A DNA stretch of 64,000 nt from an uncultured Muribaculaceae bacterium. Lineage in GTDB: Bacteria; Bacteroidota; Bacteroidia; Bacteroidales; Muribaculaceae. Below are positions 1-64,000 of this stretch, piece after piece. The notes beneath the pieces are model-generated. The model saw nothing but the letters and a program-made list of their open reading frames with translations, did not search any database and was not told the origin of the DNA. The DNA lies in contig CARDOI010000004.1 in the NCBI GenBank assembly GCA_948960475.1, forward strand, positions 5,012-69,011, written 5' to 3'. The translations under genes were made by a program, and so were the position numbers. How positions within the stretch are numbered: the first letter of the stretch is position 1; the number at the start of each line of letters is the position of its first letter.

Positions 1-1
1 C

Positions 2-232
<231 letters not shown>

Positions 233-329
233 GAGGGTGCCGGAACGCGCGCAACTCCTCATCTACCCTCTCTCCTACTACCGGTCAATCAATAACAGCA
301 CTCAATGGAGTGCCCGCATAACCCATCGG

Positions 330-356
330 GGAGACATGCCGTTCCAGCATGTCTCC
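330..356 (+). terminator. Possible hairpin terminator after trxB (9-bp stem ggagacatg/catgtctcc, 9-nt loop)
   Basis: Perfect 9-bp inverted repeat read directly from the sequence. There is no clear T-run, so this is weak. Confidence 0.3.
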
Positions 357-389
357 ACCGATTAGGATGCGACAAATGCATCTTATATT

Positions 390-1007
390 ATGGGAAAAAA
401 GGATATGCCCAACCTGGACTCCACATTGTTCAAAATCAATCTGCCCACGTCACATCCGCAACCCGGCGTATTGTTGGTGGCGGAACCGTTCCTACGGGAA
501 GACCATTTCAACCACGCGGTGATAACCCTTGTGGAATACGCCCGGCGGAAGTCGGCAATGGGACTTGTTCTTAACAAACCCACAGGCTACACCCTCGGAG
601 AGGCAATCGACGGAATAAACGATGATGTCGACACTCCGATTTACTGCGGCGGCCCGGTGGCATGTGACCGTCTCTTTTATCTGCATTCCCTCGGCAATGA
701 ACTCCCTAATTCGCGCAAGCTATCCGACGACCTTTTCATCGGAGGTGACTTCGACAGCGTAAAGGCATATGTCAACATGGGGCTTCCCACCGAAGGACTG
801 ATAAGATTCTTCGTAGGCTACAGCGGTTGGGACCCCGGACAACTCGAGGAGGAAATCAGAACCCACGTATGGGCTGTGGCGCCACGCCCGGCCAACAGCG
901 AGATACTGCGTGAAGACGGCGATTCATTTTGGTACCACATAGTGCGAACCATGGGCACCCCCTACCGCAACTGGCTCTACCATCCCCTAAATCCCCAGTT
1001 CAACTGA
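390..1007 (+). CDS. YqgE/AlgH family protein (UPF0301)
   Basis: 205-aa ORF. The LLVAEPFLREDHFNHAVITLVEY...GLVLNKPTG and FVGYSGWDPGQLEEE motifs are typical of the YqgE/AlgH family. Confidence 0.85.
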   Translation: MGKKDMPNLDSTLFKINLPTSHPQPGVLLVAEPFLREDHFNHAVITLVEYARRKSAMGLVLNKPTGYTLGEAIDGINDDVDTPIYCGGPVACDRLFYLHSLGNELPNSRKLSDDLFIGGDFDSVKAYVNMGLPTEGLIRFFVGYSGWDPGQLEEEIRTHVWAVAPRPANSEILREDGDSFWYHIVRTMGTPYRNWLYHPLNPQFN

Positions 1008-1107
1008 AAAAACGCGATAGCCATTATCGAATTTTTCACATGCCAATTGGTCTGTGTCCGGCAAACAGATTGTTACTTTGCCGAAAACAAAAAAAACGTA
1101 TACCGAT

Positions 1108-1311
1108 ATGACACTACAACTTTTGGCATGGTACTCAATAGCGGCTATATTTGTCGTAATCTTCACCGCCAAGTGCATCGACCGGATGCGAGACCATCAC
1201 CACCGCGCAAAGAACCCATTGTCCATGGGACAGGAATGGGAACAATTCTATCTCCCGGGCGACAGAATCATACGAGACAACGATGACAGCGACGATTTCG
1301 ACGACATATGA
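1108..1311 (+). CDS. Small hypothetical membrane protein with acidic tail
   Basis: ORF 1054..1311. The internal ATG at 1108 gives MTLQLLAWYSIAAIFVVIFTA (one TM helix) followed by a DNDDSDDFDDI tail. It overlaps the next gene start by 29 nt. No family recognised. Confidence 0.35.
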   Translation: MTLQLLAWYSIAAIFVVIFTAKCIDRMRDHHHRAKNPLSMGQEWEQFYLPGDRIIRDNDDSDDFDDI

Positions 1312-2074
1312 GCAAGATGCAAAGTGCGTGTGCAGCTTCCTTTCCGAATATGCCTCACTCCTGTTCAGTTGCGGAGCAACGTGCATACGCCTCGAGAAGA
1401 ATGTGTCGCGTATAGCGGTCAAAATGGGTATGAAAACCGACATAGCCATCATGCCGAGACATATCCACCTCATGGTCACAGATCCGGCTTGCGGCGATAC
1501 GTTCACTTCCGTCACCACCATACGCCCGCATCCCGTGAGCTACGAAATCATTACCCGTCTCAGTCGCTTGAGTTGGGAAATCGCCGACGGCGATAAATCG
1601 CTCGACGACGCCAGGGACTATTTCCAAAAGATTGCCGATACCCCTCCGGCCAACCCCGATGCCGTACTCACCCTGGCATCCCTGGCCAATGCAGCCTTCT
1701 GCCGCCTCTTCGGTGGTGATGCAATAGCCATGTTGACGGTATTCATAGCCACTTTCGCTGGATTCTACCTCAAGCAAGTGATGACAAAACGGAAAATCGA
1801 CATACGCCTCACCGTGGTGGCATGTTCGTTCGTATCGGCAGTGCTGGCTTCCGCCGACAGCCTTTTTAACCTGGGAACCACCCCCGGAATTGCCATAGGC
1901 ACGAGCGTGCTCTATCTTGTGCCGGGAATCGTGTTCATAAATTCATTCTGCGACATGCTCGACGGGCACTACATCTGCGCCATAAGCCGATTCTTCGATG
2001 CAACAATCCTCACATGCTGCCTGTCGGCAGGATTATGCGCAGGAATGATGCTGATGCGAACCGGCATGTTCTGA
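1283..2074 (+). CDS. Threonine/serine exporter family protein (ThrE N-terminal type, DUF1212-like)
   Basis: 263-aa ORF. An N-terminal soluble region (CGATCIRLEKNVSRIA) is followed by multiple TM helices. It is followed by the small ThrE_2-type partner, the usual two-gene arrangement. Confidence 0.75.
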   Translation: MTATISTTYEQDAKCVCSFLSEYASLLFSCGATCIRLEKNVSRIAVKMGMKTDIAIMPRHIHLMVTDPACGDTFTSVTTIRPHPVSYEIITRLSRLSWEIADGDKSLDDARDYFQKIADTPPANPDAVLTLASLANAAFCRLFGGDAIAMLTVFIATFAGFYLKQVMTKRKIDIRLTVVACSFVSAVLASADSLFNLGTTPGIAIGTSVLYLVPGIVFINSFCDMLDGHYICAISRFFDATILTCCLSAGLCAGMMLMRTGMF

Positions 2075-2100
2075 CAGTTCGAGCCATAAAATACACTCCG

Positions 2101-2604
2101 ATGCTAATACAATTCCTGCAAGACGCATTATTCTCGGCAATAGCGGCAATCGGGTTTTCCGCAATAAGCAATCCTCCTCGCCGCGCAATTCCTGTGTGTG
2201 CGCTCATCGCAGCGACCGGGCATTCATTGAGGTTCCTGCTAATGCAGACGGGATTCCTGCAATTGCACATTGTTACAGCCTCCACTATTGCGGCGGCTCT
2301 CATCGGCACGCTTGCCGTGATAATCTCTCCGAAAACGAAAATCCCGGCGGAAACCTATCTCTACCCGTCATTGCTACCGATGATTCCCGGGATATATGCC
2401 TACCGCACCTTCGGAGCCATGGTAATGTGCCTGTATCAAGACGGCGAATCTGGTTTCAACCATTATTTCCATCTGTTTGCCACCAACGGTATGACATGTT
2501 TCTTCATATTGCTCGGAATGGCCGTCGGCGCCACCCTACCAATGTTCCTGATGAAGGACATCTCCTTCCAGGCAACACGCCATAACACCGGTACACCTGG
2601 CTAA
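2101..2604 (+). CDS. Threonine/serine exporter family protein (ThrE_2 small subunit type)
   Basis: ORF 2014..2604. I chose the ATG at 2101 (MLIQFLQDALFSAIAAIGFSAISNPP), which lies just after the upstream stop. The product is a multi-TM protein. Confidence 0.7.
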   Translation: MLIQFLQDALFSAIAAIGFSAISNPPRRAIPVCALIAATGHSLRFLLMQTGFLQLHIVTASTIAAALIGTLAVIISPKTKIPAETYLYPSLLPMIPGIYAYRTFGAMVMCLYQDGESGFNHYFHLFATNGMTCFFILLGMAVGATLPMFLMKDISFQATRHNTGTPG

Positions 2605-2636
2605 CCCATCCTAATCACTTCAACACACCACTCCAC

Positions 2637-3539
2637 ATGGAACTCCGCCAACTCAAATATTTCGTAAAAACAGCCGAGACACTTAGCTTCTCCGAAGCGG
2701 CCAGAATCTGCTGCGTAACCCAAAGCACTTTGTCACAACAGATAAAACAGCTTGAGCAATATCTCGACAGCCAGTTGCTGATACGTACAAGCCACTCCGT
2801 ACAACTCACCGAAGCCGGCGAAGAACTGTTGCCGTATGCACGGCGTACCTTACAGGATGCAACACTGTGCGCCACTCGCCTCAACGACCTGAAATCATGC
2901 CTCGCAGGCACTCTCAACATAGGTGTGACCTACTCTTTCAGCCCCATGCTCACCGAGACTTTGGTAGAATTCATGAAACTTTATCCAAAAGTCAAGCTCA
3001 ACATATTTTACCGCCCTATGGATGAGCTGATGGAAATGCTAAGGACACGTGAAGTCGACTTTGCGCTCGCTTTCAAGCCCTCCCTGCCCATTCCCGACGT
3101 GGCATCGCACATACTGTTCCAAAATCATTTAGCCGTCATAGTCGGGGAAGGCCATTCTCTGGCCTCATTGGAAAAAGTTACACTCCAGGAACTCTCCCGT
3201 TACGACCTTGCACTCCCGGTGAAAGGGCTACAGGCACGCAATGCCCTGGACCAACTTCTCCTCAAATATCCCTGCGAGCTAAAAATACGCATTGAGCTTA
3301 ACGAAGTGAACATATTACTGAAACTCATACGCCATGGCAAACTTGCAACAATCCTGGCCGAAGCATCCATCCACAACGAGACTGGCGTGAAGGCAATCCC
3401 GATTGACATACCTGACAATGAGATGGCCGGATGCGTACACACACTCAAGGACTCCTACCACAAACGTTCAATGCAGGAATTCATACGCCTTCTCGGCGAA
3501 TCTGCTGCAATAAGGGAGCGCGCCAACGCATGGTTATGA
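2637..3539 (+). CDS. LysR family transcriptional regulator
   Basis: N-terminal wHTH MELRQLKYFVKTAETLSFSEAARICCVTQSTLSQQIKQLE plus a LysR substrate-binding-size C-terminal region. 300 aa. Confidence 0.9.
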   Translation: MELRQLKYFVKTAETLSFSEAARICCVTQSTLSQQIKQLEQYLDSQLLIRTSHSVQLTEAGEELLPYARRTLQDATLCATRLNDLKSCLAGTLNIGVTYSFSPMLTETLVEFMKLYPKVKLNIFYRPMDELMEMLRTREVDFALAFKPSLPIPDVASHILFQNHLAVIVGEGHSLASLEKVTLQELSRYDLALPVKGLQARNALDQLLLKYPCELKIRIELNEVNILLKLIRHGKLATILAEASIHNETGVKAIPIDIPDNEMAGCVHTLKDSYHKRSMQEFIRLLGESAAIRERANAWL

Positions 3540-3624
3540 ATCAATAACACATCGATGCCATTATGTTGCCCATGCTTGGTTTAAATTTGCGGTAGATTCT
3601 CTTCCACCTAAAACCAATCATACC

Positions 3625-3855
3625 ATGGAAACAACATTTGTCATTTCACCTCGTGTCATCAACACCATAAACTCTCTTCCTGTCGAAGAACGTCTCGCCG
3701 TGACATCAGCTTTGGCGGCAGAGTTTATTCTTGGAGCGAAATCAACCGGCGACACCTCCCTGACCCCCATACAGGAAGTGATTTACTCTATGATTAAAAT
3801 GTATGTGCGCCACGACACCGAACGGGTGCAACGCTCCATCGGCTACTCTGCCTGA
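3625..3855 (+). CDS. Hypothetical protein (76 aa)
   Basis: Isolated ORF in an otherwise empty gap. No recognisable family. Confidence 0.4.
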   Translation: METTFVISPRVINTINSLPVEERLAVTSALAAEFILGAKSTGDTSLTPIQEVIYSMIKMYVRHDTERVQRSIGYSA

Positions 3856-3912
3856 TGCAGCGCAGCCGGATCAAGAGCATCGCTCAATGCCATGCCTGTA
3901 AAAAAAAGATTC

Positions 3913-4935
3913 TCATAATTTTTTCAGTGCACCCGCAAATGCACGGGCAGCCTGTTGCCATTGCGCAGGAACACTATCCAAAGGATAGACCACAAAATTC
4001 CGATTGGATGCCGAAGGAGGAACAGTGAACACATGGTGATAGCGTGCATCACTCACAATGGCAGCACCCACGCTGTCGCGCGACAATGTAACCTCGACTA
4101 AGGCACCCCCACGTGTATCGCGTGTTTTCATGTTTGAAATGAAATTACCCAGGGAATAGGTAACCAGCACATTACGCCCTGTAAGGGGATTCTGCCGCAT
4201 CTCAAATGGCTGAACGACATGAGGATGCCCGCCAATAATCATATCAACCCCTAACGACACCAGATAATCAGCCAACTTCCGTTGCGACCCTACAGGCAAT
4301 AACACATATTCATCACCCCAGTGCATCGCCACCACAATCAATTCGGCCCCATTCTCACGTGTGGCCCTGACATCTGCGGCCATGCGCTCACGGTCAATAT
4401 AGTCCACCACAACATCACCTTTCACAGAAATGCCATTGGTGCCATAGGTGTAATTCAGAAATCCGATTTTAAAACCCTTTATCTCCTTGATAAACGGGAT
4501 GGAACGCTCGCGTTCCCCTGCATTCACATAAGTCCCGACATGATGCACACCAAGACTGTCCAAAGCGGATATGGTATGCTTCAGCCCTTTATCGCGGCAG
4601 TCGAGGGTATGGTTGTTGGCCGTTAGGAAAAGGTCGAATCCGGCATCCCTCAACGCACAGGCATATGAAACAGGGGCATTAAAACACGGATAACCCGTAA
4701 AGCCTGATTTTCCCAACGGCGTTTCAAGATTCACCACAGCATAGTCTGCATTGCCGATAAGAGGCCTCACCTTATCGAAACAAGCAGAATAATCATACGT
4801 TCCCGGTGAACGGTATGCAGCGTCAATCTGTGCCTGATGCATCATGGCATCACCTGCGAAAAGCAATGTCGCTTCTGAATCGGCAGCCATTGCCAATGTA
4901 AGCTTCATAACTATTGCCAGGATAGCCTCGGACAT
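3913..4935 (-). CDS. CapA family protein (PGA_cap metallophosphatase-like)
   Basis: The LLFAGDAMMHQAQ...ADYAVVNLETP...LFLTANNHTLD...GGHPHVVQP pattern is typical of the CapA/PgsA family. Confidence 0.8.
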   Translation of the reverse strand: MSEAILAIVMKLTLAMAADSEATLLFAGDAMMHQAQIDAAYRSPGTYDYSACFDKVRPLIGNADYAVVNLETPLGKSGFTGYPCFNAPVSYACALRDAGFDLFLTANNHTLDCRDKGLKHTISALDSLGVHHVGTYVNAGERERSIPFIKEIKGFKIGFLNYTYGTNGISVKGDVVVDYIDRERMAADVRATRENGAELIVVAMHWGDEYVLLPVGSQRKLADYLVSLGVDMIIGGHPHVVQPFEMRQNPLTGRNVLVTYSLGNFISNMKTRDTRGGALVEVTLSRDSVGAAIVSDARYHHVFTVPPSASNRNFVVYPLDSVPAQWQQAARAFAGALKKL

Positions 4936-4986
4936 CGCTCTGGGTCGTTTAACGTTAACGCTGAAAACGTTGGATGTCAGTCAACG

Positions 4987-5868
4987 TCACTTATAGATTT
5001 CATGCTTTGCCGCAAGCAAGGTGTTGAGCATCAATGAAACAATTGTCATCGGCCCCACGCCTCCTGGAACAGGTGTTATATAAGCGCATTTAGGCGCCAC
5101 CTCATCGAATTTAACATCTCCGCACAAACGGAATCCGCTTTTGCGCGATGCATCAGGCACACGGGTAGTCCCGACATCAATCACCGTTGCACCCTCCTTA
5201 ACCATATCGGATGTCACAGACTCCGGACGTCCCATGGCAGCTATTATGATGTCAGCCTCACGGCAGATTTCCTTGATATTCCTTGTGTCACGATGGCACA
5301 CAGTCACTGTGGCATTACCCGGGGCCGCTTTCTGCATCATCAGTGCTGCTATGGGCTTACCAACAATGTTGCTACGCCCGAGAACAACACAATGCGCACC
5401 CGATGTGGGAATTCCATAACGCTCCATAAGCGTCATTATTCCGGCCGGAGTGGCACTGCGGAAACATGGCAGCCCGATTGACTGGCGACCTACATTGATG
5501 GGATGGAAACCATCCACATCCTTGCGGTAGTCAATCGCCTCGATAAGCCGTTGCTCTGAAATGTGTCCTGGCAAAGGGAGTTGCACAATGAAGCCGTCCA
5601 CATCAGGATTATCATTAAGCTTTCCTATTTCGGCAAGCAATGTTTCTTCGGTGACATCATCCTCAAAGCGGATAAGCGTTGACGTGAATCCGCACTCGGC
5701 ACAAGCCTTAACCTTGCTGGCCACATAAGTCTCGCTGCCGCCGTCGTGACCCACAAGGATTGCGGCGAGATGCGGTCTGCGGCCTCCGGCAGCCATGATT
5801 TTTTCAACTTCGGCGGCGATTTCCTGTTTGATTTCAGCCGCAACCTTCTTTCCGTCGATGAGTTGCAT
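4987..5868 (-). CDS. folD: Bifunctional methylenetetrahydrofolate dehydrogenase/cyclohydrolase
   Basis: [18 protein letters not shown]...[23 protein letters not shown]...[12 protein letters not shown]...[10 protein letters not shown], 293 aa, canonical FolD. Confidence 0.95.
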
Positions 5869-5927
5869 AATGAGGATGGTTTTATGTTATGTTATAGTGC
5901 GATTGAATTCAAACCACCGAAGCCTCC

Positions 5928-7256
5928 TTAGCGACGACGCATCTGACGCATCATCTGCATAGGATTCTTCATTGAAGTTGCAGCCTTCATCACCTTGCGG
6001 GTCTGTTCAAACTGCGTCAGCAAGCGGTTCACCTCCTGAAGCGACGTTCCCGAACCGGCTGCTATGCGGCGACGGCGGGAACCGTTTATTATAGATGGAT
6101 TCACACGCTCTTTCTCCGTCATGGAGCTTATGATGGCTTCAATACCCTTGAAGGCATTGTCATCTATCTCAACATCTTTCAACGCTTTCCCCACACCGGG
6201 AATCATTGCTGCCAGATCCTTAAGATTTCCCATCTTCTTGATTTGATGAATCTGCCCGAGGAAATCGTTGAAATTGAATTCATTTTTGGCAATCTTCCGT
6301 TGCAGTTCCCTGGCTTTCTTCTCGTCGAACTGTTGCTGTGCTTTCTCAACGAGCGACACAATGTCGCCCATGCCGAGGATTCGGTCGGCCATACGCGACG
6401 GATGGAACAGGTCGATTGCATCCAGTTTTTCCCCGGTACCCACAAACTTGATGGGTTTCGTTACAACAGTGCGTATCGAAAGGGCTGCACCGCCACGGGT
6501 GTCACCATCGAGCTTCGTAAGCACCACGCCATCGAAATCCAAACGGTCGTTGAATTCCTTCGCCGTGTTGACCGCATCCTGTCCTGTCATCGAATCGACA
6601 ACAAACAGCGTTTCCTGCGGCTTGATAGCTTTCTTGATTGCCTCTATTTCATCCATCATCTGCTCATCGACAGCCAAACGACCGGCTGTGTCGACAATCA
6701 CGAGGTCGAGATGATTGCGCTTGGCATGTTCGATGGCATTCCTGGCAATCTCTACAGGATTCTTGCTACCCTCTTCAGTGTATACAGGCACGTCAATCTG
6801 CTCGGCAAGAACTTTAAGCTGCTCGATAGCGGCAGGACGATAAACGTCGCAGGCCACCAGCAAAGGACGTTTCCCCTTTTCGCTTTTCAGTTTCTTAGCA
6901 ATCTTGCCGGAGAATGTGGTCTTACCAGAACCCTGCAACCCCGACATGAGAATCACCGTCGGGTTGCCGGAAAGATTAACCTGCGCGGTGTCACCCCCCA
7001 TCAGTTGCGCCAGCTCATCATGCACAATCTTCACCATCAGCTCCTGCGGCTTGATGGCATTGATTACGTTCTGCCCGAGAGCCTTGGTTTTAACCGTATC
7101 GGTGAAAGTCTTTGCAACCTTATAATTGACATCGGCGTCCAACAGGGCGCGACGAACATCCTTAAGGGTTTCGGCAACATTTATCTCTGTGATTTTCCCT
7201 TGGCCTTTGAGTATCTTGAAACTCCGCTCGAGTTTCTCACTTAGGTTTTCAAACAT
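5928..7256 (-). CDS. ffh: Signal recognition particle protein Ffh
   Basis: MFENLSEKLERSFKILKG..., GTPase motifs GLQGSGKTT and DTAGR, and a Met-rich M domain with a basic C-terminal tail. Confidence 0.97.
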   Translation of the reverse strand: MFENLSEKLERSFKILKGQGKITEINVAETLKDVRRALLDADVNYKVAKTFTDTVKTKALGQNVINAIKPQELMVKIVHDELAQLMGGDTAQVNLSGNPTVILMSGLQGSGKTTFSGKIAKKLKSEKGKRPLLVACDVYRPAAIEQLKVLAEQIDVPVYTEEGSKNPVEIARNAIEHAKRNHLDLVIVDTAGRLAVDEQMMDEIEAIKKAIKPQETLFVVDSMTGQDAVNTAKEFNDRLDFDGVVLTKLDGDTRGGAALSIRTVVTKPIKFVGTGEKLDAIDLFHPSRMADRILGMGDIVSLVEKAQQQFDEKKARELQRKIAKNEFNFNDFLGQIHQIKKMGNLKDLAAMIPGVGKALKDVEIDDNAFKGIEAIISSMTEKERVNPSIINGSRRRRIAAGSGTSLQEVNRLLTQFEQTRKVMKAATSMKNPMQMMRQMRRR

Positions 7257-7323
7257 GCTTCTATGCTGTGGGGTAAAAGGATTGTTGGATTATAATTTAC
7301 ATCATTCTTGAATCTGTAACGGT

Positions 7324-7680
7324 TCAATCAACCAAACGGTTGGTTGCCGTGTCAGGAAAAATGACGCTCGGTTTAAAACTACGGGCTTCATCGAAAGGCA
7401 TCCTTCCGTAAGCCATTATGATGATAACATCGCCTGGAAGCACCTTGCGGGCGGCGGCACCGTTAAGACAAATAACCCCCGACTTGCGCTCGCCGGGAAT
7501 GGCATAAGTCTCGAACCGCTCGCCATTGTTGTTATCGACTATATACACATGCTCCCCGGGAAGGATGTTGGCGGCATCCATAAGTTCCTGGTCAATGGTT
7601 ATGCTCCCGATATAGTCAAGACGCGCCTCCGTTACGGTCACGCGGTGAATCTTCGATTTTAACACTTCAACCTGCATCAT
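7324..7680 (-). CDS. panD: Aspartate 1-decarboxylase
   Basis: [23 protein letters not shown]... carries the G-S self-cleavage site. 118 aa. Confidence 0.95.
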
Positions 7681-7708
7681 GGCCGGTGGAATTATCTGTA
7701 ATTAGTTG

Positions 7709-8554
7709 TCAATACCTTATATTATCAATGAGACGCACTTTGCCGCAATAGGCAGTGACGCAACCCACAGGGTGTCCGTTAACGGCATCCTCCCAGTTGT
7801 CAAGCGACTGCATCGTCAAAGGGTCTACAATCTCATAATATTCCACTTCCATGTGTGGAAATGAATTGATTTCATCAATCACAAACCGTTTCGTCTGCTC
7901 CAGCGTGTGGGTCTTTGCCCAGTCCACACTGGCCGCAAGAGTACGGTGGATTACGGGTGCGACCTCGCGCTGCCCGGCAGTAAGACGGGTGTTACGGCTG
8001 CTCATTGCCAGTCCGTCATCCTCGCGGCAGATCGGGCAATCAACAATTTCCAGATTGAACCCTTCAAGTTCCACCATGCGCCTTATCACGGCAATCTGCT
8101 GGAAATCTTTCTCACCGAAATATGCACGGGTAGGCTCCACTATGGAAAAAAGCTTGCTTACAATCTGTGCGACGCCATTGAAATGGCCGGGGCGCATGGC
8201 CCCCTCCATAACGGCCGCCACCTCTCCGAGGTCAAACTGGCGTGTATCAGGTTCTGGATAGACCTCATCCACCGAAGGGATGAAAGCCACATCCACTCCT
8301 GCGGCCTCAAGCTTTGCGCAATCGGCCTCCTCTGTACGGGGATATGTAGCCAGGTCCTCCGCGTTATTGAACTGCGTGGGATTGACGAACACGCTGACCA
8401 CCACCATATCGTTCTCATTCCGGGCACGGTCAACAAGTGAAATGTGACCTGCGTGCAATGCTCCCATGGTCGGCACAAGACCCACCGATTTACCCTCGGA
8501 TTTTGCGCCGGCAACACGGTGTCGCAGCTCGTCTACTTTCCTTATTATTTCCAT
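7709..8554 (-). CDS. panC: Pantoate--beta-alanine ligase
   Basis: ORF 7709..8608. The start most likely lies at the internal ATG (8554), giving [24 protein letters not shown] and FGEKDFQQ motifs are present. Confidence 0.92.
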
Positions 8555-8690
8555 CTTACGAATTAATGAGTATAATGCCGGAGCCATCGCCACCATGGCA
8601 CGCTCCAAGCTAAATAAACCCAGTTTTTCGGCTGCAAAGGTAGGAAATTATTGTTGAACAATCACTACCTTTGCATTAAGAATATACACA

Positions 8691-9314
8691 ATGACACAAG
8701 AATTTGAATCAAGATTGTTGGAGGGAGCGGTCAGTGAAATCTCCAGGCTCCCGGGCATAGGACGGAAAACCGCGCTACGCCTTGCCCTGCACCTGCTGCG
8801 CGAAGATGTAGCAACCTCCGTATCACTCGGGGAAGCCATTATAAACATGCGCAAGGGGATAAGATATTGCAAGGTGTGCCATAACATATCCGAGACAGAA
8901 ACATGCCCCATATGCGCCGACGGAAGGCGCGACAAATCCACAGTTTGCGTTGTGGAAAACGTAAAAGATGTTCTTATCTTCGAAAACACAGGGTCATACC
9001 GCGGGCTGTATCATGTGCTCGGCGGAGTAATCTCCCCTATCGACGGCATAGGACCCGATAAATTGCAGATTGATTCATTGGTTGAACGAGTGGCATCCGG
9101 CAACATAAACGAGGTGATACTGGCTCTCGGTGCCACCATGGAAGGAGATACCACCGATTACTATATCTACAAACGTCTCGAACGCTATGACATAAAAGTC
9201 ACCCAGCTCGCCCGCGGGGTATCGGTGGGCAACGAGATTGAATACACCGATGAGATTACCCTCGGACGCTCGCTCCTCAACCGCACCCTCTTTTCTGACA
9301 CAATTATAAAATAA
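8691..9314 (+). CDS. recR: Recombination protein RecR
   Basis: Zinc finger [18 protein letters not shown] plus a Toprim region [14 protein letters not shown]. 207 aa. Confidence 0.95.
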
Positions 9315-9322
9315 ACGCCGCC

Positions 9323-9859
9323 ATGGGACATTCAGCCGGCATAACACTGCGTGCCATCGAACCATCCGACATAGACCGCCTGTATCTTTGGGAAAACGAC
9401 CCGGAATTGCTCGGGTGCGGAATTTCATCAGCGCCATATTCACGGCACCAACTTTGGGAATATGTCAACAACTATGATGCCGACCCGCTTCACTGCGGTC
9501 AGCTACGGCTTATGATAACCACTGATGGCGAAGCAGTTGGCAGCATTGACCTTTACGACATAGACACCCGCAACAGCCGGGTATCCGTGGGCATAATGAT
9601 TTGCTCTGCACAAAGGAGGAAAGGCATCGCAACTGAAGCCCTTTCGCAGATTGTATCTTACGTGCGCAATACCCTTAACCTCCATCAAATCACGGCCACC
9701 GTAAGCGCGGACAACGCGCCTTCCATAAAGCTTTTCACCCGCGTCGGGTTCATCCACACCGCGACCCTGCGCCAGTGGATTCAAAGAAAAACGGGCACCT
9801 TCGTAGATGCCCGCGTATTTCAGATGTCGCTTCAGGATATCATCCCAGCGGCACAGTGA
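9323..9859 (+). CDS. GNAT family N-acetyltransferase
   Basis: RAIEPSDIDRLYLWENDPE... and the acetyl-CoA motif QRRKGIATEAL. 178 aa. Confidence 0.85.
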   Translation: MGHSAGITLRAIEPSDIDRLYLWENDPELLGCGISSAPYSRHQLWEYVNNYDADPLHCGQLRLMITTDGEAVGSIDLYDIDTRNSRVSVGIMICSAQRRKGIATEALSQIVSYVRNTLNLHQITATVSADNAPSIKLFTRVGFIHTATLRQWIQRKTGTFVDARVFQMSLQDIIPAAQ

Positions 9860-11936
9860 CAACGAAACGCGCCCCGTCGGTGTAAGTGGTGTCAAGGACA
9901 ACAGTCCCCGCAAGCAGTTCGGCCAAGTGCCTTGCTATAGGCAATCCGATGCCCACCCCTTGAGACGAACGGTCAAGTTTCACGAAACGTTCAAAAATCC
10001 GCTCCGCATTATCCGCCGACACACCGATTCCAGTATCCGTCACAGATATAACGGCATTAGCATTTTCCTTATCCGTATCAAACGAAACAACTATACGGCC
10101 ATCTTTTGTAAACTTGGCGGCATTCGACAGCAACTGCAACAAAATCTGCAACAATCTGCGCGGGTCGGTATAGACAGTCACATCATTCAGACCTTCCGCA
10201 ATTTCCATCTGGACACCTGGGCTGACACGATGCTTAACGCTCTCAACCGCAGTTTCACATAGCTTAAGCAACGATTCTTTCTTCATCCTTATCAACACAG
10301 AATCGCTGTCAATCTCCGCCAGGTTAAGCACATCGTTTACAATTGAGGTCAACAACTCCGAATTAAGCAGCACAAGGTCGGCGAAATGTTTCAGATACGG
10401 TTTGAATCCGGCCTCCGAACAGTCTATAATCAAGTTGGTATATTCATTTATGGTGTGAAGCGGCACCGCCACCTCTCCGCTCATGTTCTTTATGAAATCC
10501 GATTTGATACGGTTGGCAAGACGGGCATCGTCACGAGCCTTGACAAGGTCGGCCTGCGCCTGACGCAGATTTGTGCTTTCAGCCATCAATGCTCCATTGG
10601 CATGAGCCAGGTTCCGCGCCAGCTTTCGGGAATGCATCCACAATCCGAACGTGACGGCCAGGAACAACAGCAGGATTACCGCAGCCACAATCGCCACTAC
10701 CATAATCGTGCGTTGCATCCTGACTGCCTCCTTGGCATGTTCGGTCTTCATCTGGTTCACATCATAGACGATCTGGAGTTCCTTATATTTTTCTTGTGTG
10801 CGCTCTTCAATGGTTTGCTCGAGAATTTCATTATAATTCCGCGACGCAGTCAGAAGCGCATCAATATCACCCACCTCCTCGGCGCTCTTTATCATCATCT
10901 TCAACAGCAATCTCCTGGCATGGGCATTATAAGGGTAGTCCACATAAGTCTTGAGCAATTCAAGGGCTTGGGCATAATCCTTCTTGAACATTGCATAATA
11001 TATCTGCGGACGCATGGATATGCGGTTGGAATTAGCCGCAAGGGAATCCCGATGCACCATCAGCATAGCATTCCTGTAGATTTTTTCAACTTCTGCGCGC
11101 TCCAATCGCGGATAATTCGACAGGAGACGCGTATATATCACGTAACGGTTCCCGTCATAAGTGCGGTACTTGCGTCCATAACCGTCAGTGCCTTTCTCAA
11201 GATTATCAATTGATTTCAAAAGAGCCTTGTCGCAATCAATGGACTTCTGATGCTCCCCATTCTCCCTGTAAGCCAAAGCGGCATGGACAAGATAGCTGTT
11301 GCGTATCGAATATGCCTCAGGGCGCAGTTTCGACACCAGGACGCCAAGCCTGTCAAGATACTTCGATAGGAGTTCGCCTTGCGAGGTCTCCCCTATATAC
11401 AGGCAGATGGCATGCAACGTCACTATCTTATCATAAATGTCACCGCGCTCGCCAAGGCTCACCTCCCGAAGCAATTGCCTTACCCGACGGCTCTTTTCAT
11501 CGGGCGTAGCATATCTGACTTTGTTAAGATTCTGCATCATGCGCACAAACGTGACAGTCTCTTCACGGTCATCCCCGAGGCTGAAACGCATTGCATTCTT
11601 CAGGTCAAGGGCAAGCAGGGAATCACTGCGGATGTGCAGGTTGGCGAGATTACGGATAATGTCAAGCCCCGTGCGGTCATCGCCAGAGACCAGAGCAGTA
11701 TGCAATATGACTCTACCGATTGAATCGGTCATTGCCTTGGGGCGCAAATCAATAATGTCAGTCAAAAGCCTTATGCTGTCAGCAGAAGTTTCCGCAATCT
11801 CCAAGCGCGCCGACAAGCTATCGGCAATATGGCTGTAACAGGCCGGTTGCCCAAAACCGGTAGAGGGCAATCCAAATATCCCCGACAACACCATCAATAT
11901 TTTAGCAAAAATCCTTTTCATGCTTTTTAACTGCAA
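9840..11936 (-). CDS. TPR-like sensor histidine kinase family protein with degenerate H-box
   Basis: Signal peptide, a large TPR-like N-terminal domain, one TM helix (IMVVAIVAAVILLLFLAVTFGLW) and a coiled coil. The HisKA-like segment reads SDFIKNMSGEVAVPL, with G where the phospho-accepting His is expected. The HATPase_c domain looks intact (LSNAAKFT, DTGIGV, GVGIGLPIA). No response regulator gene lies adjacent. Confidence 0.8.
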   Translation of the reverse strand: MQLKSMKRIFAKILMVLSGIFGLPSTGFGQPACYSHIADSLSARLEIAETSADSIRLLTDIIDLRPKAMTDSIGRVILHTALVSGDDRTGLDIIRNLANLHIRSDSLLALDLKNAMRFSLGDDREETVTFVRMMQNLNKVRYATPDEKSRRVRQLLREVSLGERGDIYDKIVTLHAICLYIGETSQGELLSKYLDRLGVLVSKLRPEAYSIRNSYLVHAALAYRENGEHQKSIDCDKALLKSIDNLEKGTDGYGRKYRTYDGNRYVIYTRLLSNYPRLERAEVEKIYRNAMLMVHRDSLAANSNRISMRPQIYYAMFKKDYAQALELLKTYVDYPYNAHARRLLLKMMIKSAEEVGDIDALLTASRNYNEILEQTIEERTQEKYKELQIVYDVNQMKTEHAKEAVRMQRTIMVVAIVAAVILLLFLAVTFGLWMHSRKLARNLAHANGALMAESTNLRQAQADLVKARDDARLANRIKSDFIKNMSGEVAVPLHTINEYTNLIIDCSEAGFKPYLKHFADLVLLNSELLTSIVNDVLNLAEIDSDSVLIRMKKESLLKLCETAVESVKHRVSPGVQMEIAEGLNDVTVYTDPRRLLQILLQLLSNAAKFTKDGRIVVSFDTDKENANAVISVTDTGIGVSADNAERIFERFVKLDRSSQGVGIGLPIARHLAELLAGTVVLDTTYTDGARFVVTVPLG

Positions 11937-12167
11937 CTTTTATGGCACATGCAGACACAACAAAGCGGCACCCCATTAACGAAAGACCGACAAACTAATC
12001 ATATAACCGCCGGCAGCATTGTGACCATTGCAATACTACAAATGTAGTGACAATAATTTTTAATCACAAATTAAATTCAAGTTTGCAACACCTTATACTC
12101 AAAATGTAACCACGAAAATGTACATTAAAAAGAATGAGAGGCACTTGCATTTTCACGCAAAAACAGC

Positions 12168-12175
12168 TAACTTTG
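12168..12175 (+). promoter_or_regulatory. Candidate Bacteroides-type -7 box (TAACTTTG) upstream of rplY
   Basis: Exact TAnnTTTG match, with cTTG about 20 nt upstream. A second exact match (TAATTTTG) lies at 12235..12242, closer to the ATG. Confidence 0.3.
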
Positions 12176-12267
12176 CAGTCGCTTTCGGGCATAGCCCTTT
12201 GGCACACCCAGTGTGATGGGAAATTAATATCACTTAATTTTGAGTAACACAACTAATTAACAGAACA

Positions 12268-12927
12268 ATGAAAACTTTTAAACTTGTAGCCGAGCCCCGT
12301 GTGGATCTTGGCAAAAAAGCAGCCAAGGCACTCCGTGCCGAAGGCAAAATCCCTGTGGTTCTCAATGGCGGCGAACCGTTTGAACTCCCCTTTAAAGGCA
12401 CTCTCAAACCCGGTGAAAAAATCGTTGAAATCGAGAACGGCCGTGGAATCCTGACCACCGACCTCACCGTGACCAACGAAGCGGTACGCAAGCTTATCTA
12501 TACCCCCGACATTTTTGCCATCGAACTCGAATACAACGGCGGCAAGAAAACCGCCGTTCTCCGCGAAGTTCAGTTCCACCCGGTAAAGGATAACATCCTT
12601 CACATGGATTTGCTCGAGGTTTTCGACAACAAGCCTGTTGTAATGTCGGTACCCGTGAAAATCGAAGGTCATGCAGAAGGTGTGAAAGCCGGTGGTAAGC
12701 TCACCCTCTCCATGAAGAAGATTAAAGTCAAGGCTCTTTACACCGAAATTCCCGAACGTCTGACCATCAACGTTGACAACCTCGGCCTCGGTAAGACACT
12801 TCAGATTGGCGAACTCCACTTCGAAGGCCTTGAAATGGTATCGCCCAAGGAAGCTGTTGTATGCGCCGTTCAGCTCACACGCGCCGCACGTGGTGCTGCC
12901 GCTGCCGCTGCTGCCGCCGGCAAGTAA
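12268..12927 (+). CDS. rplY: 50S ribosomal protein L25 / general stress protein Ctc
   Basis: MKTFKLVAEPRVDLGKKAAKALRAEGKIPVVLNGG... is the long Ctc form. It has a poly-Ala C-terminal tail. Confidence 0.9.
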   Translation: MKTFKLVAEPRVDLGKKAAKALRAEGKIPVVLNGGEPFELPFKGTLKPGEKIVEIENGRGILTTDLTVTNEAVRKLIYTPDIFAIELEYNGGKKTAVLREVQFHPVKDNILHMDLLEVFDNKPVVMSVPVKIEGHAEGVKAGGKLTLSMKKIKVKALYTEIPERLTINVDNLGLGKTLQIGELHFEGLEMVSPKEAVVCAVQLTRAARGAAAAAAAAGK

Positions 12928-12977
12928 AGAACCGCTGACGGCGTGAAGCAACCTTCACAACCAAAACCTATCAACCT

Positions 12978-13541
12978 ATGAAATATCTTATAGTGGGTCT
13001 CGGAAACATCGGACAAGAGTATCAGGGAACCCGCCATAACATAGGATTCAGAATATTGGATGCCTTTGCAGAGGCATCCAATATTTCTTTTTCAACCGAC
13101 CGTTATGGCGATGTAGGCCGTGGGCGCCTGAAAAACAAACAAGTGGTGCTGCTTAAGCCCTCCACCTATATGAATCTAAGCGGCAACGCCGTGCGCTATT
13201 GGAAAAACAAGGAAAATATCGAGCTTGACAACATTCTCGTTCTTGTCGACGACCTCGCAATCCCTTTCGGCGCAATACGCCTCAAGGGACGCGGAAGCGA
13301 CGCGGGACACAACGGACTGAAAAACATCGCAGAGATGCTCGGCACGGATGCCTATCCGCGGCTGCGGTTCGGAATAGGGAACGATTTTCCACGCGGATGT
13401 CAGATAGATTATGTGCTCGGACAATTCACCCTTGACGAACGGCAGAAACTCCCGTTGCGAATAGACGTTGCCTGTGACGCCATCCGCACCTTCGTTCTTG
13501 CCGGTTTACAGACGGCCATGTGCGATTTCAACAACAAATAA
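12978..13541 (+). CDS. pth: Aminoacyl-tRNA (peptidyl-tRNA) hydrolase
   Basis: [24 protein letters not shown]...PSTYMNLSG...GHNGLKNI, canonical Pth. Confidence 0.95.
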
Positions 13542-13562
13542 GATTGTCCAAATTAGCCCCAA

Positions 13563-14012
13563 ATGAAAACGGAAGTCAGAATAGACAAATGGCTATGGGC
13601 CATGCGCATTTTCAAAACCCGCACAGTGGCCACCGACAGCTGCAAGAAAGGGCGCGTAAGCCTACGCACATCATCGGGAGAAGTCACTGCAAAGCCATCC
13701 AGAATGATTAAAGTTGACGATGTGGTGTGTGTACGAAAGCCCCCCATCTCTTATTCATTCCGTGTCAAAGCTCTAACCGAGAATCGGCTCGGAGCCAAAC
13801 TTGTTCCTGAATACATGGAAAACATCACTCCAAAGGAGCAATACGACATGCTCGATGTAATCAGAATAAGCGGATTCATAGACCGGCGCAAGGGGTTGGG
13901 ACGCCCCACAAAACGAGAAAGCCGGGACCTCGCCAAATTCACCGACGGCATATACAGCGAATCAGACCTGGATTTCGGATTCGATTTCGACGAGGACGAT
14001 TTCGAAGATTAG
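13563..14012 (+). CDS. S4-domain RNA-binding protein (Hsp15-like)
   Basis: RIDKWLWAMRIFKTRTVATDSCKKGRVSL is an S4 motif. The acidic C-terminal tail and the position downstream of pth are typical. Confidence 0.8.
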   Translation: MKTEVRIDKWLWAMRIFKTRTVATDSCKKGRVSLRTSSGEVTAKPSRMIKVDDVVCVRKPPISYSFRVKALTENRLGAKLVPEYMENITPKEQYDMLDVIRISGFIDRRKGLGRPTKRESRDLAKFTDGIYSESDLDFGFDFDEDDFED

Positions 14013-14022
14013 GCAGGCACGG

Positions 14023-14631
14023 TCATTTGCCAATCATGGCCAAGAACTCTTGCCTCAAAGCATGGTTGCTTTCAAAATCACCGAGATAATCAATTGTGTC
14101 GGTCGATGACATCTGTTTCTCGACACCGCGCATCTGAATGCACATGTGCCTGGCACTGCAAAACGCAATCACCCCTTTTACCGACAACGTTTCAGCCACT
14201 TCCCTGCACACCTCCGCAGTAAGGCGTTCCTGAACCTGCAATTTACGGGCGACGGCATTGACGAGCCGTGGCAGCTTGCTCAGTCCAACCATAGCTCCGT
14301 CAGGAATATACCCAATGCTTATCGTACCAAAGAACGGAAGGATGTGATGTTCGCAAAAAGAATAGAACTCAATGTCTTTAACGACAATCATCCGTGAACC
14401 GGCATACCCGAAGATAGCCTGCCTCAAAATCTCCTTAGGACTCTGACGGTAGCCCTGTGTGGCAAACCACATTGCCTTGGCTGCACGCATGGGAGTCTTG
14501 AGCAACCCCTCACGCGAAGGATCCTCCCCTATCAGCTTTATTATCTCACGATAATGACCGGCAATCGCGTTAATCCGTTCAGCGTCGGAAGCGGTTGCAT
14601 CTATATCGAAATCAAAGTTATCACAACTCAT
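14023..14631 (-). CDS. folE: GTP cyclohydrolase I
   Basis: EDPSREGLLKTPMRAAKA...FYSFCEHHILPF...QVQERLT, canonical FolE. Confidence 0.93.
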   Translation of the reverse strand: MSCDNFDFDIDATASDAERINAIAGHYREIIKLIGEDPSREGLLKTPMRAAKAMWFATQGYRQSPKEILRQAIFGYAGSRMIVVKDIEFYSFCEHHILPFFGTISIGYIPDGAMVGLSKLPRLVNAVARKLQVQERLTAEVCREVAETLSVKGVIAFCSARHMCIQMRGVEKQMSSTDTIDYLGDFESNHALRQEFLAMIGK

Positions 14632-14672
14632 TCTTGCATTATCTTTTATCAGGAAAACAAGCGGCCAACCAT

Positions 14673-15242
14673 TCAGTGCGGTGAATTTATTCTGTCACGG
14701 ACAACCCTGACTTCCCTCGCATAACGCGGGAATGCCTTGCGGATTTCAGCAGCAGCCTTCTCCGCATCATATTGAGATCGGAAGTCTCCAACCCGTAAAC
14801 GCCAATAAGGGGAAGCATAGGTCACATATGTGTCATATGCCGGAAACGCCTGTCCCAACGCCCGTTCCCGCTGCCGGGCTTCAGCCTTGGCACTGCGCAC
14901 ATTATTATCAGCATAAATCTGCACCCGGTAACCTACGGTTTTCCCCGATTTTGTACGGACGGCTCTTGCCTGTTCCTCCTCATCCACGGCATCATCGGTT
15001 TCAAAATCGGCACTATCCGGTTCTGCCTGCCGGGAGGCTCGCAACAATAGTTCCTCGGGGGCGATAACCATCACACCCGATTCAGGCGACTGCAATCGCC
15101 CGACTATTCCGTTTGTGCCACCAGATGATGCAGACACACACATGGAACTATCGGCAGCGGTATATACCTGCGCCTCTGTCGGTGCAGCTACAGCAGCCAA
15201 CATTAATATAATTCCTGACAGATGCCGTATTGACGTGTTCAT
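14673..15242 (-). CDS. SPOR domain-containing protein
   Basis: ORF 14673..15290. The internal ATG at 15242 gives a signal peptide MNTSIRHLSGIILMLAAVAAPTEAQ. The C-terminal region YRVQIYADNN...YWRLRVGDFRSQYDAEKAAAEIRKAFP is a SPOR repeat. Confidence 0.75.
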   Translation of the reverse strand: MNTSIRHLSGIILMLAAVAAPTEAQVYTAADSSMCVSASSGGTNGIVGRLQSPESGVMVIAPEELLLRASRQAEPDSADFETDDAVDEEEQARAVRTKSGKTVGYRVQIYADNNVRSAKAEARQRERALGQAFPAYDTYVTYASPYWRLRVGDFRSQYDAEKAAAEIRKAFPRYAREVRVVRDRINSPH

Positions 15243-15334
15243 AAGATGCAAGGGTAAAAGGCCGCAAAGCCCGGAAGGATTAACCCTCATGGGGATTCGC
15301 GGCCTCTAATCTGTAAAAATAAATCGCGGTGTTA

Positions 15335-16090
15335 TCAGAATGCGGTAACAATGCCCATGAACGAAGCTGCGTCAAGAGCCGCACCACCGATAAGACCACC
15401 GTCAACATTGGGTTTTGCAAACAACTCGGCAGCATTGGAAGGCTTGCAACTTCCACCATAGAGGATAGAGGTGTTGTCAGCCACTTCATTGCCATACTTG
15501 TCGGCAATCACCTTGCGGATATGGGCATGCATGTCTTCAGCCTGCTCGGCGGTAGCTGTCTTGCCGGTGCCTATAGCCCATACGGGTTCGTATGCAAGAA
15601 CGAGTTTGCCAAAGTCTTCGGCTGAAAGCTCAAAGAGAGCCTCCTGAATCTGCTTGGTAACGACATCGAAGAATGTTCCATCCTCGCGCTGCTCAAGCAC
15701 TTCGCCGATGCAGAAAATGGGGGTAAGGTTTTCAGCAAGAGCCAGATTCACTTTTTCTTTCAGAATTTCAGAGGTCTCACCGTAGTACTGGCGGCGCTCG
15801 GAGTGGCCAAGGATTACATATTTCGCGCCGGTTGAAGCAACCATAGGAGCGGAAACCTCGCCGGTATAAGCGCCCTTAACGTGGTCAGCACAGTTTTCTG
15901 CACCGAGGCCAAGCTTCGATGAATCAATAGCGGCAGCTACAGAAGCAAGATGCGTGAAAGGGACACAGATAACCACATCACACTTAGGAGCCACTCCTTT
16001 GAGTGCCTCGTTGACATCTTTTGCCAAACCCACACCTTCAGCGAGGGTTGTGTTCATCTTCCAGTTGCCTGCTACAATATTCTTTCTCAT
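15335..16090 (-). CDS. tpiA: Triose-phosphate isomerase
   Basis: ORF 15335..16225. The true start is at 16090, giving [21 protein letters not shown] and [11 protein letters not shown] motifs are present. Confidence 0.95.
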
Positions 16091-16227
16091 TTTTGTATGT
16101 AAGTTATAAAGTAATAATTCACTATAATCATGACAGGGGGGCATCGCAACCCATCCCGGGTTCTTCAAAAGGCTTAAAGCCAAATCAGCCGGCAAGCAAA
16201 AGCCGCCAGATGAAACCCGTGACAAAA

Positions 16228-17508
16228 TTACGAATTTTTCGCCTCTTTTCGGCGATACCGGCGCCTAATTTTTGCCCTTATGGCAAGAATTATCCCTTGG
16301 AAAAGATACAGCAACAGCAACGCCCCCCCGAAAATCACATTGATAGCCGTAAACCACCGTTTTCCATGGCCGGTCAGTTCCAATATAAAAGCATCGGACG
16401 ATTCTGGCGACTCTATGACATCAGAGTTCATAGAGCTAAGGGTGGTCTTCGATTCCACTTTTCCGTCGTTCAGAATCACAAGCGATACATTTCCGCGTGA
16501 AAGCTCCTTAAGCTGCGTATCGTCCACAGAATAACACGGATAATCAGCCATGGCATTATCCTTCCATCGCAACACACCGTCAGCATCAGTTCCAAGCAAA
16601 GCGGCAAACGGGATTCCTATGCTGTCGGCATACTCATATACCTCATTTACTACATAAGAGAATGTGACGCCGGCACGCCGTGGCTCCGGTACCACCAGCA
16701 GCAGCTGCATCCCTTCGCCATCTACCACCTCCGATGTCACGTCATTGCCATCCTCATCGAACATAGCGAAGTCTCCACCTTTCTCCTCGTAATTGTCACC
16801 GCCCGACAGCGGCACACGGTCAACGAATATCCAGGTGGAATCAGGCAACGCTTCAAGCGGGAATTCCTTGCGCACCCCATCTTTTTCATACAGCAACGTA
16901 AAGTTGTCATCCTCCTCATTGGCTTCCGCCACCAACGGAGCGCCAACAGGAAATGCCCTGAAGTCGAGCATAGGCTGCGCATTATAACCATACAGCCCCA
17001 CAATGATGGCATACAATGAAATCCACGCCCCAACCATCCACTGTATGGCTGGATTGAACAGCGATTCCTTCAAACCGGCATTCCACTTAAGCAACACCCC
17101 GAGTGCAACCGTAATGGCAACATTCTTCCAGAATGTCGCCGCATTGGATATTTTCCAAAAATCCCCGAAACACCCGCAATCACTCACGGGGTCAGCTACC
17201 CAAAGATAAGCTGTCAGAGGCAACATCACCGCCATGGTCAGCATCAGCCCCCATGGAGCCACACGCTTGTAGCATCCCATCGCCAAAAGCGTGCCCAGCA
17301 CAAACTCGTAACCCGACACGAACATGGCCACCATGAAAACAATGGTGCGTGGCTGCACCAACTGCCACACGGCAAGATATTCCTCTATCTTGAATACGAA
17401 CCCCCAAAGGTCAACCATCTTGACCAGCCCGGACATAATGAACACAGCGCCAACGCAGAGGCGCAACATCCACACGGAAATGCGTTTCCACATTGGGGTC
17501 TCCATCAA
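16228..17508 (-). CDS. DoxX/MauE-like membrane protein with C-terminal soluble domain (BT_3928-like)
   Basis: N-terminal multi-TM region ([18 protein letters not shown]..), a CGCFG motif and a final TM helix. It sits in the conserved tpiA - DoxX - DUF1599 order seen in Bacteroidales. Confidence 0.65.
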
Positions 17509-18050
17509 TGCGTGAGCTTTATTATGCCGAACACAGCATAGTTAATCATATCCTGGTAATTGGCGTCAACCCCCTCCGACACCGACACTTCTCCTCCATG
17601 GTCCTCTATCTCTTTCGTCCGCATCAGCTTCATCAGGATAAGGTCGGTGTAGGAGCTTACCCGCATCTTGCGCCATGCTTCATCATAATCATGGTTCTTG
17701 CGCAGCATCAGTTGCATTGTCGCAGACATATGTTTGTCATACAGTGCCAAAGCCTCATCCGCCGATATATCCTTGCGTGCTGCGAACCCCCTTTCCAACT
17801 GAATAAGCGCAATGACACCATAATTCACAATGGCGATGAAACCGTCAAGGATGCTTTCATCGTCCACCTTGGCCTCCCCCTTGGTTTCCAACGAACGTAT
17901 GCGGTCGGCCTTTATCAGAATCTGATCCGTAACCGACTGCGGGCGCATAATGCGCCACGATGCACCATAGTCATGCAATTTTGCTTCATACACGGCACGA
18001 CAACGTGATATCGCCTCCTCAAATTCCCTTATTGTATTATTTTCGCTCAT
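17505..18050 (-). CDS. DUF1599 domain-containing protein
   Basis: Two repeats of the K..DYG.SWR / NHDYDEAWRKMR type, typical of DUF1599. There is a 4-nt overlap with the downstream gene. Confidence 0.7.
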   Translation of the reverse strand: MSENNTIREFEEAISRCRAVYEAKLHDYGASWRIMRPQSVTDQILIKADRIRSLETKGEAKVDDESILDGFIAIVNYGVIALIQLERGFAARKDISADEALALYDKHMSATMQLMLRKNHDYDEAWRKMRVSSYTDLILMKLMRTKEIEDHGGEVSVSEGVDANYQDMINYAVFGIIKLTH

Positions 18051-18179
18051 GACAAGTTCTTATCTCAAAATTCAATTGGGGTACAAAACATCCCTTTGAT
18101 CCAACACAAAGGGCGGCCACACTTCCCGCCACCTCCACATACGTGCAAAATTAACAATCGCAGCCATAATAAACAAGCA

Positions 18180-18208
18180 GGGGCGGCAAACAAATTGTTT
18201 GCCGCCCC
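18180..18208 (-). terminator. Rho-independent terminator hairpin downstream of tRNA-His
   Basis: Perfect 13-bp stem ggggcggcaaaca / tgtttgccgcccc with a 3-nt loop, starting 8 nt 3' of the tRNA on the minus strand. Confidence 0.6.
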
Positions 18209-18215
18209 TTAACCT

Positions 18216-18293
<78 letters not shown>

Positions 18294-18617
18294 ATCTGAT
18301 GCCTAAAATCCAAAACAACCATTGCCGTTCCCGATTTTGACGCTGCAAAGTTACAACACTTTTTTCAATCCCGCAATAGCTCCAGCACATTTCGCACCAA
18401 TTTTTCCACCATATTTCACAATTTCCTTACTTTACCTCCAATTTACTTTTTTTAACCATTACTAATTAAAAAATATTTGTCTTTTTCGCTTTTTTACATT
18501 TAATTTGCGAAACAAGAACACACATTCCTCTTGATTGTGATTGCATACACTATGCCCCACATTGCATAATACAACATATTTCCAAACCAATACAATAATC
18601 CACCCAAAAGTATAGCT

Positions 18618-19970
18618 ATGAAAAATTTATTGTACTTCTTAACGACAATAATAGCATTAACATTATTGGCTTGCAATGATGAAGAGACTAACCTGCTAAA
18701 AGAAAATCCAGATTTCTCAACGACATCAGACTACGCCCCCAACGAATTGCGTTCCACAAAGGAGGCTTTAAAGATAGCAACAAATGCATTAAGCATGGTT
18801 TCAGATGTACCTCTGCCTCCAACCAAGAGTCGAAGCGCAAACCACAGACGAATCGACACGACATCCCCGATCAAAATAGTCACAACTACTGGGAATGGCA
18901 AAGCCCGCTCAGGAAAATCAGACACATTGATGTATGTTGTGAATTATGCCGACTCTATGGGGTATGCTATTGTATCGGCATTGAGAAATACCCAAGAATT
19001 ACTTGCCGTGACAATTGCCGGCACCTATAATCCCGACGAGCCAAACAACAATCCCGGATTTAACATGTGGGTAGACAACATCACCCAATATCTCGCCCAG
19101 CAATCGTCAACATCACATTATTCCATTGATATCGGTAACACTGGCACTCTAACCCCAATACCAATGCCTGACGACAGCATTGCAGTCGATACCATTTGGT
19201 ATAATAATGTACCAACCCGAATCAAAGTGTATTGGGGACAACAATATCCAGAAGGCAATGAATGTCCTAACGGCAAAGCTGGCTGCTCAAATACCGCAGT
19301 CGCCATGATGATGTCATATTTCAGACATCCGCAACAATTAGCTTTGACCTACGAAAATGGGAATCCTATCGATTTGAATTGGGATGCATTGTCTCAACAT
19401 AATTCAATTAACACATACTCTTCTGGAGGAAAACACCACAACGATAATTGCTGGTACAATTCATACCCCATTCACACCCGGTTAGCGCAACTATGCCGCG
19501 AATTGGGACACAGATCTAATAGTAGATATTTAGAAAACGGTGACACTCCCACCAATACGCAAAACACCATGAATACACTTAAAAATTTGGGATACACCAA
19601 TATTCAGGATGTTGAATATAAATTTGGTGAAATTGACAATCATCTTAGCAAAAATTCCATTCTCCTAATGTACGGTACTGATAGCAACAGCGGTAGAGCA
19701 CATATGTGGATTTGCGATGGCATAAAAAGATATGCCTGCAAACTTCGGTTATACCAAACCGACAATAGTATAATTTTATTGGGCGGGAAGCATCCCTGGA
19801 AATTTATTCGCGAATGGCAAACTGAAGGCCAAGCGTTCTATTTCTTCAATTGGGGCTGGGGGTCACCGAATGATTGCGGATGGTTTTCTGCCATATCCGA
19901 TTTTAAAGTCAAGAATCACAACTTCAACAAAGATCTTCATTTTATTAGAGTGTCAAATCCTAAAATCTGA
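18618..19970 (+). CDS. C10 family cysteine peptidase (streptopain/SpeB-like), lipoprotein
   Basis: Lipobox LTLLAC, catalytic Cys context GKAGCSNTAVAMMMSYF, catalytic His context GRAHMWICDG, and a C10-typical FFNWGWGSPNDCGWF. Confidence 0.8.
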   Translation: MKNLLYFLTTIIALTLLACNDEETNLLKENPDFSTTSDYAPNELRSTKEALKIATNALSMVSDVPLPPTKSRSANHRRIDTTSPIKIVTTTGNGKARSGKSDTLMYVVNYADSMGYAIVSALRNTQELLAVTIAGTYNPDEPNNNPGFNMWVDNITQYLAQQSSTSHYSIDIGNTGTLTPIPMPDDSIAVDTIWYNNVPTRIKVYWGQQYPEGNECPNGKAGCSNTAVAMMMSYFRHPQQLALTYENGNPIDLNWDALSQHNSINTYSSGGKHHNDNCWYNSYPIHTRLAQLCRELGHRSNSRYLENGDTPTNTQNTMNTLKNLGYTNIQDVEYKFGEIDNHLSKNSILLMYGTDSNSGRAHMWICDGIKRYACKLRLYQTDNSIILLGGKHPWKFIREWQTEGQAFYFFNWGWGSPNDCGWFSAISDFKVKNHNFNKDLHFIRVSNPKI

Positions 19971-19978
19971 AAAGCAAT

Positions 19979-20575
19979 ATGAGCATATCCAGAAACTGGC
20001 TGAAGGCCGTATCAATCGCAATGATCTGCAGTATCACATACGTTTCGTGCGACAACAACGAAAATGAAGATATGGTTTTTGGGGACTTCAACCCTCTGAA
20101 CATCGACATAATGATTGTGGATGAGGAGGGGACAAACCTCTTGGATCCAACCGTGGAAGGCAATTGGATGGACCAACCATTCCAAATGACATACCTCAAA
20201 GATACCTACGAGACATCATGGATAGGGGATCCAATCCTCAACATCCCTCCGCCCAGCCGATTATACGTGGCATACTTCCACGGATTGCGATGCGAGCAAA
20301 TATCTGTGTTTGAAAATAATAATCGGGTATACTATGAAAACAAATACAAACTTGTTTTCGGGGAATTTCAAGGAGATGAACACCAGGACTTGTCTATGAC
20401 TTTCCATGTGCCGTATATTGAAACCACCTACAACATAAAGGTAGAATATCGCTTCTACCTGGAAAATTATTATGACGCATACCATACCACCCGGATATGG
20501 ATAGACGGTAAAGAAGTGGATAGCCGACCCATAAAAATTGTGCTTCCACGCAGACAAACGCAGCCGACCCAATAA
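19979..20575 (+). CDS. Hypothetical lipoprotein co-transcribed with the C10 peptidase
   Basis: It starts 9 nt after the peptidase stop. Lipobox ITYVSCDNN. 198 aa, no recognisable family. Confidence 0.6.
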   Translation: MSISRNWLKAVSIAMICSITYVSCDNNENEDMVFGDFNPLNIDIMIVDEEGTNLLDPTVEGNWMDQPFQMTYLKDTYETSWIGDPILNIPPPSRLYVAYFHGLRCEQISVFENNNRVYYENKYKLVFGEFQGDEHQDLSMTFHVPYIETTYNIKVEYRFYLENYYDAYHTTRIWIDGKEVDSRPIKIVLPRRQTQPTQ

Positions 20576-20597
20576 CCTGGCCGATAAAAAACAATTA

Positions 20598-20632
20598 GGG
20601 GAGTGCCAAAAACTTCAATGTTTGGCACCCCC
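20598..20632. terminator. Bidirectional hairpin between convergent lipoprotein gene and htpG
   Basis: ggggaGTGCCAAA-aacttcaatg-TTTGGCACcccc: an 8-bp core stem extended by a G/C clamp with one bulge. Confidence 0.5.
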
Positions 20633-20653
20633 CATTCCGCAAAATCAAAAATT

Positions 20654-22699
20654 TCAGAGCAACGACAGGGAGCGGTTTATGAAGCGCGACAGGTCAGCGC
20701 CACGGAGCATCCCGTTGCCCAGCAAAGCGAGGTCTATGAGCTGCCCCACAATCGGCTGCGTGGCGGCATAATCCGACACCACCTTTGTCTGCTCTTCGCG
20801 CGAAGCGTTGTTTGCAGCCTGCAATGCATCGATTTCCTTGTTGTCATCATCGGAAAGCTGTGAATCTTTTCCGGCATCGCGCAGAGCGGTGATTTTGTCG
20901 TTATTGGCATTCACAGCATCCATCATCGGCTTGACCTTATCGGTCAATGCGCTATCGGCTGCGGCCGCGACCTTCTTGACAATGGGATTCCCGATATTCA
21001 CTATAAGCGAATAGCTGTCGGGCATCTCGCCATAGAAGTTCATACCCGGTTGCAACGCCGCCATCTCTTTCATACGGCGCATGTACTCGTTCTGGGTGAT
21101 GACAATAGGAGCATCGTTCTCCCCCATCTCCTCGAAATTAACAAAGAACTGGGCGTTGTCCACCTTGGGTAGCTGCGAATTGAAAAGAGCGGTAAGAATG
21201 TCGCGCTGAACAGCCGACAGGTCAACCGCCTTGCGGTCGGACTTCGGAATCAGGTTGTCGATTACATCCGAATCCACACGCACAAAACGGCTCTTTTCGA
21301 TTTTATGCTCAAGCAGACCTACGAAGTGGCTATCCAGCTGACCGTCCATCACCAACACGGAATAGCCCTTATCAGTGGCAGCTTTGATATAGGTGTATTG
21401 AGCCGTAGTGTCGGTAGCATACAGGAACACGATGTTGCCGTCCTTATCGGTTTGAGCGTGCGCAATCAGCTCCTTGTATTCATCGATGGTGAAGAACTTG
21501 CTTTCCGTATCTTTGAGAAGGTCGAACTTCATGGCGGCATCACAGAATTTTTCATCGGTCAGCATACCGTATTCGATGAATATCTTGATGTCATCCCACT
21601 TCTGCTCGAACTCACTGCGGTCGGCCTTGAACAGCTCTTCCAGACGCGACGCCACTTTTTTAGTGATATACGACGATATTTTCTTCACCGCACTATCGCT
21701 CTGCAAATAAGAGCGCGACACATTCAATGGTATGTCGGGAGAATCAAGTACACCCTGCAACAGCATCATGAACTCCGGCACAACCCCTTCAACAGAATCG
21801 GTGACGAAAACCTGGTTGCAATAAAGCTGTATGCGGTTCTTGGTCACCTCGAAATTGTTCTTGATTTTCGGGAAATAGAGAATCCCGGTTAGCGTGAAGG
21901 GATAATCCACATTGAGGTGAATCCAGAACAGGGGGTCATCCTGCCCGGGGTACAGTTCATGATAGAAATTGCGGTAATCCTCATCAGTCAGTTCAGCCGG
22001 TTTCTTTGTCCATGCCGGTTCGGTGATGTTCACTACCTTGTCGCGGTCGGTGTCCACCATTTTCCCATCCTTCCACTCCTGCTCCTTGCCCGAGACCACG
22101 GGAACAGGGAGGAACCGGCAATATTTCTTCAGAAGCGCATCAACGCGGCTCTGCTCAAGAAACTCCTTGTTGTCGTCATCGATATGGAGAATGATGTCGG
22201 TTCCGCGCTCCGTTTTGTCAGAGGCAGACAGGGTGAACTCCGGCGAACCGTCGCATTCCCAACGGACAGCCTCCGCGCCCTCCTTGTATGAAAGGGTATT
22301 GATTTCCACTTTCTTGGCCACCATGAATGCAGAGTAGAATCCAAGCCCGAAGTGTCCGATTATGGCATTTGCATTATCTTTATATTTCTCGAGGAACTCC
22401 TCTGCGCCGGAAAAGGCAATCTGGTTTATGTATTTGTCGATATCATCGGCAGTCATGCCTATACCGTGGTCGGAAATCGTCAGCGTACCGGCCTCCTTGT
22501 CAACGATAACGCGCACCTTCATATCGCCCAACTCTCCCTTGAAATCGCCGAAAGAGGAGAGCGTTTTCAGTTTTTGCGTGGCATCAATGGCATTCGACAC
22601 CAATTCACGCAAGAAAATTTCATGATCGCTGTAAAGAAACTTTTTGATGACGGGGAAAATGTTCTCTGTGGTAACCCCGATTGTTCCTGTTTTTGCCAT
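20654..22699 (-). CDS. htpG: Molecular chaperone HtpG (Hsp90)
   Basis: MAKTGTIGVTTENIFPVIKKFLYSDHEIFLRELVSNAIDA...GHFGLGFYSAFMVA, 681 aa. Confidence 0.97.
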   Translation of the reverse strand: MAKTGTIGVTTENIFPVIKKFLYSDHEIFLRELVSNAIDATQKLKTLSSFGDFKGELGDMKVRVIVDKEAGTLTISDHGIGMTADDIDKYINQIAFSGAEEFLEKYKDNANAIIGHFGLGFYSAFMVAKKVEINTLSYKEGAEAVRWECDGSPEFTLSASDKTERGTDIILHIDDDNKEFLEQSRVDALLKKYCRFLPVPVVSGKEQEWKDGKMVDTDRDKVVNITEPAWTKKPAELTDEDYRNFYHELYPGQDDPLFWIHLNVDYPFTLTGILYFPKIKNNFEVTKNRIQLYCNQVFVTDSVEGVVPEFMMLLQGVLDSPDIPLNVSRSYLQSDSAVKKISSYITKKVASRLEELFKADRSEFEQKWDDIKIFIEYGMLTDEKFCDAAMKFDLLKDTESKFFTIDEYKELIAHAQTDKDGNIVFLYATDTTAQYTYIKAATDKGYSVLVMDGQLDSHFVGLLEHKIEKSRFVRVDSDVIDNLIPKSDRKAVDLSAVQRDILTALFNSQLPKVDNAQFFVNFEEMGENDAPIVITQNEYMRRMKEMAALQPGMNFYGEMPDSYSLIVNIGNPIVKKVAAAADSALTDKVKPMMDAVNANNDKITALRDAGKDSQLSDDDNKEIDALQAANNASREEQTKVVSDYAATQPIVGQLIDLALLGNGMLRGADLSRFINRSLSLL

Positions 22700-22778
22700 G
22701 ATTTATATCCTTAATATTAAGTAGTTCATTAATGAAATAGGATGTCATTACGCACTCCCATCAGTAATAACAACCTGC

Positions 22779-22812
22779 AAAAAAAATGCCAAACTTTTCG
22801 TCCGGCATTTTT
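22779..22812 (-). terminator. Rho-independent terminator of the Clp ATPase gene
   Basis: On the minus strand, aaaaatgcc-(13 nt)-ggcattttt is followed by a T-run. It lies 27 nt after the stop. Confidence 0.6.
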
Positions 22813-22838
22813 CTTTAAAATTTATTAATTTGATTGCA

Positions 22839-25409
22839 TCATTTTTCGGCTACGCCATCGGCACTTCCCTTATGCGTGACAGAAGTGGTGACTTTATCGG
22901 CATCCTTGTCATAGTCCACACGGATTGTATCGCCCTCGGCCAGCTCGGAGTTGATAATCAGCTCCGCCAAGGGATCTTCGAGATACTTCTGGATAGCACG
23001 CTTCAGCGGACGTGCGCCATACTGCTGGTCATACCCCTTTTCGGCAATGTAGTCCTTTGCCGCCGGGGTAATCTCGAATGTGTAGCCAAGCTTGGCCATC
23101 CGCCCGAGAAAACCTCGAAGCTCAATCTCTATAATCTTGAATATAGCCTCCTTGTCGAGGGACTCAAACATGACTATATCATCGATACGGTTGAGAAACT
23201 CGGGTGCGAACGCCTTGTTGAGAGCCTTCTGAATGACACCCTGTGAATAATCCTTGTCATTGGCACGGGTATTGAAGCCGACTCCGGCTCCGAAATCCTT
23301 GAGCTGACGCGTACCGATGTTGGATGTCATTATGATAAGGGTGTTCTTGAAATCAATACGGCGTCCGAGGCTGTCGGTCAAACGGCCTTCGTCCATCACC
23401 TGCAACAGGAGATTGAACACATCGGGGTGCGCCTTCTCGATTTCATCAAGAAGCACCACAGAATAAGGACGGCGACGCACCTTCTCGGTAAGCTGCCCCC
23501 CCTCCTCATATCCGACATATCCCGGAGGCGCACCCACAAGGCGGCTCACGGTGAATTTCTCCATATATTCACTCATGTCCACACGAATAAGCGTGTCGGC
23601 AGAATCAAACATATATTCCGCCAGCTTCTTGGCAAGATGGGTCTTGCCCACACCCGTGGGACCGAGGAACATGAAAGTACCGATGGGTTTATTGGGGTCT
23701 TTCAGCCCGACACGGTTACGCTGTATTGCTTTCACAATCTTTTCAATCGCCTTGTCCTGACCGATTATGTCAGCCTTGAGCTTAGGAGCCATTTCACGAA
23801 GACGGGAGCCCTCGGCCTGGGCGATGCGCTGCACCGGCACACCTGTCATCATGGCAACAACCTCTGCCACTTTGTCCTGGTCAACCTCCACACGGTTCTC
23901 CTCCTGCATCTTTTCCCATTTCTCGTTAGCCTTGGCAAGAGATGCCTTAAGCTCCTGTTCCTTGTCGCGGAACGATGCCGCTTTCTCGAAATCCTGCGAT
24001 TGCGCGGCAGCCAGTTTGGCAGCCACGGCCTCCACGATTTCTTCCTCAAGGCGCTCAATCTCCTCGGGCACCACGATATTGGTGATATGAGCACGCGACC
24101 CTGCTTCATCGAGTGCATCAATCGCCTTGTCGGGGAAATTACGGTCGCTAAGGTAGCGTCCTGTCAGTGACACACATGCTTTCAGCGCATCGTCGGTATA
24201 CGTTACATTATGATGGTCCTGATACTTGTCCTTGATGTTGTTCAGAATCTGCAAGGTCTCCTCGGCGGTGGTAGGTTCCACCATCACTTTCTGGAAACGG
24301 CGCTCAAGCGCGCCATCCTTCTCGATATTTTTGCGGTACTCATCGAGAGTCGTCGCACCGATACATTGGATTTCACCACGCGCGAGCGCAGGTTTCAGCA
24401 AGTTGGCGGCATCCATGGTGCCGGCTGCATTTCCTGCTCCCACTATGGTGTGGAGTTCATCAATAAACAGAATCACATCTGGATTCTTCGACAACTCCGT
24501 CAGAATCGCCTTGATACGCTCCTCAAACTGACCACGGTACTTAGTCCCGGCGACAATCGAAGCCATGTCAAGCGACACCACCCGCTTGCCGAAAAGAATC
24601 CTCGAGACCTTACGCTGGATGATGCGCAGCGCAAGCCCCTCGACAATGGCCGATTTGCCCACCCCTGGCTCGCCAATGAGCACAGGATTGTTTTTCTTAC
24701 GCCGGCTAAGAATCTGCGCCAAACGTTCTATCTCACCCTCACGCCCCACAACCGGGTCGAGACGGCCGTCCTCGGCAGCACGGGTGATGTCGTTGCCGAA
24801 TTTGTCGAGAGTAGGCGTGTCATTAGACCCACGACCCGAACGCCCGGACTTGGATTTAGAAGCATCCTCGGCCTGCGTCCCCGAATACGACGAACGGGAA
24901 GCCCCGATTTCCTCATCTTCCTCCTCATCCTCCTCATCGGTGGCACCGAGCCCTGCCTTGGGAGAATCCTTGACGTTGGAAATCATCTTCAACACCGACT
25001 GGTAATCTATCCCGGCCTGGCGGAACGGCACGATAAAGTCCATATGCTGAATCTCTGGGTTGTGGAGCAACGCCAGCAACAGGTGCTCCGTATCTACCGT
25101 AGAGCTTTTAAGCATCCTCGCCTCAAGCACAGAGAGTTTCACCAGCCTGTTGCTAAGGTCGCTTGCTACGACCTCCCCGCCCAGCGGGGCAGAGGCATCG
25201 TAAAGCGAATCATCAAGTTGCTGGCGAAGCTGGTAAACGGAAGCTCCGCGCGACACCCTCTCCAGCAGAGAGAATACACGCGACCCCGTGTCGGCCAACA
25301 ACGCCAGGAACATATGTTCAGGTGTTATTATGCTGTTGTTATGGCGGACAGCCTCTTTACGGCTATTCTCCAGAACCGTTTTAACTTCGTTTGAGAAATT
25401 GATTTCCAT
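22839..25409 (-). CDS. ATP-dependent Clp protease ATP-binding subunit, ClpC-type (two AAA+ modules, short UVR-like middle domain)
   Basis: ORF 22839..25469. The start is at 25409 ([20 protein letters not shown], Clp_N repeats). Walker A motifs GEPGVGKS and GPTGVGKT are present. The short linker with [13 protein letters not shown] is UVR-like, and the VGF loop suits ClpP docking. An acidic/Ser-rich linker follows the N domain. Confidence 0.9.
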
Positions 25410-25740
25410 TCTAAACCTTTCCTTCTTATTTTGTCCTGTTTGAAAACCCCTACGGATAGCAAAAGGCATATACCATTCGGTCGTCGAATCATCTGTACGG
25501 CCATGCCGTTAACACAAGTTCAACCATGTCTACCTTTAATAACAATCATTTCACCGAAATGCTTGCAGCAATTGCACATTAGCAAGCCTCTGTCGCCGAA
25601 TAAATCCATTGGTGCATCAATCACTTCTCTTTATAACGGCAAATAGTATGCCAAAGTATCAACCGTTATGCCACAAAACTTTAAAAAATCATAAAACGAC
25701 ATTGGCGGGCAAAAAAACGGGCAAATTCGGGATTTCTTCG

Positions 25741-25748
25741 TATCTTTG
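25741..25748 (+). promoter_or_regulatory. Candidate -7 box (TATCTTTG) for gyrA
   Basis: Exact TAnnTTTG match about 120 nt upstream of the gyrA ATG. A hairpin (gtcatct...agatgac) lies in the predicted leader at about 25779..25804. Confidence 0.35.
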
Positions 25749-25866
25749 TATGTTAATTTAACGGTTGAACAACGAGGGCACGGGTCATCTCCCACATTCA
25801 GATGACCTCCTGCCCTGTCGATGTCAGCACTCAAGACAATTTAACCAGGAACATACAATTTCTACA

Positions 25867-28449
25867 ATGCTGGAAGAAGATCGAATAATCAAAATCAACA
25901 TCGAGAATGAAATGAAGTCGGCCTATATCGACTACTCCATGTCGGTAATAGTGTCGCGTGCCCTTCCCGACGTTCGCGACGGCCTCAAGCCGGTTCATCG
26001 CCGCGTGCTCTTCGGAATGAACGAGATGGGCAACAATTCCGACAAGCCTTACAAAAAAGCTGCAAAGGCCGTGGGAGAAGTCATGGGTAAATACCACCCC
26101 CACGGCGATTCCTCTATATACGGGACAATCGTGCGCATGGCACAATGGTGGGCCATGCGGGAGAAACTTGTCGACGGCCAGGGAAACTTCGGCTCCATCG
26201 ACGGTGACGGTCCTGCGGCAATGCGTTACACAGAGGTGCGCCTCCAACGCATAGGCGAGGAAATGCTACGCGACATCGATTCCGACACAGTGGATTTCCA
26301 GCCCAACTACGACAACTCCGCGAAAGAACCGGTGGTGCTCCCCACCCGAATCCCCAACCTGCTGGTCAACGGCTCGTCGGGCATCGCCGTGGGTATGGCC
26401 ACAAATATGCCAACCCACAACCTGGCAGAATCCATCAATGCCTGCGTGGCCCTCATCGACAACCCTGACCTGACAATAAGCGAACTTATGCAATATATCC
26501 CTGCGCCCGACTTCCCCACCGGCGGAACCATCTACGGGTACAGCGGAGTGAAAGAAGCTTATGAAACCGGGCGTGGACGTGTAGTCATACGAGCCAAAGC
26601 AACAATAGAGCAGGAAAAGGAACATGAAGTCATAATTGTCAACGAGATTCCCTATGGGGTCAACAAAGCCGAGCTAATAAGATATATAGCCGAGCTTGTC
26701 AACGACAAAAAGCTCGAAGGCATCGCCGACCTTAACGACGAAAGCGATTACAAGGGAATGCGCATAGTCATCAAGCTGCGCCAGGATGCCAACGCCAACG
26801 TTGTGCTCAACAAGCTCTACAAGATGACCCCGATGCAGTCGGCATTCAGCGTCAATAACGTGGCGCTCGTCAACGGCCGGCCGAAGCTGCTGAACCTCAA
26901 AGACATTATAAAGGCATTCGTCGACCATCGCCACGAAGTTGTGGTTCGCCGCACACGCTTCGAACTTGGGAAAGCACAGGAACGCGCCCACATCCTGGAG
27001 GGTTTGATCATCGCGTCTGACCATATCGATGAGGTGATAGCCATCATACGCCACGCCGCATCGACAGAAGCCGCCCGTGCAACCCTCATGGAACGCTTCG
27101 AACTTTCGGAGGCCCAGGCCCAGGCAATTGTCAACATGCGCCTCTACCAGCTCACAGGACTGGAACAAGACAAACTCCATGCCAATTACGAGGATGTGAT
27201 GAAACTCATCGCCCACCTCGAAGAAATTCTCAACGACGAGCATGTGTGCCGCGAACTCATAAAGAGTGAACTAATAGAAATACGCGATGCCTATCCCGAT
27301 GCCCGCCGCACCGACATCGATTACACCGCAGGCGACTTCAACGCCGAGGATTTCTATGCCGACGACGAGATGATCATCACCATCTCACACATGGGTTACA
27401 TCAAGCGCACCCCGCTCTCTGAATTCCGCGCACAGAACCGCGGAGGGGTAGGCTCTCGCGGCAGCAACACCCGCGAAGAAGACTTCATCGAATACATCTA
27501 TCCGGCCTCTATGCACAGCAACTTGCTGTTCTTCACCCAGCGAGGCATGGTCTACAAGATGAAGGTATACGAAATTCCCGAAGGAGCCAAGAACACCAAG
27601 GGACGCGCTATCCAGAACCTGCTCAACATAGAGCCGGGGGATTCGGTCAATGCATTCATACGATGCAAGAACCTTGAGGACACCGAGTTCACCTCAACCC
27701 ATAATCTGGTATTCGCAACCCGTCAGGGCGTCATAAAGAAAACATCACTCTCGGAATATGCCCGTGTAAATATCAAAGGTAAAAAAGCCATTATCATCCG
27801 CGAGGGCGACCAGGTCATTGGTGTGGAACTCACCGACGGCAATTCGGAAATCCTCATGGCCAACCGCAACGGCCGAGCCATCCGTTTCAATGAATCCACA
27901 GTACGCCAGATGGGACGCGTGTCAACCGGTGTGCGAGGCATGAAACTCGATGAGGGCGACGACGAGGTTGTAGGCATGATTTGCATGCACCCCGACGACA
28001 ACAAAAACGTGATGGTGATTTCAGAAAACGGATTCGGGAAACGCTCATTGCTCGACGGCTACCGCATCACCAACCGAGGCGGAAAAGGCGTCAAGACCAT
28101 GAACATAACCGACAAGACAGGTGTTGTGGTTGCGATGAAGAGTGTGGATGACGATTGCGACCTTGTTATCATCAACCGCTCCGGAATCACGCTACGGGTC
28201 CGCGTGGCCGACATCCGTGTGATGGGACGCGCCACACAAGGCGTACGCATCATCAACCTCGAAAAGCGTGGCGATGAAATAGCATCGGTGTGCTGCGTGG
28301 CAACCGACCCGGAAGAGGAGGTTGTAGAAGCAATCGAAAATCCAGAGGAACTTCCTGAAGAACCGGCCGACAACACTATCGAAACTGATGACGATGCCGA
28401 AGAAATCACGGAAGAACCCGAGGATGACACTGTTTCATCCGAAGACTAG
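25867..28449 (+). CDS. gyrA: DNA gyrase subunit A
   Basis: ORF 25765..28449. The start is at 25867 (MLEEDRIIKINIENEMKSAYIDYSMSVIVSRALPDVRDGLKPVHRR). HPHGD is present, with the catalytic Tyr in AAMRYTE, and there is an acidic C-terminal tail. Confidence 0.97.
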   Translation: MLEEDRIIKINIENEMKSAYIDYSMSVIVSRALPDVRDGLKPVHRRVLFGMNEMGNNSDKPYKKAAKAVGEVMGKYHPHGDSSIYGTIVRMAQWWAMREKLVDGQGNFGSIDGDGPAAMRYTEVRLQRIGEEMLRDIDSDTVDFQPNYDNSAKEPVVLPTRIPNLLVNGSSGIAVGMATNMPTHNLAESINACVALIDNPDLTISELMQYIPAPDFPTGGTIYGYSGVKEAYETGRGRVVIRAKATIEQEKEHEVIIVNEIPYGVNKAELIRYIAELVNDKKLEGIADLNDESDYKGMRIVIKLRQDANANVVLNKLYKMTPMQSAFSVNNVALVNGRPKLLNLKDIIKAFVDHRHEVVVRRTRFELGKAQERAHILEGLIIASDHIDEVIAIIRHAASTEAARATLMERFELSEAQAQAIVNMRLYQLTGLEQDKLHANYEDVMKLIAHLEEILNDEHVCRELIKSELIEIRDAYPDARRTDIDYTAGDFNAEDFYADDEMIITISHMGYIKRTPLSEFRAQNRGGVGSRGSNTREEDFIEYIYPASMHSNLLFFTQRGMVYKMKVYEIPEGAKNTKGRAIQNLLNIEPGDSVNAFIRCKNLEDTEFTSTHNLVFATRQGVIKKTSLSEYARVNIKGKKAIIIREGDQVIGVELTDGNSEILMANRNGRAIRFNESTVRQMGRVSTGVRGMKLDEGDDEVVGMICMHPDDNKNVMVISENGFGKRSLLDGYRITNRGGKGVKTMNITDKTGVVVAMKSVDDDCDLVIINRSGITLRVRVADIRVMGRATQGVRIINLEKRGDEIASVCCVATDPEEEVVEAIENPEELPEEPADNTIETDDDAEEITEEPEDDTVSSED

Positions 28450-28518
28450 GAGATTGTCTAAAAAATCAAATATCAACAGGACTCACATATTCTATTAATT
28501 CATAAAGAACCGAATGTT

Positions 28519-29733
28519 ATGAAAAAAATCAGCATCTTAGGTCTTTGCCTTCTGACTCTCGGCACAGCGGCTGCACAAAAGTCGCTTGTCAAAGAAGTGG
28601 AACGCGACATGAAATCCAACCCGGCTTCATATCCCGACCAAATGAAGAAGCTCGCCCCGGCGTTCACCGATGCAGAATCTGCAACCGACGCGTTCACTTG
28701 GGTGGTGGCAGGAAAGGGAGCTTTCGGCTATTACGACCAGCAAAGCGTCTTTGCACAGATGGGAAAGGATGTTAACAAGAAGCAACTCGGAACCTCCGTT
28801 ATCGAAGGATACGAATACCTCACCAAGGCTCTTCCCCTCGACACTGTGGTAGATGCCAAGGGTAAGGTGAAAACAAAATACTCCAAGGACATCTACAAGC
28901 AGATCGCCAACCACTACAACGATTTCAACAACGCAGCCCTATTCCTTTGGGAAGCCGAGGACTACCCCGATGCAGTTAAAGCCTGGAACCTCTATGTCAC
29001 CATTCCTGACATGCCAGAAATGGTGAAAGCCGGAGTAAAAGCTCCTGCCGACACCCTGGTGGCCGAAATAATGTTCAACATGGGTATCGGAAATTCCTTG
29101 TCTCAAAACAATGAGGCTGCCCTGAAGAACTTCAAGGACGCAATTGCACGAGGCTATACCAAAAAGAATGCTTTCGACTATGCGATTTCAGCCGCATCTC
29201 AACTCCAGAAGCCAGAAGAAATGGCCGAAATTGCCGAGCAAGCCTATGCCATCTATGGCAAGGAGGACAGCCGCTACATCGGCTACATGGTGAACAACCT
29301 TATCGACAAAAAGGAATATGCGAAAGCCGATGCCCTCATCGACAAATATATCGCCGAGGACCCCAACAACGCCCAGCTCTATTTCGTGAAAGGTGTGCTC
29401 TGCGACAGCGAAGGCAAGCCCGAGGAATCTCTCGCCCAATTCAAGAAAGCCCTCTCGCTCGATGAAAACAATGCCAGCACCCTGATGCAATACGGCTACA
29501 AACTGTATCAGAAAGCATGTGACCTCGACCAGACAGAAGGCGGTGGCCTTAGTAATGCCGATTACAACAACTTCCGTGCAACCAAAGTCGACCCCATGCT
29601 GAAAGAAGCCGCAGGCTATCTGGAAAAAGCATACCAGATCGATGACACTATGAGCGATGCACGCCAGGTGCTCCGCAGCATCTACTACAACCTCAATGAC
29701 GAGGAGAACCTCAAGCGCGTAGAGGCCATGTAA
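28519..29733 (+). CDS. Secreted tetratricopeptide-repeat protein
   Basis: Signal peptide MKKISILGLCLLTLGTAAAQ. TPR-like helical repeats run throughout. It sits downstream of gyrA, as is common in Bacteroidales. Confidence 0.7.
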   Translation: MKKISILGLCLLTLGTAAAQKSLVKEVERDMKSNPASYPDQMKKLAPAFTDAESATDAFTWVVAGKGAFGYYDQQSVFAQMGKDVNKKQLGTSVIEGYEYLTKALPLDTVVDAKGKVKTKYSKDIYKQIANHYNDFNNAALFLWEAEDYPDAVKAWNLYVTIPDMPEMVKAGVKAPADTLVAEIMFNMGIGNSLSQNNEAALKNFKDAIARGYTKKNAFDYAISAASQLQKPEEMAEIAEQAYAIYGKEDSRYIGYMVNNLIDKKEYAKADALIDKYIAEDPNNAQLYFVKGVLCDSEGKPEESLAQFKKALSLDENNASTLMQYGYKLYQKACDLDQTEGGGLSNADYNNFRATKVDPMLKEAAGYLEKAYQIDDTMSDARQVLRSIYYNLNDEENLKRVEAM

Positions 29734-29756
29734 TATACCTGGCATCACAATACAGC

Positions 29757-29798
29757 AAAAGGCGATGTGCATTCCAATAAGGCGGCACATCGCCTTTT
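29757..29798 (+). terminator. Rho-independent terminator of the gyrA-TPR unit
   Basis: Perfect 14-bp stem aaaaggcgatgtgc / gcacatcgcctttt with a 14-nt loop, ending in a T-run. Confidence 0.65.
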
Positions 29799-29905
29799 GT
29801 CATCTTTGCCAGTACCGTCGGCTATTATTTTAGAGATTGTCTAAACTTTTTTCCACAATCTCTTAATCCTGCATTGCCATTTTATGCCCGATAATTTGTA
29901 ATTTA

Positions 29906-31171
29906 GTGGCTGATATGCATTCATTGGAAGATTCTTTTACAATGTCCGGTTCTCAATCCTTAGAGGAGGGACATCCATGCCATTCCGCTTCCCAGCATAC
30001 TACGCAACCTGAAGTGGAGGAAGAAGGCAACGAAAACATAACCAACGAGATTCCGTTCAACCCCAACGATATCTCGATAAACATCGTGCCACGCACCATC
30101 GGCCAGCTGGTCGACATGCTTGAGTACGATGAGATAATTGTGCCACGCTATCAACGTCTGCCCAACCTGTGGTCGCCGAAGAAAAAAAGCCGTTTCATTG
30201 AATCACTGATGCTAAATCTGCCCATCCCCCTCTTCTATTTCGATGAAGGTGAAGACAAGAAATGGCGTGTCATTGACGGACTTCAACGCATCAGCACCCT
30301 GGAACACTTCATATTGGGAGACCGCAAAAACACCATTGGCAAAAACAATACCCCCCTGCGTCTGGAAAACCTTGAGTTCAAGACTGAATTCAACGGAAAG
30401 ACATGGGATGAACTTCCGCGCGAGACACAACGCCGCATCATGACCAGCCAGGTCACCATAAACCTTATCGGGAAAGGCACGCCGGAAGAGGTAAAATACA
30501 ACATCTTCAGCCGCATCAACCAAGGAGGTGTGGAACTGTCGGCACAGGAAATAAGAACGGCATTGTTCCAAGGGTACCGGGTAGATTTTTTAGAAAAACT
30601 CGTCTCGCCCTACACCGAATGCGGTCAAGCGTTCCGTAGAGCCACAACAGGTTCCGTGTCGACCACAAGGCAGCAAGACCTCGACTTCGCCACAAGGTTC
30701 ATCAGTTTCTATCTGATAGGATTCCAACAATACATGCCCGACATGGATACCTTCCTTACGAAAGGAACCAAGTCAATCCCGACCGACATCCCGTCCCAGA
30801 ACAAGATATTCAAAGCGTTCGGACAAGCCATGAAGCTGGCAACCACCATTTTCGAACGCGATGCATTCAGAAAGATAATGATTGGCAAACGGCAGCCGAT
30901 CAACCGCTCCTTGTTCGAAGTGGTAAGTGTACATTTTGCCCAGTTGTCACATTCGGACAGTGAATTGCTGCAATCCCAAAAAGGCCGGTTCATAGATGCG
31001 TTCCTTGAGATGCAGAATGAGCCTGGGTTCATGCAGAGCATAAGCACCGCCACCGCCACCAAAGAACGTGTCAAAAAACGTCACACCGACTTCCTGACAT
31101 TGCTTGAACGTTTCGGCATACGGATTCCAACACAACCATCCCCAAACACACAAACAAATCACAATGATTAG
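29906..31171 (+). CDS. DUF262 domain-containing protein (ParB/Srx-fold, GmrSD N-terminal-like); no DUF1524/HNH nuclease domain
   Basis: VPRYQRLPNLWSPKKKSRFIESLMLNLPIPLFYFDEG...WRVIDGLQRISTLEHF is the DUF262 signature, including DGxQR. The start is either the GTG at 29906 or the ATG at 29915. The first 45 or so aa are low complexity. Confidence 0.85.
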   Translation: MADMHSLEDSFTMSGSQSLEEGHPCHSASQHTTQPEVEEEGNENITNEIPFNPNDISINIVPRTIGQLVDMLEYDEIIVPRYQRLPNLWSPKKKSRFIESLMLNLPIPLFYFDEGEDKKWRVIDGLQRISTLEHFILGDRKNTIGKNNTPLRLENLEFKTEFNGKTWDELPRETQRRIMTSQVTINLIGKGTPEEVKYNIFSRINQGGVELSAQEIRTALFQGYRVDFLEKLVSPYTECGQAFRRATTGSVSTTRQQDLDFATRFISFYLIGFQQYMPDMDTFLTKGTKSIPTDIPSQNKIFKAFGQAMKLATTIFERDAFRKIMIGKRQPINRSLFEVVSVHFAQLSHSDSELLQSQKGRFIDAFLEMQNEPGFMQSISTATATKERVKKRHTDFLTLLERFGIRIPTQPSPNTQTNHND

Positions 31172-32315
31172 GAATTTAAAACTGCATAATTTCAAATCGC
31201 ATAAGGACAGTGATTTTGCATTCAACAATCTGACTGTCCTTTGCGGAGCAAACGGCGTAGGAAAATCATCGGTGGTGCAGGCTTTGCTTGCATTGCGTGA
31301 ATCATATCTCGACAAATCCAATGCCTCCGAACTTCGCTATCTCAATCTGAAAACAGATGCCGTGAATCTGGGCGGAGTGAGAGACACCCTATACCAATTC
31401 GGAGACGACGATTTGATAACACTCGAAATCTCCACGGATTTACAGAATTTTCATTTCAATTTCCAGGCCGACACCCTAAGGAACCCGACAGCCACGATAA
31501 TCCCGGCAGCCCCGCAGGGCCATATCTACGACCATAGTCAGACTGACAAAGAAAGCCTTTTCAACAACAGCTGCCAATACATAAGCGCAGCACGTCTCGG
31601 CCCGCAGGAATCCTATCGGAAAAATGACGCAGTGGTCGTAATCCGCAATCAGATATCCGTGGAGGAAGGGAAGGCGGAGTTTTTCCTCCATTTCCTTGAC
31701 CATAACCGCTATCTGGATGTGATTCCTGCATTACGTCACCCCGATAGCGAAGCCACCGACCTTTTGTCGCAGACCACCGCCTGGGAACGGGAAATAAGCA
31801 AAAACGTGAATATCGTGGTTCAAGATGCACGTGACCTCGGCTACGAATTGCGTTACCAGTTCAGCACCGGCTCATCGGGACGCACCCAGGAATTCAAGGC
31901 CTCCAACGTGGGTTTCGGACTGACTTACGCAATGCCCATAATTGTGGCCCTCCTGTCAGCAACCCCAGGCAGCATCATTTTTATCGAAAATCCCGAAGCG
32001 CACCTCCATCCTGCCGGACAGTCAAAAATGGCTGCACTCATATGCCTTGCTGCACAAGCCGGAATACAGGTCGTTATCGAAACTCATAGCGACCACATCA
32101 TCAACGGCATCCTCGTTAAAATCAAGAATTTTGAAAACGGGCAAAATGGTATCGACCGCAAAAACGTATCGCTATTCCATATCAACCGCGATGACGAAAA
32201 CCATTGCAGTCACGCACATGAAATAAAAATAGACGAAGGAGGAATGATAACCTATGCCCCCGAAGGCTTTTTCGACCAATTTACAATCGACCGTCGCCTG
32301 TTGATGGGCTTTTAA
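31164..32315 (+). CDS. ABC-type AAA ATPase with DUF3696-like C-terminus
   Basis: ORF 31104..32315. The ATG at 31164 overlaps the upstream stop by 8 nt (ATGATTAG). It reads MIRNLKLHNFKSHKD...LCGANGVGKSS (Walker A), SIIFIENPEAHLHP (Walker B/D-loop), ETHSDH (H-loop) and a C-terminal YAPEGFFDQFTID tail. Confidence 0.85.
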   Translation: MIRNLKLHNFKSHKDSDFAFNNLTVLCGANGVGKSSVVQALLALRESYLDKSNASELRYLNLKTDAVNLGGVRDTLYQFGDDDLITLEISTDLQNFHFNFQADTLRNPTATIIPAAPQGHIYDHSQTDKESLFNNSCQYISAARLGPQESYRKNDAVVVIRNQISVEEGKAEFFLHFLDHNRYLDVIPALRHPDSEATDLLSQTTAWEREISKNVNIVVQDARDLGYELRYQFSTGSSGRTQEFKASNVGFGLTYAMPIIVALLSATPGSIIFIENPEAHLHPAGQSKMAALICLAAQAGIQVVIETHSDHIINGILVKIKNFENGQNGIDRKNVSLFHINRDDENHCSHAHEIKIDEGGMITYAPEGFFDQFTIDRRLLMGF

Positions 32316-32381
32316 CGGCCATTTCAGGGATGTCCGAAAACGTGACATTCCTTTACACTGACAAGACATCATAGGCAAAAC

Positions 32382-33140
32382 ATGTATCAAGACCTGCATT
32401 TCTATATTTTGCTTGACCCCAAGCAATATGCCGAAAATGGCAAAGCCTATTTGAATGAACTGTCTGTTTTAGTCAAATATGCTCGTGCGCATCATGCGCG
32501 CCTGTTCTATTTCCAAGAACAGATCGATAAAATCAAACAGGATGACCCTGATTTCGACAAAGGCCATATAATGTCAATGGCCAATATGCTCGATGTACTG
32601 TTGAGAGATGCTGTCCCTGCCAAAAAGCAGCCCCATCTGTTCAACATACATTACCATGAGGATGGCTCGTACCTGCAACCAGTTGAGCCATCGGGAATCA
32701 ATGCCCACCCCCATATTTCCGTGCTTCACAAGAAACAGCACCCCTACACCGAACATGTGTTGCGCCTGACCCAAACCGCACCCCCGGCGCTGATTCATCT
32801 GAACTTCCACAGTTCTCATATCAACATGATGAATTGGATTGTAGGTCTTTTTCCTCGCAATTTCAATTTATCCGACAAGCATGGCGAAAACGGGAAAGGC
32901 AACTGGCCGCACGAATCCGTACTCCTGTGTTCGGCCAGTGATGCACAATCATTGCTCAACACAGCGGTACCCTCAACCAAGTTCAAAGACAAACTCTATA
33001 ATTTCGATACCGCCCACCAGAAATTCATCGAACTTTATTACGAGGGAGACAACCCACAGCACCAATGGCATGGATTCCATGTAGCTGAAAAAGACATAAG
33101 AAGGGTTCCCGACGACATAAGAAAATATTTCAGTAAATAA
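32382..33140 (+). CDS. Hypothetical His-rich protein, third gene of the DUF262/ATPase cassette
   Basis: 252-aa ORF on the same strand, 66 nt after the ATPase gene, followed by a strong hairpin. No family recognised. The C-terminal block reads KHGENGKGNWPHESVLL...AQSLLNTAV...LYNFD...WHGFHV. Confidence 0.6.
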   Translation: MYQDLHFYILLDPKQYAENGKAYLNELSVLVKYARAHHARLFYFQEQIDKIKQDDPDFDKGHIMSMANMLDVLLRDAVPAKKQPHLFNIHYHEDGSYLQPVEPSGINAHPHISVLHKKQHPYTEHVLRLTQTAPPALIHLNFHSSHINMMNWIVGLFPRNFNLSDKHGENGKGNWPHESVLLCSASDAQSLLNTAVPSTKFKDKLYNFDTAHQKFIELYYEGDNPQHQWHGFHVAEKDIRRVPDDIRKYFSK

Positions 33141-33188
33141 AGCATAATACACTCGTCACAGATAAACATAACGGAATTTGCCAAAAGG

Positions 33189-33252
33189 GTGTTGCAATAA
33201 ACCCCGCGTTGCGATGCCTTCAGGCATCTTAACGCGGGGTTTATTGCAACAC
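33189..33252. terminator. Nested bidirectional hairpin (22-bp perfect stem with an inner 6-bp hairpin)
   Basis: gtgttgcaataaaccccgcgtt ... aacgcggggtttattgcaacac, with the inner hairpin gatgcc-ttca-ggcatc. It lies between convergent genes. Confidence 0.6.
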
Positions 33253-33261
33253 AATGTTTTA

Positions 33262-33876
33262 TCATTTACTGCGGTATTGCGGCAGCAAAGGGACAGGGAA
33301 TTTGGAGAAAAGGGTGGCGACGGCTTCATCTATCCCTTTAAGACTCTGATAACCATTGCCGCCACCATTGAGGATTGTAGCGACAGAAGCGGAATAAAGC
33401 GGAGTCTTGGTGTCGATGTTGACAAAATCCATCGTCAGCACACCTTCCTTATATATACCTGTGATGACCTGGGCATTGGAATAATAGGCCGGATTCCAGT
33501 AGGGCCCATAGTTATATCGAGGCCACATATAATAGGGATAATAGGGTCCGTTATATGGGAAATATCCTGCGGGGGGAACAAGCGGTTCAGTCTGAATCTC
33601 ACGCTGGGTTGTAACGGCGATATTCACCAGCAATGGAGAATCATCCGATTCGGTAAACCCACGCATAACCATCTCCTCACGTATGGCAGCTGCTATATTA
33701 TAATAAGTTACCAATTCCATGCCTGGAGGTAGCTTTCCCATCCCAGGCGTAACAATTCTGAATGTCGAATACTGCCGCAAATCGGCATCATTATACACCT
33801 CGTTATTGACCAGTGCATATGGGGAACATGCGGTCAGCATCGCGATAAGCCCTATAAGGCTAATTAGCTTTTTCAT
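33262..33876 (-). CDS. DUF4136-like lipoprotein
   Basis: Lipobox IAMLTACSP. The size and Tyr/Pro-rich middle region are consistent with DUF4136 family lipoproteins. Confidence 0.6.
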   Translation of the reverse strand: MKKLISLIGLIAMLTACSPYALVNNEVYNDADLRQYSTFRIVTPGMGKLPPGMELVTYYNIAAAIREEMVMRGFTESDDSPLLVNIAVTTQREIQTEPLVPPAGYFPYNGPYYPYYMWPRYNYGPYWNPAYYSNAQVITGIYKEGVLTMDFVNIDTKTPLYSASVATILNGGGNGYQSLKGIDEAVATLFSKFPVPLLPQYRSK

Positions 33877-33970
33877 ATCAATGGCGAGTTAAAACGTTAA
33901 TTCACACAAGCATTCACTCTTTTGGGTATAACACTTGAAGAAAACGTAAAGTTCCAGCCATTTCAGCCGG

Positions 33971-35455
33971 TCAGCCCACCATAAATTTAACGGAATCTCC
34001 GTTTGCCGAAACCACATACATGCCCGGCGACAACTCCACATTTACATGGCAATCATCCCCCTCTATATGAAACAGGCCGACAGTACGTCCCGCCAAATCG
34101 AAAATCCGCACCACACCTTTGCCGCCATCCTGTATCCCGGTCAACGTCAAGAATCCATTTTCATAACGCGCTCCCATTCCACAACTCGTGCCAGGAGCCT
34201 CCGTTAGCTCCATGCCGGCGATGTCATAAGCAGGGAAGAGAAACATCCCGGGAAACCAGTAGGCCCGTTCCATCGGATAATCACGTATGGCCGTGCCGTC
34301 GGCACGGCATTTCCTGACCATATATTGCGTGGACACAACATCTTTGAACAGTGTCAGATACAACGTTCCGTCAGCTGGATCTATCCCCAACGACGGGCAG
34401 CACACTTTCCATTGGTCGTCATCATCACTGAAATCCAATATGCGTGTTGCCCTCTCCGCGTCCACATCAAACCTGAACACCTCCATATTGGCAAACCAGT
34501 TGTCAGCTCCCCCGGTCCAGTAAATCTCATTTGAATAGCGCGATGCCCGAAAAGTATCAGCACTCCATGCAGCCCACGACGTAGAAGGCCCGTAAACACC
34601 TTCTGGCAAAGGCTCCACCGATGTTTCCAGTGTAGACGGGTCAATCCTGACCAATTTATCAATGGCCGTATAGTAATCATAGGTTTCGTCATACTCCGCC
34701 ACACTGCACCACAACGAACCATCCTTGGATTTCACTATCGAACCTATTATAGCATCAGGCGCGGCACAATCCATTGTTATCACCCGTTCAACAACATCCA
34801 GCACCGGGTCAATCACCAGTACTCCTTTCGACTGATGAGCGGCAAACACCTTCCCCTCTGCCTGCACCATTGCCCCGCATTGCCCGAAGTAAAGCGCACT
34901 GGTAGGGTCACCCACAGGTTTGTTGTCAGTACCGTTGGGATTTTCACTTCCATCCACCTGACCGATGACCGACAAGTTCCGAAGGTCAATCGCCCATATG
35001 CCATTGCTAGACGAGACATATCCCTTATCGGCATCCAACCCAAGGAAAGCACGTCCGCACGCCCGAGCGCCCGAGGGGTCAAGCGCATCAATCTGTCCTT
35101 CCCATCGCAATGTGGCACCGTCCATCACAGTCAGTATTCCTCCTGCAACCGATGACGCAGGGTCTTTGTCGAGCTTGGAAACGACATACAGTTTCCCATC
35201 ATGATACTCCCCGTAGCATGGCGTGCATCCGAGTTCGCGTCCGGGATTCACTTCCCGGAACACCCTATATTGCCAGAAATCGGTTTCCTTTCCAGGTTGC
35301 AGGAAATTCAGGGTACCGCTACCCTTCCCATATTGACTTTCATTGACAATCACAATTCCATCCTTGTAATCCTCAACAGCCGTTGCCGCCGGGCTTCCGT
35401 AAACGGCCACGACAAATGCACATGCGAGATATGATTTTTTCATCATAGGTACCAC
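33971..35455 (-). CDS. YncE/DUF5074-like beta-propeller protein with T9SS C-terminal sorting domain
   Basis: Signal peptide present. IVIVNESQYGKGSGTLNFL matches the NEGnfG..gsL propeller start motif. The C-terminal VVRIFDLAGRTVGLFHI...LSPGMYVVSANGDSVKFMVG resembles a Por secretion tail. Confidence 0.6.
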   Translation of the reverse strand: MVPMMKKSYLACAFVVAVYGSPAATAVEDYKDGIVIVNESQYGKGSGTLNFLQPGKETDFWQYRVFREVNPGRELGCTPCYGEYHDGKLYVVSKLDKDPASSVAGGILTVMDGATLRWEGQIDALDPSGARACGRAFLGLDADKGYVSSSNGIWAIDLRNLSVIGQVDGSENPNGTDNKPVGDPTSALYFGQCGAMVQAEGKVFAAHQSKGVLVIDPVLDVVERVITMDCAAPDAIIGSIVKSKDGSLWCSVAEYDETYDYYTAIDKLVRIDPSTLETSVEPLPEGVYGPSTSWAAWSADTFRASRYSNEIYWTGGADNWFANMEVFRFDVDAERATRILDFSDDDDQWKVCCPSLGIDPADGTLYLTLFKDVVSTQYMVRKCRADGTAIRDYPMERAYWFPGMFLFPAYDIAGMELTEAPGTSCGMGARYENGFLTLTGIQDGGKGVVRIFDLAGRTVGLFHIEGDDCHVNVELSPGMYVVSANGDSVKFMVG

Positions 35456-35477
35456 AAAAGGTGTTTTAAATTGTAAT

Positions 35478-36680
35478 TCAATACTCCCGAAGCAAATGCA
35501 AATCCTGCGCCCGGGAAATCTCGGTCGATGTCTCCCCTATCCAATTGCAATATTGATTCAGGGCAGTGTAAACGCGAATAAAATCCACTCCGGGAAGATG
35601 CACAGGCATCCCATAGGAATCAACCGCCCAACCTATATCGAAACTGCATAAGTCGGCATTGTAATTGGGATGATTATCCACATATCCCCACGGATAACTG
35701 TTCAACTGGAAATAACGGCCATTGCCGTATACATCCAACGCATTGTCGGCCAAACGCGAACCGGTGAATGCCAATTCGTCGGCATCAAGCCATTTGGGAA
35801 AATAATCCTGTGTATGCTGAAAGTTCCTGGCAATATATCCGCTTTCGCCCAATGAATCATGCCAAGGTATATACTCCGCATCAAGAATATAAGGTCCCTG
35901 CGGAACAGCGGGCTTAGAGGAATCAGGCCGTCTGTAGGTAATTGAATAATCGTGTAGGGTCAACGCCGATGAATACTCGCTACCGGCAAGCTCATACCAC
36001 GGATCATCAGGCAGTCCGTTGCCGTTTGCATCCAATGCAACCATTACAATGCCCGGCTCACACGAACCGGCCTTCAGCTCCTCAAAACCCTCCTCATAGA
36101 ACGCATTCCCAAGAATCATAAAATCTTTTTCCCCTTCAACGTTCACAACCGTGTGGTCGAATCCGAAAGTTATATACCCACCGAATCCACCCAGCGACAC
36201 AAGTTCATCGGCCGTCCCGGCAATCGAAGCCTCCGCCTTGGCAATCATATCCGTTTCCCTGTCCCCCGCTTTCCACACAGGCATCTTGTTGATAAACTGC
36301 CCTGGTGCCGGACGATATTCATAAACCCGCGAAAGATACGGGCTGTACTCGATTTCTTCTTCCACAACAATCACCTGGAAATCCTGTCGGAACGGAGCAT
36401 CGGAATCAAGGATTTCAAACTTCAGATGAAACACCCCCTCGCAATCCGAAACAAACATACAGTCGCGTGAAGCCGACAGGACGCGTTCCTTTCCATCGGG
36501 AGACACAGATGTCCAGCGGCATGCCTCACCCGTAAGTTCAGAGCGCAACCGAAGTAGCTGCATCCGATAAACCCGGTATGATTCATCTATGCCCGACTCA
36601 ACCATCGGCACATTGTCCTTACAGCAACAAATACCCGGTGCCGCCAGCAGCATTACAATAGATCTCCACCAACCACTCAT
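35478..36680 (-). CDS. Putative cell-surface lipoprotein (unknown family) in the TonB-receptor locus
   Basis: ORF 35478..36755. The ATG at 36680 overlaps the upstream stop as ATGA. It reads MSGWWRSIVMLLAAPGICCC (lipobox-like), with LVSLGGFGGYITFGFDH and NGNGLPDDPWYEL blocks. Confidence 0.55.
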   Translation of the reverse strand: MSGWWRSIVMLLAAPGICCCKDNVPMVESGIDESYRVYRMQLLRLRSELTGEACRWTSVSPDGKERVLSASRDCMFVSDCEGVFHLKFEILDSDAPFRQDFQVIVVEEEIEYSPYLSRVYEYRPAPGQFINKMPVWKAGDRETDMIAKAEASIAGTADELVSLGGFGGYITFGFDHTVVNVEGEKDFMILGNAFYEEGFEELKAGSCEPGIVMVALDANGNGLPDDPWYELAGSEYSSALTLHDYSITYRRPDSSKPAVPQGPYILDAEYIPWHDSLGESGYIARNFQHTQDYFPKWLDADELAFTGSRLADNALDVYGNGRYFQLNSYPWGYVDNHPNYNADLCSFDIGWAVDSYGMPVHLPGVDFIRVYTALNQYCNWIGETSTEISRAQDLHLLREY

Positions 36681-37882
36681 CGGCAATCCTCCTCTCCATC
36701 CTTTTTCATCAAAAATGCGAGACATGCCGGAATATCGCCGGTACGAACACTCCATTTTTTCTTTCCGTTCTTATCGAAGCAATACAGCACCCCCGAACTG
36801 ACATAATTCCTGGCGTCTGTAAGGAAAATATCCCCGGTTTCAGGATGCACCGCAATCCCATATGGGATTGCGATATTTTTATCCGTACCGTCGGAAATGA
36901 AATTATCGGTAATCACTTCCCCAGTGTTCACATCCACCACGCCATATGACACATGATTGCTCTGGGTCTCATTATTCCACCCTGCTGCGAAATAATACAT
37001 AAGGCCACCGTGAATGGCAAGATTGGAACAAGGCACCTCCAGTTCAAGCGACACTTCATATTCCCCTGTCAGCGCACTCTTTTCCAGTTTGAACAACCGG
37101 GACGGGATATTCCCGTTATTTCCACGAGACGTGACCCACAGACCGCCATATCCGTCTTTCCTTATTCTATGCAGATTTATGGCTACCGGAATCTGCCGCA
37201 CCTGGCGAAAGCTTTCAAGGCTCACGACCGAAATCGTGTAATCATAGTCCGGTGCCCTGTATCCCCCGGAATTGGCAATATACAGGTACCCGTCGGCAAT
37301 CTCCATCTCTTCGGGCTGATACCCAACAGTCACCCGTCGTGTTATCGTCAGTGTCTCCACATCAATTTCATATACCATCCCTTTCGGAGCCTCGGGATTT
37401 ATCTGCACCGGGCCTACATAGGAGCTTACATAGGCCTTCCCATCATAAAACCGTATGTAACGACAATTGGGGATGTCGAGCTGCCCCACACGTATGCCTG
37501 TACCGGCATCCATAACCTCCACTTTATGGGAACAATTTATGACCGCATACAACCGCCCACGATACACCTGCAAATCATTCCCCACATCTCCGAGCTCCTT
37601 TACAACATTCGGGTTACGCTCGGCATATATGTTTCGGCTGAACATTCCCGTGGTATAGTCATAATAATCGAGGCTGCATTTATTGGACCCCATATTGCCT
37701 TCATTAAGAAGATAAAATCCCCTGACGGAAGAATCCGGGAGCATTTCACCCACCGGCTCCTGCTCCGACGGCACCACCACCTCGTCGCCACGGCAACCTG
37801 CTGATGGCAACAACAATGCCACCACACATATGTGCATAATCACGTTGAGCAATCGCATGAATTTGTTCGGCAGACTCATCAT
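36677..37882 (-). CDS. YncE/DUF5074-like beta-propeller surface lipoprotein
   Basis: Lipobox LLLPSAGC. GFYLLNEGNMGSNKCSLDYYD is the propeller start motif, and repeated blade-like segments follow. It lies immediately downstream of the TonB-dependent receptor. Confidence 0.65.
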   Translation of the reverse strand: MMSLPNKFMRLLNVIMHICVVALLLPSAGCRGDEVVVPSEQEPVGEMLPDSSVRGFYLLNEGNMGSNKCSLDYYDYTTGMFSRNIYAERNPNVVKELGDVGNDLQVYRGRLYAVINCSHKVEVMDAGTGIRVGQLDIPNCRYIRFYDGKAYVSSYVGPVQINPEAPKGMVYEIDVETLTITRRVTVGYQPEEMEIADGYLYIANSGGYRAPDYDYTISVVSLESFRQVRQIPVAINLHRIRKDGYGGLWVTSRGNNGNIPSRLFKLEKSALTGEYEVSLELEVPCSNLAIHGGLMYYFAAGWNNETQSNHVSYGVVDVNTGEVITDNFISDGTDKNIAIPYGIAVHPETGDIFLTDARNYVSSGVLYCFDKNGKKKWSVRTGDIPACLAFLMKKDGEEDCR

Positions 37883-37886
37883 AGGT

Positions 37887-39926
37887 TCACATCTCTACGG
37901 AAAGGGTAACCCTGAAGTTCCGTTTGGGCATCGGATAGTTGGCAATCACATCATAATCCTGGTTCAGCAAGTTGCTGACCTCTACAAGAGCACGCATATT
38001 AACGTTATTAACCTTCAAATCCTTGCTCACAGAAACATCCGATGTATACCATGGCTGGGTATAATTGTACAATATGTTTTCCTGCTGGTTATATCGTTCA
38101 CCCACATAAATGAAGCTATAGTTCAAGCCCCAGCCCCGCCAGGACGCATTCAACACGGCTGAACCGCTGTGGCGCGGGATATAGGGAATCTGGTCGCGAT
38201 AATAACTGTCGGCAGGATTGGTTATGTCGATGGCCTCCTGAAAAGTGTATTGCCCCCGCACAGTAAGTTCAAGCGAACTCACCGGGTTGACGGTAACGGC
38301 TGCGGAGACATCAATTCCCTTTATCCTTACTTTCCCGAGATTCAGCATTGTCCACCTGAACTGCTGCCCTTTCGGATATGCTATAATCTTATCCGTGACA
38401 TGATTAAGATAAGCATCGGCACTGATACGGTAACCGCGTAGAAGCCCGGACCGGAAACTTCTGTCAACCAATGCGCCAACATTCCATTGCGTCACTTTTT
38501 CAGGGTCGAGACGGGAATTACCCATGTCGGCATAGTAAAGGTCGTTGAATGTCGGCATACGGAAGGACTGCTTGAAAAAAGCCCGCAACTCAAATGCCTT
38601 GAAACCGCGCAACGGCATAACCGACAAGTAGGCAGCAGGTGTACACTGGCCTTGCTTTTTAGTATCGCCCGAATCAGCCACTTTGTCGCGTATGAATGTA
38701 CCGAGCACACTTGCCTGGAATTTCAATTGCGGCAAATTCAGAGCCGTAGCTATCGACAACAAATGTGTATACCTGTCCGGGCGCAAGAAATCACGCATAT
38801 CCGTTTCCAGGCTGTTCCATTGGAAATCATAACTTGCCGAAACATGCCACATGCGCATTATGCGGAACTGATTGGCGGTGGAAAGATATAACTCCCGCTG
38901 CCGGTAAAGATTGTCCACCCTCACCTGCCGCTCATCGTTGTTCACATAATGAGTGCGGTAAAACGCATATTTGGCATTGAACAAAGTGGAGAATCTTCCC
39001 GCCATGCGCCGGTAACTCCCCTGCACAAAAGAGTTATTGTCCCACTGACGCTCACCGCGCCGCCACACATTATTGACAATAGCCCCGGGGATGCCCCTTT
39101 CCGAATTATAGTGATACCCTTTGAGATGCCATTCGCCGTTATCAAAACTTCCGTTAAGATTCAATTCAAGACGCATGGCTTCTATGTCACCATTTTGTCG
39201 TACCGCCGTGGTATCATAAGCAATCTCTCCCGCAGGATTCACACGCCTGTAGCGGAACTTATATTTTCCCGACGATGAAATCCATTCACCGCTCAACGAA
39301 GCATTTACCGATGGAGACAACTGCAATTCAACCAAAGCCGACGGATTAAGAAGGTCGAAAGAGCCGAACCGTACCGCACCTTTAGCGTTATAGCTTTTAG
39401 TTCCATCGAACCGCGGGGTGCGGGTGCGCATATACACCGCACCGGCATTGCCGAAATCCCTGGCAGGCTGCAGTATTTCACTTTTCTGACCGTTATACAA
39501 CGAAATAGCTTCTATGTTGTCCAATGAAAATTGCCCCAGGTCGATTTGTCCGTTCTGGGCATTCCCCAGTGCCACGCCATCATATACCACCCCGGTATGG
39601 TTGGTGCCCATGGAACGGATATTAACCGTTTTTATACCCCCTACACCCCCATAATCCTTTACCTGCACACCTGAAAAATATCGCAACGCATCGGCCACGC
39701 TATTGGAATTAAGCTTTTCAAGCTGCTTCCCGTCAAGCCGTTGTGCCGGAATAATTTCCTCCTTCGGCCTTGTCGCCGTAACCTCAACTTCTGGCAATGC
39801 CACGCTGTCACGCAGTTCCTGGCCATAAGCCTTATGACCGATGACCACTGTCAGAATCACGGCAACCGCATGGATTATATAGTATAAATTATTTTTGAAA
39901 CCCATTCTGTCAAACATCAGCTCCAT
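37887..39926 (-). CDS. TonB-dependent receptor (BtuB-sized, about 680 aa)
   Basis: Plug domain: EVEVTATRP...SVADALRYFSGVQVKDYGGVGGIKTVNIRSMGTNHTGVVYDGV. The C-terminal barrel ends ...RNFRVTLSVEM. A TACCTTTG -7-like box at 39933..39940 suggests the real start may be a downstream Met. Confidence 0.9.
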   Translation of the reverse strand: MELMFDRMGFKNNLYYIIHAVAVILTVVIGHKAYGQELRDSVALPEVEVTATRPKEEIIPAQRLDGKQLEKLNSNSVADALRYFSGVQVKDYGGVGGIKTVNIRSMGTNHTGVVYDGVALGNAQNGQIDLGQFSLDNIEAISLYNGQKSEILQPARDFGNAGAVYMRTRTPRFDGTKSYNAKGAVRFGSFDLLNPSALVELQLSPSVNASLSGEWISSSGKYKFRYRRVNPAGEIAYDTTAVRQNGDIEAMRLELNLNGSFDNGEWHLKGYHYNSERGIPGAIVNNVWRRGERQWDNNSFVQGSYRRMAGRFSTLFNAKYAFYRTHYVNNDERQVRVDNLYRQRELYLSTANQFRIMRMWHVSASYDFQWNSLETDMRDFLRPDRYTHLLSIATALNLPQLKFQASVLGTFIRDKVADSGDTKKQGQCTPAAYLSVMPLRGFKAFELRAFFKQSFRMPTFNDLYYADMGNSRLDPEKVTQWNVGALVDRSFRSGLLRGYRISADAYLNHVTDKIIAYPKGQQFRWTMLNLGKVRIKGIDVSAAVTVNPVSSLELTVRGQYTFQEAIDITNPADSYYRDQIPYIPRHSGSAVLNASWRGWGLNYSFIYVGERYNQQENILYNYTQPWYTSDVSVSKDLKVNNVNMRALVEVSNLLNQDYDVIANYPMPKRNFRVTLSVEM

Positions 39927-40011
39927 CTACCGCAAAGGTAGCCATTTCCGCCGACAATAGCAATCGGCAAAACACAACACGGAAACAACCACAAAGACCA
40001 CCTCAACAATC

Positions 40012-41571
40012 TTATCCGAGACCGAAGCAATCCATAATCGCGTCGCGTATCGCCACCGCCTCCGAGCCATCCGATTTCAGAACCGCAAGGACAGTCTGCA
40101 CATAAGCCTCCTTGTTTCCCGGCAACCCACACAACTGCCCTATGTTGGAACGAGGAACCATAGATTTCTGATTATATACCTTAAGGATGGCAGCATAATC
40201 CTCCATCGCGGCAATACGAGAGAACTTCCTACAGAAATCCTCATACAAACCACGGGGATTTATCTCACGCACAAGACCTTGCATGTGTTCTTCCAACGCA
40301 TTTATGTTGGTGAACCGCCCGTCGACACGATATTCGACCGTTCGCTTGACCCTATGACGCGTGTGCAGCAACGCCTGCTGGCGCAAATCATGGCGGAACA
40401 TCTTCACGATAGCACCTTTGACCGAAGTGAAAACCTTTCTCGGGTCATGCCCCGTGAACCTTGCGACAGCCTTGACCACAGGTTCAAGCATCAGTATATT
40501 TTCAATCTCGGCAACCTCCGGCACAAATATGTTCTTTCCTCTAAGATACTCCACCTCCTTTTCATCGCGACGGTCGCGGTCAACGACACCGCAGCTTTCA
40601 AGATGATGAAACGCCCTCAAGTCGTTGAACGCACGTGTTGCCTCAATAACCTTATTGCAGCTACCAAGAGCCTTTACATTGAATTCTTTAAAAATCAGCG
40701 GATAAAGTTTAGCATCTATCGAATGAGTGGCATCACCTTCAATGAAAAGCACAGGACGCCGGGCTCCAATCAGAGCCATATAGACCTCTTCCGAAAGACC
40801 ACTGTCGGACGGCAGCAGGTCGTAGTCCCATGTCACATTATCCGGGTTGAACGAACGCACCCACACTATTGCATTCTCCGAACGCGATGCAGCAAAATCA
40901 ACGTCATGAGTGGTATATACAAACCTACAGTCAGGCCGCATACCCTCTATGGTGTCCCACAGCCGCCTCAAAAGGGAATTATGAAGAAACATTCCTGGAT
41001 TATCCACAAAAATAATCCCATTTGAAGGGGCATACAGCACCGCGCCGAAATAGAACAGGACTGCCTTCTCCCCATGCGACAATTTAATTTGGGAATAAGC
41101 CGTGTTATCACCCTCGCGTGAAAACAGAAGGCCGCCACCTTTGCGGAGCACATGATTATCGGGAAACACATCCTGCCACCGGCGTATCACGGCATCAAGC
41201 TTCGATTCTTCAAGCCGGGCATCGTCACCGCGCGCAACAGCCATCTTATATTCTACCAGCTTCACCATTTCCTCATTCAAAAGCAGCATCATCAGCCGCT
41301 CGAACATTGTTGAGGCATCTGTATGCAGGAATGTGGATGTGGCAAGTGCCTCGGCATAGAGGCTGTCGATGGAACCCGGCCTGGATGCGCCGCGTGATGT
41401 CTCGCAAATTGCATCGAGAGCCGACAGCCGGAACACCTTTTCGCCTAAAGAATCTTCCAGATAGGCCGTGAAACGCGACTTGCCGCTGCCATTGGCACCT
41501 ATTATGGTGACCTGACGCACACCGGCGGGAAGTTCAATCCTTGTTCCGTCTGATTTAGGAGGGAGAAGCAT
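40012..41571 (-). CDS. Fused ABC-type ATPase / DUF4435 (Toprim-like) protein
   Basis: Walker A GANGSGKS, signature-like LSHGEK and Walker B IIFVDNPGMFLH. The C-terminal half has PVLFIEGDATHSIDAKLY ... GVVDRDRR, a Toprim-like Glu plus DxD as in DUF4435. Confidence 0.75.
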   Translation of the reverse strand: MLLPPKSDGTRIELPAGVRQVTIIGANGSGKSRFTAYLEDSLGEKVFRLSALDAICETSRGASRPGSIDSLYAEALATSTFLHTDASTMFERLMMLLLNEEMVKLVEYKMAVARGDDARLEESKLDAVIRRWQDVFPDNHVLRKGGGLLFSREGDNTAYSQIKLSHGEKAVLFYFGAVLYAPSNGIIFVDNPGMFLHNSLLRRLWDTIEGMRPDCRFVYTTHDVDFAASRSENAIVWVRSFNPDNVTWDYDLLPSDSGLSEEVYMALIGARRPVLFIEGDATHSIDAKLYPLIFKEFNVKALGSCNKVIEATRAFNDLRAFHHLESCGVVDRDRRDEKEVEYLRGKNIFVPEVAEIENILMLEPVVKAVARFTGHDPRKVFTSVKGAIVKMFRHDLRQQALLHTRHRVKRTVEYRVDGRFTNINALEEHMQGLVREINPRGLYEDFCRKFSRIAAMEDYAAILKVYNQKSMVPRSNIGQLCGLPGNKEAYVQTVLAVLKSDGSEAVAIRDAIMDCFGLG

Positions 41572-41639
41572 GGCAATTCAGATATAAAATATAAATCATC
41601 AGTTATAATCACATTGAACGGCTAACACGGCTCAAGCCG

Positions 41640-42530
41640 TCAGTCAAGGAAGCGTGAAGTCACCCCCCCGTAAGAATCTATACGCCGGTCACGCAGGAAA
41701 GGCCACCAACGGCGCACATTTTCCGAACGCGACATATCCACTTCAACAATTTTCTCGCACTCGGCATAATCCGGCGCCAAGAACAGGAACTCCCCCTGGG
41801 GCCCCGCCACAAAGCTGGAACCCCAAAATTGGATGCCGTTGGTCTGTGCGGAAGGATCCGGTTCGTGACCAACGCGATTCACAGCCACAACAGGCAAGCC
41901 ATTGGCCACGGCATGACCACGCTGCACTGTTATCCAAGCCTCGCGCTGACGCGCTTTCTCGGCATCTGTATCAGTCGATTCCCACCCGATTGCAGTGGGG
42001 TACACCAAGATTTCCGCTCCACGGAGCGCCATCAGCCGTGCCGCCTCAGGGTACCATTGGTCCCAGCATACAAGCACTCCGAGCTTGCCGACAGATGTCG
42101 CTATAGGTTCAAAACCGATATCGCCCGGTGTGAAATAAAATTTTTCATAATAAGCCGGGTCATCAGGTATGTGCATCTTCCTATATTTACCGGCAATAGT
42201 CCCGTCAGCCTCGAACACCACCGCCGTATTATGATACAGCCCGGGAGCACGACGCTCGAACAATGAGGTAACGATGACCACTCCAAGTTCCTTAGCCAAA
42301 GCTCCGTAGAATGCCGTAACATCCGACGGAATCCCGACGGCGAGGTCACACAACTCCACATTCTCCGTCTGGCAGAAATACAGCGAATCATGCAATTCCT
42401 GATTCACAATCAATTGCGCGCCATCCTGCGCCAGATGCCTCATTTTTTCAGCAAGCCTGGCACGGTTATCCGAAATATCGGCAGTATTGTTTTGCTGTAT
42501 AATTCCTACTTTAAGTATCTTACTCATCAA
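41640..42530 (-). CDS. aguB: N-carbamoylputrescine amidase (carbon-nitrogen hydrolase family)
   Basis: Nitrilase-superfamily E-K-C pattern (NQELHDS..., YRKMHIP, VLVCWDQWYPE). It is adjacent to the agmatine deiminase gene. Confidence 0.88.
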   Translation of the reverse strand: MMSKILKVGIIQQNNTADISDNRARLAEKMRHLAQDGAQLIVNQELHDSLYFCQTENVELCDLAVGIPSDVTAFYGALAKELGVVIVTSLFERRAPGLYHNTAVVFEADGTIAGKYRKMHIPDDPAYYEKFYFTPGDIGFEPIATSVGKLGVLVCWDQWYPEAARLMALRGAEILVYPTAIGWESTDTDAEKARQREAWITVQRGHAVANGLPVVAVNRVGHEPDPSAQTNGIQFWGSSFVAGPQGEFLFLAPDYAECEKIVEVDMSRSENVRRWWPFLRDRRIDSYGGVTSRFLD

Positions 42531-42534
42531 ATAT

Positions 42535-43578
42535 TCAGACTATTCGGTTAAACAACGACGATGGAATCTGCATGGTGGCACAATGCAATGACCCGTGCTG
42601 GCGTATCAATGCCCGGCAATCCACCGTCAGGACATCCCTGGTGGGGAACGCCACTTTAAGCATCTGCTCCGCAAGCCTGTCATTATTTTGTTGCCCGTAC
42701 ACAGGCAGGAGAACGGTGCGTGGCGTTATGAGGAAATTGGCATAAGTGGCGGGCAACCGCCCACCATCCTCATCAAAAATCGGGTCGGGAAGCGGCAACG
42801 CAATCAGATTATAAGGATTCCCATCGGCAGTGCGCAATGCTTTCAGCTCCTCCTCCATGAGGTTCAGCTCCCGTGTATGCCCGTCAGCTACATTATACGA
42901 CTTTACATACAGAATCGTGTCGTCAGGGGCGAAACGGGCAAGCGTATCTATGTGGCTGTCGGTATCGTCGCCGGCAAGATGCCCGTGTTCAAGAAAATGC
43001 ACCCGTGAGATGCCCATCGTTTCCTTGAAATAACGGCATAAAGCCTCTTTGTCCACCACTCCGTTGCGGTTAAGCGACAACAGGCAGGCAGAAGTTGTGA
43101 GCATCGTGCCCTTCCCGTCAACCTCCATGGAACCGCCCTCGAAAACGAAATCAAGGCAGGGAACATAACGCCTGGTCAGCAACGAAGCCTCCACCATGCG
43201 CAAAGTCACCATATTATCGAGATTCGCTGCGAATTTCAGCCCCCACCCGTTGAATTGGAAGTCGAGTGCCGACACACCGTCGGGGGTCTCCAAGGTTATA
43301 GGTCCGTAATCACGGGTCCATGTATCATTGGTTGGTGCCTGGAATATGATGAGCTTATCTTGCGGGAATTCTTCCAATATCTCACGTACCAAACCAACTT
43401 CAGGCGTCACAACCAACACCCTCAATCCGCTATCAATGATGGCACGGACAAGATTTACATAACATGAGGTAACCTCGTCAAGCATATCCGCCCAATCTGT
43501 AGCGAAATGCGGCCATGCTATCATCACCGCCTCATAATTCTCCCATTCGGCAGGAATTCTTTTTCTGTCAGCCATCAC
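42535..43578 (-). CDS. aguA: Agmatine deiminase
   Basis: IPAEWENYEAVMIAWPH...TWTRDYGPI...DTDSHIDTLARF...GSLHCATMQ, with the catalytic Cys near the C-terminus. Confidence 0.9.
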   Translation of the reverse strand: MMADRKRIPAEWENYEAVMIAWPHFATDWADMLDEVTSCYVNLVRAIIDSGLRVLVVTPEVGLVREILEEFPQDKLIIFQAPTNDTWTRDYGPITLETPDGVSALDFQFNGWGLKFAANLDNMVTLRMVEASLLTRRYVPCLDFVFEGGSMEVDGKGTMLTTSACLLSLNRNGVVDKEALCRYFKETMGISRVHFLEHGHLAGDDTDSHIDTLARFAPDDTILYVKSYNVADGHTRELNLMEEELKALRTADGNPYNLIALPLPDPIFDEDGGRLPATYANFLITPRTVLLPVYGQQNNDRLAEQMLKVAFPTRDVLTVDCRALIRQHGSLHCATMQIPSSLFNRIV

Positions 43579-43580
43579 AG

Positions 43581-43820
43581 TTATTCATCAAAATCATTAA
43601 GGTTATCCCACACCGACTCGCGGTCGCTAAGGTATTCATCGCAGAAATCAAGGAAACCGCGACGTTCCGAACTGCCCACCTCATGGCACCATTCCCTGTA
43701 GCGTCTATGCAGCTCGTCGTCCTCGTCTATCATCTTTTTGAAATCCGACTCCGCCACATCCACACTATCGGCCTGATGCAGAATGTCAATAAACAATTGC
43801 GTTATATCTTCCATATCCAA
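43581..43820 (-). CDS. Small acidic hypothetical protein (79 aa)
   Basis: The ORF ends 2 nt before the aguA start codon, so co-transcription is likely. No family recognised. Confidence 0.5.
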   Translation of the reverse strand: MDMEDITQLFIDILHQADSVDVAESDFKKMIDEDDELHRRYREWCHEVGSSERRGFLDFCDEYLSDRESVWDNLNDFDE

Positions 43821-43850
43821 TCAAGATTTGATTCGGAAACGTCCGCCGGG

Positions 43851-44390
43851 TCAGAACAGCGGGAAAGTGGCATTGGTCAGCACATACTTCCTGCGGAACT
43901 CGGCATTGCTCATGCAGAACATCAATATGCCCTGCACCAATGTCACCCAATACCACATGCCGCATGTCACCAGTGAGAGGATGATGGTGAGGATTCCGCC
44001 GGCAATCTTTCCGAGATAGAAATAATGCACCCCGAAACCACCCAACAGTATGGCAAACAAAGCCGTTATGCCACGGCTCTTGCCTTCAGGCCCGCAATCA
44101 AAAGCATTGTTGGATGCATTATAGTACATGTCGGACGAGCCATTCTCTCCGAATGCCTCTTTGCCTTGCGATCCATATTGGTTATAGCCGTAATTGCCGT
44201 TGCCTGGAGCCTCGGATGCCTGACGGTAACCGGCTGCGCCATAATTGTAGGCACCGCCACATTGCTGCTGACCCTGGAAACGGTCGTGCGCAGCGGGAAG
44301 GTCATGTCGGCAAAATCTGCAAAAGATTGCTTCGTCTTGTATTTCTTCTCCGCAATAAGGACATTTTTTCATGATAATATTGTTTTTCAA
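43851..44390 (-). CDS. Zinc-ribbon + TM2 domain-containing membrane protein
   Basis: N-terminal [20 protein letters not shown] zinc ribbon, a G/Y/N/Q-rich linker, then a TM2-like region [18 protein letters not shown]...[16 protein letters not shown]. Confidence 0.75.
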
Positions 44391-44555
44391 TTAGACTTGA
44401 AAACCATAGAAGAGAGATGTATTATTCAGGTTTATTCTCTACAAAAATAACGATATTATTTTAATTATGAAGAATTATCGGCTACAATTCACACACGGAA
44501 ACAATCCAACCGCGTTCTTAAGTTGCACCCAGAAAGCAATAAATAATCTGCCATG

Positions 44556-44897
44556 TCATGCTTCCCGCCGCAAAATCCTTATGGTCACACCTATCTGCCG
44601 CTCATATGGAGCCGACCCGTCGAGACGCGATATGACACAATCAAACGCATCCTCCCACCCCATGGCAAGCATCGTTGCAACGATTTCATTGGCAGTGCGG
44701 GGCAGATAGCCTATCTTGTATTCGTTGCCGCCAAATTCCGCCCACAGGCTGACGGCAAAAGAATCAGCAGGATTAGCAGGCTCGGCTTTCATTTCCAGAC
44801 GTCCACCCACCTCCAAACTACGCCAAACGTCGTCGGCCTGATAATATTGGCGGCCGGCGACGAATGTATCGAGCAGATAAATTTTATCAAATGTCAT
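44556..44897 (-). CDS. Standalone HIRAN domain-containing protein
   Basis: FVAGRQYYQADDVWRSLEVGGRLEMKAEPANPADSFAVSLW...KIGYLPRTANEIVATML fits the HIRAN pattern. The start overlaps the ftsH stop by 4 nt. Confidence 0.7.
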   Translation of the reverse strand: MTFDKIYLLDTFVAGRQYYQADDVWRSLEVGGRLEMKAEPANPADSFAVSLWAEFGGNEYKIGYLPRTANEIVATMLAMGWEDAFDCVISRLDGSAPYERQIGVTIRILRREA

Positions 44898-47038
44898 TTC
44901 GAATCATCAGATTGTTTCGGAGCGGTCTCTGAATTGACTGCCCCATCTTTGCCTTTGGCTGGCACGGGAGGAATTGTGGGTGGAGGTGTCACCTCCGTGG
45001 CCTCCACATCCACCACTCCGTTATCTCCGGCAGCGATGCTGCCCGAACCGTCAGTGGCATCGGAAGAACCGGCCTTCACCTTTTCCTGAAGTTTTTCAGC
45101 CTGTTGCTGGGCTGCAAGAATCTCATCGGTACGCGAAACCCATTTGCGTTTACCGAATATACGTTCAACATCCTCGGTAAAAATCACTTCCCGGCTATAA
45201 AGCACCTCCGCCAACTTGTTATGCCCTGCGGCATGTTCACGAAGAATTGATTTTGCACGCTCATACTGTTCATTCACTATGCGCGAAACCTCTTCGTCAA
45301 TCATCCTGGCGCGGTCGTCGCTATAGGGCTTGGAGAAACCATAGGATTGCCCCGTTGAATCATAATACGACAGATTGGGCAATCGTTCGCTCATGCCATA
45401 ATACACAACCATTGCATATGCCTGCTTGGTGACGCGCTCCAGGTCGTTGGCAGCTCCGGTGGATATATGTCCGAGGAACAGTTCCTCTGCCGCACGTCCG
45501 CCGAGTGTGGAACACATCTCATCGAGCAATGCCTGGGTTGGTGTAATCTGACGCTCCTCCGGCAGGTACCATGCTGCACCAAGAGCTTTCCCGCGAGGCA
45601 CAATCGTTACCTTTATCAACGGATTGGCATAACGCAAGTGCCAAGAAACCGTGGCATGACCTGCCTCGTGACATGCGATGGATTTCTTTTCCTCTGTAGT
45701 GGTGATTTTGGAGCGTTTCTCCAATCCACCGATTATGCGGTCCACGGCATCAATGAAATCCTGACGTTGCACCACATCTTTGTTATGGCGTGCAGCAATC
45801 AGAGCCGCCTCGTTACATACATTGGCAATATCAGCCCCGGAAAAGCCCGGGGTCTGGCGAGCCAGCAAGTCAACATCAACCGACTCATCGGTCTTTATCC
45901 CCTTGAGATGCACATTGAAAATGGCAACACGGTCGTTCAGTTCGGGAAGCTCTACATAGATCTGACGGTCGAAACGCCCTGCACGCAACAACGCCTTGTC
46001 AAGAATATCGGCACGGTTGGTGGCCGCAAGAATAATCACACCGCTGTTGGTGCCGAAACCATCCATTTCGGTAAGCAATTGGTTTAGCGTGTTCTCCCGT
46101 TCGTCATTAGCACCCATGTTGGGGTTCTTGCCACGTGCGCGGCCAACGGCATCAATCTCGTCGATGAACACGATGCACGGAGCTTTCTCCTTGGCTTTCT
46201 GGAACAGGTCGCGGACACGCGAAGCTCCCACGCCGACAAACATCTCTACAAAGTCGGAACCCGACATCGAGAAAAACGGCACATTGGCTTCTCCGGCGAC
46301 AGCCTTGGCAAGAAGGGTCTTGCCGGTTCCGGGAGGACCCACAAGGAGAGCGCCCTTGGGAATCTTGCCGCCAAGATTAGTGTAACGCTGCGGATTCTTA
46401 AGGAACTCAACAATCTCCTCAATCTCGGTTTTAGCCTCCGAAAGGCCGGCGACATCCTGGAAAGTGACTTTCATGGCATTGTCCTTATCGAACACCTGTG
46501 CCTTAGATTTACCGACACTGAAAACACCGCCGGCACCACCTTCGCGATTTGTCATGCGCCGCATAAGGAAGAACCAGAAAGCTATCATCAATATTATCGG
46601 GCCGAAAGTCCAAAGGAAAGAACTGAAATCGCTCCCCTCGTCATAATCCACAGGCCCTGTATATATCCCCGATTGTTTCCAAGCGTCAATCTTCCTTGCA
46701 AATTCATCGGTCGACGGCAATGTGGTGGTAATGCTGGCTACAGCACCCTCCTTATACTGGCTCTTGTGAAATATAGCCTGCGCAAGCGAATCGGAAAGTT
46801 GCGCTTCGGCCATACCCTTCTTCTTGTCGACGATGATTTTTGTAATCCCATGGCTATGGGAATTTATGGAATCGGTGATATAGTTCTCGAACTCCGAATA
46901 GGTTACTTTTTTTGTGACAGAATTGTCGTCGAGATACAGCATTCCGAACAAGAACAGCAGTATGATGGCATACATCCAATACATGCTGAACTTAATCTGG
47001 GGACGCTTCTTAAGGCCGTTTGGTTTGAGATCCGCCAT
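44894..47038 (-). CDS. ftsH: ATP-dependent zinc metalloprotease FtsH
   Basis: Two N-terminal TM helices, Walker [12 protein letters not shown] region, and HEAGH zinc site. The extended C-terminal tail is low complexity. Confidence 0.97.
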
Positions 47039-47098
47039 ATCGGTTATGTGGTGTTAGGTAGATTTATAGTGTGATGAATCATAAATGCCGACAAAATG

Positions 47099-47497
47099 TC
47101 AGTCAAGGTCAGGAATCTCGGTGAGCACTGCGTCATTCCATAATTCTTCCAGATTATAGAGCGAACGGGCATCCGGCACGAAAACATGAACCAACGTGGA
47201 ACCGTAATCAACAACAATCCACTGCGCGTTCCTGTAGCCGTCATAGTTATAAGGCTTGACATGGACTTTCTCCAATAACGAATCACGCACGTTATCGGCG
47301 ATGGCCGCCACCTGCTGGGGAGTACGTCCCTGACAAATTATAAATTCGTGGGCAGGAGCCGATTCGATATCGGAAAGGTCCACTATGGTTATGCCGCAAC
47401 CTTTCTTATCCTGAATCGCATCCACTATAAGGTTACGCAAGGTTTTGTCATCAATAGCCTGGAGAGGTGTCTTTGTTGTCAGTTGTTGTTCAGTCAT
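47099..47497 (-). CDS. rsfS: Ribosome silencing factor RsfS
   Basis: ORF 47099..47518. I prefer the start at 47497 (MTEQQ...). The LIVDAIQDKKGCGITIVDL...FIICQGRTPQQV...WIVVDYGSTLVHVF pattern is typical of RsfS. Confidence 0.9.
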   Translation of the reverse strand: MTEQQLTTKTPLQAIDDKTLRNLIVDAIQDKKGCGITIVDLSDIESAPAHEFIICQGRTPQQVAAIADNVRDSLLEKVHVKPYNYDGYRNAQWIVVDYGSTLVHVFVPDARSLYNLEELWNDAVLTEIPDLD

Positions 47498-47588
47498 CAA
47501 TAAAACATGAATTAGCATTTCCCGTGTCCGGCGTCGTGATAGCGACAGCCACCGGTTCCGAAACGGAATCCACCGGGGTAATAATGCG

Positions 47589-47596
47589 CAAAGTTA
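47589..47596 (-). promoter_or_regulatory. Candidate -7 box (TAACTTTG on minus strand) for rsfS-ftsH
   Basis: Exact TAnnTTTG match about 90 nt upstream of the rsfS ATG. The predicted leader contains GC-rich hairpins (47540..47580). Confidence 0.3.
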
Positions 47597-47775
47597 AGTA
47601 AAATAATTTTATTGCGTCCATATCAAATATGGCCATCGGTTTCCTAATACAACAAAATTCAAGCCAAAAAGTAGGAAATGAAGTGAAGAAATGTGAAAGT
47701 TCCACTGCAGCACACAAATAGGATTCAAAATCAAAGCCCCAACGCACGTTGCCGGAATCACTTCCGTAGTGAAGT

Positions 47776-49038
47776 TCATTCAAACCGCAGCACCTTTACC
47801 GGCGACAGACGGCACACCAAAGCTGCAGGAAGAGTCATGAGCAGGAATGACAAACATGCATACCCTACATTCAACATAGCCCAGTCGCACAACGACAGTC
47901 GCACAGGGACGTAGCTCAAATAATACGACGAGGCATCAAGAGGTATAAACCTCCATAGCCATTCGGCTCCTATAAAAGAAAGCGCAATAAGGTTCCCCAA
48001 AAGCAACCCTATCATAGTTATACGCGTCCCCAATCGCACAAAAACCATCCCCACCTGCCTGTCGGTAGCACCCATAGATTTCAGAAGTCCCACCATTCGA
48101 ATCCGCTCAAGAATCAGAATCAAGACACATGAAACCAGCATGAAACCACTGACACATCCCATGAGGATGAGAATAACCACAATGTTTGTATCAAGCATGT
48201 CAAGCCAGTTAAAATAAACCGCACCTGAAGAATAAACGGTCGACACCACAAGCGACTGCGGTATGGCACCTTTCATCACCCCCTCGTTCAACCGCTGCTG
48301 GAGGTTACCGGCAACAACCTCAATACCATCATTCCCCAATCCACGGATTTCAATCGTTTCCCCTTCATCCGAACCATATTTAAGCAGCCCTGCAAGGGCA
48401 TCACGAGATGCATACGCAATGACATCGTCGTATTCACCGAAATTACTGCAATATATGCCCGACACCTCAAATTTTCTCGGCCTGATACCTTCCCCGACAA
48501 AAAAATAGACATTAACCTTATCGCCTAATCCGATTGACAATTTACGTGCCATGGAAGCAGATATGGCAATGCCACGGGGATTATCCTCCCGTGGAAGTTC
48601 CCCTTCCAGCAGATTAGAATGCTCGAAACCCCATCCATAGCCACAGCCAAACGCCTTGAAAACCACGCCCATAAAATCATTATCGGTCTTTAGCAATCCC
48701 GGCAGCCTCATGGTTACGGAAACTTCCGGGTCATCGTTCACCCCTGCGGATGAAACAGACTGCGATATGGCATCTTTTAATGCAGGAGTCAACGACAACG
48801 ACTCATTCTCGCCATAATAATATTTCCCTAATGGCGACACCGTTATCTGCGCATCAAACCCCATTATCTTACGACGGATTTCATCTTTGAAGCCCGTCAC
48901 CACTGCAACAGAAACAAGCATCACCATAAAAGAAAGTGCGATGCCACCCACAGCCACCACTATAGCAGGTGCCCACCGACGATTCCCGGCACGCAACGAC
49001 AATCTCCTACTTATGAATGAGCTGAACGAGGTTTTCAT
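47776..49038 (-). CDS. ABC transporter permease, FtsX/LolC/E family
   Basis: ORF 47776..49095. The start is at 49038 (MKTSFSSFISRRLSL). The TM1 - large periplasmic loop - 3 TM layout and the LKSMGATDRQV motif fit this family. Confidence 0.85.
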   Translation of the reverse strand: MKTSFSSFISRRLSLRAGNRRWAPAIVVAVGGIALSFMVMLVSVAVVTGFKDEIRRKIMGFDAQITVSPLGKYYYGENESLSLTPALKDAISQSVSSAGVNDDPEVSVTMRLPGLLKTDNDFMGVVFKAFGCGYGWGFEHSNLLEGELPREDNPRGIAISASMARKLSIGLGDKVNVYFFVGEGIRPRKFEVSGIYCSNFGEYDDVIAYASRDALAGLLKYGSDEGETIEIRGLGNDGIEVVAGNLQQRLNEGVMKGAIPQSLVVSTVYSSGAVYFNWLDMLDTNIVVILILMGCVSGFMLVSCVLILILERIRMVGLLKSMGATDRQVGMVFVRLGTRITMIGLLLGNLIALSFIGAEWLWRFIPLDASSYYLSYVPVRLSLCDWAMLNVGYACLSFLLMTLPAALVCRLSPVKVLRFE

Positions 49039-49198
49039 ATTTATTAGTACAAAGCTACAAATATTTAGGCTCCCATACAAAAACCATACGCCCAATTTCA
49101 GTTGTTATTAATATAAAATTTCTCGCTTCAACTACAATCGGGGTACATAACGGCCATTGCCCGATTGACACGATTTCAACCAAAATTCACACAGGGAT

Positions 49199-50176
49199 AT
49201 GAAGTACAACGGTAAAACTCGCAGATCTCTCCAGTTTAAATATGCAATGCTGATGGTGTTGTTGGCTCTTGCGCTTACGGCATTGGCTCTACCGGCTGTC
49301 GCACAAGAAACCGACACACTGAAAATCGAACTTATAAACGGCCTGGTGGTCAAAAGCCAGCCGGTGGCAACAACAGTCGAATATGAGGACACAGAAGCCT
49401 CCGAAGCAACGTCGTTCGACCCGCCTGAAGCACCCAAACTTGATGCGGAGACCTCCTACAGTTCCCGCGACACCTTGGCCATAATCTCCGGCTATCCCCG
49501 CTCCCTATATTCCAAACCGGCATCATGGACCTATTCCGACCCATGGTGGCATGGCATGTGGATTAACACCGCCGTGCTTTCGGGCGCTTTCGTGGGAACA
49601 TTATTTGTGCTCGAACTGCTACCCGAGGACGCGACAGCCTGGAACAGAGCCGAAATAAAAAATGTTCCGTTCTACGAACGATGGTATACCAATATTTTCA
49701 AACGCGGCCCTGTATGGGACAGCGACCTGTTCATATTCAACTATGTCCTGCACCCCTATGCCGGAGCAGCCTATTTCATGAGTGCCCGGACATGCGGCTT
49801 CAATTTCTGGCAATCCATGCTTTATAGTGCCATGATTTCCACATTCGGATGGGAATTCGGTGTCGAAGCCTGCATGGAACGCCCGTCATACCAAGACATT
49901 TTCATTACACCAATAATAGGCAGCCTAATGGGAGAAGGAATGTACCGGCTCAAACGGCTTATCGTAAACAACAATTACGAGGTTTTCGGCTCCCCCATCA
50001 TAGGTCATATCCTTGCTTTTTTCCTTGACCCAGTAAATGAGGTGGTAGGGGCCTTAAGTCCGGGCAAATGCCGTAGCATAGGCCCCGGCTGCCTGACCTC
50101 ACAGCCCTTGCTGATTCCCTCCCCTTCCCCGGGAGCATCGTCGGCGTTCGGCTTCACAATCTCCGCCACGTTCTGA
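49199..50176 (+). CDS. Secreted/membrane protein, DUF3943-like
   Basis: Signal peptide (MLMVLLALALTALALPAVAQE). The HPYAGAAYF...WEFGVEACMERPSYQDIFITPIIGSLMGE block resembles DUF3943. The start could instead be 49247. Confidence 0.5.
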   Translation: MKYNGKTRRSLQFKYAMLMVLLALALTALALPAVAQETDTLKIELINGLVVKSQPVATTVEYEDTEASEATSFDPPEAPKLDAETSYSSRDTLAIISGYPRSLYSKPASWTYSDPWWHGMWINTAVLSGAFVGTLFVLELLPEDATAWNRAEIKNVPFYERWYTNIFKRGPVWDSDLFIFNYVLHPYAGAAYFMSARTCGFNFWQSMLYSAMISTFGWEFGVEACMERPSYQDIFITPIIGSLMGEGMYRLKRLIVNNNYEVFGSPIIGHILAFFLDPVNEVVGALSPGKCRSIGPGCLTSQPLLIPSPSPGASSAFGFTISATF

Positions 50177-50203
50177 ATACATCGGAATCTTGATGCGTAA
50201 CTT

Positions 50204-51502
50204 TCAGGAGGGATTGCCGGCCATCGCCGTCAGACGCGGAGCCGACACCAGATAACGTTCAGCACACTCCATTATTTTTTGTGCTGTAAGTGCCGAAAGT
50301 TGTTCAAGCTGATACGCATAATAATCCGGCGGCAAGCCGAACATATCCATCATCTGATGATAATCCATAATCGAAAACGGCGAATCGAGCATTGCAGTCA
50401 GCCCGCTCATGATAGAACTCCTAACCACTTCAAACTCATCGGCTCCCATGGGATTTTCGGCCAACCGGGAAATCTCTCTCTCAATCTCCTCCATCACAGC
50501 CGAAGCATACCGATTATCCGTCTCACATGAAATGGCTACTGATGCGCCTTCGTGCAATGATGCAATAGAGGCATTTATGCCATAGGTATAACCTTTGTCC
50601 TCACGGATATTGCTCATAAGCCTGCTCCCGAAATATCCGCCAAGAGCGAATACTGAGAATCTCATCATCTCATAATCGCTGTGAGAGCGGTCTATTGACG
50701 GGAGAACAAGCCTTATCGCAGTCTGCATCGAGCTATCGTCAATCGTAGTCTCACAACGGCTGTTTTCATGCGTGCGGACGGGAACAATCCTGCGAACCAG
50801 CGGCGAGTCCGTCACCGAAAAATCAAGTTGCCCCACTATGCCCTTGACATTCTGCAACAACTTTTCATCCACAGCCCCGGCAAGATATACGGTCGGTTTG
50901 ACAGAAAGCATCAGTCGGCGGTGTATGGCACGAACATCTGCCTCATCGACATTCCGTATCAATCCAGGCGTAGTCACATGAGCCAACGGATGATTCTCCC
51001 CGTAGAACATGCGGCCGGATAGTTCCGAAGCCTGTTGTGCGACCTTACGTCTACGAATCTCACAAGCAGCAGCCTCTTTCTGACGCATACCCTCCATGGC
51101 AAGTGTGTCAAATGAAGGGGTCGATATTATTTCACCTAACAACGGCATCACTTTCCCTGCAGTGCTGTTAAGCGAATGCAAGGTCACCGATGTAAAATGC
51201 CTGCCGGAATCAACCTTGAACCAAGCCCCGTTAAACTCAAAAGTGTCGGCAATTTCAGCGCCGGAATGATGAGATGTTCCTTCCGCAAGCATGACACGCA
51301 ACAGTTTCAACGCCTCCGGGCTTTCCACATCAGCCAATCCTACCGGCCACACTATCATGATGCGGTTCACAGGCTGCTGACCATGATTCAGAACAACAAA
51401 CCGGGTGCCGTTTGCCAACACCTCACGTGACACAGCAGGAAGTGTCATGCTTTCCAATGCACGCACAGGGGGTGCAACGGTTCTATTCAATCCTCCCATC
51501 AT
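50204..51502 (-). CDS. M16 (pitrilysin) family peptidase-like protein, no HxxEH zinc motif seen
   Basis: The length and two-lobed M16 layout fit, but the N-terminal region lacks HxxEH, so this is probably the non-catalytic type. There is a 4-nt overlap with kdsB. Confidence 0.7.
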   Translation of the reverse strand: MMGGLNRTVAPPVRALESMTLPAVSREVLANGTRFVVLNHGQQPVNRIMIVWPVGLADVESPEALKLLRVMLAEGTSHHSGAEIADTFEFNGAWFKVDSGRHFTSVTLHSLNSTAGKVMPLLGEIISTPSFDTLAMEGMRQKEAAACEIRRRKVAQQASELSGRMFYGENHPLAHVTTPGLIRNVDEADVRAIHRRLMLSVKPTVYLAGAVDEKLLQNVKGIVGQLDFSVTDSPLVRRIVPVRTHENSRCETTIDDSSMQTAIRLVLPSIDRSHSDYEMMRFSVFALGGYFGSRLMSNIREDKGYTYGINASIASLHEGASVAISCETDNRYASAVMEEIEREISRLAENPMGADEFEVVRSSIMSGLTAMLDSPFSIMDYHQMMDMFGLPPDYYAYQLEQLSALTAQKIMECAERYLVSAPRLTAMAGNPS

Positions 51503-52263
51503 ACATTGCTTCTTCCCAACTCATCCAGGCACTCAATTGCCCTTGCCAGGTCGGCAGGGGTGTCAATCCCTATGGTAGGGCAATCCGATATGGCCACCCG
51601 GATGCCATAGCCGTTCTGAAGCCAGCGCAATTGTTCAAGCGACTCCGCAACCTCAAGCGATGATTGCGGAAGCAATGTTATCTCCTTAAGCACATCGGCA
51701 CGATAGGCATACATCCCTATGTGAGTGTAATACCGATGTCCCGACGGCCAGTTTTCTTTGTTGACGCCACGCATGTAAGGGATAACGGAACGGCTGAACA
51801 GCATTGCATTCATATCCTTGTCAAAAATCACTTTAGGGCTGTTAGGATTCTCCAATGCGTCATAACCGAGCGACACGTCGAACGGTCTTACCAGCGTTGC
51901 AATCCTTGTGTCACCGCTTTCAAAACAACTCTTTATCTGTTGCAGCTGGATGGGATTTATAAAAGGCTCATCACCCTGGATATTTATTACCACATCGGCT
52001 TTCGATCCGATATTGCCGTAAGCCTCGCAACAACGGTCGGTACCGCTCCTATGGCACTCCGATGTCATGACCACATTGCCGCCGAATGCCTTCACGGCAT
52101 CAGCAATGCGCACATCATCAGTTGCAACCCACACATCATCAAGCTCCATGGAGACACGTCGGTAGACCCGCTCTATCATAGTCATCCCGCCAAGCATCGC
52201 CAACGGCTTGCCCGGAAAGCGTGTCGACGCATAACGCGCTGGTATTATTCCTATAAATGTCAT
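51499..52263 (-). CDS. kdsB: 3-deoxy-manno-octulosonate cytidylyltransferase
   Basis: MTFIGIIPARYASTRFPGKPL...VINIQGDEPFI...IGMYAYR, canonical KdsB. Confidence 0.93.
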   Translation of the reverse strand: MTFIGIIPARYASTRFPGKPLAMLGGMTMIERVYRRVSMELDDVWVATDDVRIADAVKAFGGNVVMTSECHRSGTDRCCEAYGNIGSKADVVINIQGDEPFINPIQLQQIKSCFESGDTRIATLVRPFDVSLGYDALENPNSPKVIFDKDMNAMLFSRSVIPYMRGVNKENWPSGHRYYTHIGMYAYRADVLKEITLLPQSSLEVAESLEQLRWLQNGYGIRVAISDCPTIGIDTPADLARAIECLDELGRSNV

Positions 52264-52296
52264 AGCAAAATTTTTAAAAGGGTACTTAATCCGCCA

Positions 52297-52935
52297 TCAC
52301 ACGCCGGAGGCATCACCGAACCGCGCATGTTCCAATTCCTCGACGACCATTGCAGTGGCCAGTTTCGGATTTTCGGCATCGGCGATTGATGCCGACATAG
52401 CCACACCGGCGCATCCCGCCCCGATAAGCGCGGGGAGAACATCAAGCGCAAATTCGCCCGAAGCCACCACATGGAAATCAACGCCACCCTCCCTAAGCGA
52501 CTTTATCATCTGTCTGTACTTTTCAGGCAACGTTTGCGCATCATTCCCTATATGCGCCTCCGGCACACACACATAATCCACATCAAGGCCACGCAAGGCA
52601 AGGATTTCCTCCGGTGTCTCGGCATACACCCCTATAACAGCATGGGCGCCCAGGCGTTCACGGGCTTCCAGCACCGTAGAGCGGCAGTTATCCCGCAGGA
52701 ATACCCCGTGCACCTTAAGATCGTCGACCAAATCGACATCATCCTCGATTACCAGGAACGCATCATTCTCACGGCATACAGGCATAACCGACTCTGCGAC
52801 AGCCTTCAGATTACATTCGTTGTCATCGGCGGCATCAACTGAAATCTGTATCCAACGGCACCCTCCCTCCAAAACCATTTGCGTCTCTTCTGCCGGAGGG
52901 AACTTCTCCTTCCCCTTAATCACAAACTGCAACAT
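52297..52935 (-). CDS. Thiamine phosphate synthase (ThiE)-like TIM-barrel protein
   Basis: 212 aa. The IQISVDAADD... / AGVAMSASI pattern resembles the ThiE/TenI family. The assignment is tentative. Confidence 0.5.
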   Translation of the reverse strand: MLQFVIKGKEKFPPAEETQMVLEGGCRWIQISVDAADDNECNLKAVAESVMPVCRENDAFLVIEDDVDLVDDLKVHGVFLRDNCRSTVLEARERLGAHAVIGVYAETPEEILALRGLDVDYVCVPEAHIGNDAQTLPEKYRQMIKSLREGGVDFHVVASGEFALDVLPALIGAGCAGVAMSASIADAENPKLATAMVVEELEHARFGDASGV

Positions 52936-53069
52936 ATCATTATTCCCTGTTTATTGTCCTGTTATATTGATTCAACCATGAAACATCATAGCCAACACAA
53001 AGGTAACAATTAATCCCGATGATTCGCTCATTTCCCGCCAAGGAACATGAAATTCAAACAGACTCTAAG

Positions 53070-53984
53070 TCAGAATGACTTCATGATATCATCATGGAGA
53101 ATGCGTGTGAACTTGTGTGCGCCCACATCGTTGTTGAGATGCACCACATCAAAGAAATCCCCGTCATTGAACCGTGCATCCTTGAAATAATCAAGGAACC
53201 GAAAACCATAGCGGCTCTTAAGCGTACCAATCAGTTCATACATCTTAGCCAATTGCCCGGGGTCAATCCGGGTATAATATGACTCATGCGCAGGGAACAT
53301 ACACACTATAACCTCTACACCGGCTCTACGGCACAGTTCAAGCACGCCCGCGAAATAGTTGTAATTTCCCGGAACATTTTCCCAGTCTGAAATCGTATGG
53401 CTCTGAATTATCAAATCTTTAGATGATTTCCATTCAGTTGACCTTACCGACAAATTCCTGTAATCGGCATGCCCCAGACTGTCGCAATTCTCCAAGGGCT
53501 GTTCCGCCCAAGGGACTACCTTTTGCCTGAATATAGACGGACATGATATTTCAAAACCATAGCGCGACAGCTTCGGATGCCTTCCAACATCAAGATGAAC
53601 CTCATATGGAATCCACTTCGCCCAATGTTCGGTATCCTCAAAAAACGAGTCAAAAAACGTGAAATAGGCCACTTCAAGGATTACACGTTCAAGATTCGGC
53701 ATATCCTTCATCCGCCTCTTCAGCAGATAATATACCATATCTATAGTCTGCCCGTTAAATGCCAGATTATAGGCTTTGCCGCCGTCCCATACGTTAGGCG
53801 CAACACCCCAATACGTCAGAGACGAACCTATGAACAACGTTTCGATGTCTCCGCCATTCACGGCAACATAATCTGCCTTCCCGGAATAAACATCGGGCTG
53901 TCGCCGCGCATAATATTCACATGCACCCAGCCCCACCAGCATCAGGAAAGAGAATATGACTATGTTACGTATGAATCGTGCCAT
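53070..53984 (-). CDS. Hypothetical membrane-anchored protein, probable partner of the MBOAT acyltransferase
   Basis: N-terminal TM helix. It starts 4 nt after the MBOAT stop, which resembles the DltD/AlgJ-like partner arrangement. No motif-level assignment. Confidence 0.45.
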   Translation of the reverse strand: MARFIRNIVIFSFLMLVGLGACEYYARRQPDVYSGKADYVAVNGGDIETLFIGSSLTYWGVAPNVWDGGKAYNLAFNGQTIDMVYYLLKRRMKDMPNLERVILEVAYFTFFDSFFEDTEHWAKWIPYEVHLDVGRHPKLSRYGFEISCPSIFRQKVVPWAEQPLENCDSLGHADYRNLSVRSTEWKSSKDLIIQSHTISDWENVPGNYNYFAGVLELCRRAGVEVIVCMFPAHESYYTRIDPGQLAKMYELIGTLKSRYGFRFLDYFKDARFNDGDFFDVVHLNNDVGAHKFTRILHDDIMKSF

Positions 53985-53987
53985 CCG

Positions 53988-55457
53988 TCAGAACTGGAAA
54001 TAAATAAACGAACATGGCTCGCCTCCCAACAAAAACGTGGCCATGGCAAGCCCCCAAAACACAACCCATCTCACAATTTTCATCCTCATCAAACCAGCCG
54101 ACGGAAAATCCAAGGCATACCGCCGGTTCCGGGCAGCAAATTCAACAGCCATAAAAAACAATATATAACACAGCACAGGCCAGGTCTGGGAATAAGCGAA
54201 TCCACTTGTGACGGAAAAATCAAACATATCTTTGAGATACATCACTGCATTCTGCACACCTCCGCTACGAAACACAACCCATCCCACCATAACAGCGAGG
54301 AAAGTCGAAATCACACTCAAAGCAACGCCGACCTTACGGATGGCAACGCATTTACCCCACCACCACATTTTTTGAATAGGCTTTGCCATCCGATTGGAAT
54401 TTAAAAGCATTACAGCCAATAAAAATCCTACAATCAACAATCCGTTATAGAGTCCCCAACCGATATAAGTCCATCTCGCGCCATGCCACAAGCCGGAAAT
54501 TGCGAACACAACCAATATGTTGAACAGCATTCTTTTAACCCCCTTGCGATTACCTCCCAAAGGGATATAGACATAATCCCGTAACCATAAATTCAAAGAT
54601 ATATGCCACCTTTGCCAGAATTCCTTGATATTTCTCGAAAAATAAGGGAATCGGAAATTCTCCATCAAATCTATTCCGAGCAATTTGCCACAGCCGATTG
54701 CAATGTCGGAATATCCTGAAAAATCACCATAAATCTGAAACGTGAAGAAAAAAGCACCCGTCAATAAGTTGAAGCCATCCATTTCTGTCTGGCGCGCGAA
54801 TATATAGTCAACAGCAAGTGCGCAGTTATCGGCTATAACCATTTTCTTGAATATTCCCCACAGAACACGTTTCATCCCCTCCACACCCTTGACATAATCG
54901 AATCGACGCATCCGCTGGAACTGGGGCAGCAATGTATCAGCCCGCTCGATGGGCCCGGCAACAAGCTGCGGAAAGAATCCAAGAAACGCAAAAAATGAAA
55001 TGGCATCTTTTGTTGGAGCGATTTTATTACGGTACACGTCAACAGTGTAGCTCAATGCCTGAAATGTATAGAAACTTATGCCAACCGGCAGCACCAAATT
55101 CAGCGTAACCCAGTCCAGCGGCATCCCGAATGCGGTAAACACCCTGTTGAAATTGTCAACAAAAAAATCAAAATATTTGTATAACCCCAGCACACCCAGG
55201 TTGACCGCCACAGTTGCCCAAAGCACACCTTTGCGAAACCTCTCATTTCCTGACGAACCTATCAAAATGCCACTGAAAAAGCTCCACAGAGTATAACCGG
55301 CAATAAGGCCAAGATACCTCCAGTCGGCCCATCCGTAAAACATGTAGCTTGCCATCACCACAAAAAGATTCTGCCACCACACCCAGCGCCTAAGCAACCA
55401 ATAGGCACAGAATACGGAAGGAAGAAACAACAGAAATTCAACAGAAATGAACTGCAT
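53988..55457 (-). CDS. MBOAT family O-acyltransferase (AlgI/DltB-like)
   Basis: ORF 53988..55472. The likely start is 55457 (MQFISVEFLLFLP). It is a multi-TM protein with FWQRWHISLNLWLRDYVYIPLGGNR, which carries the conserved MBOAT His. Confidence 0.9.
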   Translation of the reverse strand: MQFISVEFLLFLPSVFCAYWLLRRWVWWQNLFVVMASYMFYGWADWRYLGLIAGYTLWSFFSGILIGSSGNERFRKGVLWATVAVNLGVLGLYKYFDFFVDNFNRVFTAFGMPLDWVTLNLVLPVGISFYTFQALSYTVDVYRNKIAPTKDAISFFAFLGFFPQLVAGPIERADTLLPQFQRMRRFDYVKGVEGMKRVLWGIFKKMVIADNCALAVDYIFARQTEMDGFNLLTGAFFFTFQIYGDFSGYSDIAIGCGKLLGIDLMENFRFPYFSRNIKEFWQRWHISLNLWLRDYVYIPLGGNRKGVKRMLFNILVVFAISGLWHGARWTYIGWGLYNGLLIVGFLLAVMLLNSNRMAKPIQKMWWWGKCVAIRKVGVALSVISTFLAVMVGWVVFRSGGVQNAVMYLKDMFDFSVTSGFAYSQTWPVLCYILFFMAVEFAARNRRYALDFPSAGLMRMKIVRWVVFWGLAMATFLLGGEPCSFIYFQF

Positions 55458-55670
55458 ACGCTCCAAAGGCAACAGATAGGAGCCATCTTGACTTCATTAC
55501 AAACAGGTTGTCAATTATGGCAATGCAAAGATAACGAAATCCTGTCACACAACCATCCATTTTCCGCCTCGCCATCCAATTTCACCAAACAATCACTCCG
55601 CTGGAACCATTCATGCAATAAAGCAAAAAACTTTTTTGTACTAATAATTGTTTATTCAAGTGAAATGAAC

Positions 55671-55678
55671 TAATTTTG
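55671..55678 (+). promoter_or_regulatory. Candidate -7 box (TAATTTTG) for rho, implying a leader of about 355 nt
   Basis: Exact TAnnTTTG match with T-rich/TTG elements 20-35 nt upstream. There is no convincing ORF between it and the rho ATG. Confidence 0.35.
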
Positions 55679-56039
55679 CATCGTGTTCAACTGCGTCGGT
55701 CTTTTTCATTCGACGTATTTCTCTTTCTATTCAAATTTTAATCTCAATTTCAAGAGCCGGGGTTTTATACCAGCCAGTTCACACAATCCACTCTATGCCC
55801 AATGGCAGTTTGATTTAGGGATTAAAGTTTTCACAGACACTCTCCATCAACTCCGTCCGGTCTATGCCGGAAATCTCCCCAAACAGCACTTCTAACGTAA
55901 CCATCAAGATAAAAGCAATAGCGGTTCCCCCCACTACGCAACTTTTGTGCGCCATGCCATATGCAATAGCAGTCACAGGTTCAACAACATTTAGCCCCGG
56001 AACCGACGCAATTACCATAATTCCCCGAAAATATTAAGT

Positions 56040-58253
56040 ATGTATAACATCTCGGAATTACAATCCATGCCCGACGACAAACTGAAAACAGTTGCCGAAG
56101 GGATGGGACTGAAAAAAGTAAATCCCGCACAACGTGAGGAACTAATCTACCGCATACTCGACCAACAGGCTATCAACTTGTCGGCCAATGCTCCTGAAGA
56201 AGCTCCACGCCGCCGTGGCCGTAAGCCCAAAAGCCAATCGGCACAGACGACACCAAACGCCACAGAAAAGCCTGCACAAGGCAACGAAATACAGGATGAA
56301 CCGGCAACACAGCCTTCCAACCAAGTGCAACCGTCCAAAAAAAGAGGGCGCAAACCAATGAACAAACAGGTTGAGACTGCCGAAACAGCCGTTGAGATTC
56401 CCGCAGATATGCCGTCGGATGTTGCCACAGCATCGTCAGACAACGAATCTGCCGCAGAGCCAAAACGCCGTGGACGCAAACCCAAGAACCGACAGGCTGC
56501 GTCAGCGATTGCATCCAACACATCAACCGACGTCATGGTGCCGCCTACAAACCAAGAGCCTGACACCGATGAGAAATCCGGGGCAAACATTCCGGCTACA
56601 GAAGCAGAAACACCCAACGGAATCAATCGCAACAATATGTTGCCGGCCATAACAGAATCTGCCGAAAACGAAGGTTCAGTATCCGCGGATTCCGTTTCCA
56701 AAGAGACATCGGAAGCACTTACGGTGGTAAATGCCACAACCCAGCAAAAGGGAAACAATCCGCAAACCTTTATCCACCGCAACCCGAATAACGGCACTGC
56801 CAACGACCAACAATCGGCGGCCGGCACCTACAACGGAGATTTCACAGAAAACAATCCGCAACAGCAAAACCGCCGCCCAAACAATCCACGGGTATTCGGG
56901 CGTAAAGTGGATGAATCATTCGGTGCTTTCTTCCCCCACGCATCCGGCAAAAGTTTCACCCCACGCTCGCAACGCGAACGCGAAGAGGCCGCTGTCGCAG
57001 CAGCTTCCGCTCCTATAATAATCCGCGAACCCCAAGCAGACAAAGTTCAGCAGGAACCCAAGGGGAAGAAAGCCAAGAAGAAAGACCGCCAGCAAATGCA
57101 GAAGCAACAGGCACCGGCCATGCCTGCATATAATTTCAACGGATTCCTGCAGACTGAAGGCGTGCTGGAGATAATGCCTGAAGGATATGGTTTCCTGCGG
57201 TCAAGCGACTTCAATTACCTGGCATCCCCCGACGACATTTACGTAACACCGGCTCAAATCAAGGCCAACGGTCTGAAACCTGGCGACGTGGTGGAATGCA
57301 CTATAAACCCGCCCCGTGAAGGAGAAAAATATTTCCCCATGGACAAGGCACTTACCATCAATGGACGTCAGCCGGAGTTTATTCGCGACCGCGTGCCGTT
57401 CGAACACCTCACCCCCCTCTTCCCGGATGAGAAGTTCAACCTGACCGGCGGTCGGAGCAACAACCTGTCCACCCGTGTGGTTGACATGTTCTCACCCATC
57501 GGAAAAGGCCAGCGCGCCCTCATCGTGGCTCCCCCGAAAACAGGTAAGACGATTCTTCTTAAAGACATAGCCAACGCCATAGCCGAAAACCACCCGGAGG
57601 TCTACATCATGATTCTGCTCATCGATGAGCGCCCCGAAGAGGTAACCGACATGAGCCGGAGCGTCAACGCCGAAGTCATTGCATCCACATTCGATGAGCC
57701 GGCCGACCGCCACGTGAAAATCGCAGGCATCGTCCTTGAAAAAGCGAAACGCATGGTTGAATGCGGACACGATGTCGTTATTCTGCTCGATTCCATCACC
57801 CGTCTTGCACGTGCATATAACACAGCCCAACCCGCATCAGGCAAAATCCTGTCGGGAGGTGTGGACGCAAATGCCCTCCAAAAGCCCAAACGTTTCTTCG
57901 GGGCGGCACGCAACATTGAAGGCGGCGGGTCACTTACAATCATCGCGACCGCCCTCACCGAAACCTCCTCAAAGATGGATGAAGTCATCTTCGAGGAATT
58001 CAAGGGCACGGGCAATATGGAACTCCAACTCGACCGCAAGCTTTCCAACAAACGAATCTTCCCGGCAGTCGACATCATGGCATCTTCTACCCGCCGCGAT
58101 GACCTGTTGCTTCGAGAGGAAACACTCAACCGCATGTGGATTCTGCGTCGGTTCCTCTCGGACCGCACATCCATCGAAGCAATGGAATTCATTAAAGACC
58201 GCATGGAACGTACTCCCGACAACGACGAACTGCTCCGCACAATGGGCGACTAA
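56040..58253 (+). CDS. rho: Transcription termination factor Rho with a large N-terminal disordered insertion
   Basis: Rho_N ([25 protein letters not shown]), then about 330 aa of low complexity, then the CSD-like RNA-binding domain ([14 protein letters not shown]) and the ATPase ([18 protein letters not shown]). Confidence 0.95.
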
Positions 58254-58277
58254 ACACTATAAAAGTAATTCTAACGC

Positions 58278-58323
58278 AAATCAATGGCGGTGTATCAAAA
58301 TTTTGATACACCGCCATTGATTT
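58278..58323 (+). terminator. 46-nt perfect palindrome immediately downstream of rho
   Basis: aaatcaatggcggtgtatcaaaa|ttttgatacaccgccattgattt. The arms are 23 nt with no mismatch. Confidence 0.65.
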
Positions 58324-58400
58324 TGCCCGGATGGCGAGGGTGCAGTTAACAATGGCACACCTTCTTTGAACCAACATATCTGCCGGGATGTTTTATTTCC

Positions 58401-58892
58401 GTGAAAGATAAGGAATTTAACATAAGGATTGCAAAAATCAGGGAACTGACGGCCACCAACAATATAAGCCGTTGGGAAATGTTACGCTACTGCCATGACG
58501 GCATTGCAGTGAGTCTAAAATCACGGTTCATCCCTAACCCCGACAAAAAACAGATTTCACTTGTCATAGGCACATGCTACACCTCTCTGCGCAATATGCT
58601 TCGCCGCCACATATTGTGCTACAACATTGAAGTGGTTTTCGACATCGACCCATATCCCGATGATTGCGATGATGCGTCCGACCGCATCAAGCCACCGGCT
58701 GCACTGCTTTCAATTATGTACGGCTCCGCAATAGGCGCCTTGCGCGGTATGCTTGCCCTGCGGCTTTCAAATACATTCCTTCGTGACTACCCTCTTCCGC
58801 TTATAAACATATCGACACTCGTGAGCGAACAACTCTACGGCACCCCGGTTTCTGAAAAGAGCATCCCACTCACCGGTTTCATCTATAACTAA
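58401..58892 (+). CDS. Hypothetical protein (163 aa, GTG start in ORF track)
   Basis: ORF immediately upstream of the DUF3108 pair. No recognisable family, and the start is uncertain. Confidence 0.4.
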   Translation: MKDKEFNIRIAKIRELTATNNISRWEMLRYCHDGIAVSLKSRFIPNPDKKQISLVIGTCYTSLRNMLRRHILCYNIEVVFDIDPYPDDCDDASDRIKPPAALLSIMYGSAIGALRGMLALRLSNTFLRDYPLPLINISTLVSEQLYGTPVSEKSIPLTGFIYN

Positions 58893-58912
58893 TCCAGTAA
58901 AGGGACATTATA

Positions 58913-59701
58913 ATGAAAGCGAAAATTCTTCTCATAGCCTCCGTGGCCGCGCTCTTCCCTTTAGTGCTCTCGGCATGGGCCATCCCAAACGAGGTTCTTC
59001 ATTACAGTGTACGTTTCAAATGGGGACTGATTGATGCCAATGTCGGTATAGCCAGGATATCCACTTACAATATTCCGGGCGAACAACGTTTCATCGCAAC
59101 CCTATCGGGGAAATCGGTCGACCTCCTTGGCCATTATTACGAGGCAAGCGACACAGTTATCGGGTCCATCATGTCGGGCCAGCTTGCTACAGACAACACT
59201 GAACGTATATATAAGGAAAACGGCCAATTCGCCATCGAAACCATAACATACAATGCACAAGGCCCTTCCAAAGAGGGGAAAGTGGTGGAACATCTCCCTG
59301 ACGGGCAGGTGATACGTTCACGGACCAGCAACTATGGCTCTGGCCTGACAATTGATTTGCTTAGTGTATTCTACTATATGCGCCAAATCAATTATGCCGA
59401 TTATAGCCCGGGGCAGACATTCCGCATAAATCTTTCAAATGGCGTAGAGATTGAGAACCTCAACATCACATATGCTGGTAAAGAAAGCGTGGAATCCTGC
59501 GGAAATCCTACTGAAAGCTTTCACATTACACTGACATTCTCATCAGCCGCCACATCGAAAATCGACAGCATGGATGTGTGGATTGCCAACGACGATGCCC
59601 GCACACCCTTGATTGTGAACGGCAGCCTTTCTGTCGGGCATATGGAATGCAGGGTCCTCAACGCCGAAGCCATTACAAACATTCCCACATACAACGATTA
59701 A
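58913..59701 (+). CDS. DUF3108 domain-containing protein (paralog 1)
   Basis: Signal peptide present. E.L.Y.V.FKWGLI..., LLSVFYYMRQ, HITLTF and MDVWIANDDARTPL blocks match the DUF3108 pattern. Confidence 0.7.
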   Translation: MKAKILLIASVAALFPLVLSAWAIPNEVLHYSVRFKWGLIDANVGIARISTYNIPGEQRFIATLSGKSVDLLGHYYEASDTVIGSIMSGQLATDNTERIYKENGQFAIETITYNAQGPSKEGKVVEHLPDGQVIRSRTSNYGSGLTIDLLSVFYYMRQINYADYSPGQTFRINLSNGVEIENLNITYAGKESVESCGNPTESFHITLTFSSAATSKIDSMDVWIANDDARTPLIVNGSLSVGHMECRVLNAEAITNIPTYND

Positions 59702-59785
59702 TCCTGAATATTTCCTGTAAGTACTTTGAAGAAAAAGCCAAGATGACTTCCTGTTCTAAACCTTATCGGGATACTCATGTCTAAT

Positions 59786-59975
59786 AGAGTGTTTGAATTT
59801 AACTCAAATATATATTGAGAGGATTTTCGGAGGGATTTCCGCGAGTTGCGGAGGGAGCGATGCGGGCATCGTGACCGACAAAACCCGGCGGAAAGCACCC
59901 GAAAAGACCTCAAGATATATTTTAAACAATTCATTACCACTCATTTAATATCAATGTGTTAAATTCAAACACTCT
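59786..59975. repeat. 190-bp intergenic element bounded by perfect 18-bp inverted repeats
   Basis: AGAGTGTTTGAATTTAAC (59786..59803) and its exact reverse complement GTTAAATTCAAACACTCT (59958..59975). The GC-rich core contains the duplicated motif cggaggga and small hairpins. Confidence 0.6.
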
Positions 59976-59987
59976 CGAATAGACATT

Positions 59988-60764
59988 ATGAAAAAGATAT
60001 TGCTTGTAGCATCACTTCTGACGACACTTGTATCTTACGCCGCATTCGCTTGGGATGTACCCAAGGAAAGACTCACCTATGACGTAATGTACAAATGGGG
60101 GCTTATAAACAAAAAAGCCGGTTCGGTTTCACTGACCACATCGCCCCATGCGACACAACATGAGTTCAACGCCGAGCTGGTGGGAGCAACCGCACCATGG
60201 GCCGACCACTTTTTCATGTTGCGTGACACATTGAAAGGCACCATCGATTCCCGCAATTTCTTTCCGAGCTATTATGAAAAAATAGCCCACGAAGGTGGTG
60301 CATATGACCACGACATCCTTCACTACACACGTTCTGGCGAAAAAGTCCGTGCCAACGCCACCATGTGGCACCGGCGGAAAAAAGAAAAAACCGTGGAGCG
60401 CACTGAAATGGTTCATGAAGCCGAGGGCGCGACAATGGATATGCTAAGTTCGTTCTATTACATGCGGCAACTCGACTTTCCTTCAATGAAAAAAGGGGAC
60501 AGCATTAGACTCAATGTGTTTTCAGGCCAGAAAAAAGAATTTCTCACCATTCATTTCCAGGGGATGGAAAATGTGAAAATCGGCAAAAAAAGCTACCAAT
60601 GTTATCACATAACCTTCACATTCACCACCAAAGGAGGCACCAAAAGTTCCGACAACATGGACGCATGGATTTCGACCCACGGCACACGCATACCATTGCT
60701 TATGGAAGGAAAGCTCCCGGTGGGTAAAGTGCGCGCCGTCTACTCCGGCCCCATCCCTGATTAA
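59988..60764 (+). CDS. DUF3108 domain-containing protein (paralog 2)
   Basis: It shares blocks with paralog 1: KWGLINKKAG, LSSFYYMRQ, HITFTF, MDAWISTHGTRIPL. Confidence 0.7.
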   Translation: MKKILLVASLLTTLVSYAAFAWDVPKERLTYDVMYKWGLINKKAGSVSLTTSPHATQHEFNAELVGATAPWADHFFMLRDTLKGTIDSRNFFPSYYEKIAHEGGAYDHDILHYTRSGEKVRANATMWHRRKKEKTVERTEMVHEAEGATMDMLSSFYYMRQLDFPSMKKGDSIRLNVFSGQKKEFLTIHFQGMENVKIGKKSYQCYHITFTFTTKGGTKSSDNMDAWISTHGTRIPLLMEGKLPVGKVRAVYSGPIPD

Positions 60765-61402
60765 CAAATTGAATCAGGCTCCGTAAACGGAAGCGAGAAC
60801 CGTGCCGACTGGGCAATGCGGCGGTCGCGCCAGCATTTGCGGCACACCGCGATATAACGGTCGTCACCTCCTATCTCAACTTGTGCACCCTCGTTGACGA
60901 AATCTCCGTTGGAATCTATTCTTGCATTGACAATAGTCTTGTGCCCACAGGTACAAGTCGATTTTATTTCATCAATCGTATCAGCGATTTCAAACAGCCG
61001 GCGCGAACCCTCAAACAAGTGGGTCTGGAAATCGGTGCGCAGTCCGTAACAAATCACATTGCTTCCGAAATCATCCACAACACGCGAAAGCTGGTCCACC
61101 TGCGAGGCTGTGAGGAATTGCGCCTCGTCCACAAGAAACCATTCCACCACCGCTCCGATATGCTCGAAATAGCTCCTGGCAGATTCATAAAGGTCGGTAT
61201 CAGGATAGATCCATTGGCATTCCCGCTCGATGCCTATACGCGAGCGTATAACATTCTTTTGGTCGCGGGTATCGACCACAGGCTTCATGCACAGGTAACG
61301 CATCCCGCGTTCCTCGAAATTATAAGCCGTTGTAAGAAGGAGTGCCGTCTTGGCCGACCCCATGGTGCCATAACGGAAATATAATTTGCCTATTCTGTTC
61401 AC
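60761..61402 (-). CDS. tdk: Thymidine kinase
   Basis: YFRYGTMGSAKTALLL (P-loop), VDEAQF, and zinc-binding Cys pairs CTCGHK...AVCRKC. Confidence 0.93.
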   Translation of the reverse strand: MNRIGKLYFRYGTMGSAKTALLLTTAYNFEERGMRYLCMKPVVDTRDQKNVIRSRIGIERECQWIYPDTDLYESARSYFEHIGAVVEWFLVDEAQFLTASQVDQLSRVVDDFGSNVICYGLRTDFQTHLFEGSRRLFEIADTIDEIKSTCTCGHKTIVNARIDSNGDFVNEGAQVEIGGDDRYIAVCRKCWRDRRIAQSARFSLPFTEPDSIC

Positions 61403-61555
61403 GTCGGTTTATCTTAGAGTATGTTTACTTTTAGAAGGTTTCGCAGCCCAAAGATAGGCAATCTCAATGGATTCCCTGTCTATCCGTTCCCAAAACTTAT
61501 CAACATTTCCGTCCGTTATGAATTCTTTGTACCTTTGCATTAAAGAACCCGTCAG

Positions 61556-62890
61556 ATGCAAGAAGAAAACAACCTCCGGCTCACAAGCGAAAGCACCGAA
61601 AATCTCATTCATGACCCATGGGACCGTGAGCACCTGTGGCATCCATACACATCGGCTATCAATCCCCTACCGACATATAAGGTAGATTCGGCCTCCTGCG
61701 TGAGAATCCGGCTTGTCGACGGCACGGAGCTGATCGACGGCATGTCGTCGTGGTGGGCCGTCATCCACGGATACAACAATCCGGCTGTCAACGCGGCAAT
61801 CACAACCCAGCTTGAAAAGATGAGCCATGTGATGTTCGGTGGGCTCACACATGAACCGGCCATAGAGCTTGGCAAACGCCTCCTTGCCATCGCACCGCCG
61901 TCGATGCACAACATTTTTTATGCCGATTCCGGCTCCGTTGCAACTGAAGTTGCCATGAAGATGGCAGTGCAGGCCGCAGTTAGCCGTAGCGGCTCGCATA
62001 AAAAGACAAATTTCGCCACAATCCGTTGCGGATACCACGGCGACACATGGAACGCCATGAGTGTATGCGATCCCGTGACCGGTATGCACGGGGCATTCGG
62101 CTCCGCACTCCCCGTGCGCTTTTTCGTGCCGCAACCGCGCTCACGGTTCAACGGCAATTGGAATCCCGAAGATATCGCCCCGCTACGCTCCCTTTTCAAT
62201 GAAAAAGCCGATGAGATTGCAGGGTTGATTCTCGAACCGATAGTGCAGGGAGCCGGCGGGATGTGGTTCTACCATCCCCAGTTCCTGCGGGAAGCACGCA
62301 AATTGTGCGATGAGTTCGGAATATATCTGATTTTCGATGAAATAGCCACCGGATTCTGGCGTACCGGCCGCTGCTTCGCATGGGAACACGCCGGGGTAGA
62401 GCCTGATATAATGTGTGTCGGCAAAGGGCTGACCGCCGGTTACATGACAATGAGTGCCGTCCTCACAACCGCGGATGTAGCCAGAACCATATCGGAGGGG
62501 GAGGCCGGAGTGATGATGCACGGTCCCACTTTCATGGGAAATCCACTCGCATGTGCCGCGGCCATAGCTTCACTCGACCTTCTCGCATCGCAGCCCATGG
62601 CAAAAGTGGTCGACGGCATATCGAAAGGGCTTGAAAGCGGCCTCGCCCACGCCCGTGAGATGACCGACCGTGTTGCGGATGTGCGTGTTCTCGGTTCAAT
62701 AGGGGTAGTGGAGATGAAACAACCTGTCAACGTCGGGCGTTTTCAAAAAGAGTGCGTGCGGCGCGGTGTCTGGATACGTCCGTTCGGGCGTATGGTCTAC
62801 ATAATGCCACCCTATATTATCAACGAGGATGACCTGCGCACACTCACCCGTGAAATGCTCAACATCCTAAAAACTGAAGAATGGAAATAA
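61556..62890 (+). CDS. bioA: Adenosylmethionine-8-amino-7-oxononanoate aminotransferase
   Basis: HLWHPYTS...[18 protein letters not shown]...[13 protein letters not shown]...VGKGLTAGY carries the PLP lysine. Confidence 0.93.
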
Positions 62891-64000
62891 GAGAATATCT
62901 CCAGCAGTTGCACGCCGAGGGGAACTACCGTGAGATTCCCACCGTGATGCCACTCACTGTCACCGACTACTCCACCAACGACTATATGGGACTGGCACAG
63001 GAACCCGGCCTGCAGGCCAAGTTTTTCACCGACCCAATCTCCGCAACCGTGCCGATGACCTCGTCGGCGGCACGTCTGCTGGCACCACGGCAAATTGAAT
63101 ACACCAATCTGGAAGTGTTCCTCTCGCTTCTTTACAAACGCCATCGCGGCGAGGACACCGCCGCCCTGATGTTCAACAGCGGCTATCATGCCAACACCGG
63201 CCTGATTCCAGCCATTGCAGGAAAAGATACCCTCGTGATTGCCGACCGGCTCGTCCATGCATCGATTATCGACGGAATCGTTCTGTCGCGTGCGCCATTC
63301 CAGCGCTTCCGCCACAACGACTTCGACCATCTCGAACAAATGCTGCTTATAAAAGGGAACGGCCACAAACATGTGCTGGTGATTGTGGAAAGCGTCTACA
63401 GCATGGATGGAGACCATGCCGACATCGAACGCCTACTTTCCATCAAACGCCAACACCCCAATGTGATTCTCTACATCGACGAGGCTCACGCATTCGGAGT
63501 GCTCGGCCCAAAAGGGCTGGGATTGTCGGCAGCAAGCAGTGCACCAGCCGAGATTGATGTGATTGTCGGTACATTCGGCAAGGCAGCCGCATCCATGGGC
63601 GCTTTCGCCGTTGTAGGTCGCGACATGCGCGACTATCTCGTCAACACCGCCCGCAGCTTCATCTTCTCAACCGCAATCCCCCCAATGCAAGCCGCATGGA
63701 CGCGTTTCACACTCGGGCAACTCATACAGAAAGACAACCGCCGCGAACATCTCGCACGCCTTGGTGTGCAGCTCCGCGACACCTTGGCCAAATATTCCGA
63801 CATACCTGTTGAGGCTTCACACATACAGCCGCTCATCGTGGGCGACCCCAAAAAAGCCGTTGAACTTTCGCGCCAGCTCCTATCACGTTACGGCATAAAA
63901 GCCCTCCCGATACGAAAGCCGACGGTTCCGGCGGGAACCGAACGGTTGCGTTTCAGCCTCTCGTCGGCAATGCTCCCACGGGATATCGAAGCGCTCGGCA
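62881..64000 (+). CDS. bioF: 8-amino-7-oxononanoate synthase, 3' end outside window
   Basis: Not in the ORF track because no stop falls inside the window. The ATG at 62881 overlaps the bioA stop by 10 nt. My translation reads [20 protein letters not shown]...NDYMGLA...ESVYSMDGD...[10 protein letters not shown]...[11 protein letters not shown], with the PLP Lys. Confidence 0.9.

Follow-up and report, generated by a model that had tools for sequence, protein, structure and literature searches.

A probable Type I Menshen (NsnABC) defence operon carried as an accessory cassette in a Muribaculaceae chromosome

Three genes lie on one strand between the conserved gyrA-TPR unit and a DUF4136 lipoprotein gene of an uncultured Muribaculaceae bacterium, and the question raised by this locus is whether they form a new defence system or a copy of a known one. 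A sequence-only reading of the window (the whole 64,000-nt stretch of DNA that was analysed) had proposed an immune module, raised the Menshen system as a possible identity for the pairing of a DUF262 protein with a DUF3696-type ATPase, and placed any novelty in the third gene and the gene order. We conclude, with a probability of about 0.9, that these genes make up an anti-phage defence operon of the Menshen (NsnABC) system, Type I, present as an accessory insertion in the Muribaculaceae chromosome. The system is already known and this is a textbook copy, ordinary in kind.

The three plus-strand ORFs were found at the positions given by the sequence-only reading (Table 1), and the 8-nt overlap of the first two genes and the 66-nt gap before the third were both confirmed. 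The overlap falls within cacaATGATTAGg, where the ATG of nsnB (31164) precedes the TAG of nsnA (31169–31171); the ORF list gives nsnB a longer frame that starts at TTG 31104, which is mechanical only. Beside ATG 29915, GTG 29906 or ATG 29942 are alternative starts of nsnA. Folding of the nsnB-nsnC spacer gave a weak hairpin only (−15.6 kcal/mol, z −2.4) and no convincing terminator. Upstream of nsnA are TTTG-type motifs (~29892–29906) and a lineage-specific palindrome (29829–29866), and the final ~70 nt before the gene are conserved in L008, the lineage with a 79%-identical NsnC. The GC content of the cassette (47.6%) deviates little from that of the window (49.5%).

Table 1 Features of the cassette and its borders, in window coordinates.
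Feature	Coordinates	Strand	Description and evidence
Left hairpin, 3' of the TPR-protein gene	29756..29799	+	Inverted repeat, fold, T-rich tail
Upstream region of nsnA	29800..29914	+	Promoter presumed here
nsnA	29915..31171	+	418 aa; DUF262 domain and C-terminal NsnA-type domain; PADLOC, Pfam, motifs
nsnB	31164..32315	+	383 aa; ABC-type ATPase with DUF3696 tail; PADLOC, Pfam, motifs
nsnB-nsnC spacer	32316..32381	+	66 nt; fold
nsnC	32382..33140	+	252 aa; N-terminal alpha/beta and C-terminal toxin-like domain; PADLOC, AF2
Right palindrome, between nsnC and the DUF4136 gene	33189..33252		Inverted repeat, fold of both strands

PADLOC assigned all three proteins to Menshen at nearly full length and in the A-B-C order that is canonical for the system (PMC12065111). 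This bears out the suggestion of Menshen and supports the immune module, with genes A, B and C being NsnA, NsnB and NsnC; the expected novelty is lost, as all three genes belong to a described system of the same architecture and both gene C and the gene order are canonical. Anti-phage activity of the Solibacillus silvestris system has been validated experimentally (PMC12065111, citing Millman 2022), and Menshen resistance is lost when the DUF262 gene is mutated or deleted (PMC10952713).

NsnA matched its PADLOC model at 3.5e-116 (387 bits; aa 32–399 against positions 22–381 of 385), and because the model was matched over that range we counted the C-terminal half of the protein as NsnA-type (ParBDB). 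The ParB-like DUF262 domain (Pfam GmrSD_N/DUF262, 2e-24; aa 65–218, nt 30107–30568) contains motif I (YQRLPNLW, with QR-x4-W spacing; QR-x4-W at 30152–30172), motif II (DGLQR; aa 121–125, nt 30275–30289) and motif III (FSRIN; aa 198–202, nt 30506–30520). In NsnA, Pfam detected neither DUF1524 nor any other nuclease domain, and it found no domain in the acidic, polar ~64 aa before DUF262, within which the PADLOC match begins (aa 32). Since no domain was matched N-terminal to DUF262, the sequence points to Menshen Type I rather than Type II. The Type I system of S. silvestris StLB046 (PMC12065111) encodes these three proteins in this order too, and its NsnA likewise combines DUF262 motifs I–III with a C-terminal domain and lacks DUF1524. 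The differences are matters of detail: NsnA has an acidic N-terminal extension of ~64 aa here, and nsnB and nsnC are 66 nt apart where the S. silvestris genes abut.

The match of NsnB to its own model was similarly complete (2.8e-100, 334 bits; aa 1–381 against 1–343 of 345) and far above the next families, HEC-03B (1.7e-33) and AriA (3.7e-30); Pfam identified AAA_15 (8.8e-28), AAA_21 (7e-22) and DUF3696 (2.6e-10), the last as a tail at aa 330–376 (nt 32151–32291). The protein has a Walker A motif (GANGVGKS, 31245–31268), a GFG signature (31911–31919), a Walker B motif with an EN dyad (IIFIENPE, 31974–31997) and an H-loop (THSDH, 32082–32096), and also contains YAPEGFFDQF. An EN in place of DE in Walker B and a GxG signature are peculiarities of Menshen NsnB (PMC12065111); the motif search recovered both, and together with the DUF3696 tail they make this ABC ATPase resemble its S. 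silvestris counterpart. The nucleotide-binding motifs of NsnA and NsnB are intact. Every motif quoted for genes A and B by the sequence-only reading is present, and its assignment of DUF262 to A and of a DUF3696-type ATPase to B agrees with the Pfam domains (GmrSD_N, AAA_15, AAA_21 and DUF3696).

Gene C had been described as an orphan, His-rich protein of no recognisable family. It is His-rich (21 of 252 residues, 8.3%), and no family covers the full-length protein in Pfam or NCBIfam, but PADLOC matched it to NsnC, and to NsnC only, at 2e-43 (aa 1–251 against 1–269 of 274), so that it is a canonical member of a family that comprises, at 50% identity, at least 436 clusters. Neither Pfam nor PADLOC detected a DUF4435/Toprim or HNH domain in it. 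The AF2 model (pLDDT 91 for the whole protein) consists of an N-domain (aa 1–~150) and a C-terminal domain (aa ~151–252; pLDDT 87), as in the two-domain NsnC of S. silvestris, in which a PIN-like domain lacking catalytic acids is joined to a small toxin domain at the C-terminus. The N-domain of Menshen NsnC is described as a PIN-like fold devoid of the catalytic D-E-D-D residues (inPIN). Comparison of homologs revealed seven invariant residues (R159, K166, H167, G168, E221, H230 and H233); all invariant polar residues are within the C-domain and no acidic residue of the N-domain is invariant.

The N-domain yielded weak PIN-like Foldseek matches (8kd9_E and 1v8p_B, ranks 46 and 50, probabilities 0.11–0.14), and its residue 10, an Asp in 73% of homologs, is replaced by Leu. 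The structure 1V8P is listed as PAE2754, and we take 1V8O to be the same protein. Li et al. cite PDB 1V8O (PMC12065111). Taken with the homolog comparison, the model suggests a PIN-like domain that is apparently inactive. A preprint argues that the PIN domain associated with BECR-Tox2 is active (bioRxiv 10.64898/2026.08.28.747851), whereas the NsnC described here, like its family, has no invariant acidic residue in the N-domain.

The C-domain is modelled as small and toxin-like, with a helix (36–44) followed by strands (55–60, 65–72 and 79–84) and short bridges, and it carries the KH motif KHGENGKGNW (32877–32906) and YEGDNPQHQWHGFH (33039–33080). Its best PDB match was 5T87 (Foldseek probability 0.99, TM 0.59–0.63 on target, E 0.06; 22% identity in 64 columns), a Cupriavidus taiwanensis CdiA-CT toxin of contact-dependent inhibition (PMC9111745). 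The HigB2 toxin ranked 17th (probability 0.15), and no sequence match to the C-domain was found in Pfam or PDB. The Foldseek E-values for the NsnC folds are 0.06 or worse, and the structural support is modest. The Menshen-associated BECR-Tox2 has an N-terminal extension with a KH motif and histidines on the last strand (bioRxiv 10.64898/2026.08.28.747851); compared by description, the C-domain is alike in its N-terminal extension with invariant K166-H167 and in H230 and H233 on the last strand. On the untested published model (Li et al. 2025), the C-domain, a putative BECR-type RNase, would probably be the catalytic part of NsnC, and K166/H167, E221, H230 and H233 are candidates for its active site.

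The sequence-only reading had assigned the role of sensor to the ATPase, while the untested published model makes the DUF262 protein NsnA the sensor and the NsnB ATPase the transducer (Li et al. 2025, PMC12065111). By analogy with that model and from the structural predictions, NsnA, NsnB and NsnC may act here as sensor, transducer and effector. NsnA would use its ParB-like DUF262 NTPase domain and C-terminal DNA-binding domain to bind incoming DNA and, once bound, would stimulate the NsnB ABC ATPase. NsnB, a predicted tetramer, might use its DUF3696 tails to grip the PIN-like N-domain of NsnC, and ATP binding or hydrolysis could then release or activate NsnC. The freed or activated RNase would cut phage or host RNA and stop the infection, possibly as abortive infection.

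The cassette is bracketed by two hairpins, both of which had been read as terminators. The left one, 3' of the stop of the TPR-protein gene (29733), has a perfect stem of 15–16 bp (15-nt arms, 100% complementary) and a T-rich tail, with TTTTGTCATCTTTG after the stem; it folds at −36.6 kcal/mol (z −7.3), and a counterpart was found in related lineages. It likely ends the gyrA-TPR unit as an intrinsic terminator and forms the left border of the cassette. The right palindrome, with 31-nt arms that are 94% complementary, is unique within the window and lies between the convergent stops of nsnC (33140, plus strand) and the DUF4136 gene (33262, minus strand). It folds at −54 kcal/mol on the plus strand and −58 on the minus strand (z about −8; −8.6 on the plus strand), and is likely a bidirectional terminator and the right border. 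Both hairpins are real, but a simple terminator scan flagged neither, probably due to its loop-length and T-run rules, and thus we infer the terminator role from structure and position.

To ask how the genes are linked elsewhere, NsnC homologs were examined in six distinct contexts ranging from Bacteroidia to Nitrospirae. In all six, nsnC follows GmrSD_N and AAA_15/DUF3696 genes and the flanking genes differ each time; such co-occurrence of gene C with A and B had been proposed as a check by the sequence-only reading. The nsnB-nsnC gap is similar (61 nt) in L008, and in more distant homologs the two genes abut or overlap. Several independent metagenome contigs carry the three ORFs intact.

The cassette itself is accessory, inserted between the genes for the TPR protein and the DUF4136 lipoprotein. 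ClpB-GyrA-TPR was kept in all 13 related Muribaculaceae species compared, none of which has the cassette; the TPR–DUF4136 junction is empty in one of them (L021) and holds a transporter gene in two related species. The comparison of this junction in relatives, which the sequence-only reading had called for, shows the cassette to be variable. In L008 the cassette occupies the same site, so that with 79% NsnC identity its acquisition was not very recent. It lies outside any recognisable mobile element, and a repeat search found no target-site duplication. The locus also differs from that of S. silvestris in its host, a gut Muribaculaceae bacterium, and in that no R-M or BREX system is adjacent to the cassette. 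The retention in L008, the lack of a mobile element, of a target-site duplication and of a neighbouring R-M or BREX system, and the small deviation in GC content count against our conclusion.

Could the operon be something other than Menshen? One alternative is a different DUF262 system, either PD-T4-2 or a modification-dependent restriction system like GmrSD, BrxU or SspE, with the ATPase and gene C as unrelated neighbours. The Pfam name of the protein A domain (GmrSD_N) favours it, as do matches to PD-T4-2_A (4.6e-29, the next-best PADLOC family) and to a type II REase model (1.1e-11), and GmrSD, BrxU and SspE resemble NsnA in having a ParB-like DUF262 NTPase module with a helical DNA-binding domain after it. 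Those proteins, though, fuse a DUF1524 HNH-type nuclease, whereas Pfam finds GmrSD_N only in protein A and Menshen delegates the output to NsnB and NsnC; type IV restriction of this kind was rejected for that reason. PD-T4-2 was rejected too, as PD-T4-2_A scores 100 bits against 387 for NsnA and proteins B and C are assigned to NsnB and NsnC, with no PD-T4-2 partner model among the matches of gene C or the 25 best listed for B. With the A/B overlap and the linkage of A, B and C in every context also against it, this alternative, already refuted by Pfam and PADLOC, is extremely unlikely. We give as little credence to the idea that B and C are an ATPase-effector pair of the PARIS, Septu, Gabija or AbiL type beside an incidental DUF262 gene. 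PARIS (AriA/AriB), Septu (PtuA/PtuB) and Gabija (GajA) do have in common an ABC ATPase of the OLD type (AAA_15/AAA_21), which presumably holds a nuclease effector or regulates it, the predicted NsnB4-NsnC2 complex has been likened in architecture to Septu and PARIS, and NsnB has weaker PADLOC matches to AriA (3.7e-30), AbiLi (6.6e-18), and GajA and PtuA (1e-13 to 1e-15). Against these, the NsnB model scores 334 bits and the others at most 104, which refutes the pair at the family level; the DUF3696 tail and EN Walker B are NsnB traits, and gene C matches NsnC alone. Menshen differs from these systems in its separate DUF262 sensor protein, in the DUF3696 tail, and in a PIN-like and BECR-type effector where theirs is a Toprim or HNH nuclease. 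PARIS was rejected on the AriA score (104 bits) and the absence of a DUF4435 domain within the cassette. A resemblance in mechanism to such pairs remains.

Other alternatives accept the Menshen genes and question their role. That the operon acts mainly against other mobile DNA (plasmids, conjugative elements), or is a selfish toxin-type addiction module, is improbable, even though generic DNA sensing is predicted for NsnA, the C-domain of NsnC is similar to a polymorphic-toxin domain, related KH-motif BECR domains are known in toxin-immunity pairs (bioRxiv 10.64898/2026.08.28.747851), and the cassette persists at a single chromosomal site in two lineages. The Menshen archetype was validated against phages (PMC12065111), no homolog was found on plasmids or phages, and the cassette contains no immunity or antitoxin gene, because the gaps of 66 nt and 121 nt are too small for one. 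A relic that is decaying or domesticated and no longer functions would fit an insertion fixed at one site long enough for NsnC to diverge to 79% identity and free of mobile-element hallmarks. We consider this very improbable in view of the intact ORFs in independent contigs, the retention of every diagnostic motif and invariant residue, and the conserved promoter-proximal region.

Beyond its identification as Menshen, the locus allows a tentative joint reading, which we hold to be possible but doubtful: that this Muribaculaceae NsnC subfamily is a KH-motif "BECR-Tox2-like" effector with a dead PIN domain, and that the terminator-flanked TPR–DUF4136 site is a hot spot of recombination that swaps its cargo (empty, transporter gene or Menshen) without integrase or transposase. 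If true, a dead-PIN, KH-motif NsnC would bear on the question whether a Menshen effector is a single or a dual nuclease, on which Li et al. 2025 (PMC12065111) and the preprint (bioRxiv 10.64898/2026.08.28.747851) differ.

In the wider neighbourhood, a separate fused AriAB gene is located 7 kb from the cassette.

The three products of the cassette were compared with the PADLOC defence-protein models, Pfam and NCBIfam. Protein A matched PADLOC NsnA (3.5e-116, model positions 22–381 of 385), protein B matched NsnB (2.8e-100, positions 1–343 of 345) and protein C matched NsnC (2e-43, positions 1–269 of 274). No other PADLOC model matched protein C, and the next-best families scored far lower for protein A (PD-T4-2_A, 4.6e-29) and protein B (HEC-03B, 1.7e-33; AriA, 3.7e-30). 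Pfam assigned GmrSD_N/DUF262 without DUF1524 to protein A, and AAA_15, AAA_21 and DUF3696 to protein B; NCBIfam had no specific match to A, B or C. Judged by these sequence matches, the A-B-C cassette is a Menshen (NsnABC) anti-phage system, i.e., a real defence module that is already known.

Experiments in Solibacillus silvestris validated Menshen, and Li et al. 2025 (PMC12065111) dissected it bioinformatically, cataloguing 1997 systems, 15.5% of them in Bacteroidota. As described there, NsnA combines a ParB-DUF262 domain with a helical DNA-binding domain, NsnB is an ABC ATPase with EN for DE in Walker B and a GxG signature followed by a DUF3696 helix, and NsnC joins an inactive PIN-like N-domain to a C-terminal effector, most commonly a BECR RNase. 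The window cassette corresponds to this architecture, with a putative PIN-like N-domain and a putative BECR-type C-domain in NsnC, and shows the other testable defining features of Menshen. It does not show those of GmrSD, PD-T4-2 or PARIS, and these three, along with Septu and AbiL, were rejected on score and domain content. The sequence-only reading had called the cassette a defence module and suspected that A and B were Menshen-like, and the PADLOC matches bear out both. Its view that gene C belongs to no known family holds for Pfam and NCBIfam and fails against the PADLOC NsnC model. The proposed novelty of the cassette falls away, since HMM models assign all three genes to a described system of the same architecture, as does the residual novelty placed in gene C and the gene order, both of which are canonical Menshen.

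Coordinates of the Menshen genes and flanking structures in the window
Feature	Position	Strand	Details
Gene A (nsnA)	29915 (ATG; alternative GTG 29906)..31171	+	ORF table, raw sequence
Gene B (nsnB)	31164..32315	+	ORF table, raw sequence
Gene C (nsnC)	32382..33140	+	ORF table, raw sequence
Left hairpin	29756–29799	+	After TPR-protein gene; 15–16 bp perfect stem, T-rich tail
Right palindrome	33189–33252	no strand	31-nt arms; between convergent gene C and DUF4136 gene

The ORF table and the raw sequence agree with the layout first reported for the cassette: the genes are co-directional, the ATG of gene B lies within ATGATTAG and gives an 8-nt overlap with the TAG of gene A, and the 66-nt spacer between B and C folds weakly (z −2.4), with no strong hairpin. 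All motifs quoted for genes A and B were also present. A longer form of gene B from TTG 31104 was dropped in favour of ATG 31164, because the shorter form aligns with the NsnB model from its first residue and is the one called in other assemblies. The GC content was 47.6% against 49.5% for the window, and at about 2 points under the window mean this slightly low value is no anomaly indicating foreign composition.

The structures proposed as terminators on either side of the cassette both fold strongly (left hairpin, −36.6 kcal/mol with z −7.3; right palindrome, −54 to −58 kcal/mol with z near −8). Neither was flagged in a simple terminator scan of the window, and we therefore infer the terminator role from structure and position. 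The right palindrome occurs once in the window and is not a copy of a repeated element. In a metagenome contig of the same species (L006, ~3010–3082), 51 nt of it are absent relative to window 33186–33236, the gap being bounded by short GGGT repeats; the deletion may be real, or the hairpin may have collapsed during assembly. Upstream of nsnA, an imperfect palindrome (TTTAGAGATTGTCTAAA / TTTCCACAATCTCTTAA, window 29829–29866), absent from the sister-lineage contig L008, could be an operator or an insertion remnant.

Window NsnA carries DGLQR, FSRIN and motif I in its QR-x4-W version. Only ~64 non-domain residues stand ahead of DUF262, and the cassette is therefore a Type I Menshen. This extension (window 29915–30106) is acidic and of low complexity, whereas none was seen in the NsnA proteins (377–398 aa) of more distant Menshen loci. 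The true start of NsnA is uncertain among 29906, 29915 and 29942, because TTTG-type promoter-like motifs lie only 10–20 nt upstream of 29915. Window NsnB has the Walker B IIFIENPE and the signature GFG, as in the NsnB of Menshen with its EN Walker B and GxG (PMC12065111).

The gene C product is His-rich (8.3%), as had been noticed. In a non-redundant set of ~5.8 billion proteins, clustered at 90% identity, a search found 48 NsnC homologs, none of which had a Pfam domain, and an exhaustive profile search (E ≤ 1e-3) gave 436 clusters at 50% identity, those listed being mostly full-length proteins of 250–300 aa. In the alignment, the invariant residues cluster within the last 100 aa (R159, K166, H167, G168, E221, H230, H233 and P243), and the N-terminal 150 aa had no invariant acidic residue. 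Residue 10, which follows strand 1, is Leu in the window protein, whereas 73% of homologs have Asp.

The AlphaFold2 model of NsnC has two domains and is confident (pLDDT 91), as is that of the isolated C-domain (pLDDT 87). With the full-length model, Foldseek found no match in the PDB at E ≤ 0.001; SPOUT methyltransferases, the top matches, were disregarded at TM < 0.2. PIN-like proteins matched weakly, including PAE2754 (1V8P), which we take to be the same protein as PDB 1V8O cited by Li et al. The PIN-like domain of the window NsnC looks catalytically dead, which in turn favours a single-nuclease reading for its subfamily.

For the C-domain, matches stayed at chance level both when a profile was searched against the sequences of the PDB and when 27 family members were scanned with Pfam, and Foldseek found no match among the viral folds of BFVD. 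The best match of the isolated domain was PDB 5T87 chains E–H (Foldseek probability 0.91–0.99; TM 0.59–0.63 on the target; 21–22% identity), which is supportive rather than conclusive because the E-value is only 0.06. By chain length and PMC9111745, these chains correspond to the CdiA-CT toxin domain of Cupriavidus taiwanensis. A 2026 preprint (bioRxiv 10.64898/2026.08.28.747851) describes a BECR-Tox2-like lineage, mostly C-domains of Menshen effectors, whose hallmarks are a KH motif in an N-terminal extension and another conserved His close to the last strand; one of its members, a polymorphic toxin, was toxic in E. coli. Compared by description alone, KHGENGKGNW...WHGFH in the window NsnC fits this lineage.

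Following the published model (PMC12065111), we infer a four-step mechanism for the window cassette. NsnA would recognise invading DNA via DUF262 and its DNA-binding domain and would then stimulate the NsnB ATPase. NsnB, a predicted GajA-like tetramer, may clamp the NsnC N-domain between its DUF3696 tails. NsnC would then be activated or released as ATP is bound or hydrolysed, and its putative C-terminal RNase domain would cleave phage or host RNA. Our own analysis established that the proteins belong to the Menshen families, that the NTP-binding motifs are intact and the C-domain residues invariant, and that the cassette is conserved in its linkage and accessory in its distribution.

We located NsnC homologs on their contigs and inspected the genes immediately upstream in six settings: the species of the window itself, the sister lineage (NsnC 79% identity), a Bacteroidales contig (between HU and Mfd), a 110-kb metagenome contig, Candidatus Symbiothrix and a Nitrospirae MAG. 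GmrSD_N then AAA_15/DUF3696 lay upstream in the same orientation in 6/6, consistent with the anticipated co-occurrence of gene C homologs with A and B, and the genes flanking Menshen differed in each. In these contexts, the Pfam families listed for genes within ~6 kb included neither an integrase nor a transposase. A tblastn search with NsnC found no match in 72,556 plasmids or in 50,697 phage records, and thus no sign of this subfamily travelling on sequenced mobile elements.

The neighbouring TPR protein was searched against one genome per GTDB species, giving 13 Muribaculaceae or Bacteroidales relatives (69–84% identity). All 13 kept ClpB-GyrA-TPR and none encoded NsnA, NsnB or NsnC nearby, in keeping with an accessory cassette. 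In the related-species locus L021 (10185–10301) the site is empty, with the TPR gene followed directly by DUF4136 across ~115 nt and one hairpin; in L022 (10470–11762) and L023 (11363–12646) it holds a minus-strand gene for a multi-pass membrane transporter of ~430 aa. The junction holds Menshen in the window's lineage and the sister lineage. Given its absence from the 13 relatives and the empty site, the cassette is a lineage-specific insertion, and not a recent one, since it occupies the same site in the sister lineage. This variable TPR|DUF4136 junction may be an insertion hot spot. A search for flanking direct or inverted repeats (target-site duplications, transposon ends) found only short chance-level repeats.

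The locus adds one Type I Menshen to a catalogue of ~2000 (~15% Bacteroidota) and matters little beyond annotation. Its practical value is modest: as a compact and intact Menshen of an abundant gut family, with a clear empty-site comparator and, in NsnC, a PIN-like domain that lacks the usual Asp at residue 10, it could be used to test the proposed mechanism.

Two otherwise near-identical contigs, L003 and L005 (3778–4185), both have a DUF4136 gene called at 135 aa rather than 204 aa; the shorter call suggests a frameshift or sequence difference at the cassette-proximal 3′ end of the gene. Downstream of DUF4136 lies an operon (window 33971–39926, − strand) that is also conserved in the sister lineage. 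Its products are two DUF5074 beta-propeller-like proteins, a 400-aa hypothetical protein and a TonB-dependent Plug receptor; it resembles an ordinary locus for outer-membrane uptake and has no apparent link to the cassette. A fused PARIS-type AriAB (window 40012–41571, − strand, 519 aa; PADLOC 2e-94), the second solitary defence gene here, lies ~7 kb from the cassette, beyond the DUF4136, DUF5074 and TonB-receptor (Plug) genes; gene calls for its counterparts in related contigs list AAA_21 and DUF4435.

Follow-up and report, generated by a model that had tools for sequence, protein, structure and literature searches.

The window analysed here, a stretch of 64,000 nucleotides from an uncultured Muribaculaceae bacterium, carries three consecutive genes, nsnA, nsnB, and nsnC, bracketed by two hairpins (Table 1). 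The first hairpin, whose arms fold at 29761-29770 and 29785-29794, lies past the end of the TPR open reading frame (ORF) at 29733 and, judging from the predicted RNA fold, is likely to separate this gene from the cassette. The arms of the second hairpin are at 33191-33210 and 33231-33250 (RNA fold); with 64 nt, it is near-perfect and unusually long for a simple terminator. A scan for sigma-70 promoters and terminators, which is ill-suited to Bacteroidota promoters, found fewer sites than in shuffled sequence.

Table 1. Genes, protein domains, and hairpins of the cassette (positions in the window)
Feature	Position	Strand	Description
Hairpin then T-run, after upstream TPR lipoprotein gene	29755..29800	+	Likely terminator; dG -28.6 kcal/mol
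nsnA	29915..31171	+	418 aa, ParB-like DUF262 (GmrSD_N), predicted DNA sensor; PADLOC NsnA 3.1e-116, Pfam GmrSD_N 2e-24
nsnB	31164..32315	+	383 aa, ABC-type ATPase with DUF3696 tail, predicted transducer; PADLOC NsnB 3.4e-100
nsnC	32382..33140	+	252 aa, predicted effector; PADLOC PDLC03909 2e-43, AF2 pLDDT 91.2
NsnC N-terminal domain, residues 1-157	32382..32852	+	Alpha/beta, fast-evolving, His-rich in this lineage
NsnC C-terminal domain, residues 158-252	32853..33137	+	Conserved KHGENGKG...EGDNPQxQWHGFH block; predicted metal-independent RNase-type toxin domain
Hairpin between nsnC and convergent DUF4136 lipoprotein gene	33189..33252	.	Likely bidirectional terminator; dG -52.6 kcal/mol

In public contigs, nsnA is called with the same start and length. 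The N terminus of its product is an acidic low-complexity leader without an additional sensor domain, and the system is therefore of Type I. The motifs YQRLPNLW, DGLQR, and FSRIN, equivalent to motifs I-III of Li et al. 2025 (PMC12065111), are all intact. A GmrSD/Type IV restriction enzyme was considered and rejected, as NsnA matches GmrSD_N only, with no GmrSD_C/DUF1524. On the basis of public gene calls, the nsnB gene most likely starts at the ATG at 31164 rather than at 31104 and so shares 8 nt with the end of nsnA. NsnB has the Pfam domains AAA_15, AAA_21, and DUF3696, and its Walker A (GANGVGKS), Walker B (IIFIEN, the "EN" variant), GFG signature, and H-loop (ETHS) are intact.

The third gene is an uninterrupted ORF, and the opposite strand of the same segment has stops throughout. 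The length of 252 aa and the 36 G+C in the first 100 nt that had been reported for it in the initial annotation are both exact, and the lack of a signal peptide or transmembrane helix holds as well (the highest Kyte-Doolittle mean over 19 residues is 0.82, with no hydrophobic stretch). The identical protein is present on 179 public contigs; together with a dN/dS of 0.15, this establishes nsnC as a real coding gene, and the possibility of a pseudogene was rejected on the same dN/dS. The GC content of nsnC is 45.2%, compared with 49.5% for the window, 48% for nsnA plus nsnB, and 46.7% for the flanking DUF4136 gene (neighbors overall, ~47-53%). Thus, the count behind the earlier hint of low GC was right, but the signal is weak and does not indicate an origin separate from that of nsnA and nsnB. 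Foreign origin was likewise rejected, given the 47-53% GC of the neighbors and a sister lineage that has the cassette at the same site, with dS ~0.8 between the two; the cassette is therefore a long-standing resident.

Family membership and conservation of the gene order

The protein encoded by nsnC had been described as an orphan and a probably undescribed component of its cassette. This view did not survive the comparison with the PADLOC NsnC model (PDLC03909): the protein matches the model along its entire length, with 147 bits and residues 1-251 aligned to positions 1-269 of the 274 in the profile, and the family has been analysed in Li et al. 2025 (PMC12065111). Most of the signal comes from the C-domain, which by itself gives 124 bits (E 2e-36), with 22.7 bits (E 1.6e-5) for the N-domain by itself. 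The two genes upstream match the PADLOC models of NsnA and NsnB (Table 1). Pfam and NCBIfam gave no match to NsnC, even with E values from 0.1 to 10, which explains why it could not be placed before; among the libraries tried, PADLOC alone recognises it. Profiles of the full-length protein and of the C-domain found only chance-level matches among the sequences of solved structures. Considering all this, the uncultured Muribaculaceae bacterium very probably has an anti-phage operon of the Menshen type (nsnABC, Type I), in which the ORF is the third gene, nsnC, and codes for the predicted effector. Judged by its sequence, this NsnC is an ordinary further member of an already described family.

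Menshen consists of NsnABC, and its prototype is that of Solibacillus silvestris StLB046, which protects against phages T2, T4, T6, and Fado (both according to Millman et al. 2022, as cited in PMC12065111). Defence has been demonstrated experimentally for the S. silvestris system only; for the clade of the window it is predicted. A comparative study of Menshen (Li, Tan, Basu, Corbett and Zhang, NAR 2025, PMC12065111) proposed, as a bioinformatic model, that NsnA is the sensor, NsnB the transducer, and NsnC the effector. In the same study, NsnC combines an N-domain that is variable and described as "inactive PIN-like" with an effector domain at the C terminus; 35 N-domain and 15 C-domain classes are distinguished, and nine of the 15 C-domains are BECR-fold RNases. 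The C-terminal slot is filled in other Menshen systems by Gp49, YoeB-like, Ntox18, Toprim, or PLD domains, and the commonest C-domain class is PB-BECR1, which includes the C-domain of the S. silvestris NsnC with its H-R-H triad (PMC12065111). The cassette in the window shares with the prototype and the systems of Li et al. the gene order, a DUF262 NsnA, an NsnB made of an ABC-ATPase plus DUF3696, and a two-domain NsnC of ~250-300 aa. The variants described for NsnB (PMC12065111), "EN" in Walker B and "GxG" in the signature, are also present in the window protein, and the window NsnC has the variable N-domain without PIN catalytic residues next to a conserved, small toxin-like C-domain. The cassette differs from the prototype in its host, an uncultured Muribaculaceae, and in the unusually His-rich N-domain of NsnC in the window lineage. 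The host was assigned by the names that members of its 90%-identity GyrA and ClpB clusters bear. A complete Type I Menshen defence operon of a Muribaculaceae gut bacterium is an appropriate label for the locus, which by itself has little significance beyond annotation.

A search of 5.8 billion proteins recovered 48 relatives of NsnC with the single sequence and 236 with a profile; a Pfam domain is absent from all of the relatives listed, and where a name is given it is nearly always "hypothetical". We examined 16 NsnC loci from species-representative genomes (Bacteroidota, Methylococcales, Leptospiraceae, and others). An nsnB gene lies directly upstream of the NsnC relative in 16/16, and NsnA is also present in 14; of the remaining two loci, one is cut by the contig end and the other has no NsnA match. 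Three distant relatives that have only the C-domain in common (from Nitrospirae, Ca. Magnetominusculus, and a metagenome contig) show the order GmrSD_N, AAA_15/DUF3696, NsnC. In the sister lineage, whose NsnC is 79% identical, the cassette occupies the same chromosomal site, between the TPR and DUF4136 genes. An NsnB-type gene thus adjoins in all 16 + 3 + 1 relatives, and an NsnA-type gene is upstream in every one where it could be scored. The proposed membership in a cassette of DUF262 and ATPase/DUF3696 genes was therefore borne out, since the homologs examined always adjoin such genes; rather than occurring mainly in unrelated contexts, NsnC is tied to the cassette in all of the relatives examined.

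The C-domain was also searched for separately. An exhaustive profile search (E <= 1e-3) gave 405 representative proteins. Among the 150 of these matches that were listed, the full-length ones are nearly all of 250-305 aa with the domain at the C terminus, two exceed this range (up to 345 aa), and those below it appear to be fragments; a long multidomain polymorphic toxin with the C-domain of NsnC was not found among these 150 of 405. A scan of viral contigs found no NsnC relatives.

Two of the loci have peculiarities of their own. In a Sphingobacteriales MAG (L020, 7001-7779 and 4780-5843), the NsnA and NsnC matches are each split into two overlapping segments, which suggests frameshifts, by either pseudogenisation or assembly error. 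In a Cytophagales MAG (L021), there is a second pair of NsnB and NsnC C-domain at 13075-14347, on the opposite strand and ~6 kb from the first, so that this genome has two Menshen-like cassettes side by side; an NsnA match was not detected for the first one.

Domain organization of NsnC

The AlphaFold2 model of NsnC, built from an alignment of 44 sequences (pLDDT 91.2, pTM 0.85), clearly has two domains: an alpha/beta N-domain (residues 1 to ~157) and a C-domain of ~95 aa (158-252). All 11 invariant columns of the family fall in the C-domain (R159, K166, H167, G168, L181, A188, L192, E221, H230, H233, and P243). The compact C-terminal block that had been singled out from the sequence is indeed the conserved part of the protein, and the WHGFH stretch within it holds two of the three invariant histidines.

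The N-domain alignment has no invariant acidic residue, so the D-E-D-D site of PIN nucleases is absent. Likeness to PIN domains is restricted to weak Foldseek matches (1v8p_B, E 1.6, and the HARP structure 8kd9_E, E 1.5). In four loci with matching C-domains (L018, L019, L021, and L022), this domain is swapped for unrelated N-domains. It would correspond, by analogy, to the "inactive PIN-like" domain of the literature, involved in NsnB docking or target recognition, with the PIN fold itself being putative.

The abundance of histidine in the middle of the protein is real. NsnC has 21 His in 252 residues (8.3%), against 1.4% across nine neighboring proteins (binomial P ~2e-10), with a peak of 14.3% at residues 81-157 (11/77; window positions 32622..32852). 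However, this enrichment is a quirk of one lineage in the variable N-domain and is not conserved in the family. Other NsnC members contain 2-5.5% His, and 8.3% is reached only by the window protein and its 79%-identical sister, which have in common 13 of the 15 His among the 157 residues of the N-domain. The only invariant His in the family are H167, H230, and H233; H37 (80% of sequences), H6 (66%), and H212 (52%) are partly conserved. Between positions 85 and 146 there are ten His; eight of these occur as His in <=11% of the sequences, and the other two, H85 and H109, in 23% and 30%.

The C-domain is laid out as short strands (~160-172), a helix (185-193), three further strands (204-209, 214-220, and 228-233), and two short helices. 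It has no Pfam match, and the NsnC alignment has no conserved Asp/Glu cluster and no HNH or PD-(D/E)xK motif. Metal-independent RNases such as barnase, RNase T1, and the RelE-family toxins use a His/Glu acid-base pair together with Arg/Lys on a scaffold of a helix plus a sheet. The invariant set R159, K166, H167, E221, H230, and H233 resembles, by analogy, the active site of these enzymes, and the C-domain is predicted to be an RNase-type toxin with a BECR-like helix-plus-sheet layout. The invariant R159, H167, and H230/H233 would also be compatible with, and are not proof of, an H-R-H triad of the PB-BECR1 type. Six of the invariant residues (R159, K166, H167, E221, H230, and H233) are concrete targets for mutagenesis, and we found no biochemically characterised NsnC in the literature.

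Structural searches with Foldseek gave no match to the whole NsnC model in the PDB at E <= 1e-3; the top ones (SPOUT methyltransferases and thioredoxin reductases) have TM scores below 0.25 and were treated as noise. A separate model of the C-domain (pLDDT 86) has its best PDB match in chains E-H of 5T87, a CdiA-CT toxin, with a Foldseek probability of 0.92-0.98 and an E value of 0.06 (TM 0.58-0.63 on the 69-75-residue toxin, rmsd ~3 A, 18-22% identity over 63-67 columns). RelE appears in the same list at rank 47 (E 4, TM 0.30), YafQ is outside the top 50, and viral structures gave nothing convincing. It is tempting to go one step further and propose that the C-domain fold is that of the 5T87-type toxins of contact-dependent inhibition (CDI), not a RelE/YafQ-like one, and that the His enrichment of this lineage is functional as well, for example as a metal- or pH-responsive switch for effector release, a combination that we regard as unlikely. 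If true, both would be features undescribed for Menshen.

Evolution and population state of the cassette

Comparison with the sister lineage (dS ~0.8) shows different degrees of conservation within the locus. The flanking TPR (97.5% identity, dN/dS 0.017) and DUF4136 (94.6%, 0.03) proteins are followed by NsnB (90.9%, 0.05), NsnA (83.7% identity), and NsnC (79.4%, 0.15), the last of which evolves faster than the neighboring genes (dN/dS 0.02-0.05) and is still under long-term purifying selection. Within NsnC, the N-domain (74.5%, 0.21) changes faster than any other part of the locus, which agrees with the published polymorphism, and the C-domain is better preserved (87.4%, 0.08). That NsnC is the fastest-evolving component is another trait in common with Menshen. 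Across phyla, identities are mostly 54-68% for NsnA and NsnB (~38-47% in the most divergent loci) and 34-40% for full-length NsnC, and this greater divergence of NsnC fits the polymorphic-effector picture of Li et al. (PMC12065111).

Among 24 contigs of the same species, chosen by their identical TPR protein, the cassette is intact in 13 and reduced to a decayed remnant in 11. The remnant results from the deletion of window positions 29835-31469 and 31770-32897; nsnA, the greater part of nsnB, and two thirds of nsnC are gone, and a 300-bp internal fragment of nsnB is left, fused to the final 243 bp of nsnC. Decay thus affects the cassette as a whole: instead of a frameshifted nsnC next to intact partners, the 11 contigs have lost nsnA, nsnB, and nsnC together. 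Intact and decayed alleles coexist in one species, and metagenomes could be used to relate this natural presence/absence polymorphism to phage load.

The edges of the cassette were also looked at. In the remnants of L023 and L025 (positions 9216-9957), for example, the first deletion begins just past the upstream terminator hairpin. In two other contigs of the species (L003 and L005, 3450-4185), the downstream DUF4136 gene is called as 135 aa versus 204 aa, and there is a larger gap after nsnC, so that the 3' edge of the cassette seems to vary in structure as well.

Predicted function and comparison with other systems

According to the published model (PMC12065111), NsnA, with a ParB-like DUF262 and a DNA-binding domain, would sense phage DNA, while the DUF3696 tails of a tetramer of the NsnB ABC ATPase would clamp the N-domain of NsnC and hold the toxin in check; after sensing, ATP binding or hydrolysis would release or activate NsnC. 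The C-domain would then cleave RNA, and phage replication would stop, possibly via abortive infection. We infer this sensor-transducer-effector scheme from the published bioinformatic model and general enzymology, and no biochemical activity of NsnC has been reported in the accessible literature.

The initial annotation had offered two roles for this protein, effector or specificity subunit. The former agrees with the published predicted model (PMC12065111). The latter amounts to a rival reading, in which NsnC would be a non-catalytic adaptor that binds nucleic acid or a phage protein and NsnA or NsnB would be the real effector. The N-domain is certainly the most variable part of the locus, as in a specificity determinant, ParB/DUF262 proteins are NTPases that partner nucleases in GmrSD and SspE (PMC12065111), and the nuclease role of NsnC is so far a predicted one. 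However, NsnA has GmrSD_N alone, without DUF1524/HNH, and NsnB has no nuclease domain in Pfam; the C-domain keeps, across phyla, a His/His/His/Glu/Arg/Lys set such as catalytic sites typically have, the solved fold nearest to it is that of a toxin domain, and recognised nuclease domains occupy the same position in other Menshen systems (PMC12065111). An adaptor without catalysis therefore seems quite improbable. The C-domain could also be an effector with a chemistry or target other than RNA cleavage, such as a DNase or a nucleotide- or NAD-degrading enzyme, considering that the fold was assigned on weak Foldseek E values (0.06 at best) and that there is neither a Pfam match nor a sequence match to solved structures. 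We give this a very small chance, since a helix followed by an antiparallel sheet together with the His/Glu/Arg/Lys residues fits the pattern of BECR RNases reported for the majority of NsnC C-domains (PMC12065111), and no conserved Asp/Glu cluster, HNH, or PD-(D/E)xK motif suggests a metal-dependent DNase.

The remnant with two deletions in 11 of the 24 conspecific contigs might even be taken to mean that nsnC is a decaying, non-functional passenger of a cassette on its way out. This is scarcely credible: the window and 13/24 contigs have intact ORFs for all three genes, the dN/dS values against the sister lineage (0.15 for NsnC and 0.05 for NsnB, at dS ~0.8) indicate constraint, the residues of catalytic type are in place, and the decay hits the cassette as a whole. 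A predicted RNase-type effector of a Menshen operon is the reading that we prefer for NsnC.

The closest structural counterpart of this predicted effector domain is the CdiA-CT of Cupriavidus taiwanensis LMG 19424 (5T87, a CDI toxin/immunity complex), and both are small C-terminal toxin modules. Sequence homology between them is undetectable by profile search, and the Foldseek E value is 0.06. CdiA-CT travels from cell to cell on a giant filament and has an immunity protein that neutralises it, whereas NsnC acts as an intracellular protein, carries an NsnB-docking domain in the same chain, and is without an adjacent immunity gene. The link in fold between the C-domain and CDI toxins, resting on the modelled structure, would support a common pool of domains for defence effectors and interbacterial toxins. 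Compared with toxins of the RelE/YafQ/YoeB type (BECR), NsnC has no antitoxin gene with it, and RelE comes only at rank 47 in the structural search.

At the level of the whole system, Menshen is similar to PARIS (AriA/AriB), Septu (PtuA/PtuB), and Gabija (GajA), and the window NsnB scores on the AriA, PtuA, and GajA models. The logic in common is that of an ATPase that restrains a nuclease until infection, the Menshen complex being a predicted one; the NsnB tetramer is predicted to bind NsnC asymmetrically, as in Septu and PARIS (PMC12065111). The effectors of PARIS, Septu, and Gabija are Toprim or HNH nucleases, whereas the NsnC of Menshen has a small BECR-like domain (predicted), and Menshen has an extra sensor subunit, the DUF262 protein.

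Other defence genes were seen close to Menshen operons. In one of the distant relatives (L032, 6023-7744), a full GmrSD Type IV restriction gene (GmrSD_N plus GmrSD_C) comes directly after the Menshen operon, which is an example of defence-gene clustering. In the window itself, a fused PARIS-like gene, AriAB (40012..41571, minus strand; 519 aa, AAA_21 plus DUF4435, PADLOC 2e-94), lies ~7 kb from the Menshen cassette, with a TonB-receptor/DUF5074 gene cluster between them.
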